Assembly: GCF_018977255.1 (NCBI RefSeq)
Contig: NW_024704759.1
Coordinates: 248,001 to 312,000, forward strand
Source of the DNA: Callorhinchus milii
Lineage: Eukaryota
Direction: 5' to 3'
DNA length: 64,000 nucleotides
Positions 1 to 64,000 of this stretch are shown here, piece by piece; positions within the stretch are counted from its first letter, which is position 1, and the number at the start of each line of letters is the position of its first letter. The notes under the pieces are model-generated. The model searched no databases. It had not been told where the DNA came from and saw only the letters and a program-made list of their open reading frames with translations. The position numbers were made by a program, and so were the translations under genes.

Positions 1-1820
1 CAGGTTCCTGTTCAAAAATAGGGCAACCAATGTGGGCACAACATCCCATAATGGATTTTGTGTCGGATTGTTCACCAGAAGAAATTCCTTTTTGGTTTTG
101 AAGTGCTGTGAAATTTTCCACCTGTGTGGGCAGACAGGACCTGGCTTTAGTCTCAGCCAAAGACCAGATGGCACAAGGGTGGAGGTTAGTGAGCACCGCA
201 AACATTTCCGTTCTCGAGATGCCTCCAGAACTGTTCAGCAATTTTGTGTCAGGTAGAGGGGGATGATTTAATTATTTACAAAGCTAGGAGTGTGGAATCT
301 CCTTATACTTACCTATCTGTCCTCTGGAGGGTGCAGGGAAAGTGCAGTTTCTTTCAAGCTGAGCTGTTCCAAGGTGACACAGTACACAACGAAATGTCAG
401 AACCGAGGCAACCATCTGTGGTGGTCTCTAGTTCAGTTCCTGAGGTAGACAGGTTTGCTGTACTCTAAGGCACTGCTGATGATAGATGACACAACCAAGC
501 TCATCAGGAGGACTTGGAGAGGTAGACTGGGAGCAGGGATTCTTCCCATTTGGTTAACTCGACAGTTTCCCCAATACACACTCTGGGTCTCCCAGCCTTT
601 CCTGTCAGCAATCTGTGCCTAATCGCCTCAGAAATGAGTTAAGCAGGATCCTTCTCTCATGAGAATGCACATTCCATTCCAGACACAGGGAAATTTCCAT
701 GTGTAACTAGTATTCAAATGTAGATCTCTGTCTGGTTTCCATTCTCTTAAGCATGGTGATGGGTTTCTGCATGTACGAAACACTCACATGATCAAAATAA
801 ATACCAGGCATCTAATACATGGCAGGTCATAGTAAAAATTCTGAGGTTTTATTGATTATTGATTGCTTATTGATTGCATCCTGTTTATTATTGTACTTGG
901 AAAAAGTAGCAACAACAAATTTCGCCGCTGTTTTCTCCACATTTCCAATCCATTATCGCAATATGAAATGGAACATTTCTTAACTAAGAAACTACGTTTT
1001 GAAAGCAAACAGAAACTAATGACAGCTTAGTGTTGTTTTATTTCAGACAGAGCTATAATAACATAAAACATTTTTTAAACAGTATAGAAAAACATTCCAG
1101 TGAAAAACACCCAAAGATTTGGTCAATATTAATACCCAGCCTATTGCATCAGCTCTGAGCATCAACTATAAACACTTGGCAGCAAAACAAAATGGTCTGT
1201 TTACAGAAATATAATTATTTAAATACAAAACACAGGAAAAAGTATAAACTTTTATAATAAAATGCTTTGGTTGAAGTTATTTTAGTAAAAAGATATATAA
1301 TTTTTCTGAACATTTGCTACTAACAGAATGGAACACATATTTCAGCAAAGTCAATAAATGACCAACAATCGCTAATGGTTTGATGTCAAACTGGTCCCTA
1401 GTGACCTCTGGGTGCTGGGAACCCAACATCCATTGTGACTAGTCGCCAACACCATCATCAATAACCAGTATTATATTACTGCTGGTGACAAGCAGGTGCT
1501 ATACTTTAGGCTTGCCAATCATTCAATAAACTTTTAACTTGTCTCCCCTTTATGTTACAGACCTTCAGCGCCAAGCTCTATGAAGCACCATCTTGACTTG
1601 AAGCTTTTGTTTGTATTAATTCTAACACTTGCTAAATGGGTATAAATTTACTCAGAATTGAACTCAGACTTTAATTAAACTAAACTGGAAGGGATTGCAG
1701 TAGAAATCATGTCCAAGGAGAAATGTTCTATGGTTCTGTGCATTGTTTGAATCATGAACTATTATTCAACATCAGAAAGCTTAAAAAATAATTGAGTATT
1801 CTGAGAATTGAACAAAGTGT

Positions 1821-4800
1821 TCAAAGGTGAAACCTTGGTCCTGGGATGGCAATGATGTCGGCATAGGGTTTTATTTGGGAAAATATAAGTACTGATTGTT
1901 TCTTAAGCATCAGAAAACTGTAAAATTTGACTGCTGCCTGCTTACGGTTATTGTTTCTGCACAACTCCAGCAAGCTGAAACACTTGGCACTTGTGCTTTG
2001 ATGGATTTTCTGTGAAAAGGAATTGAGTAAAGTAAACCGTAGCATGAAGAAAAGCCAAATAAATTTGAACTGGTGTTGTTATACAGATAATAATAATTAT
2101 TCTTGCATTTGATATACCGCTTTTCATGTCTTCTGGACGTCTCAAAGCGCTTTACAGAATATACTATAAAGTGAATTGACTGTATATTTGATGCCAATTA
2201 TTGAGAACGTGGAGGAAGCTGGTGTACTGAGCTCCGTAGACTGGGGTAATATTCTTTAGAGCGGAGATGGATTATTTGGTTGAGGTATTTAAAATAATGA
2301 AGGAATCGACAAGTAAGATAGTGGATGATCTATTACAAGGATTACTTAAATTCAGAATTAAGGACAGTTAGAACCGACGTCAGGAAGGATTTCTTCCCAC
2401 ATCAGGTCATGAAAGTGTGTAACCCTCTGCCCCAGAGAGCAGAAATGGCAGAATCGATAGGATTGTTTTAAACAGGAGGACAAATACTTGGGCAGTGGAG
2501 ATATCACGAAATGTTGGGGCATTGGGATAAAAAGATCTTCCATGATCTAATAAAGTGGTAGAACAGTCTCAATGTCCTGTTACTGTTTTGCTTTGTTCCT
2601 ATTAGGCAGCAGGAGAGACGAGAGGTCAGGCTGACGAGTGTCACTGAGCAGTAATCCTCAGGTTGGGTGGGGGCCTGACCCAGGAATGGCTCTGCGAATA
2701 GCAGAAGCTGGCAACGGCCTCAGTCAATAATGCTGCCCAGTGGTTTGGAGGAATGCTCTCCCAAAAGGAAATCCTCAAAAGGTTGGTATTAGAGACCGCG
2801 TCAATATTTACAGTATTAACCCAGCATTAGCACCAAGAGGAAGGACTAGGAAAGATCCACCAGCTTCATAACAGCAACACTTACTTTCATTAAATGTAGC
2901 AAGATAAAATGTTCAACTTTTGGCTCTATAAAGAAGCCTTTCATTGTTGCTTTATTATTGTAGAAGCCTGATCTTTTCACACAGAGGAAAAAAGATAAAT
3001 AAGTAACTCTACTTTCAGAACTCTGCCGCCCGCATACTGACCTGGACCAAACTCTGTCCCCATATCTCACCAGCTCTGGCCCAGGCTCCACTGGCTCCCC
3101 ATCACCAAACAGATCGACTTCAAGATCCTCACTCTCGTGTTCAAATTCCTTCACTCCCTGGCACCTCCCTCTCTCTCCGACCTTCTCACTCCCCAATCCA
3201 CTACACATCGCCTCCGCTCGACCGGTACTGGCTCATCCCTCGCACCCTCCGTCCCACCATCAGAGGTCACGCATTCAGCCACTACGCCCGAACACTCTAG
3301 AACACTTTCCCTCAATCCCTCCACCTTGCCCCCTCTCCCCTTTTTGTCAAGTCCCATCTGAACACCTTCCTCTTCGACCATGCTTACCTGGTCACCCCCT
3401 GTCCCCGGCTCGGAGTCAGGCTCCACCACTGTTAAGCGCTATGAGAAGCTCCTCTGCGTGGAGGGCGCTGTATAAGTGCAAGTTATTGCTGTACTCCATT
3501 CGTAATGTTCCCCTCTGCTAGTGTTTAAAGCTCCTTGAATTAGCTTATGAAAAATTAAATTATTTTGACAGCTGTTGCTGGTTAGGTCCCTACCTGTAGG
3601 TTGTGAAGTAACAGTTGAGTTCTTTTGTTCCACTTTCTCTCATCATAATTATGAGCTTCATAATGGCTCCTCCTTGGCTCCTACATAACAGACTACAGCT
3701 TAAAATGAGTTAACTGTTATTTAAAAATCTCCATTAGAATTCTCACCTGCTTGTTGGCCTTCCCAACTCCTCCCTCCACAGCCTGCAGATCATCCAGAAC
3801 TCTGCAGCGGGTGGCCTCTCCCGCACCAAACTGCATGACCCCGTCTTCCCCACTCTCGGCCGACTCCATTGGCTCCCTATCCTTCAGAGGATCTAGTTCA
3901 AGATCCTGACCCTCACATACAAAGCCCTCCATGGTCTCGCCCCACCCTACCTCTGCGACCTCCTAACCCTCTACCAACCCGCCTGTTCCCTCCGCTCAGC
4001 CGGCACTGGCTTCTCCACGTTCCCCAACCCACTCGCCCCATCATTGGCGGGAGAGCCTTCAGCCACTCTGCCCCCAACCTCTGGAATTCCATCCTCCAAT
4101 CACTTTGCCTCACCGCCTCCTTCAAGTCTAGCCTCAAAACCCTCCTCTTCGACCATGCCATCGGTCACCCCCCCTTCCCCTCCCCTCCCTCCTCCACCCC
4201 TGACCCCAGCTTGGGTATGAAATGCTGTCATTGTCCAGCGCCTTGGGATGTACTCTCGACGCGAAAGGTGCTATACACATGTAATCTTGTTGTTGTTTAA
4301 ACCATTTACTACAACAATATGGAGTATACTTTCAATCTTCCATTTACTATTACATGAATGTAATTATGAAAGTTTCCACGAGCAATCACTGGGACTTCCT
4401 TATTTTGCGAATATACAAAATAATATACAAAATCTTCTGAATTGACTCACATCTTCCATTTCTTCACCTATTCTTTTCTGCCCAGTAGGTGGATGACTGA
4501 CTTCAAGAGGAAGGTCCACCGATGTTAAGTGTACGGTAAGTATTTCCTATTCAATGCAACAAAACTATGTGGAATTTCTACAGTTACATTATGATCCAAC
4601 AAATCAACTAAAACTTATCCAGAACAAGATTGAATTTTCAAAAGTTTGTATCCTCTTAATTGTTAATATAAAGGTGTTTGTGCCAGTATAAATCACTTAG
4701 TATTGACTACTGGGAACCCTAAAATGTCTTGATTAGAATTTGTGGAAATAATTAAAATTAAGTAACAAAGACTGAACAACATATAGATAGCAAAGTCAAC

Positions 4801-7800
4801 AAATCAAAACATTTCAAAGCATGTCAGAGTTTTCTGTAAAGTATAATGACATTTATTTAATCTGGGTTCTTCTGCTTTGTTGCCTCTTTGCAAAATAAGC
4901 ACCCTACTATTGAAAAAGATACCAAGGTGCTCACCTTACCACTGGCACAAGCAAACTTACCCCCACCTCCTGGCACACTCAGCATGCTCCCAAGCTCCAG
5001 GATTTCTCCTACAGTGCCAAATGCCTTGGCAATGATCAGGAGACACTTCACTTAAAAAGGCAGCAATTGAGATTAGAGGAGACATTTTCACACAGTGATT
5101 TGTTCGAATATGAAATGCTTTTCTAAAGTGGCTATTGACGCGAAGACCTAGCAGCATTTAAATGGGAAACGGATAAGTCATGAAGAATAACGATATATAA
5201 GAGTACAGGAAAAAAAACAGGGAATTGCAATAAAGAGAAGCTAGCTCCAGTGCATCTGTAGTTTGGTCTGCGTTCACAGCAAAACGTAATGTATTTACTA
5301 TCTATCTTCACAGATAAGCAATATGAAATGCACGCACAATTATCAGACATTGGTCAAACAGTTCACAGCATTGTTCAGTGCACATCTTGGAAACAAGTAG
5401 CAGTTCAACAAAATGCAATACAGAAGGATGCAAAGCTTGCATCAGAATAGGCCATTTTGAACCTATTCTGGTGCTTGCTTCCTAGAGCTGTATGACATAA
5501 GTAAATGTGATCTAGAGCTTGCCTACACAGTACATTTCGCCCACAAAATACATAGTCAATTCATTTTGCAGTATATTCTGTGAAGCGCATTGAGACATAT
5601 CTAAGATGTGATATGGCGCTATATCAAACACAAGGATTATTATTAGTAGTAGTAAAAAAGACAGAATAGTTTGAGAAAGATTGCAGGGTGGGTGGAAGCT
5701 ATCTGCTTCAAAGTGCCAACGGCCTTTACATAAACATTTTGTTATGTGCAGCAACTGCTGCTGTTGCTGGAAATATGATTTCTGACCCAGACTACTTGGG
5801 TTTCAATTGATCATCACAGAAGAACACAAGGCAACTCTTTCGTAACTCTGTTACTTCTATTTTCACTCCAAGTTTTAAATCACTCTCCTCGCATTCCTCA
5901 GGAACATTTCAGATCTACGAATATATAATAATTCTTTAATTTGTTATAGCAACTTATCACGTCTTCAAGACGTCTCAAAGAGCTTCACAGAATATACTGC
6001 AAAATGAATTGACTGTATATTTTGTGGCCTAAGGATACAATCCCAGCACCAGACAAGAAATAAAACCTTTTCCCTATCCTCAGACAACTATGCTGCTCAT
6101 TAAGACTAAAACAATCTGTATCTACTTCAAGAGACTTACAGATGCTGGACTTCCTTTTTCAGTTGCCTTATCCTTCTTATTGCTTCTCTTCCGAATTAAC
6201 ATTGATGTATGATCAATGCTGCTTCGATCGGACTCAATTAATGTAGATTCGTGCATATGACTTGGCTCCTCCATAATAGGCAAATCTGCTTCAAACCCAG
6301 TAAGAAGCAGAACAAATAAAAGCAGTATCATCAAACTCCAAGGTTAAGACGTGTTTGGTTTAAAAACAGATACGACCTGATTCCTGACTAGCGAGCAGGC
6401 CAAAGATCTATAGCAACTTATAGCACAGATTGTTAACAGAATAAACTTGCAGTAATTATATCACAAATGTGAATTTTCATGCACAAATGCCATTAATCAT
6501 CATCTGTTATCTGAATTTTTTAAATATTTAATAACATGCTTAAAAACAATTTAGCGCATACAATTTTGAAGCATTAATAATATAGCCGCTATACTTTACA
6601 CATTATATATATTTAAGTTTACATTGAAAGAACAAACTGTAGGAGATACTGTGAGTTACTGACCAATCACATTGTGTGGCTCACTTCTCATTGCTTCAAT
6701 TTCACACTCTCTGCCAAACTCCTCACTCTGACCGTTCACCTCACGAGGCAGGCCTTTTGTCAAGCATCTTGTGAACAACTAACAAAGGTAAAACATACAT
6801 CAGGGATGTGTTATGTTTACCTCCTCCTCTCACTGATCACTGTTGCTGTAGTCTGAGCAATGAGATACTGTCATTTAACAAGAATTGAACTGCCAGTTTG
6901 GGTTTATTGAGATTTCATGTGCTTTTTCATAGATTCCTCTGCCTACTCCCTAAAGCGTGCCACTAAACAGGTGTGGTGCTAAACAGATGTGCCACTAAAC
7001 AGATGCAGTATATAATTACTACAAACAAGTTAGCTTGTTTTGGGCAGGAATCATTGACTGATTAAATGCTTTAAATAATCAACTGATTAAACGCTTTAAT
7101 CAGTGGATTCTCTTCCAGGACAATAAATAACCACAGAGGAAATTTGTTTTGTCCATGAAGGCGATAAGTATTGTATGAGGTTACTGTTCAATATCTCAAA
7201 TCGGATGTAATAGTAATAATAATCCTTGCATTTGATATAGCGCCTTTCTACGTTTGGAGACGTTTAAAGTACTTCACAGAATATACTATATAATTGTGTA
7301 TTTTGTGGGCGAAATTGAATGTATTTTATTCAATTTTTTTGAAACACTAGAGTTGGATCTTTAAGTACTTTTGGAGGGAAGCAACAGTGCTCATTTGATA
7401 GAAATGTTTAATTGAAAAAACTGTTCTTAGGGTGATCCAAGTTTGTACCATTCTTCGAGGTATTTGAAATGGGAAAAAGTCTAAAAATAAACAAGTTACA
7501 TTTAATAAATAAATAAACAAACAAACTAATTAATTTTAAAAAACACAAGTTACCTTTAATAATCGACAGCTGATCAAGTACTGGGCCGGCTCTGATTGCA
7601 GCTTTTCCACTCCCCCTGACTCCTTCCAAATCATCAGCCTCTTGGTGGGCGGAGCCAGGTCTATCGTAGTGATGATATCTGAGAAGTCACTAATCCACTC
7701 ACGAATGGTCTTACTGTCAAGTTCCTTAACACAATCCACAGTGAGATTTCGACGCCTTTTACCCCTCTTTTTTCCTGAGGAAACTAACCACAAAAAGGAA

Positions 7801-10800
7801 AGGTAAAAGTTTAAGACTCACTTAACCATAATCACAAAACTGATATCGGGATTTTATAAAAACTGATGAAAACAATTTCTCTTTACTAATTCTTCCTTTT
7901 CTGTTCTCTCGGTACTTTCATTGTACCAATGTCTTGCACATTTATATAACTCAGATAGCTGATATAGCTGATCAGAGATAGCACACAAGGCCACCTGTAT
8001 ACAGTGGGTTTCCTTCATCTGTTTATAAGAACAAATTAATTGGTTGACATTAATTGTTTTTTAATTGAAAAAAGGGATAGAACAAGAAATAAACTGCTTC
8101 TTCCATTGACTAGCAGCAAAAATCACATAAACTGATCCGAGGTTTAAATCTATAAAACAAATTATGCAAATGAGCCTTGTTTCTCTAGCAATAAACAGAC
8201 AAACAATGGAACAGTGATATCTGAACTGGATAAAAAAATAAAACTCACCAGTAGTGTCAACTGGCTGTAGGGCAAAGCCCTTTTCTTCATTAGACAACAG
8301 GGTTGTTTGGTCACATGGAAGATGTTCCACTCGATGTATAAAATTAAGACCTTCTGAATTGCCTGTCGAGACAATTAAAAGTACTGTACCACCAATCTAA
8401 CTTGTTTCAGTGGAGACTGTAGATTGCCAGAATGTGCTGCTTGCAACTCAGAGACAGTTCGTATTCAGAGTGGTAATAATAAATAATATTTTTTCCATTT
8501 GATATAGAACCTTATTACATCGAAGTGCTTTGAAGATTTTGCTGTATAGTGTAGTGACTGTGTGTTTATAGGTGAACTGGCAGCAAATTTGTTCACAGCA
8601 ATGTCCCACAAGCAGGCAGGAAGTGAATAACCATTTTTTTCTCTGGAGGGTTGCTGGCCAGGACACTGGGAGAAACTCCCATCTTTTTTGAATAGGATAT
8701 GTAATGTCAACCTGAACAGGCATACTAGAAAAGTGCGACAGAAAATTATATCTGTGGAATTTGCTACAAACACCCTCCACTACAAACCCGCTATAAAATG
8801 TAGTTTCTGGCCCACTGGCCTCTCGCTGTTTACCTGACGTCTCTGTAGGTGGGACGGCTCCGGATGAGTGGGGAGCGCACGCGGCAAATAAGCTTCACTC
8901 AGGGGCCCCGCTGTTGTGATTTGTCTGTGAGTCTGTGTATGTGTGAGTGTGTCACTCCCCTGTGTTTATGTGTCTGTGTGTGTCTCTTCCATATGTGTGT
9001 ATATTTGAGTGTCTCTGTGTGTATATGTCTCTTTGTGTCTATGAGTGTGTGTCTCTCTCTCTGTCTGTGTTTGGTGCCAGGCCCTGAGAGGAAAGTGGTG
9101 AGCTCCTGTACCTTCACTGATGTCCCCCCCCAACCAAAAAAAAGGTCCATCCAGTTTTTGTTAAATAATAAAGCTTAAATTTGATACAGCGCCTGATCAA
9201 GTCTTCGAGACGTCTCAAAGCGCTTCACAAAATATACTGTAAAGGGAATTGACTGTTTATTTTGTGGGCGAAACTCAATTAATTAATTAAAGAAGAAATT
9301 AATATATATTTTTTGCAACAATCTAATCATCCTTCTATTCCAGGTTAATCCTGGAGGCGAAAGGCAACTCCAGGCTCCTGTTCTCCACCACCAACCAGTT
9401 CCTCTGACATCCCGGCCATGCCTTGCAGATTCTTTTCTCTGATTCTCAATGCTGGACTTCCTTGAGTCCAAAATCGAGGGAATCCGCTCAGCTGCCACTG
9501 TCCCCCCAACTATCAACCCCTCCCTACCACAAACCCACACTCTGACAATTACCTCCTTCCACACCTTTGAACCTGTCAACCCCTCTTCTGTCTTCACCAC
9601 CACATCCTCCATGAAGCCCACCACCTGCTCCCTGGACCCCATCCCCACTCCTTTCCTTAAATCCCGGCTCCACCTCCTTGCCTCACTACTCGCCGACATC
9701 AACCACCTCTCCCTGTCATCTGGCACTGTTCCTTTCCCCCCAAAACAGCCATTATCACCCCCACTCTGAAGAAACCTTCCCTTGACCCATCACAGCTATC
9801 TAGCTCCCAGCCCATCTCGAACCTCCCCTTCCTATCCAAGGTCCTTGAGAGCCGTTGCCTCCCAGCTTCGCTTCCCTGCCCTCGGTCCCCTCCTCTTCAC
9901 CCTCTATATGCTCCCCCTGTGGTGACATCATCCGCAGACATGGGGTTAACTTCCACATGTATGCGGATGACACCCAACTCTACCTTTCCTCCTCTACACT
10001 CAACTCCACGACCCCCGATGTCCTGACAGCTGTCTGTCCGACATCGAGTCCTGGACAAGAGATAACTTTCTTCAGCTCAACGTGCGTAAAACTGAGGCCC
10101 TCCTGATTGGCTCACGTCAGAGCCTCCGCACCTCAGGCGCTGACACCATCAGCATCCAAGGCCGCACTCTCCACCTCTCAAAGCCATCAGGAACCTCGGG
10201 GTTCTGTTCGACCCTGAGCTGTCCTTTCTCCCTCATATCCACACCACAACTGGCACCGCCTTCCATCACCTCCGGAATGTCGCCAGACTACGTCACTACC
10301 TCACCCGTCACGCGGCTGAAACTCTGGTCCACGCCTTTATCACCTCAAGGCTGGACTCTGGGAACTCTCTCCTCGCGGCCTTCCCGGCCCTCCCTCCACA
10401 CTGCAGGTCATTCAGAACTCTGCAGCTCGTGTACTGTCCCGCACCAGGCTTCGCGCCCACATCACTCCCATCCTCGCCCTCACCCTCGCCCTCGCTCGCC
10501 TCCACTGGCTCCCCATCCCCCAGAGGATCAAATTCAAGATCCTCACCCTCACCTACAAGGCCATTCACGGCCTCGCTCCCTCCTACCTCTCCGAACTATT
10601 ATCTCCCTACCTACCCGCCCGTACCCTCCGTTCCTCTGGCTCCGGTCTGCTCCACATCCCCCGCCCCAACCCCCCCTACCATCGGTGGCCGGGCCTTCAG
10701 CCTCTCAGCCCCGAGGCTCTGGAACTATCCCCCAGTGCCTTCGCCGCCTCCTCCCTTTCCTCCTTCAAGGCCGGTCTCAAGACCTTTCTCTTTGACCGTG

Positions 10801-13800
10801 CCTTCAGCTCCGCTCTCGACTCTCTACCCCCTCCTCGCTCCTTCCCTTCCCTCCCCTCACCCTGACCATTTCCCCCCTGCTCGGGTCCTGACCCAACTGT
10901 ACAGCGCCTTGGGACGTCCTCCTGACGTGAAAGGCACTCAATAAATGGAATCTTGTTGCTGTTGTTTCCTCTCCTCTCACTCCCTCCGTGAACCCCTCCA
11001 ATCGGGTTTCTGTGCTGCCCACAGCACGGTAACTGCTCAGGTTAAGGTCACAAACGACATCCTGACCATGTGTGACCAGGGCTCCCTCTGCCTCCTCGTC
11101 CTCCTCAAACCCTCCGCCGCCTTTGACACCGTGGACCATTCAATCCTTCTCCACCGCCTCTCCTCCCACCTCAACCTTCAAGGTTCTGTCCTTGACTGGT
11201 TCAGGTCCTACCTTTCACATCGCCTTCACTTCGTCGCAGCAAACGGCTTTTCCTCCAGCCCCCGCACCGTCTCGTGCAGTGTCCCTCAGGGCTCTGTCCC
11301 CTCCTCTTCACCCTCTACGTGCTCCCCCTTGGTGACATCATCCACAGACATGGGGTAAATTTCCACATGTATGCGGATGACACCCAACTCTACTTCTCTG
11401 CCTCCACCCTCAACTCCAGGACTGCTGGTGTCCTGACCGACTACCTGTCCGACATCAAGTCCTGGACGAGGGAGAACTTTCTCCAACTCAACATCAGCAA
11501 GACCGAGGCCCTCCTGATTGGCTCACGCCAGCGCCTCCACACCTCCCAATGCACCTGCTGCATTGGGAGCTGAGTGATGGGAAATATTTTCTAAAAAGGG
11601 AAGGAGGCCGCTTGCGCTGGATTATCTTTGGGAATCACAAAGTATTAATGCAGAAAAAACTGCAGGAGATGTAGTGATGGAGTCTACAATAGGGTAGCGA
11701 TTGCAATCTATGTGAAAAGAGTAGGCATTAATGCCTTTTTTGTTACATGATTTCTTTGTGCGGGTTTTAAAACTAACACAAAATCCTATGTATGTCGTGG
11801 GTGCAGCACCCTATGAAGCACATATTCATAGTTGAACTGTACCTGTCATATTGCTGACTGAGTTGTTATTTGGAAGAGGTTTAATGATTCCCTCGGCAAA
11901 ATCCATAAACATATTTTCTGCTTCACCACTCAGAAGCTTTTCTGAAAATAAAAAAAAGTTTTAGCCTGTTTGTGAATGATCTTTGTTAAGCCAGTTGAAA
12001 AGAGGCTATGCATTGAGAGAACTATTCTTTACTTGTTAATGAGTGGTCTATATGCACACCTAATTGGTTAATTAGGCCGGATAATTTACACAATAAAATA
12101 CGGCACAAGTTGCATCTCACAAAGAGACAGACCTGGCTGTAAAGTTGATTGTTTCTTACTCAAGGGCAGATACACTTGCACATCAACTACCATAGGCAAT
12201 TCATATATCTACTGAAAATTAGTAATAGTTTGATTTTTAATATTATTTACCTGGTGTTTATAATAAACCAATACTTTTCTGTATCTAGGAACTTGCAAGG
12301 GAAGCTGTGAAAGTGTATTTTTAAAAGAAACGATAGAAAATCTAAACAGATTGAGACTGGGAGTGTTTTCAAGGAGTTGGTTGAATCTCTTTTTTAGATC
12401 TATAATTCTGAAATTAATTTTAATTTTAAACAGACTTTAAAACAATTTATTTATAAAACAAAATAAATGTTTGAATATTTTGTTATAACACATTGGGCAA
12501 TCACATCAGGATTTGGATGCTCCTTTCCAATTATGACATGTGAACGTGAACAAAAAATATTTAATTTCACCCTTCTTACCAATTTGTTTGTTTTACATGT
12601 GTTAGTCTACTGTACAAACAGCCAAGTAGTGAATGGTTGTTTGACGTCACCCTTCATACAACATGTATAAAATTTTATTGTACAATATTCCTGACAGTCA
12701 TCACTACCCATCACAATTTCCAACTCTGTGAAATCATGAAAACAAAAAACAAACTGTATTATAGTCAAGGAAACCAAGGCATCGTTCTAACTAAGGCAAA
12801 TCCAATCTTGCATAGTTTACCTTTATGTTTGCTTAAATAAACAAACATGACACATACCCAATGTATCAGCTGCTCCCTCATCTCCAAAGCCATCATTCTG
12901 AAAGCTATTTTTATTGCTACTTAATGTGACAATTTCACTTGTACTATAGCCAGGGTCCTTTACTGGTGTTTGAGGAAATATTGATTCACTAGTACTTGTC
13001 AGATTGTCATCCAAGATACCTCCATTCTTCATCATTCCATAACCACCTGGCAAAGACAAAAAAGTTTCCTTAAATGTACAATTCATTCCATTCTAACAAG
13101 CAGACAGGATTTTCTTTCCTGTTAGAACTAAATACCAAGAAAATATGACTTTATTTTAGGCTGGACTATGGGAACTCTCTCCTCGCCGGCCTTCCCGGCC
13201 CTCCCTCCACAAGCTGCAGAACTCTGTAGTTCGTGTACTGTCCCGCACCAGGCCGCGCGACCACATCACCCTCGCCCTCGCTCGCCTCCACTGGCTCCCC
13301 ATCCCCCAGAGGATCGAATTCAAGATCCTCATTCTCACCTACAAGGCCATTCACGGCCTCGCTGCCTCCTACCTCTCTGACCTACTATCCCCCTACCTAC
13401 CTGCCCGTACCCTCCGTTCCTCTGGCTCCGGTCTCCTCCACATCCCCCGCCCCAACCGCCCTACCATCGGTGGTCGGGCCTTCAGCCTCTCAGCCCCCAG
13501 GCTCTGGAACTCTATCCCCAGTGCCTTCGCCGCTTCCTCCCTTTCCTCCTTCAAGGCCGGTCTCAAGACCTTTCTCTTTGACTGTGCCTTCAGCTCCCCT
13601 CTCGACTCTCTACCCCCTCCTCACTCCCTCCCTTCCCTCCCCTCATCCTGACCATTTCCCCCCAAGGCTCGGGTCCTGACCCAACAGTACAGCGCCTTCG
13701 GATGTCCTCCCGACATGAAAGGCGCTCTATAAATGGAATCTTGTTGTTGTTGTTGTTTAATCTGTTTCCTTTTTCACGATAGTGGAGCCCTGTAGCATAT

Positions 13801-16416
13801 TGGTTAAGAGGACTCGCCTCGCAAGAAGATCCCAATTAGCAGCAATATCATCAGCAAAAACAGAGAAAAGGTTCTGTTGACCATTTGGCTAGGATCTTTT
13901 TTTGTGGAAGATATTTTTACATGACAAGAAAGATCTGTCTCTGCTGAAAATATATGATCATTCTTTGTTTCAGAACAACAACTTGCACTTATACAAGCGT
14001 CTCAGCGCGCTTTCTCAGTACCAATCCCACATACAGCAGAAGACAACAACAACAACAAGATTCCATTTATAGAGCGCCTTTCACGTCAGGAGGACAGTCT
14101 AGTAAGTGGGGTGCGGGCTTTCAGCTAGTCAAACGAATGTTCTACAATATATGTGCAATATAAAATTGTATCTTATCTCCATACCAAACCCATTATCCTT
14201 AAGCACCCTGTGCACATCTTCCCTTAGGGTGATCTCCTCAGCTGTGCTCTGGTTTAGGGTAAAGTGCTCAGCAACATCAATGGCACTGTGGGGATACAGA
14301 CAGACATGCATCTGAATGTCAACAGTGCAATCTTCAGCCAAAAATTACAATTGTAACTTGTTTTATGTAAATGAATAAACTTGTTCACCCAAAAAATGAA
14401 CCTAACTTTATTCAGGTTTAAGTCCTAATACATGCAGTTTTAAAGAATATTCGTGAAAAGAAAGTTTGCCAACTAACCTGAATTTTGGGTGCGTATATGC
14501 CTGAATCTAGTATTCAGAAATAAATCATTTGGAGTTATCAAATGTATAACTACAATGCAAAGGAAAGTGGGATAAAATATCATCAGTTTGCTCCGGATTA
14601 TCCAGTATCTCACGTTGGCAAGGCATCTCCTAGCACTTCACAGGATTTACTGTAAATTGTAGTTACTGTGTATTTTTTAGGTGAATGTGGCAGTCAATTT
14701 ACGCACAAATAATCCCATAAACAGCCATGAAGTGAATGGCCAATTCTATCTGGGTGATTGTTGGTAAGGATACAGGGAGCTTTGGACAAACAGTGAAAGA
14801 TTAAAGTAGTTAGCTGCAGTGGAAAATGTTGCTACACTCACTTTACATCAGGCAATTGATTAGAAAAGTCATGAAACTCTTCAGGGAGAGTAATATCATT
14901 GTAGGTAGCTTCAAGGTTTTCTTCAGACAGATCTACAATACCTGAAATATCAAAGCAAACTAATTAAGACTTTAATGAATTTGAGTTCATTCAGGTTTTA
15001 AAAATGTTTCGTTTCTATTTAATTTCATAAAAAACAGGAAAAGGCCAGATGTTGATGCACAAATTACAATTTTACATTTATTTTAGTTACCTTCCAAAGC
15101 ATTTAACAATACTGTATCAAGTGTAAGAACTAATTTTTTTTAACAATGGTTGTCAATGCAGGAGCAGACCTAAAGGATAAAATAATCCGGTAATACTGAA
15201 ATATCTTGTAGCAAACACTGTTCCTTAAATCTTAAATGAAAACCCAAATGAGAAAAACTAAAAAAGAATGAATCTGAAACTTGAAATAACATCCTAGATT
15301 TCTTGTAACAATACAGTACCTGGACGAAAGGTTATTTTTATTTTTGTCAATGCTTCATTACAGTCTGCCAAGAGGTACTTTGCTTTCCTGTGATAAATCC
15401 GTACTACCCCTAGAAGCAGATGTCCTGATGTTCTCAGTGCTAATTTAACCTAGGGTGGGGAAAGAATTCAGATTAGTTTTATAGTAAATGGTGAAGCACA
15501 AAAAAACAAAAAGTTCACAAAAGAGAACTGAATTCACCAGGTCAGTTTTCTGGCATTTCTCTCAGTTTGGTCTCCCCAGTACCACCACACACAAAAATCC
15601 AATTAATTCAAAACTGCGCTGCCCGGATACTCAACCGACGAAACTCCATACCCCCAGCACCCCAGTCCTTGCCAGGCTCCAATGGCTCCCAATCACTGAA
15701 CGGATCGATTTCAAGATACTCTCACTCATTTTCAAATCCCTTCATGCCCTGGCACCTCCATACCTATCCGACCTGCTTATCCCCCACTCCACCACCTGCT
15801 GCTCTGCTAGGCTGACTCTAGCCTCCTGTTTGTCCCTTGTGCCTTCCGTTCAACCATCGGTGGCTGTGCCTTCAGCCACTACCCCCCGGAACTCTCTCCC
15901 TCTCAATCACTCTGCCTTGCCCCCTTCCTCACCTACAAGTCCCACCTGAAGACATTCCTTTTTGATCATGCTTACTGTCACCTCCACCTCTCTCTCTCCC
16001 CGTGGCTCGGTGTCAGACTCTGCCATTGTAAATCACTCTGGTACGCGTGAAGGCCGCTATATAAATGCAAGATGTTGTTTAAAACAAAACATTTTAAAAA
16101 TCCAATTACTTTCAGTTAAAGTTATCTACTGAACCCTTTGGTTCACATACCCTGGATCACTCTGTGTAGAAAGTTCATTCTAGTCGACAGGAATTATATT
16201 CAGAATTACAAAATAGATTGTTGTTAGTCCCCATATCCTGCTGAACTAGCTCAAATAATGCCATTGCTTTACCTTAGGTGAAATAATGCTTTCAACAGTA
16301 ATCTCCAAGTTGCACTCAAAAATGTGAGCTTTGGTGAGTTTTTTGTCCCAATGGGCAGCAAGCCAAATCTTAGCCAGTGGTCCACGCTTGGTCAAAAATA
16401 AAGAAGCATAAAACAT
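1821..16416 (-). CDS. RAD21L1: RAD21-like meiotic cohesin kleisin, 13 coding exons, 579 aa
   Basis: Exons (5'->3'): 16416-16273, 15449-15320, 14941-14842, 14285-14185, 13046-12858, 11941-11843, 8362-8249, 7783-7554, 6778-6664, 6285-6140, 4546-4451, 3680-3594, 2009-1821. All introns are GT-AG with consistent phase; total 1740 nt. N-terminus [31 protein letters not shown], central KRRRNLTVD...[22 protein letters not shown]-terminal winged helix [17 protein letters not shown]...PGPRFHL. RAD21L rather than RAD21 is inferred from divergence and the C20orf202/TMEM74B/PSMF1 neighbourhood. Confidence 0.92.
2980..3490 (+). mobile_element. L2 LINE 3' fragment with short non-L2 leader
   Basis: CAGAACTCTGCCGCCCG...CTCCACTGGCTCCCCATC...TTCAAGATCC (LHWLP/FKI region); tail GCGCTGTATAAGTGCAAGTTATTG. 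Confidence 0.75.
3745..4297 (+). mobile_element. L2 LINE 3' fragment
   Basis: [17 protein letters not shown]-type ORF2 C-terminus; TTG-repeat tail. Confidence 0.8.
9430..11550 (+). mobile_element. L2 LINE (RT region) interrupted by a nested second L2 3' fragment at ~9873-10965
   Basis: [23 protein letters not shown] and [10 protein letters not shown] motifs. The YADD region occurs twice, and an L2 tail (ATAAATGGAATCTTGTTGCTGTTG) lies internally at ~10940-10965. Confidence 0.85.
13160..13757 (+). mobile_element. L2 LINE 3' fragment (same subfamily as 9873-10965, 24575-24825 and 44066-44535)
   Basis: Near-identical 3' sequence with tail AAATGGAATC(TTG)n. Confidence 0.85.
15560..16080 (+). mobile_element. 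Degenerate L2 3' fragment
   Basis: [15 protein letters not shown] motif and L2 tail. Confidence 0.7.
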
Positions 16417-17184
16417 TGCTGCAGGTTGTAGAAATATCACCAACAAGAACAGAAAATGGCTGTTGGAGAGAACAGAATTGAATAAATATATGATCATGTA
16501 TCAATATTGCAGTTTGATAGATCATAATATAATAATCCTTGCATTTGATATAGCGGCTTATCACGTCTTCGAGATGTCTCAAAGCGCTTCACAACAACTA
16601 CAACTTGAATTTATATAGCGCCCTCCACGCCGGATGGCGTCTCAGAGCGCTTCACAGAATATAAAGTGAATTGACTGTATATTTTATAATAATCCTTGCA
16701 TTTGATGTAGCACTTTTCACATCTTCTAATGTCTCAAAGCGCTTCACAGAATATACTGTAAAATGAATTGACTGTGTATTTGTGGGCAGCAGCCAATACT
16801 GTAAAGTGAACCGATTGTATATTTGTAGGCAGTAGCCAATTGCACATAGTCCCACAAACAGTCATGGATTGAGTAACCAAATTAGTTTTTTTTTAATTTA
16901 AGAGATTATTACCCACGGAAAAGTGATACGGAAATCGACTAACTGGATCCCTACTTACCGCTATTACTTACTGCCAATAGAGGCATGTGGAGTAAGGAAA
17001 TTTTCCCAATGTTTTACCCTGCTCAGGAATTGAACACAGATCCTCTCGCTTGCGAGGCGAATTCTCTAACAACTCCAAGATGATTATGAAAATCCAAATG
17101 CACCGCTGTTACTGATGAAGGACCAATTCACAAGTAAAACAGTGCTGTGCCACAGGAGCACAAACAGCCCAATAAGTGCAGGAC

Positions 17185-17565
17185 AGGCTCCACTGGCTCC
17201 ACATTACAGAACGGATCGACTTCAAGACTCTCGTGTTCAAATCCCTTCACTCTCTGGCACCTCCCTCTCCGACCTCCTCACTCCCCAATCCACCACCTGG
17301 AGCCTCTGCTCGTCCCTCACACCCTCCGCCCCACCAACTGAGGTCGCGCTTTCAGCCACTACACCCCAAAACTCTGGAACACTCTCCCTCAATCCCTCTG
17401 CCCCCTCTCTCTACCCTCTTTCAAGTCCCGCCTGAAAACCTTCCTCTTCGACAGTGTTTACAGCACCATTCCCCCCCCCCATCTCGGAGTCAAGCTCCGC
17501 TACTGTTAAGCTCTGAGACGCTGTCCTGCGTGGAGGGCGATATATCAGTGCACGTTGTTGTTGTT
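17185..17565 (+). mobile_element. L2 3' fragment
   Basis: [14 protein letters not shown]; tail GTTGTTGTT. Confidence 0.7.
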
Positions 17566-17724
17566 CAGTCTACTCCACAGGCACCGACATCCCTTTCCTT
17601 CCCTCACTGACACCCGGTGCTGGTGACATTCAACCACAACCATTAACACTACCGTGTGCATCAGCTGCCGTGTTCCACCCCCAAAAACAGTCCATTCACA
17701 TTACAGTATATTGTGAAGCGCTGC

Positions 17725-18900
17725 CGGGCGGGGCCCGGGGCCGGGGCGGGGCCGGGGGGGCCCGGGGCCGGGGGGGGCGGGGGGGCCCGGGGTCGGGGGG
17801 GGCCGGGGTCGGGGGTGGGGCCGGGGGGGCCGGGCGGGGGGGCCGGGTCGGGGGGGGCGGGGTCGGCCGGGGCCGGGGGGGGCTGGGGCCGGGGGGGCCC
17901 GGGGGGCGGGGCGGGGGGGGGGCCGGGGTCGGGGGGGCCGGGGGGGGGGGGCGGGGCCGGGGGGGGGGGGCCGGGGCCGGGGGGGGCCGGGTCGGGGGGG
18001 CCGGGGCCGGGGGCGGGGCTGGGGCCGGGGGGGAGTCGGGGCCGGGGGGGCCAGGGTCGGGGGGGCCGGGGCCGGGTCGGGGGTCCGGGGCCGGGCCCGG
18101 GGTCGGGGGGGCCGGGGCGGGGGGGGCCGGGGGTCGGGGGGGGGGCCGGGGGGGGCTGGGGCCGGGCCGGGGGGGGGCGGGGCGGGGGGGGCCGGGGTCG
18201 GGGGGGGGGGCCGGGGGGGGGCGGGGCGGGGGGGGGCGGGGGCCGGGGGGGGGGGTCGGGGGGGGGGGGCCGGGGTCGGGGGGGGGCGGGGGCCGGGTCG
18301 GGGGGGGCCGGGGGGGGGCGGGGGGGCGGGGCGGGGCGGGGGCCGGGGCGGGGCGGGGGGGGGCCGGGGGGGGGGCGGGGGGGGGGGGCCGGGGCCGGGG
18401 CGGGGGGGGGGGCCGGGGGGGGGGGCCGGGGTCGGGGGGGGGCCCGGGGTCGGGGGGGCCGGCCGGCGGGGGGCCCGGGGTCGGGGGGGGCCCGGGGTCG
18501 GGGGGGGGCCCGGGGTCGGGGGGGGCCCGGGGTCGGGGGGGCCCGGGGTCGGGGGGGGCCCCGGGGTCGGGGGGGGCCCGGGTCGGGGGGGGCCGGGGTC
18601 GGGGGGGCCCGGGGTCGGGGGGGGCCCGGGGTCGGGGGGGGGCCGGGGTCGGGGGGGCCCGGGTCGGGGGGGGCCCGGGGTCGGGGGGGGCCCGGGGTCG
18701 GGGGGGGCCCGGGGTCGGGGGGGGCCCGGGGTCGGGGGGGGCCGGGGGGGGCCCGGGGCCGGGGGGGGCCCGGGGTCGGGGGGGGCCCGGGGTCGGGGGG
18801 GGGCCCGGGGGGGGGGGGGCGGGGGGGCCGGGGCCCGGGGGTCGGGGGGGGCCCGGGGTCGGGGCGGGGGGCCCGGGGTCGGGGGGGCCCGGGGCCGGGG
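17725..18900. repeat. Extremely G-rich minisatellite (GGGGCCCGGGGTCGGG-like unit) in probable RAD21L intron 1
   Basis: About 1.2 kb of G runs with CC/TC spacers and almost no A. Confidence 0.95.
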
Positions 18901-19279
18901 CTGTGACAAGGCCCCGCGTATAATCCCCTCATTTGATACAGCGCCTGATCACGTCTTCGAGTCGTCTCAAAGGGGGAGGAGGTGCGGTCTCACTCGCTCA
19001 GTGAGCACCGGTCTCCACAGGACTATCAATGCAACGTTACTATTATTATTTTCTAACGTATCGTCAGAGCAACTGTTCGATTCCATCCAACATTTACAAT
19101 CTGGCCCGACATCCTGGTCGGATTAAGGTTAATATTTATTGTATTATAACGTAACCTGAGCCTTGTCAGTGCTGCTTTCATACAGAAAGTCTAAGTGTAA
19201 AATGCCCGGAACTCGGTGTCTCAAACTCCGCGGCTACAAACCTCCCGGAGACAGAGACGGCGCGAGACGGCGGCTTCAG

Positions 19280-19470
19280 CACATAAAATGGCGGCTCCTC
19301 CTCGTGATGCCGCCAAAATACAGCTCGCCCCGCGTCAGGGGCGGGGCCAGCGTCAGGGGCGGGGCCAGCGTCAGGGGCGGGGTCAGCGTCAGGGGCGGGG
19401 TCAGCGTCAGGGGCGGGGCCAGCGTCAGGGGCGGGGCCAGGGGCGGGGCCAGCGTCAGGGGCGGGGTCAG
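19280..19470 (-). promoter_or_regulatory. Probable RAD21L CpG-island promoter: YY1-type AAAATGGCGGC (19285-19295), E2F-like GCCGCCAAAA (19309-19318) and a tandem GC-box array
   Basis: CpG-rich stretch upstream of the ATG exon. That exon has a splice acceptor 2 nt before the ATG, so a non-coding exon 1 must lie upstream. Motifs read directly from the sequence; function is inferred. Confidence 0.55.
19332..19470. repeat. 18-bp tandem repeat GCGTCAGGGGCGGGG(C/T)CA, ~7.5 copies
   Basis: Read directly. Confidence 0.95.
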
Positions 19471-21001
19471 GGTGTGGAACATGGAAACAGACTATTCTGC
19501 GCAGATCTGCTGTGGGTTCAGAGGCTAATTTAACATCTTACACCTTTCCCGAAAGTAACACGGGATTATAAAGGATATAATAATATATAATCATATATTT
19601 ATATTAATAAATAATCACAGCATTATATTATAGAGGATGGACATCCTCAGCAGGTTTGCTAATGTTAGTTAGTTGTCATACAATGTCCTTATCTTCTCTC
19701 CCAAACACCTCGTTCCCTTTTCCCTCCTATAACATGTTTTGAATACTTATGAATATAACGATGTTCTTATATGTTACATGGAAATGTGTTGATACTGTAC
19801 AAACACACATGACAATATAATCACAAAAATAAATAAGTTTGTATATATTTTATTGCTACAATAAAACAATATCTGAAGCTTTTTTGTACAATAAGCATTT
19901 TAAGATGCCATGGTTTAAACCTGTAACAGCATTGAGGGCTTAAACTCACGAAACGGATTAAACGTATTGTATATTTAAAAGCAGTGAATAGTTTCCTTTT
20001 GTTGGTGAAGCCACAATGACAGTGTCATATCATGATACTTCCTAACTGTAACCTGAGTTTAAACAAAGCAAAAGTCAAGTTAAAAATCCCACATAAATAA
20101 TTTAGCAAATTTGAAACAGATCCTTATCTTTCCTCGTAGGAAATGAAATTCTTCTTCCCAATATGGGGAGGTTTGCTTAAATTCACACTGTAAAGTCCCA
20201 AAGTACAAAAACATCCATTATCCTGAATTTCATGTCTAAGCGGGAGTAGCTCGGGTGTTGGGACAGTGTAATCCTATTACCTTATTCAGCTCTATGTGCC
20301 AGCGCTTAAGGACGTACTCCCGATGTGAAAGTGTAATTTGTTGTTGTTGTTGGGTGCAGTGCGGGCAGCAGAACTACTGGTGCCGGTGTCAGAACACAAG
20401 ATCTCAGTGAATTGATCGCAGACTCCATTCAAAACAGCCCAACAATAGTTCCTGCAAACAGAATGCACATCCCCTTTGCATTACTTTGTTGTCTAACTTA
20501 TGCTGATCGCTAAAAAGCATAATACTTGTTTCTTTTTCAAAAAGGATCCCATTATAACCAAAAGCTGCACCGAGACGCTGCTCTGCGTCTATATAAATAC
20601 ACATTGTTTTTGTTGTCTCCATTCAGCCCTCCCATGTGAGCTACTTCTTTTGGACCAAGTAAAGCTCCCTCTACATTGTCCGTCCACATTCCCAGGTGAG
20701 CAATGGCACGACTTAGAGACTGAGCTCTTTACTCACTAATATTTCTAATATTTTTGTATAACGTTTCCACAGATTAACTGAAGTGCAACAACTGCAATGT
20801 GCTTTTCTTTAAACATGACAAAGTTATGAAAGTTAGTTACTCCAAGTCTTGCTTCTACAGCTTAGATATTTGAATGTGTGGGTGCCATCAGAATTAACAT
20901 TTGTTTTAAATATTGTTCAATAACCTGACAAAATATAGATTTAATAACATGTGACATTTGCTGCGCTGCTGTAGACCACGTGAGTCTCCCCCAGCGGAGG
21001 G

Positions 21002-23558
21002 TCATGGCAGTGAGTTGCTACGTGCCGGAGCGTGGCTGATTGGCGAGTTACATGAGGGGCATTGGCTACTCTTGCCTCCATTATAGGAGGGGCGGCTGGC
21101 ACAGAGCGCCTCACTGTCACTCTCGGGCTCTGACTCCTCTCGCTCTGGCTCCTGCTTCAGCTCCTGAATGATGGTGTTGAGTGCCATGAGTTGTTGGATT
21201 AGAAACTGATCTTGATGCCGTAACTCCACCTGTAATACAGAACAGTGAGCAGATATCCCAAACTCAATCCATCTAACCAAGGAACCAATGCACAGGGTTC
21301 TGCAACCTTCATTAGTTGGCCAACAAAATAACACATTTATGCCAAAAATCAAGAAACATTCAATCAAGAACTCCACACACCTCTGATTACCCGGCAGTAA
21401 GTAGGAACCCGGTCATTAGTCAATTGGTGGATCGCTTTTCTGAGGGTAATAATCCCTTCAAAAAAAAATTGTAAAAAGAATAATTTGGTCACTCAATTCA
21501 CAACTCACAAGATTGCAAACGTGACACCACTATTTAAGAAGTGTGGGAGAGAAAAGATTGGGAACTATAGACCAGTTAGTCTGACTTCAGTGGTTGGGAA
21601 AATTCTGGAGTCCTTAATTAAAGATGTCATTATGGGATTCCTGGAAGACCATAACAAGATTAGACAGAGTCAACATGGCTTTACAAAAGGGAAGTCATGC
21701 TTAACTAACCTTTTAGAGTTTTTTGAAGATGTATCTACAGGTTAGAGAGGGGGGAACCAGCAGATGTAGTATATTTAGATTTTAAAAAGGCATTTGAGAA
21801 AGTGCCACACAAAAGGCTATTGCACAAGGTTAAGGCCCACGGGATTAATGGGAACGTATTAGCATGGATTGAAGAGGGACTAACGGGTAGAAAACAGAGA
21901 GTAGGGATAAACGGGTCATTCTCGAATTGGCAGGATGTGACTAATGGAGTGCCACAAGGATCAGTGCTGGGCCTCAGCTATTTACAATTTACATCAATGA
22001 TCTCGACGAGGACATTGAATGTAACGTATCTAAATTCGCGGATGACACTAAACTCGGTGGGAGAGTAAGCTCTGAGGATGATGCAAAAAGATTGCAACGG
22101 GATATAGGTGGGCGAGGGGAGTGGGCGAGTAGGTGGCAGATGGAATTTAATGTGGGGGAGTGTGAAGTTATTCACCAAGGTAGAAAAAATAGAAAAACAG
22201 ATTATTTTCTAGAGGGGGAGAGATTAGATAGTGTTAGTGTGCAGAGGGTGTCCTTGTACACCAGTCTCAAAACGTTAGTTTGCAGGTGCAGCAGCAACTA
22301 AGAAGGCGAACGGCAGTTAGTGTTCATTGCTAAAGGTTTAGAGTACAGGAGTAGGGAAGTCTTGCTGCAACTGTATATATAGGGCCTTGGTGAGACCGCA
22401 CCTGGAATATTGTGTGCAGTTTTGGTCCTTATTTAAAAAGACATACTTGCCCTCGAGGGGGTGCAGCGTAGATTCACTCGGTTAGTGCCTGGGATGAGGG
22501 GACTGACCTATGAGGATAGGCTGAATAAACTGGGGCTGTATTCTCAAGAGTACAGAAGAATTAGGGGGGATCTTATTGAAACATATAAGAATCTGAAAGG
22601 GCTGATAAAGTAGACACTGAGGGTCTGTTTCCCCGGGAGGAGAATCTATAACCAGGGGTCACAGTCTGAAAATTAAGGGTCAGCCTTTTAGAACAGAGTT
22701 GAGGAAACATTTGTTCACTCAGAGGGCAGTGAATTTATGGAATTCACTACCCCAGAAGAGCTGTAGATGCTCAGTCCTTGAACATCTTCAAGGCTGAGAC
22801 TGAGAGAGGGATTAGGGGATATGGGGAGAGGGCAGGTAATTAGAGTTAGGTCAGAAGATCAGCCATGATCTTATCGAATGGCGGGGCAGGGCTCGAGTGG
22901 CCGAATGGCCGACTCCTGCTCCTAATTCTTATGTTCTTATGTTCTTATGCTGATGGTATTGCGTTTTGCCAACTATCGGGGAATGCCAGTGTGCATCTTG
23001 GAATCTGTGGTTACATGGGTAATGTTCAGTACCTTCATTATAAGCAAGACTGTGTGCATGAATTGCGGGACGCTTCTGTGCGCAATTGGCTGCTGCATGT
23101 TGCCCACAAAGTACACAGTCATTACACTTTACAGTATATTCTGAGAAGCGTTTTGAGGCATCCCGAAGACCAGATAAGACGCTATATCAAATGCAAGGAT
23201 TATTGCATTATTATTATACAAACTTTTGTTTTTTTGGCCAACCAAAAAGGGCCACCACTGACCTGGACAACCGCAGCCCATCTCACTTCTGGCCACAAGA
23301 AGCTATTACTGTTTGTCCTGAACCTCACCCTGTGCCCAAATCCCGGGATATATTCTGACGGGAGTCAGTGAAACTCACCAGTTCGTGGCTGAGGCGGAGC
23401 AGCGCGTTCTCCAGTTCCCGTGCGGTGGACCCGGGATCAGGACTAAAGAGCCTCCTACAGACCCGAGCCGCCGCGCTCCCGGTGAGCTGTGCCGGTCTGG
23501 AGGTCACGTCCTCCGGTCTTCTCAACAACAAGTCCATGTCCGAGTCCTCCGCTGCCAT
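21002..23558 (-). CDS. C20orf202: C20orf202-like small coiled-coil protein (LURAP/FAM89-type), 2 coding exons, 135 aa
   Basis: Exons 23558-23379 (MAAEDSD...LENALLRLSHEL|gtgag) and 21229-21002 (cag|VELRHQDQFLIQQLMALNTIIQELKQE...RSNSLP*), phase 0. Position between RAD21L and TMEM74B matches the human 20p13 order. Likely non-coding exon 1 ending at 24254. Confidence 0.75.
21508..22948 (+). mobile_element. 5'-truncated CR1 LINE with (TTCTTATG)n tail, in C20orf202 intron
   Basis: ANVTPLFKK...[45 protein letters not shown]; frameshifted; 8-bp tail repeat. Confidence 0.9.
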
Positions 23559-23574
23559 TTCCCTGTCCCGGCCT

Positions 23575-24226
23575 GGGGGGGGGGGGGGGGCCTGGGGGGG
23601 GCGGCGGGTCTGCCCCCGGTGGGGGTGGGGGGGCTCTGCCCCGGGGGGAGGTGGGGATGGGGGGGCTCTGCCCCGGGGAGGTGGGGGTGGGGGGGTCTGC
23701 CCCGGGGGAGGTGGGGGTGGGGGGGCTCTGCCCCGGGGGGAGGTGGGGGTGGGGGGGCTCTGCCCCGGGGAGGTGGGGGGGTCTGCCCCGGGAGGTGGGG
23801 GTGGGGGGGGTCTGCCCCGGGGAGGTGGGGTGGGGGGTTCTGCCCCGGGGAGGTGCGGGTGGGGGGGTGTGCCCCGGGGGACGTGGGGGGGCTCTGCCCC
23901 GGGGAGGTGGGGTGGGGGGCTCTGCCCCGGGGAGGTGGGGGTGGGAGGCTCTGCCCCCGGGAGGTGGGGGTGGGGGGGCGGGGAGGTGGGGTGGCGGGCT
24001 CTGCCCCGGGGAGGTGGGGCTCTGCCCCCGGGAGGTGGGGGTGGGGGGGCTCTGCCCCCGGGAGGTGGGGGTGGGGGGGGTGTGCCCCGGGGGGACGTGG
24101 GGGGGCTCTGCCCCGGGGAGGTGGGGGTGGGGGGGCTCTGCCCCGGGGAGGTGGGGGTGGGGGGGCTCTGCCCCGGGGAGGTGGGGGTGGGGGGGCTCTG
24201 CCCCGGGGAGGTGGGGGTGGGGGGGG
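23575..24226. repeat. ~30-bp G-rich minisatellite GGGGGCTCTGCCCCGGGGAGGTGGGGGTGG
   Basis: Read directly. Confidence 0.95.
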
Positions 24227-24574
24227 CTCAGAAACAAGGACTGCTTCACTCACCCGAGCTGCTGCCGCCACTATTCACACCCCAACTCCTTATATGTTCT
24301 GAAAGTCTGCACTAAATTCGTGGATAAAAACAGAACAGTGCTGGTTACACACCACCTCTATGTGAATCTGTATCTTTCCTTTTAAGTGTAAAAGGAAAAG
24401 TGGCCACACACGCACACTGGGCTGATTCCAGCCAATTCTTGGAATGGCTTCTGCAAAACTTAAAACGCATTTGTTTTAAATGGTTACAGGATGTTCCTGA
24501 ATGCATATAATAACATGATTTGTTTATAGTCCCATGTCACCAATCTTTTTATAGCCTTTAAGCTTTTCAGAAAG

Positions 24575-24825
24575 CTTGAGACCGGCCTTGAAGGAGGAAA
24601 GGGAGGAAGCGGCGAAGGCACTGGGGATGGAGTTCCAGAGCCTCGGGGCTGAGAGGCTGAAGGCCACCGATGGTAGGGCGGTTGGGGCGGGGGATGTGGA
24701 GCAGACCGGAGCCGGACGAACGGAGGGTACGGGCAGGTAAGTAGGGGGATAGTAGGTCAGAGTGGTAGGAGGGAGCGAGGCCGTGAATGGCCTTGTAGGT
24801 GAGGATGAGGATCTTGAATTCAAGA
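24575..24825 (-). mobile_element. L2 3' fragment
   Basis: [19 protein letters not shown]...[11 protein letters not shown] on the minus strand. Confidence 0.8.
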
Positions 24826-24911
24826 CCGCAATCAGATTCCCTCTTATTCCTGTACATACACAATGGGTTGAATGGCCTCCTTGTGGCAAAAAATAAAATA
24901 ATTTGGTCACT

Positions 24912-25238
24912 CAATAATAATAATAATAATCCTTGCATTTGATATAGCGCTTTTCACGTCAGGAGGACGTCCCAAAGCGCTTCACAGAACACACTGTAAA
25001 GTGAATTGACTGTATATTTGTGGGAGAACGCGGCAGCCAATTGCGCACAGCAATGTCCCACAAACAGTCGTAGATTGAAAATGACCAATTTATTATTGTT
25101 TTTGGTTTTGGAGGGATTATTATTAGGCTCTGTGTGGAGTAAGGAAACTTGCCCAAGGTTTCGCCCTCTGCCTGGAATTGAACACAGGTCTCTCACTTGC
25201 AAAGCGAGTGCTCTAACCACTGAGCTACAGGACTCCAC
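24912..25238 (-). mobile_element. Full-length tRNA-derived DeuSINE-like SINE
   Basis: tRNA head GGAGTCCTGTAGCTCAGTGGTTAGAGCACTCGCTTTGCAAG...GTTCAATTCC (A and B boxes), Deu-like core TGTGGGACATTGCTGTGCGCAATTGGCTGCCGCG, L2-like tail and (ATT)n. Many partial copies occur throughout the window. Confidence 0.85.
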
Positions 25239-25604
25239 AAACACATTTGTTTGTGGGACGCTGCTGTGCACAATTGGCTGCCGTGTTTTGCCCACAAATA
25301 TACGGTCAATTCACTTTACTATATTCTGTGAAGTGCTTTGAGATGTCTCTAAGATCTGATAAGATACTTGCAAGGATTATTATTATTAGGGGATAATTAT
25401 TATTATTAGGGGATAAAGACTGGAGAAATTGGATTAGGAGATCTAATACATCGGATGTGGGGCTGAATGATGTCCTCCTGTTCCCTATGATACAGGACAG
25501 GAGGGTTCAGGAATAATAAAATTTAGATTCCAGAACAAAAATAACCGGTTTATTTATTTATTGGTTGCTCGGGAGAGTGACGGATCTTGTCGCGATGACA
25601 CGGC

Positions 25605-26040
25605 NNNNNNNNNNNNNNNNNNNNNNNNNNNNNNNNNNNNNNNNNNNNNNNNNNNNNNNNNNNNNNNNNNNNNNNNNNNNNNNNNNNNNNNNNNNNNNNN
25701 NNNNNNNNNNNNNNNNNNNNNNNNNNNNNNNNNNNNNNNNNNNNNNNNNNNNNNNNNNNNNNNNNNNNNNNNNNNNNNNNNNNNNNNNNNNNNNNNNNNN
25801 NNNNNNNNNNNNNNNNNNNNNNNNNNNNNNNNNNNNNNNNNNNNNNNNNNNNNNNNNNNNNNNNNNNNNNNNNNNNNNNNNNNNNNNNNNNNNNNNNNNN
25901 NNNNNNNNNNNNNNNNNNNNNNNNNNNNNNNNNNNNNNNNNNNNNNNNNNNNNNNNNNNNNNNNNNNNNNNNNNNNNNNNNNNNNNNNNNNNNNNNNNNN
26001 NNNNNNNNNNNNNNNNNNNNNNNNNNNNNNNNNNNNNNNN
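25605..26040. other. Assembly gap (N run), probably covering the TMEM74B promoter
   Basis: N run flanked by CpG-containing sequence. Confidence 0.9.
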
Positions 26041-26396
26041 ACGGCGGAGCACTGCTGAGTGCGGGGACTGATTCTATGTCAATATCCACAGCGCCGACTG
26101 AGGGAATAACCGCTGTGACTGTGAGGAGTCGCCGCTGTGACCGGAATCAGAATCACCATTTAATCTTCGTCTCTCCCCCGATTGCGACATTGGAAGTCAG
26201 GCCCGCGGGCCGGAGCTCTCCGCACCGCAGTGTCTGTGACAGAGGTCAGTGTTGGGGTTATATTCTCAATAACTGAGACTTTGGATACAAACGGTGGAGT
26301 GGAGGAGACTGTAACCCACAGTGGGGCTCCGGCCTCAGCTCCGCAAAGGGCTGTCACAGCGTTCATCACCTCCCGCTTCTGCATCACAGCCGTGAG

Positions 26397-41625: not shown

Positions 41626-42677
41626 AGCCAGCCTCGCCGCCAACTCCGCCCCCAGCCACAGCCCCCCCTCGCAGCCCCCCCTCGCAGCCCCCCCTCGCAG
41701 CCCCCCCACTCCTTGCATTCGAGTCTCAACACGTCTTTGAGATGTCTGTAAAGCGTAGTGACTGTGTGTTTTGTCGGAGAAACACGGCATTAAATTGCGC
41801 TCAGCAACTTGTACACAGCAGTGCACACAGTAGTCCCTACAAACAGTTGAGTGACCAATTTTTTTTAAAAAGGGTTTATTATCCCAAAAAAGCGATCCGT
41901 CAATCGACTCGCAGCCAATTCCTGCTGACTGCTGGGTAAACAGGCGTGTGAAGTAAGGAACTTGCCCAATGTTTCGCCCTACTCCTACACCATTATTAAT
42001 GTTTGTCCAGAAATTTCTGGTGATTTCCACGTGGAAACAACAACAATTTGCACCTTTATAAGCACCTTGCATGATCGGGTCGCGTCTCAGAGCACTTGAA
42101 AAACACAATAACAACGAGCGTTTGTTGCCACCTTCATTTAGTCGGTGACACAGTAGATGTTACTACCTACAGGATTGCAATACTAAATGAGGATTTCCTG
42201 TGAACCAGCACCAGCTGCTGGTAATCTCCTATTGACAGAATACCTCGGAAATGCTTGGAGTACCCAGTAATAGCCACAAGACAGCGATAGAACCTCATCT
42301 ATTACAGTGCTGCCTCATCTCATGAGTTGAGGATGTGAGGCGTTGAATCTGCTCAGAGATAATAATCTTTGCATGTGATACAGCGCCTTATCATGTAGTT
42401 AAGATGTCTCAAAGCGCTTCACAGTACTCACTGTAAAGTGGATTAACTTTATATTTTGTGGGTGAAAAGCAGCAGCGTCCCACAAACAGTCGTAGGTTGA
42501 GTGACCAAATTTTTTTTAAAAAAAGGGATTATTACCCCTGAAAAGCGATCCGCCAATCAACTAACAACCAAGTTCCTACTTACTGTTGGTAAACAGAGGT
42601 GTGTGGAGTAAAGAAACTTGCTCAATGTTTCTGTTAGGAAAGTTTAATTTGTCCACTTTCACAAATTGGGTGTAAAA

Positions 42678-43581
42678 CTCCTCTACACTGTGTGTCCACA
42701 CTCCCAGGTCAGGGTTAGAGACACAGTAACGCTCCTCCACACTGTGTGTCCACACTCCCAGGTCAGGGTTAGAGACACAGTAAAGTTCCCTCTACACTGT
42801 GTGTCCACACTCCCAGGTCAGGGTTAGAGACACAGTAACGCTCCTCTACACTGTGTGTCCACACTCCCAGGTCAGGGTTAGAGACACAGTAAAGTTCCCT
42901 CTACACTGTGTGTCCACACTCCCAGGTCAGGGTTAGAGACACAGTAACGCTCCTCCACACTGTGTGTCCACACTCCCAGGTCAGGGTTAGAGACACAGTA
43001 AAGTTCCCTCTACACTGTGTGTCCACACTCCCAGGTCAGGGTTAGAGACACAGTAACGCTCCTCTACACTGTGTGTCCACACTCCCAGGTCAGGGTTAGA
43101 GACACAGTAAAGTTCCCTCTACACTGTGTGTCCACACTCCCAGGTCAGGGTTAGAGACACAGTAAAGCTCCTCTACACTGTGTGTCCACACTCCCAGGTC
43201 AGGGTTAGAGACACAGTAACGCTCCCTCTACACTGTGCGTCCACACTCCCAAGGGGTTAAGACACAGTAACGCTCCCTCTACACTGTGCGTCCACACTCC
43301 CAGGTCAGGGTTAGAGACACAGTAAAGCTCTGTCTACACTGTGTGTCCACACTCCCAGGTCAGGGTTAGAGACACAGTAACGCTCCTCTACACTGTGTGT
43401 CCACACTCCCAGGTCAGGGTTAGAGACACAGTAACGCTCCCTCTACACTGTGTGTCCACACTCCCAGGTCAGGGTTAGAGACACAGTAACGCTCCTCTAC
43501 ACTGTGTGTCCACACTCCCAGGTCAGGGTTAGAGACACAGTAAAGCTCTCTCTACACTGTGTGTCCACACTCCCAGGTCAG
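42678..43581. repeat. ~59-60-bp tandem repeat CTCTACACTGTGTGTCCACACTCCCAGGTCAGGGTTAGAGACACAGTAA(A/C)GCTCC, ~15 copies
   Basis: Read directly. Confidence 0.95.
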
Positions 43582-43609
43582 CTGTGGCACAGATATCTCT
43601 TTATCAGAC

Positions 43610-43941
43610 TATAATAATAATAATAATAATCCTTGCATTTGATATAGCGCTTTTCACGTCGGGAGGACGTCCCAAAGCGCTTCACAGAATAAACTGTAAA
43701 GTGAATTGACTGTATATTTGTGGGTGAACGCGGCAGCCAATTGCGCACAGCAATATCCCACAAACAGTTGTAGATTGAAAATGACCAATTTTTTAATATT
43801 GTTTTTGGTTTTGGAGGGATTATTATTAGGCTCTGTGTGGAGTAAGGAAACTTGCCCAAGGTTTCGCCCTCTGCCTGGAATTGAACTCAGGTCTCTCACT
43901 TGCAAAGCAAGTGCTCTAACCACTGAGCTACAGGACTCCAC
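43610..43941 (-). mobile_element. Full-length tRNA-derived DeuSINE-like SINE
   Basis: Nearly identical to 24912-25238. Confidence 0.85.
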
Positions 43942-44065
43942 GGGACTATGAATATAAATGAATACAACAGTAACTCACATTTAAATGGCGCATTTCACGT
44001 GGGATGGTGCCTTAAATGAGCGCTTAAATGGTCAAGAATACAGAATTTTTGACCCTTTAGTGAGT

Positions 44066-44535
44066 CACCTACAAGGCCATTCACGGCCTCGCTGCCTCCT
44101 ACCTCTCTGACCTACTATCCCCCTACCTACCTGCCCGTACCCTCCGTTCCTCTGGCTCTGGTCTGCTCCACGTCCCCCGCCCCAACCGCCCTACCATCGG
44201 TGGTCGGGCCTTCAGCCTCTCAGCCCCAGGCTCTGGAACTCCATCCCCCAGTGCCTTCGCCGCTTCCTCCCTTTCCTCCTTCAAGGCCGGTCTCAAAACC
44301 TTTCTCTTTGACCGTGCCTTCAGCTCCCCTCTCGACTCTCTTCCCCCTCCTCGCTCCCTCCCTTCCCTCTCCTCACCCTGACCATTTCCCCCCTCCTCGC
44401 TCCCTCCCTTCCCTCACCCTGACCATTTCCCCCCTGCTCGGGCCATGACCCAACTGTGCAGCGCCTTGGGACGTCCTCCTGACGTGAAAGGCGCTTTATA
44501 AATGGAATCTTGTTGTTGTTGTTGTTGTTGTTGTT
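44066..44535 (+). mobile_element. L2 3' fragment with (TTG)n tail
   Basis: Matches 13340-13757. Confidence 0.85.
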
Positions 44536-45556
44536 TGTGCTCAATGGGGGAGAGCATCACTAACACTGTTTAACATGGGACTCCTATTGCTGGGGTAGAA
44601 AAGATTTAATTCCTGTCATCTGATTGAAGGAAAACTTGCATCATCCATTCCTGGACTGGGTGGTTTATCTGCAGTGAAACTTCTCATTGCTAAACACATG
44701 GGAAGAATTTTCCATGTCCTGATTTACAGCAGGAGGCATTTGCGAACAGTCAGCCTCATAAATAAAACACGTGCAGAAACCTGGCACCAACGCAGCTCAG
44801 CCCAAGTGTCGCTGATAATAAACTTGCCCACCTGTTACCAGGAGTCACTCCTGCCTGATTTAGCTTGGGTGTTGGGACATCAGACACAGTTGACCTATTT
44901 GGGAAACTTATTAAAGCAGATGGGAACCAGTAAGCATCATGAGCACTGACCAGTGGTCACTGTGCCAATTTAAAGGTTGGAAACATAGTTTAAGATTCAA
45001 ACTAAATCTCTCCTAGACAGGCAACCTTCCTTCCATTGAATTTCACCTCCACCTTCTTATTGTCACCAGGTTTCACATTGTGGGGCGTGTTCAGAAATTC
45101 TTTACAGTCAGTTCTCCAAGAGAAAGTTGCTCACTCTAAACACAAACCTAAAGAAGGGAGAATAGAATATTATTTCTTTCCCACTGGAGCTCTCTACTCT
45201 CTTCCCATTCCCTGCTCTCTCCCCAATGTGTCTGTGCTAGTGCTCACTCCCCAACTGGACAAATTTGCTCTGGTGACTACTTTGTTGTTATCCGGTAGGA
45301 ACAACTTGAAGCATCGCAGGAAAGAGACAGCAAAAGATCTCTCAGTGGTCGTCTGGTTTAGATCCGCTTAACACAATTCTGGGCGTCTGTATGTCAGATC
45401 ACCAACAACAAAAAAGTAGACTGCAATGAATGGTGAGGAGGGTTAAAAGGTAGATGCAACCTAAAATTCAATCATTGCAAACAATTCCACATGGGAATGA
45501 TTTATTGCGAACAGTTCCATGTGGTAGTTATGTGGAACCTTTACAAATTGCTGATT

Positions 45557-46005
45557 GGGCCTCAGTTGGAGTATTGTGTCTGATTCTGGGCACCGAACTT
45601 TAGGAAGGATGTCAGGGCTTTTGGAGAGAGTGCAGAGGAGATTTACAAGAATGGTACCAGGGATGAGGGACTACAATTATGTGAAGAGACTAGAGAGACT
45701 GGGATTATTCTCCTTAGAGCAGAGAAAGTTGAGGGGACACAGATTTAAGATAATTGGCAAAAGAACCAGAGTGGAGACAAGGAGAATTTTTCGTTTCCCA
45801 GACTTGTTACGGTCTGGAATGCACTGCCTGAAAGGGTGGTGGAAGCAGATCAGATAGTAGCTTTCAAAGCGGAATTAGATAGCTACTTAAAAAGGAAACA
45901 ACTTGCTCGCTATGGAGTAAGAGCAGGGGAGTAGCACTAGTTAGTAGCTCTTTCAAAGAGCCGGCACAGGCACGATGGGCCAAATGGCCTCCTCTTGTGC
46001 TGTAA
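45557..46005 (+). mobile_element. CR1 LINE 3' fragment
   Basis: LERVQRRFTRMVPGMRDYNYVKRLERLGLFSLEQRKLRG and 3'UTR GATGGGCCAAATGGCCTCCT. Confidence 0.8.
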
Positions 46006-47189
46006 TTTAAAAATGTAGGAGCCAGATTATGGAATATTAATTACAGTTTATGGTGTGTAAAGATCCATTACAGGATAATAATAATAATCTTTGCATTTGA
46101 TATAGCGCTTTTCACATCTTCTCAACGTCTCAAAGTGCTTCACAGAATAGACTGTAAAGTGAATTGACTGTATATCTGTGGGCGAACGCGGCAGCCAATT
46201 GCACACAGCAGTGTCCCACAAACAGTCGTGGATTGAAAATGACTAGTTTATTATTTTGTCCTGCCTGGAATTGAACCCAGGTGTTTCGCTTGCAAGGCGA
46301 GTGCTCTGTATAAAAATAATAGACAAACATTCTGGAGGAATCTCTCCCCCAATTTCTCATCAACCAAGGCCATTGTGTGATTACATAGCGATAATCTACT
46401 GCCACACAGTGAAATAACAACCCCCCCCACCCACACACCCATCCTGATCCCAACACGTGTGGTGTTTGCAAACTGTCAGGAATTCTGATGTGGAAATGGC
46501 AGGCTCTTTGTTCCTCACTAACTGGGCAGAAAGATGCATGTCACGGCACCAGGTTACATTAATAGTGAGAGTTTCACACGAGGTTATTATACTTTTTTAT
46601 TCTCATTGGACTGAAGGCGAAACCTTGGGCAAGTTTCCTTACTCCACACACACCTAATAATGATCCCTCCAAACTCAAACAATAATAAATTGGTCATTTT
46701 CAATCCACAGAGGAAAAAAGAAATAAATAAGTATCTCTACTTTCAGAACTCTGCCACCTGCATACTGGCCCAGGCTCCACTAGCTCCCCATCACCAAACA
46801 GATCGACTTCAAGATCCTCACTCTCGTGTTCAAATCCCTTCACTCCCTGGCACCTCCCTCCCTCTCCGACCTCCTCACTCCCCAATCCACCACCTGCACC
46901 TCCGCTCAACTGGCACCAGTGTGAGTGTGTGTGTGAGTGTGTGTTTACCAGCACCGAGTACAGTCACGACACAGTAAACAGCTTGGTCCCAACTTGTTCA
47001 CCTGGACAAATTGAAACTTTCCTAACAGAAACGTTGGACAAGTTTCCTTACTCCACACACCTCTGTTTACCTATAAGTAAGTAGGAACCCAGTAGTTAGT
47101 CGATTTACGGATTGCTTTTCCAGGGGTAATAATCCTTTCAAAAATACAATAAAATAAAATTTTAAAATTTGGTCACTCAATCGGCTGAG

Positions 47190-47468
47190 ACCTGAGAGAC
47201 CTGAGTTCAATTCCAGGCAGGGCGACCTTGGGCAAATTTCCTTACTCCACACAGAGCCTAATAATAATCCCTCCAAAACCAAAACAATAATAAATTGGTC
47301 ATCTTCAATCCACGACTATTTGTGGGACATTGCTGTGTGCAATTGCTTGCCGCGTTTGCCCTCAAATATACAGTCAATTCACTTTACAGTATGTTCTGTG
47401 AAGCGCTTTGGGACGTCCTCCCGACGTGAAAAGCGCTATATCAAATGCAAGGATTATTATTATTATTT
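47190..47468 (+). mobile_element. DeuSINE-like SINE, 5'-truncated, following another SINE fragment (47003-47180)
   Basis: Same core and tail as the other copies. Confidence 0.8.
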
Positions 47469-48452
47469 ATTGTGGGACACTACTGTGTTCAGTGTTTTTC
47501 TGTACTTCGCTCTCTCTCATTTGCTTTAGATGTGATCTAGGTTCAGAATCGTTCTCACCTCTGGGTCAGAAAATTGTGACTTTAAGCCTCAGGAGAAGAC
47601 TGTGCTCAGTCCGTCCTGACACTGGTGGGACACTGCGTTGTCTAAATTGTGGTTCTTAGGTTAGGACGTCAGAGCCTGTTCAGGTGGATGTTAAAGATCC
47701 CTCCACACTATTCATAAAGAGGAAGGAATTTTTACCACAATCTTTTTGATAAATTAATCATTTGCTATTTGTGCCCCTCCCCACCCCACCCCCTTCTCCG
47801 TTTTTCTTTAAATCCCATGGATTGTGTTTCTGTCCCCTTCTCTGTGACAGATCCACTCAGTGTAACACACTCTCAGGCGTCACCCGATGTGAAAAGGATG
47901 CAAGTTGTTATTGTTATTGTAGGATTTTGCTGTTTAATTTGCTTAAAATGCACTTTACACCAAATGAGCTAAATCACATTACAAATTCAGGATTGTGGGG
48001 AATCTGATACAACAGCTCCACATTGAACTCTCAATGTGACATTTTAACTCAAAGTTTAATAAACAACCAGAGCAAATTTATTTATAAATAGAAGCTTATA
48101 ATTACTTGATAATTTCTGGTGAAGGGCATGGAGTCTACATAGACCTGAAGCTTAAATTTCAATGAGCAGTGTAACTTTGGTGTAAAAATAGACACCTTTT
48201 TCTTTCAGATTGCATCGATGTGTTTGAAGCTTGAAAACTAAACATAACTTGTGCAGAACTCCTGCTCAGATTGTACATGAATAAACAGGATGTCTGCCAC
48301 CAACAGATTATAAACTCATGGAATCATAGAGAATCATTCGAGATGTATCAAAGTGCTTCACAAAATATACTGTAAAGTGTGTTGACTGTATTTTTGTGGG
48401 TGAAACGTGCAGCCAATTATGCACAGCAATGTCTCACAAACAGTGGTGACCG

Positions 48453-48477
48453 NNNNNNNNNNNNNNNNNNNNNNNNN
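48453..48477. other. 25-N assembly gap at the left TIMMDC1 inversion breakpoint
   Basis: N run directly abutting the broken exon 6. Confidence 0.95.
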
Positions 48478-51400
48478 TCCCGCACAGTCTCTCCATTAGC
48501 TTTTTGCATCGACATCAGCAAGGCCCCAGTGGGTAACCTGCAACACAAGCCAGGGGCCAAGTCAGATTCCAAAACAGACGTCAGCAACATTGATGATGAA
48601 ATACAGTCCCGCACAGAACCTGTGACAAACGGGTGACACGGTGTCATCAGTCGCTGCTTGGTTATTGGCTCCGACATCTTCAGATTGTTATGTGAGAGGC
48701 CACGAGTGAGTGAGGGATGATTGTAGGATTAATCTCTCACCTACACGGCAGGAACCGCTCACCAGGAACTCACCCCAACACTGCCCCGATCACCATGCCG
48801 GCCAAACCTCCACCCACGCCAAGATTCAACCGGAACAATCCACCCGTAATTGCTGAAAAACAAGAATCTTTCACATTGAAAGTTGCAATGATCAAGCACT
48901 TTTTAAAGTGATTGAAATAAAAGGAAATGTAACATTCTAGACCCTGGTGTGGACAAGGCCCCGAGGAGAGCAGCCGCAGTCTAACCATTGCACCTCACTC
49001 TCACCTACAGCTGCACCATTGGTACCCACTTCCCCCACAGAATTGATTACATTAGCCTCCTGTTGCTGTGCAGTGTACCAGCAGATGCTGACTACACAAG
49101 GCCTAAACCAACCACTGGGAAGTGAGTTCAAACACCAAATCAGCACTGTCACACGCAGCTGAGATTAGGAACTCAGCACATGGTGGGAAGCATTGGGAGA
49201 CAACTGGTTTCCTCTGGAGTCCTGTAGCTCAGTGGTTAGAGCACTCGCTTTGCAAGTGAGAGACCCGAGTTCAATCCCCGGCAGGTCAGGGCGAAACCTT
49301 GGGCAAGTTTCCTTACTCCACACAGAACCTAATAATAATCCCTCCAAAACCAAAATAATAATAAATTGGTCATTTTCAATCTACGACTGTTTGTGGGGCA
49401 TTGCTGTGCGCAATTGGCTGCTGCGTTCGCCCACAAATATACAGTCAATTCACTTTACAGTGTGTTCTGTGAAGCGCTTTAGGACGTCCTCCCGACGTGA
49501 AAAGCGCTATATCAAATGCAAGGATTATTATTATTTTTATTACCACTGTACCACACCCAAACACCACTAACACCAGACCTGCTGTTACTATGAGTAAATT
49601 ACACATGCCCTTGCAGTACAGGATTCAATATAGAAGGGATCTTACCACCAGCCACAGAGTAATGTGTGAGGATATTCTGGTCTCGATACACGGACAGGCC
49701 TGTGCTCACAATGCTGTTCAAGAGGAGAAAAATGCATTAACACTGAAAACTTGCAATGGTTAAAATTCAGAATTCTCTGCCCCCAACTGTAGTTGAACCA
49801 GGATCTATTTTAGCAACTATTGTTACAAGAATTAGATGCTTGATGAGGAGGAATTTTATTCACAAATTCACTTTACAGTCTATTCTATTCTATTCTATTC
49901 TATTCTCTTCTGTGAAGCGCTTTGAGACGTCAAGAAGAAGTGAAAAGCTCTATATCAAATGCAAGGATTATTATTATTATTTAATGTGTGTGTGTTGGAG
50001 GGGATTAGGCTGGGTGGTATTTTCAGATAGGGAAAAATACTAGTTCATAAATGATGGGCTGAATGGTCTGTTTCTGTGCTTCTAAATAATATAATAATCC
50101 TTTTGTTCGGTACGTGACAGAAGAAGGACACCTCAAAACACTTCACAGAATTTACTATAAAATGTAGTGACATGAGCAGTGCAATGGGATTTTCACATCT
50201 GCCTGAACAGGCACAGACAGGACCCAGGTTTAACATCTCAGTTGAAGGATGGCACCTGACAATGCAGGGCTACCCCAGGCCTGCACTGAGGCGTTAGCTG
50301 AGACTATACAAGTTCAAAGTCACTGACATGTGACTTGAACCCACAACCTTCTAATTCAGAGGCAAGAATGCTACCAACTGGCTACACATTGAAGGCCTGA
50401 TCTTTGGTCTTTCCCTGGTTACCTGGTTACCTGTGAGCCTGTTCTCCAGTTACCCGTTACCTATTACCTGGTTACCTGATTATTCACTGAAATCACATGG
50501 AGCTCGAACGGTCACTTACTTGAATACTGTCACAAAGGCTGTCACTCTCCAGCTCCACCGCCAGCCGTACCGGATAAAGCCACGGATGGCGGCATTATGT
50601 GCTGAGCGCTGTGAGGGAGCAAGAGGGAGGGAGTGAGACAGGGTGTGCGCAACAGTGCATCTCTCTTCCTGCTGCCACGATCACCCCCCTCCCCTCCCTC
50701 CCAACAACATGAGGGTCTGTCTTCCCCTCACTGAGTGTACGATTCACCATCGCTTTCAGCAGCCTTCACAACAGAGCACTGAGACGAGACACAGCAACGA
50801 TTTAAACCGTTACACTAGTCCTCGCTTTCCAACACTTGTCATAAAGTACAAGCAAGCACACAATGCTGCTACAAAGCCAATGAACTCACCACAGCTTCAA
50901 TGCGATGTTTGTACACTTCAGCCTGGCTCAGCTCGATGTAGCGTTTCCTAGCGTGCTGAGCAGCAGGAATGCCCCCGTACACCAGCCCCACACTCCCAGC
51001 CATCAATGCCCCCTTCCAGATGTTCATTAGTTCCTCAGGATAGCTTTGCATCCGCCTGTGAACAAAGTACAGGCACTGAGGCCAGGCACAGCTGGGACAC
51101 GGCTTAGTGACATGTCTCCCATAGCCCCACGTACCCTCAGAGGACATTCTCGCATTGGCAGGATGTGACTAATGGAGTGCCACAAGGATCAGTGCTGGGC
51201 CTCAACTATTTACAATTTACATCAATGATCTCGACGAGGACATTGAATGTAACGTAACTAAATTCACGGATGACACTAAACTCGGTGGGAGAGTAAGCTC
51301 TGAGGATGATGCAAAAAGATTGCAACGGTATATAGGTGGGCGAGGGGAGTGGGCGAGTAGGTGGCAGATGGAATTTAATGTGGGGGAGTGTGAAGCTATT

Positions 51401-52519
51401 CACCAAGGTAGAAAAAATAGAAAAACAGATTATTTTCTAGAGGGGGAGAGATTAGATAGTGTTAGTGTGCAGAGGGTGTCCTTGTACACCAGTCTCAAAA
51501 AGTTAGTTTGCAGGTGCAGCAGCAACTAAGAAGGCGAATGGCATGTTAGCGTTCATTGCTAAAGGTTTAGAGTACAGGAGTAGGGAAGTCTTGCTGCAAC
51601 TGTATAGGGCCCCGGTGAGATTCCTAAAGGGCTGATAAAGTAGACACTGAGGGTCTGTTTCCCCGGGAGGAGAATCTATAACAAGGGGTCACAGTCTGAA
51701 AATTAAGGGTCAGCCTTTTAGAACAGAGTTGAGGAAACATTTGTTCACTCAGAGGGCAGTGAATTTATGGAATTCACTACCCCAGAAGAGCTGTAGATGC
51801 TCAGTCCTTGAACATCTTCAAGGCTGAGACTGAGAGAGGGATTAGGGGATATGGGGAGAGGGCAGGTAATTAGAGTTAGGTCAGAAGATCAGCCATGATC
51901 TTATCGAATGGCGGGGCAGGGCTCGAGTGGCCGAATGGCCGACTCCTGCTCCTAATTCTTATGTTCTTATGTTCTTATGTTCTTAGGTACCCCACACGCA
52001 GCTCAGCCAACACAAGGCCCAGTGAGTAAGAAATCTGCAGCCACAAACAGCGAGATGTGAATTGCAGGTGTACAGAGCAGGTAATGCCCGGCAAAGGCTA
52101 ACCTCAGATACACTTAGGGGCAGAATTTGTTCTCAAAACTATGTTTTTCATTTGAATACAAACTGCGTAACTCACGCTGCCTACAATCTTTTTCCAAAAA
52201 CTTCTGTTCAGTAACACAGAATTACATTGTGACAAGCTCCGCCCACAGAATGGAATCAAACCACGACTCACTCTTGGTCAAACAGCTCCCGGATTCGGTC
52301 CCAACCGCTTTCTGACACCTGAAGATTTGTGATGTGTTTGGGCAGAAAGCGCTTCTCCAGCTGCTCAGCCTCCAGCCCCAAGTCACCAGCTGCCAACACA
52401 CGCGGGAGATGGAGATGTCCGAGGTGATGGAGAGGCAGACATCTCTGGAGCATGAAGAGATACCGAACCAACCTGATGTTACTGCCTCCTGCCTCTCGCT
52501 TATCATCCTCTTCAGCCAT
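48478..52519 (-). CDS. TIMMDC1: TIMMDC1 (complex I assembly factor) coding exons 1-5 and 5' part of exon 6, inside an inverted block
   Basis: Exons 52519-52272, 51055-50890, 50608-50520, 49713-49646, 48852-48774 and 48537-48478 (ends at the N gap). Motifs [61 protein letters not shown]. Confidence 0.93.
49216..49540 (+). mobile_element. Full-length tRNA-derived DeuSINE-like SINE in a TIMMDC1 intron
   Basis: Head GGAGTCCTGTAGCTCAGTGG through tail GCAAGGATTATTATTAT. Confidence 0.85.
51145..51985 (+). mobile_element. CR1 fragment, near-identical to 21917-22948, with an internal deletion
   Basis: Direct sequence match; (TTCTTATG)n tail. Confidence 0.9.
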
Positions 52520-52789
52520 CTTCAATAATGTCTATCAAGGTAAGAGAAACCAGTGAGAAATCACCAGCAAATAACCCCCACACACTCACAGTGCAACAGA
52601 CCAGCGAGGAGGGGACGGAGTCACGCCAATGCATCTTTATATTACTGCAGTGCCTTTCATGTCGGGAGGATATCCCAAGGTGTTGGACACAGCTCTCCCG
52701 ACAGAAGCTCAGCTCCCGGAGAAATATTACAGGGAAGTCCTCAAACGTCCGAGCCCCAAAAGGAGAGCAGTTCCGAGCCTCAACTCCGA

Positions 52790-53530
52790 CCCCCAACCCT
52801 GCCCCCAACCCCAACCCTGCCCCCAACCCCAACCCTACCCCAACCCAACCCCAACCCTGCCCCAACCCCAACCCTACCCCAACCCTACCCCAACCCCAAC
52901 CCCAACCCTGCCCAACCCCAACCCTCCACCCCAACCCCACCCCAACCACCCCAACCCTACCCCAACACCCCAACCCCAGCCATACCCCAACCCAGCCCTA
53001 CCCCAACCCCAGCCCTACCCCAACCCTAACCCAACCCCAACCCACCCAACCCCAACCCCACCCCAACCCCAGCCATACCCCAACCCCAGCCCTACCCCAA
53101 CCCCAGCCCTACCCCAACCCTACCCCAACCCTACCACAACCCCAACCCCAACCCCAACCCTACCCCAACCCCAGCCCTACCCCAACCCTACCCCAACCCC
53201 AACCCTACCCCAACCCCAACCCTACCCCAACCCCAGCCCTACCCCAACCCCAACCCTACCCAACACCCAACCCTGCCCCCAACCCCAACCCTGCCCCCCA
53301 ACCCCAACCCCCCTACCCAACAACCCTACCCCAACCCCAACCCTGCCCCAACCCTACCCCAACCCAACCCTACCCCAACCCTACCCCAACCCCACCCTAC
53401 CCCAACCCCCCCTACCCCCACCCACCCTACCCCAACCCCACCCTACCCCAACCCCAGCCCTACCCCAACCCTACCCTCCCCAACCCTACCCCAACCCCAA
53501 CCCTACCCCAACCCCAACCCTACCCCAACC
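52790..53530. repeat. Hexamer-based C-rich repeat (CCCAAC/CCCTAC/CCCTGC)
   Basis: Read directly; ends exactly at the TIMMDC1 inversion breakpoint. Confidence 0.95.
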
Positions 53531-54054
53531 GCAAAGGCGCAGGGAGCAGAGAGAGCTGTACCAGCTCAAAGTGCAAGAATGGTAGGCTCTTGGTGTTTGC
53601 CTGCCACAAGTAATCTCTAGATTGAGAGACTGAGTAAACTGGTTATATTAGTAGGAGTTTGGGTGGTTGACGGGGTGATCTGGTTCAGTTCACAATAATG
53701 AAAGGTAAATGAAGCGATGCCTTGACCAGGCAAGTGGACCTGACTGGAAATCCAGAAACACATTCTTTACACACAGAGTCACCAAGAAAGAAATGGATAT
53801 TTATTTGCTTTGTAAGTGATTATTAGGGAGAAAAAGTAGGGAATTGGCATTAAAGAGTTGCCACAGATTTAATACAAAGCAGGCTTGACTGTTCCTGTTG
53901 TGATGGTGGTTTGTCGCTTTCCCACAGGGATGCCAGGCTCAATGTGACAGAAGGATTGATCCAAGAAATTGATCAGACGATTGAAAAAGGTCGAATGGAA
54001 AAGGATTTGGAGAAAATAGAAGAATTATTAAATCGTCCCAAAAATCCTGAGTAA
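53531..54054 (+). CDS. TIMMDC1: TIMMDC1 3' part of exon 6 (53531-53581) and terminal exon 7 (53928-54054)
   Basis: G CAA AGG CGC AGG GAG...GAA TG|gtagg gives [17 protein letters not shown]. cccacag|G GAT GCC AGG...CCT GAG TAA gives [41 protein letters not shown]. Both resemble the TIMMDC1 C-terminus (ELKLEEWKGRLQVTE...KIEALLNLPRNP) and phases fit. Confidence 0.88.
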
Positions 54055-54436
54055 CCAATGGACAGAAAATCAGGTGGACCGAAAAAAAAATTGTCAAATT
54101 GTAAATGAAGGAAAGATTCTGGTAAATATCTGTCCAATCAACTGCTATTGGGGCAAATAGCAATGCTGGCCCAGAGGAGGAGGCTACATCTGGATTTTAT
54201 AAGACTACAAATGTTTGATTCATATTTAGACATTTATGAGTCAGCCAAACTTGTTTCTATCGCTAGCATGGTGTAGTGATGTATTGGAAAAGGTTGATTG
54301 GTGTAAATTTTATAATAGAATATAAGTAATAGTTCCAACAAATCACTCTCACCTTGGGCTGGGCTGAAGCCCTGCTTCATTGCTGCTCAGCTTTTGGCCA
54401 CACCAGATGGATCACGACTCGGTCAGTGTGACAGAA

Positions 54437-54790
54437 ACAACAAAATTACATTTGTATAGTGCCTTTCACATCGGGAGGACGTCCAAGGCACTGGACAGAC
54501 AGAGTTACGGACTCGAACTGGGGGTCGGGGTGGGGGAGGGTGGAGGGCAAGGGGGGAAAGCAGGGAGATCAAAAGCACGGTCGAAGAGGAGGGTCTTGAG
54601 GTGGGTCTTGAAGGAGGCAAGGGAGGGGGCGAGATGGAGTGACTAGGATGGAGTTCCAGAGGGTGGGTGTGGAGTGGCAGAAGGCCCGCCCCGCCATTAG
54701 TGGGAGTCGTGAAACAGGCCGGAGCCCCCTAAGCGGAAGGAGCAAACGGTGGTAGGGGGTTAGGAGGTTGGAGAGGTAGGGGGGTGGAGC
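54437..54790 (-). mobile_element. L2 3' fragment
   Basis: MAGRAFCHSTPTLWNS on the minus strand, with tail. Confidence 0.7.
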
Positions 54791-56029
54791 AAGTGTGGGA
54801 TTGGGATCCCAGAAAGCCTGGGATTGGGATCTGGCCTTGTGAAGAGTTGCAGCCAAAGATTTGCATCCTGGCACAGCCCAATATTGAAACTGTGATTCAC
54901 CATTCTTGTTCCAGCAATTCATAAAGATTGTTCTTTAACATGGGCAATAGGTAGCAGAAGCTATAAAATGCAATTACAATCAGTTAGAAAAAGATTATCA
55001 AACCAGAGAAGAAAGTTTCTCTTTTTAGTGGATTTATAAATTTGCACAAATAAGACAATGAGTTACTCTGTAAAAAGTGAATCAAGGGTCAATGCAGCGT
55101 AACCATCACCTGAGTCCTCCAGCTCCACTGCCCTGAGGGCGCAGCACAGATACGATGGGCTGAGTGGCTTTCTATAGTTCTATAGCTCTGTACCAATTGA
55201 CTTTGAGGACTGCACCCACAGTAAATCCCTTGATGCCCTCCCTAACTTTGATGTTCTCTTACCCACTGCTCTGCCCCCATCACTCGGCCAGCTTGGGCTG
55301 CTGCACATTCCTTGCTCCTCTTAAGTCTCAGTTAATGGCCTTCAGCTATTACACCCCTCACCGTTGGAACTACTTCTGACTTCCCTCTGTCTCACCCCTT
55401 TCTATCTATTTGAAATCCTGCCTAGAAACCCATCTCTTCAGCAGTGCCTACATCCTCCCTTTCCCCTCTCCCCGGCATTCAGATCGTTTGTTGTGAAATG
55501 GTCTGAAACATCCTATATTTGTGCCATATAAATAGAAGTTGTTGAATTGCTCTTAATTGTGGTTTTTAATACAAAAAATATTTGAGCATGTGCAGACTGC
55601 TCCGGGTTTAGAAATACTAGTTTTAATAATAAAATCTCTTCCTGGATAGTTGCATCATCTTTTCTTTTTCTCTCTCTCCCAACCTGCGCCCGAGTGCTTT
55701 CCGGAATTAGATAAGCGGGATGGCTCCCCGCGGGGGGAGGGGGGGAGGGCGAGCGTCCCGTCCCGTCCCAGCAACGTCTCTGGGGTTTGTGTGGGTCAGA
55801 GGTGGGAATTGGTTTGGAGAGTTGAGCACATGCGTCAGACACGGATGACGTGTTTTCCTTTGACTTTGGACTGTTCACAATCTCCAGTCTCAGTACTGTG
55901 TATATATATTAAGTGTTTGTTGATATTTTAATATTTGTTGTGATTTTCCTGTGACCTGAGAGCCGCTCCGCACCTGCGCAGTAGCCCTGACCCCGCGCGG
56001 GGCGGTGAGTGGAGTGTGGAGCTATGGAT

Positions 56030-56105
56030 TGCGCAGGCGCACTGAGGGGCGGGCGGCTCTGCGCAGGCGCACTGCAGGGGGCGGCGGCTGCTCTGCGCAG
56101 GCGCG
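56030..56105 (+). promoter_or_regulatory. POGLUT1 CpG-island promoter/5'UTR with three NRF1-type sites and a GC box
   Basis: TGCGCAGGCGCA at 56030-56041 and 56060-56071, TGCGCAGGCGCG at 56094-56105, GGGCGG between them; directly precedes the ATG at 56106. Confidence 0.7.
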
Positions 56106-59100
56106 ATGCTCGGGGGATGGCGGTTGGCGGCGGCGCTGCTGTTGAGTGCGATCGCGAGCGGCGGATCGGGAACAACAAAAGGTGGGAACCGCACACGGCG
56201 CTCGGCAGCTGCTCGGGGTCCCGCCCTCACAGCTCCCGCTGCAGTAACACCGGGTCCCGGGGCTTCCCCCACCGTCAGCAGACACCCTGCGGGCGGACAG
56301 CGCCCCCTGTGGCTCACACCCTGAATCTGCAGCTCACACAGCGATTTAGTTTGAAATAATATATAATAATAATATACAGCGATCCTGAGCATCAACGGGA
56401 ACACCTGTAACATTAGAGTACACGCCGTGAGCTCTCAGCCCGAGCCGCTGCCCCAGAGCAGCGCTGTCCTTCACATCACACACTGAACTCGGTTCCTGTC
56501 TGCGGGGCCGGGGCTGGAGATCAGAACAGGTCCCGGTGTGTCCCGGTGTGTGTCGGTGTGTGTCGGTGTGTGTCGGGCACCGGTCCTCAGGTTCAGTTGT
56601 GGAGTCCTGTACATCAGTGCCTCGCGAGTGAGAGACTGGGTTTGATTCCCAGTGGGTGAAACGTTGGGCGAGTGTCCTTATTCCACACAGCTCTGTTTAC
56701 TCAGCAGTAAGTAGGAACCCGGTTGTTAGTCGATTGGTTGATCACTTTTCCGGGAGTAATAATTCCTTCGAAATAAATAAAAATAAATTGGTCACTCAAT
56801 CCACAACTGTTTGTGGGACACTGCTGTGCGCAATTGGCTGATGTGTTTCGCCCACAAAATAAAGTCACTTCACTTTACAGTATATTCTGTGAAGCTCTTT
56901 GAGACTCTCGATGATGTGATAAGGCGCAGGGATTACTATTATTATAATCACCTAATAGATGTGGGAGAATTTACGGTGTGTAAAATAGCTGCCACATTTG
57001 CCAACAACAGCAGTCATGACAAAGCTGGACAGTAACTGTGAACTGCATCAAGACATTAGTGTCAGACATTTCTCAGCTGTACGATTGATTTCATTATATA
57101 ATCATCCAAGTTTAGTTCTTAGCTCTCACACAAGTTATCATAGAGTTAGCCACATTGAACCTTGTACAATATGAAGCCTTCACTATATTTTATAAGGCTC
57201 TTACCTGATTATCCACAAATTGCTGCAGATTCATTGAGCATTTCAATGCTGTCTTTCAAAATAAATTATATTGTGGGATATTCCTTCCTCCCCATGCAAA
57301 CTCTTATACTTCATGAAGCAAGACAAACGTACAATCGAGAGATGGAAGTTCTAGTAAATTTAAAGCTGCTTTGAAAAGGGAGACATCTGACTTTAGTAAC
57401 AGAAAAAAACATATTCTCCTCCACAGCAGTACACTGGAGTTCCGCAAAAGGCAGCTGCCACTGCGTTAAACTGCACACTTGTTACAGTGCAATAAATCAC
57501 TGGCCAATCTGTTAGCAAATGAGAGTAGAGTGTAAATGGATTCATTGAGTATTTGGAAATTGAATTCTGGGTTACCTGAAAGTGCACCAAACCTTCTCTT
57601 TCTCTTTAGATGGAAAATGGCAGAAATACAAGGACAAGATCACAGTAGCGCTGGAATTGTATCAACCCTGTTTCCAGCACAACTGCAGCTGTCACCGGCG
57701 GTAAACTGGTTTTATAAGATCATCATGTGTCTGATACAGAAGCACAGCATCAGAGCAGTTAATGCATTGCTTAATTCGCTGATCTATATCAGTGCAACAC
57801 TACAGCAGATAATAATAACATTGTGTTCTGTTTCAAAGTATTGTTCTCTGATCACTGTTACCAGACTGTCATGAGAATAATCTGCCTGTGGCCTCGCATC
57901 ACATTGATGCTTATAATTGTGGGTGGTTGTGTGTAACCACGACAATTTGGGACTTTGACCACGGATTGTCACTATGGAGATGGTAAAGCCAGCTCCGGGT
58001 ATTGGGATAAGTAGCCCTGCTCCCTGGGTTTGACTCACGTCCTTTTGATGTTTTTCTCTTGTTCAGTGTGCTGGACAATGACCTTGCACACTTTAGGCAA
58101 GGAATTTCTCAGGAGATGCTGATGGAGACTGTCAGTCGAGGTGTGGGGACTCACTACCAGATCATAAACAAACAGTTGTATCGTCAAGAGGATTGTATGT
58201 TCCCAGCCAGGTGAGAGGGGCTCGAGCACAGCCCAGCTCATGCTGTCAGTCACTTGGGGCTAATTTGGGACTGACACAAATGCTGAACCTGTAGAAAGTT
58301 GTGTTGGATTTAAATTCCACAGCTCACTGCTCTTGGCTTCTGTAACTCTTACAACCTTTACAGTCTCTGTGCTACTAACTGTCTCTAACATTCCACAAAA
58401 CTACTTATAAACCCATCATATTGGTTTCTTCAAATCTATTCTGTAAATCGCAACAATTCACATTTACACATTGTCTTTTACCTTGGGAGGACATCTCAAA
58501 TCCTTTTACACTGCTGCTTGAGAGCCAGAGTGGGGTGGGGGGGGGGTGGGATGGGGGGTGCATCATCAAATCCACATCTGAAAATTCCCTGGACGTGTTT
58601 ATCAAAATGTGGATGGTTTGAGAATTTGAGTAGAATTTGGATGGAATAGTGTGCAAGAGGCATTTTAATAGGCAGCTATTAAAGGGCATTATGCCATAAT
58701 AGTGTTTTAAGTGCTCAATACACAACCCTGCATGAAGGGCGCTTATATAAATGCAAGTTGTTGTTTAGTCAATTTCCCTTTTAACCAAGGACATGTTGCT
58801 ACACTCCTTTGTATTGTATTCTTGGATTCTTCAGTAGCTTTGGCTGTTGGCTGCTCCAAACGCCTCGTGGTTCCAATTCTGTTCTGCTTTAGATGCAGTG
58901 GAGTCGAGCACTTCATCCTGGACATAATCTCCAAACTTCCTGACATGGAATTTGTGCTGAATGTGAGAGACTACCCTCAGGTCCCAGGGTGGGTGCAGAC
59001 CACCAGACCCGTTTTTTCATTCAGCAAGGTAAGGTCAATGGCACTGAGCGGATTTCAGGCCCACAACCTGTACAAGTGACTGCACTTTCACTGGTGAAAG

Positions 59101-62100
59101 TGATGTTGGTGATTGGTGATATTGGGACAGAGGACGAGTGAGAAGGGGAGGAGTGTCAGTGAGAAGAGGAGGAGTGTCGTGAGAAGGGGAGGAGTGTCAG
59201 TGAGAAGGGGAGGAGTGTCAGTGAGAAGGGGAGGAGTGTCAGTGAGAAGTGGAGGAGTGTCGTGAGAAGGGGAGGAGTGTCAGTGAGAAGAGGAGGAGTG
59301 TCGTGAGAAGGGGAGGAGTGTCAGTGAGAAGGGGAGGAGTGTCAGTGAGAAGAGGAGGAGTGTCGTGAGAAGGGGAGGAGTGTCAGTGAGAAGGGGAAAA
59401 GTGTCAGTGAGAAGTGGAGGAGTGTCGTGAGAAGGGGAGGAGTGTCGGTGAGAAGGGGAGGAGTGTCAGTGAGAAGGGGAGGAGTGTCAGTGAGAAGGGG
59501 AGGAGTGTCGTGAGAAGGGGAGGAGTCTCAGTGAGAAGGGGAGGAGTCTCCGTGAGAAGGGGAGGAGTCTCCGTGAGAAGGGGAGGAGTCTCAGTGAGAA
59601 GGGGAGGAGTCTCAGTGAGAAGGGAGTTGGGAGTGGGATGTCACTCAGTAGCCTTTTCCAATTCCTGAACTGACGTGTGATTTTTGTTGACTATAAACAT
59701 CTGTCTTTGTCACACAGAATGCTGATTACCATGACATCATGTATCCAGCGTGGACATTCTGGGAGGGGGGGCCGGCTGTCTGGCCCATTTACCCCACTGG
59801 CCTCGGGCGCTGGGACCTCATGAGGAAAGAATTACAATTGTGAGTGAAATCATCAGCATTGAATTAACTCTAAAAGCAGCAACAACAACAAAATTACATT
59901 TATAGAGCGCCTTTCACGTCAGGAGGATGTCCCAAAGTGGTGGACAATCAGGTGTCAGGACCTGAGCATGAGGGACGGGTGGGGTAGGGGGAGGGGCAGG
60001 GTAGGGGAGAGGGAAGGCATTGAGGTGGGAGGGAGACCAAAGGCACGATCAAAGAGGAGGGTCTTGAGACCGGCCTTGAAGGAGGCGAGGGAGGAAGTGA
60101 GGCGAAGGAACGGTCGGATGGAGTTCCAGAGTGTGGGGGCAGAGAGGGTGAAAGCCCGGCCACCGATGGTAGGGCGGGTCGGGTGGGAGACATGGAGCAG
60201 AGCGTAGCCCACCGAGCGGAGGGAGCGGGCAGGTTGGTAGGGAGTCAGCAAGTCAGAGAGGTAGGAATGGGTAAGGCCATGGATGGCCTTGGAAGTGAGG
60301 ACGAGGATCTTGAACTCGATCCTCTGGGGGAGTAGGAGGCACTGGAGTTTGGCGAGGGTGGGAGTGATGGGGTCACAGAGCCTGGTGAGTGAGAGTACAC
60401 GAGCTGCAGAGTTTTGGATGATCTGCAGATTGTGAAGGGAAGAGTTGGGAAGGCCGATGAGGAGGGAGTTTCCGTAATCGAGCCTTGATGTGACAAATGC
60501 GTGGGTGAGGGTTTCGGCAGCCTGAGGGGTGAGGCAGTGGCGGAGTCTGGCAATGTTGGAGGTGGTGGTAGGCAGTGCCAGTCATGGGGGAGAAAGGACA
60601 GTTCAGGGTCAAAAAAGACCCCCAGGTTCCTGACTGGCTTAGTGAGGTTGAGTGTGCAGCCATGGAGGCTGATGCGGAGGCGCTGGCGTGAGCCAATCAG
60701 GAGGGCCTCGGTCTTGCTGATGTTGAGTTGGAGAAAGTTGTCCCTCGTCCAGGACTTGATGTCGGACAGGCAGTCGGTCAGGACACCAGCAGTCCTGGAG
60801 TTGAGGGTGGAGGCAGAGAAGTAGAGTTGGGTGTCATCCGCATACATGTGGAAATTTACCCCATGTCTGTGGATGATGTCACCAAGGGGGAGCACGTAGG
60901 ACTTTCCACAGGGACCGAGGATAGAGCCCTGAGGAACACTGCACAAGACGGTGCGGGGGCTGGACGAGAAGCCGTTTGCTGCGACGAAGTGAAGGCGATG
61001 TGAAAGGTAGGACCTGAACCAGTCAAGGACAGAACCTTGAAGGTTGAGGTGGGAGCAGAGGTGGTGGAGAAGGATTGAATGGTCCACGGTGTCAAAGGCG
61101 GTGGAGAGTTCGAGGAGGACGAGGAGGCAGAGGGAGCCCTGGTCACACATGGTCAGGATGTCGTTTGTGACCTTAACCTGAGCAGTTACCGTGCTGTGGG
61201 CAGCACAGAAACCCGATTGGAGGGGTTCACAGAGGGAGTGAGAGGAGAGGAAAGAGCGAAGCTGGGAGGCAACGGCTCTCAAGGACCTTGGATAGGAAGA
61301 TGGGCTGGGAGCTAGATAGCTGTGATGGGTCAAGGGAAGGTTTCTTCAGAGTGGGGGTGATAATGGCTGTTTTGGGGGGGAAGGAACAGTGTCAGATGAC
61401 AGGGAGAGGTGGTTGATGTCGGCGAGTAGTGAGGCAAGGAGGTGGAGCCGGGATTTAAGGAAAGGAGTGGGGATGGGGTCCAGGGAGCAGGTGGTGGGCT
61501 TCATGGAGGATGTGGTGGTGAAGACAGAAGAGGGGTTGACAGGTTCAAAGGTGTGGAAGGAGGTAATTGTCAGAGTGTGGGTTTGTGGTAGGGAGGGGTT
61601 GATAGTTGGGGCGACCGTGGCAAATTAAAAGCAGATCATCAATGACCTCCTAATCTTAGAGTGTGACCTATGAATCCTTTTCTCTTACCCCCACCCTCCC
61701 CAACCGACTGAGTGATTGACAGGATAGATTGTGAAGACTGGCGATGGGGGCAATGTTGAGAAGGCATTTGCTTTCACATGTGCCCCCCTCAACAGCTACT
61801 GAAGCTCTGTCCCGTGCTATATGTGTTTTGCTGTCTGATATATAATATGTACTGTATGTTTGACATGAAAGGCTAACAATAAATGTAATGTGTTGTTGTT
61901 GATCCAGTGCACCTATTGGCACAATGTACATCCCATCTCTGTTTTCTCTCCACTAGATCTGCTGAAAAGTGGCCGTGGGACAAGAAAATTTCCAAAGGGT
62001 TTTTTAGAGGATCGAGGTGAGTGACCAATTTACAGTTAGGAACTGATTATTTTCCTCATCCATGTTTAACAATGCCAACACCCTGCTTGTCAGCCTTTCC

Positions 62101-64000
62101 AATTCTTCCCCCAGTATTGTGCTGAAGTTAGGCCTGGACAACAACTAATGTGGGTCTTGAGAACAGAAACTCTTACCCAGAACCAAGAGTGTGAGTGACT
62201 GAGCGGTCTGTTTAGACACCTGGGAATAAGTTTCCCAGACTCATTCCACATTGATTGTTTATGTTTATCGTTTCACCCACAAAATACAGTCACTACACTT
62301 TACAATGTATCCTGTGAAGTGCTTTGAGACCAGAGACGTGATCAGGCGCAGTATCAATTTTTTTTCATGGATTCATAGAATGTTACGGCACAGAAGGAGG
62401 CCATTCGGCCCATCGAGTCTGTGCGGCTCTTTGACAGAGCGTCACTTTTACGAACCCCAATCACTAGCTTTCTCCCCATAACTCTGCAAACCCGTCTTCC
62501 CCAGATACCTATCCAGTTCTCTCTTAAAAATTTGAAGGTTATTATTATACACATACCACATGACATACACACTACACATGCTCGGCACAGGACACATGAT
62601 CACAGACATGGTCAATACACACAGCAACAGAGATGTAACTTGAGTGACGCTGTGCCGTGTCACATCCACTGCCGCTCCCTCTCGCAAGCCAAATCTGCTT
62701 TCTACTCACACGTCATTTCGGAGGCCAAAAATAACTCCAAAATCCTGTCCTCCCGTCAGCCACCAACTCCTCCATGCACCTCATCAAGCATCCTAACATC
62801 TAATGGCAACTACAAAGAAATCTTGGATTTCTTTATTTCCAAGATAGACAACATTCCCATGGCTGCCTCCTCCTGCCCCGTGTCTCCCCCTCCCCCCACC
62901 CATGTCCCTCTCCATCACCCACTCCTCCTCCCACAGCTCCTATCATGGACCCCAAACTACATTCCTTTGCCCCCATCTTTCCCTCCTCCCTCTCATCCTC
63001 CATCACCCAGATGAAACCCACCACCTGCTGCCTCAACTCCCTCCCCACTCAACTCCCCTTCCTCTCCCCACTGCCTGCAGACACCAAAAATCAGTCCCTC
63101 TCCTCAGGCTCAGTCCCATTCCCACTCAAAACAGCGTTACTCACTTCCTTAAGAAACCTACTCACGATCCCTCCAACTCGCGCACTACCGTCCCATCTCA
63201 AACCTGGCCTTCCTGGCCAAAGCCCTGGAACATGTTGTTGTCAGTCAACTTCGCTCACACCTCGCCCTCCACTCCTGACTCAAGCCCCTCCAGTCCGGTT
63301 TCTGCCCAGCCCACAGCACAGAGATAGCGCTCGTCAAAGTAACAAACAACGTCCTCTCTCTCTGTGACCAGGGCTCCCTCTGCCTCGTCCTCATGCACCT
63401 CTCTGCCCCGTTTGACACAGTCGATCACACCATTCTCCTCCACTGCCTCTCCTCACTCAGCCTCCTTAGTGGGACCGCACTCGCATGGTTCAAGTCCTAC
63501 TTAACTAATCATTAACAATACATCTCGGCAAATGGCTTTCCCTCTCACCTCCCCTGGTCACCTGCGGGGTACCCCAAAGCTCCTTCCTTGGCCCTCTTCT
63601 TTCCTCTTCTATGTGCCCCCTCTTCGCGATGTCATCGCCAGACATGAGGTCAACTTCCACATGTATGCGGATGTCCCTCGTCTCCTCCACTCCACCATCG
63701 GTGACCGTGTCTTCATTCCCGAAACTCTGGAATTCTCTCCCTCCCCACCTTCAAAAAATCCCACTTGAAGGCTTCCTTTTTGATTGTGCTTACTGTCACC
63801 TCACCCTCCCCCGGCTCGTTGTCAGACTCCGTCACTCTTGGACCCTACCCCACATGAAGGCACTGTATAATGCAAGTTGTTGTTGTGCTATTCTGTGTTG
63901 TGCTGTGTCGTACTCACTGATTGACTGTTGGTGACTGTGTGTTTGATGCAGGACAAGCTCAGAGCGAGACCCACTGGTGTTGCTGTCCCACGCAGAGCCT
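56106..64000 (+). CDS. POGLUT1: Protein O-glucosyltransferase 1 (Rumi), exons 1-7, truncated by the window end
   Basis: Exons 56106-56181 (signal peptide), 57610-57700, 58067-58210, 58893-59028, 59718-59839, 61957-62016, 63952->64000. Motifs NCSCH, GTHYQII...[72 protein letters not shown]. Confidence 0.95.
56600..56948 (+). mobile_element. DeuSINE-like SINE, long variant with internal CAGCAGTAAGTAGGAACC segment
   Basis: Degenerate tRNA head, internal segment shared with 16860-17075, 33480-33650 and 42360-42630, Deu core and ATT tail. Confidence 0.7.
59138..59622. repeat. 20-21-bp purine-rich minisatellite GTGAGAAGGGGAGGAGTGTCA in POGLUT1 intron 4
   Basis: Read directly. Confidence 0.95.
59878..61612 (-). 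mobile_element. L2 LINE, 5'-truncated, RT-encoding, in a POGLUT1 intron
   Basis: ORF 60245-61333 contains [27 protein letters not shown] and YADDTQLY; 3' tail (TTG)n at ~59880. Confidence 0.9.
62670..63885 (+). mobile_element. Degenerate L2 LINE with internal deletion
   Basis: MKPTTC, QSGF and HMYAD motifs; L2 tail. Confidence 0.75.

What the first reader, a model, noticed from the sequence alone, without database searches (positions are those of the whole stretch)
48478..54054. TIMMDC1 is split across both strands by a base-exact 5-kb inversion that breaks exon 6
Seen: minus-strand exon 6 runs 60 nt from its acceptor (48537) to ...GAG ACT GTG CGG GA at 48478 and hits a 25-N gap. At 53531, directly after the (CCCAAC)n repeat and with no acceptor, the plus strand reads G CAA AGG CGC AGG GAG...GAA TG|gt (51 nt), followed by a proper terminal exon at 53928-54054. 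Reverse-complementing 48478-53530 joins GA+G in frame ([22 protein letters not shown]). This gives a 111-nt exon, the length I recall for human exon 6, and an intact 888-nt, 295-aa CDS with no stop or frameshift. Inference: both halves look undecayed and the gene is a complex I assembly factor, so a flipped contig or gap-filling error is most likely. A very recent or heterozygous inversion allele, or a somatic rearrangement, are less likely alternatives. The break is inside an exon, so trans-splicing cannot explain it, and I see no inverted repeats at the ends.
Basis: partly seen in the sequence, partly recalled or inferred. Interest (0 to 1): 0.85.

Follow-up and report, generated by a model that had tools for sequence, protein, structure and literature searches.

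The report
Assembly flip splits intact TIMMDC1 gene
In this genome sequence the front part of the mitochondrial gene TIMMDC1 lies backwards next to a run of unknown bases, but the lengths of contigs from four public sequencing samples fit an unbroken gene, so the split is most likely an assembly error rather than biology.

Summary
Exons 1-5 and 60 nt of exon 6 lie on minus (52519-48478); the other 51 nt and exon 7 lie on plus (53531-54054). Joined, they give 888 nt identical to a named 295-aa TIMMDC1 record. It is the only copy in G000.

Contigs of four public runs were laid on the right junction. The tool withheld the letters beyond the break, but lengths decide. One RNA-like contig is 113 nt: intact exon 6 plus one shared base on each side. 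Two DNA-like contigs run 762 and 761 bases past the break. On the intact path they end at 49239 and 49238, exactly where genome-wide repeated words begin. The assembled path would need repeated 31-mers, which such contigs cannot hold. No run shows the inverted junction. Runs of exactly 25 N recur (3 in 424 kb of this contig).

Verdict: an assembly artefact (about 0.93), likely a gap extension written on the wrong strand. A private inversion in the assembled animal is not excluded (about 0.04). The scan earlier noted a similar flip near a gap at SPRY1 in this genome.

The parts
48453..48477 (.). 25-N run at the left end of the flipped block; likely an assembly gap (a gap and a masked stretch cannot be told apart in the window)
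   Evidence: two more runs of exactly 25 N in 424 kb of C18 and one in 40 kb of C1
48478..53530 (-). 5,053-base block lying reverse-complemented relative to its right flank; carries TIMMDC1 exons 1-5, the first 60 nt of exon 6 and the C-rich repeat
48478..48537 (-). TIMMDC1 exon 6, first 60 nt (AG acceptor, no donor)
48774..48852 (-). TIMMDC1 exon 5 (79 nt)
49209..49239 (.). start of a dispersed repeat inside intron 4; the two long DNA-like contigs would end here on the intact path
49646..49713 (-). TIMMDC1 exon 4 (68 nt)
50520..50608 (-). TIMMDC1 exon 3 (89 nt)
50890..51055 (-). TIMMDC1 exon 2 (166 nt)
52272..52519 (-). TIMMDC1 first coding exon, coding part (248 nt from ATG); an AG at 52533-52532 may be an acceptor for an unseen non-coding first exon
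   Evidence: the upstream exon is inference
52791..53530 (.). 740-base degenerate C-rich tandem repeat; upstream of the gene in the corrected order; a repeat type common in G000
53531..53581 (+). TIMMDC1 exon 6, last 51 nt (no acceptor, GT donor)
   Evidence: spliced to exon 7 in run X5 (joint skipping 346 bases, GT..AG)
53928..54054 (+). TIMMDC1 exon 7, coding part to the stop (127 nt); X5 contig 7 continues through at least 54420

Best explanation
The block 48478-53530 is reverse-complemented in this sequence, most likely by an assembly error, and the animal likely carries one ordinary seven-coding-exon TIMMDC1 gene on the plus strand. Shown: the halves join base-exactly into a named protein, and public contig lengths fit the intact path and exclude the assembled one. 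Inferred route (about two thirds of the artefact probability): a contig once ended at 53531, inside exon 6. A gap-filling step extended it leftwards by about 5 kb until it ran into the C-rich repeat. The extension was written on the wrong strand, flush against the old end, and a fixed-size 25-N gap was left on the other side. This accounts for a gap on one side only, a flush join on the other, no lost or doubled base, and a repeat at the block's far end.
For: (1) Joined CDS equals P0001, in 1 of 14 in-frame placements, and is ungapped against bichir orthologues. (2) X5 contig 4 is 113 nt with 61 letters beyond the break: 111-nt exon plus the one G shared by intron and neighbouring exon at each end; its depth is 86 against 5 in intron 6. 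(3) X1 and X2 contigs reach 762 and 761 letters beyond the break, so on the intact path they end at 49239 and 49238. The 30-mer ending at 49239 occurs 4 times in G000. Two of the three other copies diverge right before it and one shares one more base, giving branch points at exactly these two ends. The stretch 48478-49225 has no other match in G000 and no internal repeated 31-mer. (4) The assembled path has 137 of 732 31-mer positions repeated, while Logan contigs hold each 31-mer once by construction (PMC12424806 passage); the first recurring 30-mer starts at 53501, next to the junction. (5) Each of the 3 DNA-like runs has one contig here and none stops at 53531, as it would if both junctions were in the graph. 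(6) Exactly 25 N recurs: 3 runs in 424 kb of C18, 1 in 40 kb of C1. (7) No repeat pair, duplication or loss at the breakpoints.
Against: The letters beyond the break were not seen: the tool skipped 53491-53543 and dropped 4 loose-end rows, which it calls mostly false. On the assembled path the X1/X2 contigs would end at 52769/52770, 21-22 bases past the far end of the repeat. That fits the rival on length alone and is ruled out only by the repeated-word argument. The X4 end (48763 on the intact path) is unexplained. The kind of the runs is not on record, and none is known to be the assembled animal. Contigs drop rare variants. P0001's record lies on a contig of the same length as C18, so it may not be independent of this assembly; that it was completed from transcript evidence is inference. 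The left junction was not tested. No paper describing a wrong-strand extension was found. The other 25-N runs did not show the same layout.
Confidence: 0.93

Rival explanations
1. Still an artefact, but by another route: a scaffolding or curation step cut a correct contig at 53530/53531 and turned the piece, or a fold-back long read was assembled. This is a share (about one third) of the 0.93, not an addition to it.
For: A cut-and-turn also gives a base-exact junction. Gaps left unclosed by gap fillers are attributed in part to inversions and other mistakes of the input assembly (PMC3504050 passage).
Against: A turned contig would normally carry a gap on both sides; here there is none at 53530/53531. 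A fold-back read repeats sequence on both strands (PMC3504050 passage), and nothing is doubled here.
Confidence: 0.3
2. A real, very recent inversion (germline heterozygous or somatic) private to the assembled animal, made by blunt end-joining between the repeat and exon 6. It would give a transcript cut after codon 236.
For: The junction 53530/53531 has no N. One breakpoint is at a G/C-rich tandem repeat. The runs laid need not include the assembled animal. A human truncation about six codons further on is reported as tolerated (PMC8799713 passage; the position mapping assumes equal exon structure).
Against: The second breakpoint coincides with a 25-N run of recurring size. There is no microhomology, insertion, loss or repeat pair. 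The junction is absent from 3 of 3 DNA-like runs by contig geometry.
Confidence: 0.04
3. An inversion polymorphism segregating in the species.
For: Only three DNA-like samples of one study were laid, out of 24 runs listed; contigs drop rare variants.
Against: No branching at 53531 in X1, X2 or X4, and an intact exon-length contig in X5 from a second study. Both halves are free of stops and frameshifts.
Confidence: 0.015
4. The layout is real and fixed, and the message is repaired at RNA level by trans-splicing of two opposite-strand precursors.
For: Only that a full-length protein record exists while the assembled DNA is not collinear.
Against: There is no donor at 48478 and no acceptor before 53531. 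DNA-like contigs run on past the break along the intact path.
Confidence: 0.005

Closest known systems
TIMMDC1, complex I assembly factor (Tim17/Tim22/Tim23 family, PF02466)
   Same: The joined coding sequence equals the record named TIMMDC1 of Callorhinchus milii (XP_042197682.1, XP_042197794.1, UniRef100_V9KYM6). Tim17 domain at residues 96-216. 57% identity to bichir TIMMDC1.
   Different: Nothing in the protein. Only the assembled DNA is non-collinear. Two accessions, one called '-like', give the same protein although G000 holds one copy; possibly one model per half (inference).
Unclosed or overfilled gaps after long-read gap filling (PBJelly type; PMC3504050, PMC9635638, PMC8848313, PMC6240028, passages read)
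   Same: 25 N is that tool's minimum gap size, flank extension into a gap is a described step, and unclosed gaps are linked to errors such as inversions. Here runs of exactly 25 N recur and one borders the flipped block.
   Different: The passages describe added or duplicated sequence, not an extension on the wrong strand. No duplication is seen at this gap. Which software built G000 is not known to me.
Real gene-breaking inversions between inverted repeats (F8 intron 1/22 type; recalled, no call)
   Same: The front part of a gene points away from its back part.
   Different: Those break inside introns between homologous repeat copies and have two sequenced junctions. Here the break is inside an exon, no repeat pair exists and one end is a run of N.

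Membership tests
TIMMDC1 orthologue | Tim17-family membrane domain | tested here: met
   PF02466, E 1.4e-15, residues 96-216 of P0001; P0001 equals the joined CDS
TIMMDC1 orthologue | Similarity to named TIMMDC1 proteins including the C-terminal part from 53531-54054 | tested here: met
   Identity to P0001; 57% to P0002 and P0004, ungapped across the break
TIMMDC1 orthologue | Single-copy gene, no second intact or decayed copy | tested here: met
   All 6 protein matches lie at this locus; the DNA search found this place and one 88-base intron match at 79%
TIMMDC1 orthologue | Acts in assembly of the ND1 module of complex I | not testable with these tools
   Known for the human protein (PMC8799713 passages)
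Real genomic inversion | Inverted right junction present in DNA reads | tested here: not met
Real genomic inversion | Inverted left junction present in DNA reads | not tested
   It lies at the N run, and the one read-laying run was used on the right junction
Real genomic inversion | Breakpoint signature (inverted repeat pair, microhomology, small loss or insertion) | tested here: not met
   blunt joining without a signature remains possible
Real genomic inversion | Junction in reads of the very animal assembled | not testable with these tools
   Runs are coded and kept as contigs
Gap-filling artefact | Borders an assembly gap of conventional size | tested here: met
   25 N at 48453-48477; same size at C18:418336, C18:469264 and C1:842924; a masked stretch cannot be strictly excluded
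Gap-filling artefact | Independent data restore a collinear sequence | tested here: met
   113-nt contig in X5; ends at 49239 and 49238 in X1 and X2
Gap-filling artefact | Duplicated sequence across the gap (overfilling) | tested here: not met
   None at this gap beyond dispersed repeats; a 3.3-kb 98% duplicate is seen at the C1 gap
Gap-filling artefact | Block is absent from the pre-filling contigs | not testable with these tools
   Intermediate assemblies are not held
Trans-spliced gene | Splice donor and acceptor at the strand switch | tested here: not met

The most novel reading that the evidence does not exclude
The assembled animal really carried a blunt 5-kb inversion, with one end at a G-rich repeat, that cuts TIMMDC1 inside exon 6: a natural truncation allele of a complex I assembly factor, close to the tolerated human p.Arg225* site, absent from the three genomic samples tested.
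Probability: 0.04. Interest if true: 0.4.

Novelty: not a real feature. Interest (0 to 1): 0.07.

Why it matters
As biology it very likely does not: the gene appears ordinary. As a caution it does. This assembly shows a false gene break with no gap at the visible junction. That can split one gene into two annotations and can be read as gene loss, inversion or trans-splicing. Kilobase-scale strand flips near 25-N runs in this genome, such as the earlier SPRY1 note, should be checked against reads before being interpreted. If the 4% case were true it would be a natural truncation allele of a disease gene, of modest interest.

Tried and rejected
The intact-junction 16-mer has 0 matches in the window at up to 3 mismatches, so no second intact copy lies nearby; none lies elsewhere in G000. 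No RNA holder is on record; X5 is a guessed RNA run. Letters of the loose ends at the break were not returned. I looked for the same flipped-block layout at other 25-N runs. C18:418336 lies between tandem repeats and C18:469264 between a repeat and a LINE, so neither offers a gene to test orientation. At C1:842924 there is a direct duplicate, and the SPRY1 reading frame lies about 4.5 kb away, so a shared layout is not shown. A join of two unrelated chromosome pieces at the gap was considered; the Pfam hits on both sides fit one neighbourhood by recalled human gene order, so it was set aside, not disproved. No CpG-rich promoter was found between 41600 and 55600, so the gene's start was not located. 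Paper searches: TIMMDC1 + POGLUT1 + synteny gave 0 papers; TIMMDC1 with elephant-shark terms listed none on this gene among 15 shown of 1,086; three searches for a wrong-strand gap-filling error found none. Earlier scan notes on this protein: none. No fold or complex job was sent, because the question is one of DNA order. Supplements were not read.
Full report
Observation. Five whole exons and the first 60 nt of a sixth lie on the minus strand between 52519 and 48478, where a 25-N run begins. The last 51 nt of that exon start at 53531 on the plus strand, directly after a 740-base C-rich repeat and without an acceptor, and are followed by a normal intron and terminal exon. Joined by coordinates in a script, the pieces give 888 nt and 295 aa, identical to database protein P0001, which its sources name TIMMDC1 of Callorhinchus milii. 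Of 14 in-frame placements of the junction, only the one with no base trimmed or added gives this protein. The protein carries the Tim17 domain and aligns without a gap across the break to two bichir proteins. G000 holds one copy.

Independence of the protein record. P0001 has two RefSeq-type accessions, one called '-like', and its contig has the same length as C18. It is therefore probably annotated on this same sequence. It cannot be read collinearly from it, so I infer that it was completed from transcript evidence. I did not see that evidence, so reads were needed.

Read evidence. Of 24 runs listed, four were laid on 53491-54420: X1, X2 and X4 (one study; flat depth over exon and intron and about 890 million contig letters each, so DNA-like, though their kind is not on record) and X5 (second study, guessed RNA). 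The tool skipped 53491-53543 as repeat and dropped four loose-end rows, so the letters beyond the break were not shown. The contig lengths and places it gave still allow a test. X5 contig 4 is 113 nt long and has 61 letters beyond 53531. An intact exon 6 is 111 nt, and intron and neighbouring exon share exactly one G at each end, so 113 is the length predicted where spliced and unspliced paths part. Its depth is 86, against 5 in intron 6, and the exon 6-7 splice is seen. The X1 and X2 contigs have 762 and 761 letters beyond the break, so on the intact path they end at 49239 and 49238. I predicted from this that the 30-mer ending at 49239 is repeated in the genome: it occurs 4 times. Two of the other three copies diverge immediately before it and one shares one more base, so branch points fall at exactly the two observed ends. 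The stretch up to there has no other match in G000 (that search skips very common words) and no internal repeated 31-mer.

The assembled path fails the same test. It would need a contig through the whole repeat, where 137 of 732 31-mer positions are repeated. [quoted passage not shown] Against my reading: on length alone the assembled path would end at 52769/52770, just past the far end of the repeat; the X4 end (286 letters beyond the break, 48763) has no explanation; contigs drop rare variants; and none of the runs is known to be the assembled animal. Each DNA-like run has a single contig here and none stops at the break, which argues against a heterozygous inverted allele in these three samples.

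The breakpoints and the gap. No inverted repeat links the two ends among the 25 longest of 65 pairs. No base is lost or doubled, and the ends show no microhomology. A masked stretch and a gap cannot be told apart in the window, but exactly 25 N recurs: three times in 424 kb of C18 and once in 40 kb of C1. This points to an assembly convention. 25 N is the minimum gap size of a widely used long-read gap filler, which also extends contig flanks into gaps, and whose unclosed gaps are linked to errors such as inversions (PMC3504050, PMC6240028, PMC9635638, PMC8848313; passages). I do not know what built G000.

Mechanism. Shown: the block is reversed relative to its right flank, and outside data fit the unreversed order. 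Inferred: a contig ended at 53531, was extended leftwards through the gene into the repeat, and the extension was written on the wrong strand, flush to the old end, with a 25-N gap left on the far side. This explains a gap on one side only and a base-exact join. A cut-and-turn by a scaffolder or a fold-back read explains these less well. I found no paper describing the wrong-strand step, and the other 25-N runs gave no second clean example, so the route is held at about two thirds of the artefact probability.

Rivals. A real inversion private to the assembled animal cannot be excluded without its reads (0.04). Mouse nulls are lethal, but a human stop at Arg225, about six codons beyond the matching position if exon structure is shared, is reported as nearly harmless (PMC8799713, passages; the original report was not read). 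A population polymorphism (0.015) and trans-splicing (0.005) are contradicted by the contigs and by the lack of splice sites at the break.

Context. Pfam hits place RAD21/REC8-, TMEM74- and PI31-type genes to the left, and a glycosyltransferase-90 gene followed by SPOC/TFIIS/PHD, HLH and collagen hits to the right. The gene names I attach to these (RAD21L1, TMEM74B, PSMF1, POGLUT1, DIDO1, TCFL5, COL9A3) are recalled from human gene order. An earlier scan note (e1-7791166) describes a similar flip at SPRY1 in this genome. I confirmed a 25-N run about 4.5 kb from that reading frame, with a 3.3-kb duplicate across it, but not the flip itself.

Verdict. The sequence pattern is real in the file and very likely not in the animal. 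Novelty: not a real feature. Interest 0.07, for its value as a warning about this assembly.

Noticed in passing
G000:C1:842924-842948 (L027): A 25-N run with a 3.3-kb, 98%-identical direct duplicate on its two sides, about 4.5 kb from the SPRY1-like reading frame; it looks like an overfilled gap and may bear on the earlier SPRY1 note.
   Followed up: partly
window 48478-64000 and G000:C18:312001-422000: TIMMDC1 and a POGLUT1-like gene sit in the order TIMMDC1 then POGLUT1, between genes that I recall from human chromosome 20, while TMEM39 genes lie on C4 and C10. In human I recall the pair on chromosome 3 beside TMEM39A and in the other order. No paper on this synteny was found.
   Followed up: partly
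G000:C18:411148-418360 (L022, L030): Only two collagen Gly-X-Y exons were found before the 25-N run at 418336 and none after it up to 512000; the collagen gene may be cut off at that gap.
   Followed up: no
G000:C18:469289-473100 (L035, L036): A nearly full-length LINE-type element, with a 742-aa open frame, starts right at the 25-N run.
   Followed up: no
window 52533-52520, minus strand: An acceptor-like AG lies 13 bases before the start codon and no CpG-rich stretch was found upstream; a non-coding first exon and the promoter may be missing from the assembly or lie near the GC-rich repeat at 37060-41624, head to head with the PI31-type gene.
   Followed up: no
window 37060-41624: A 4.6-kb GC-rich tandem array of an 18-base unit lies at the 5' end of the PI31-type gene.
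   Followed up: no
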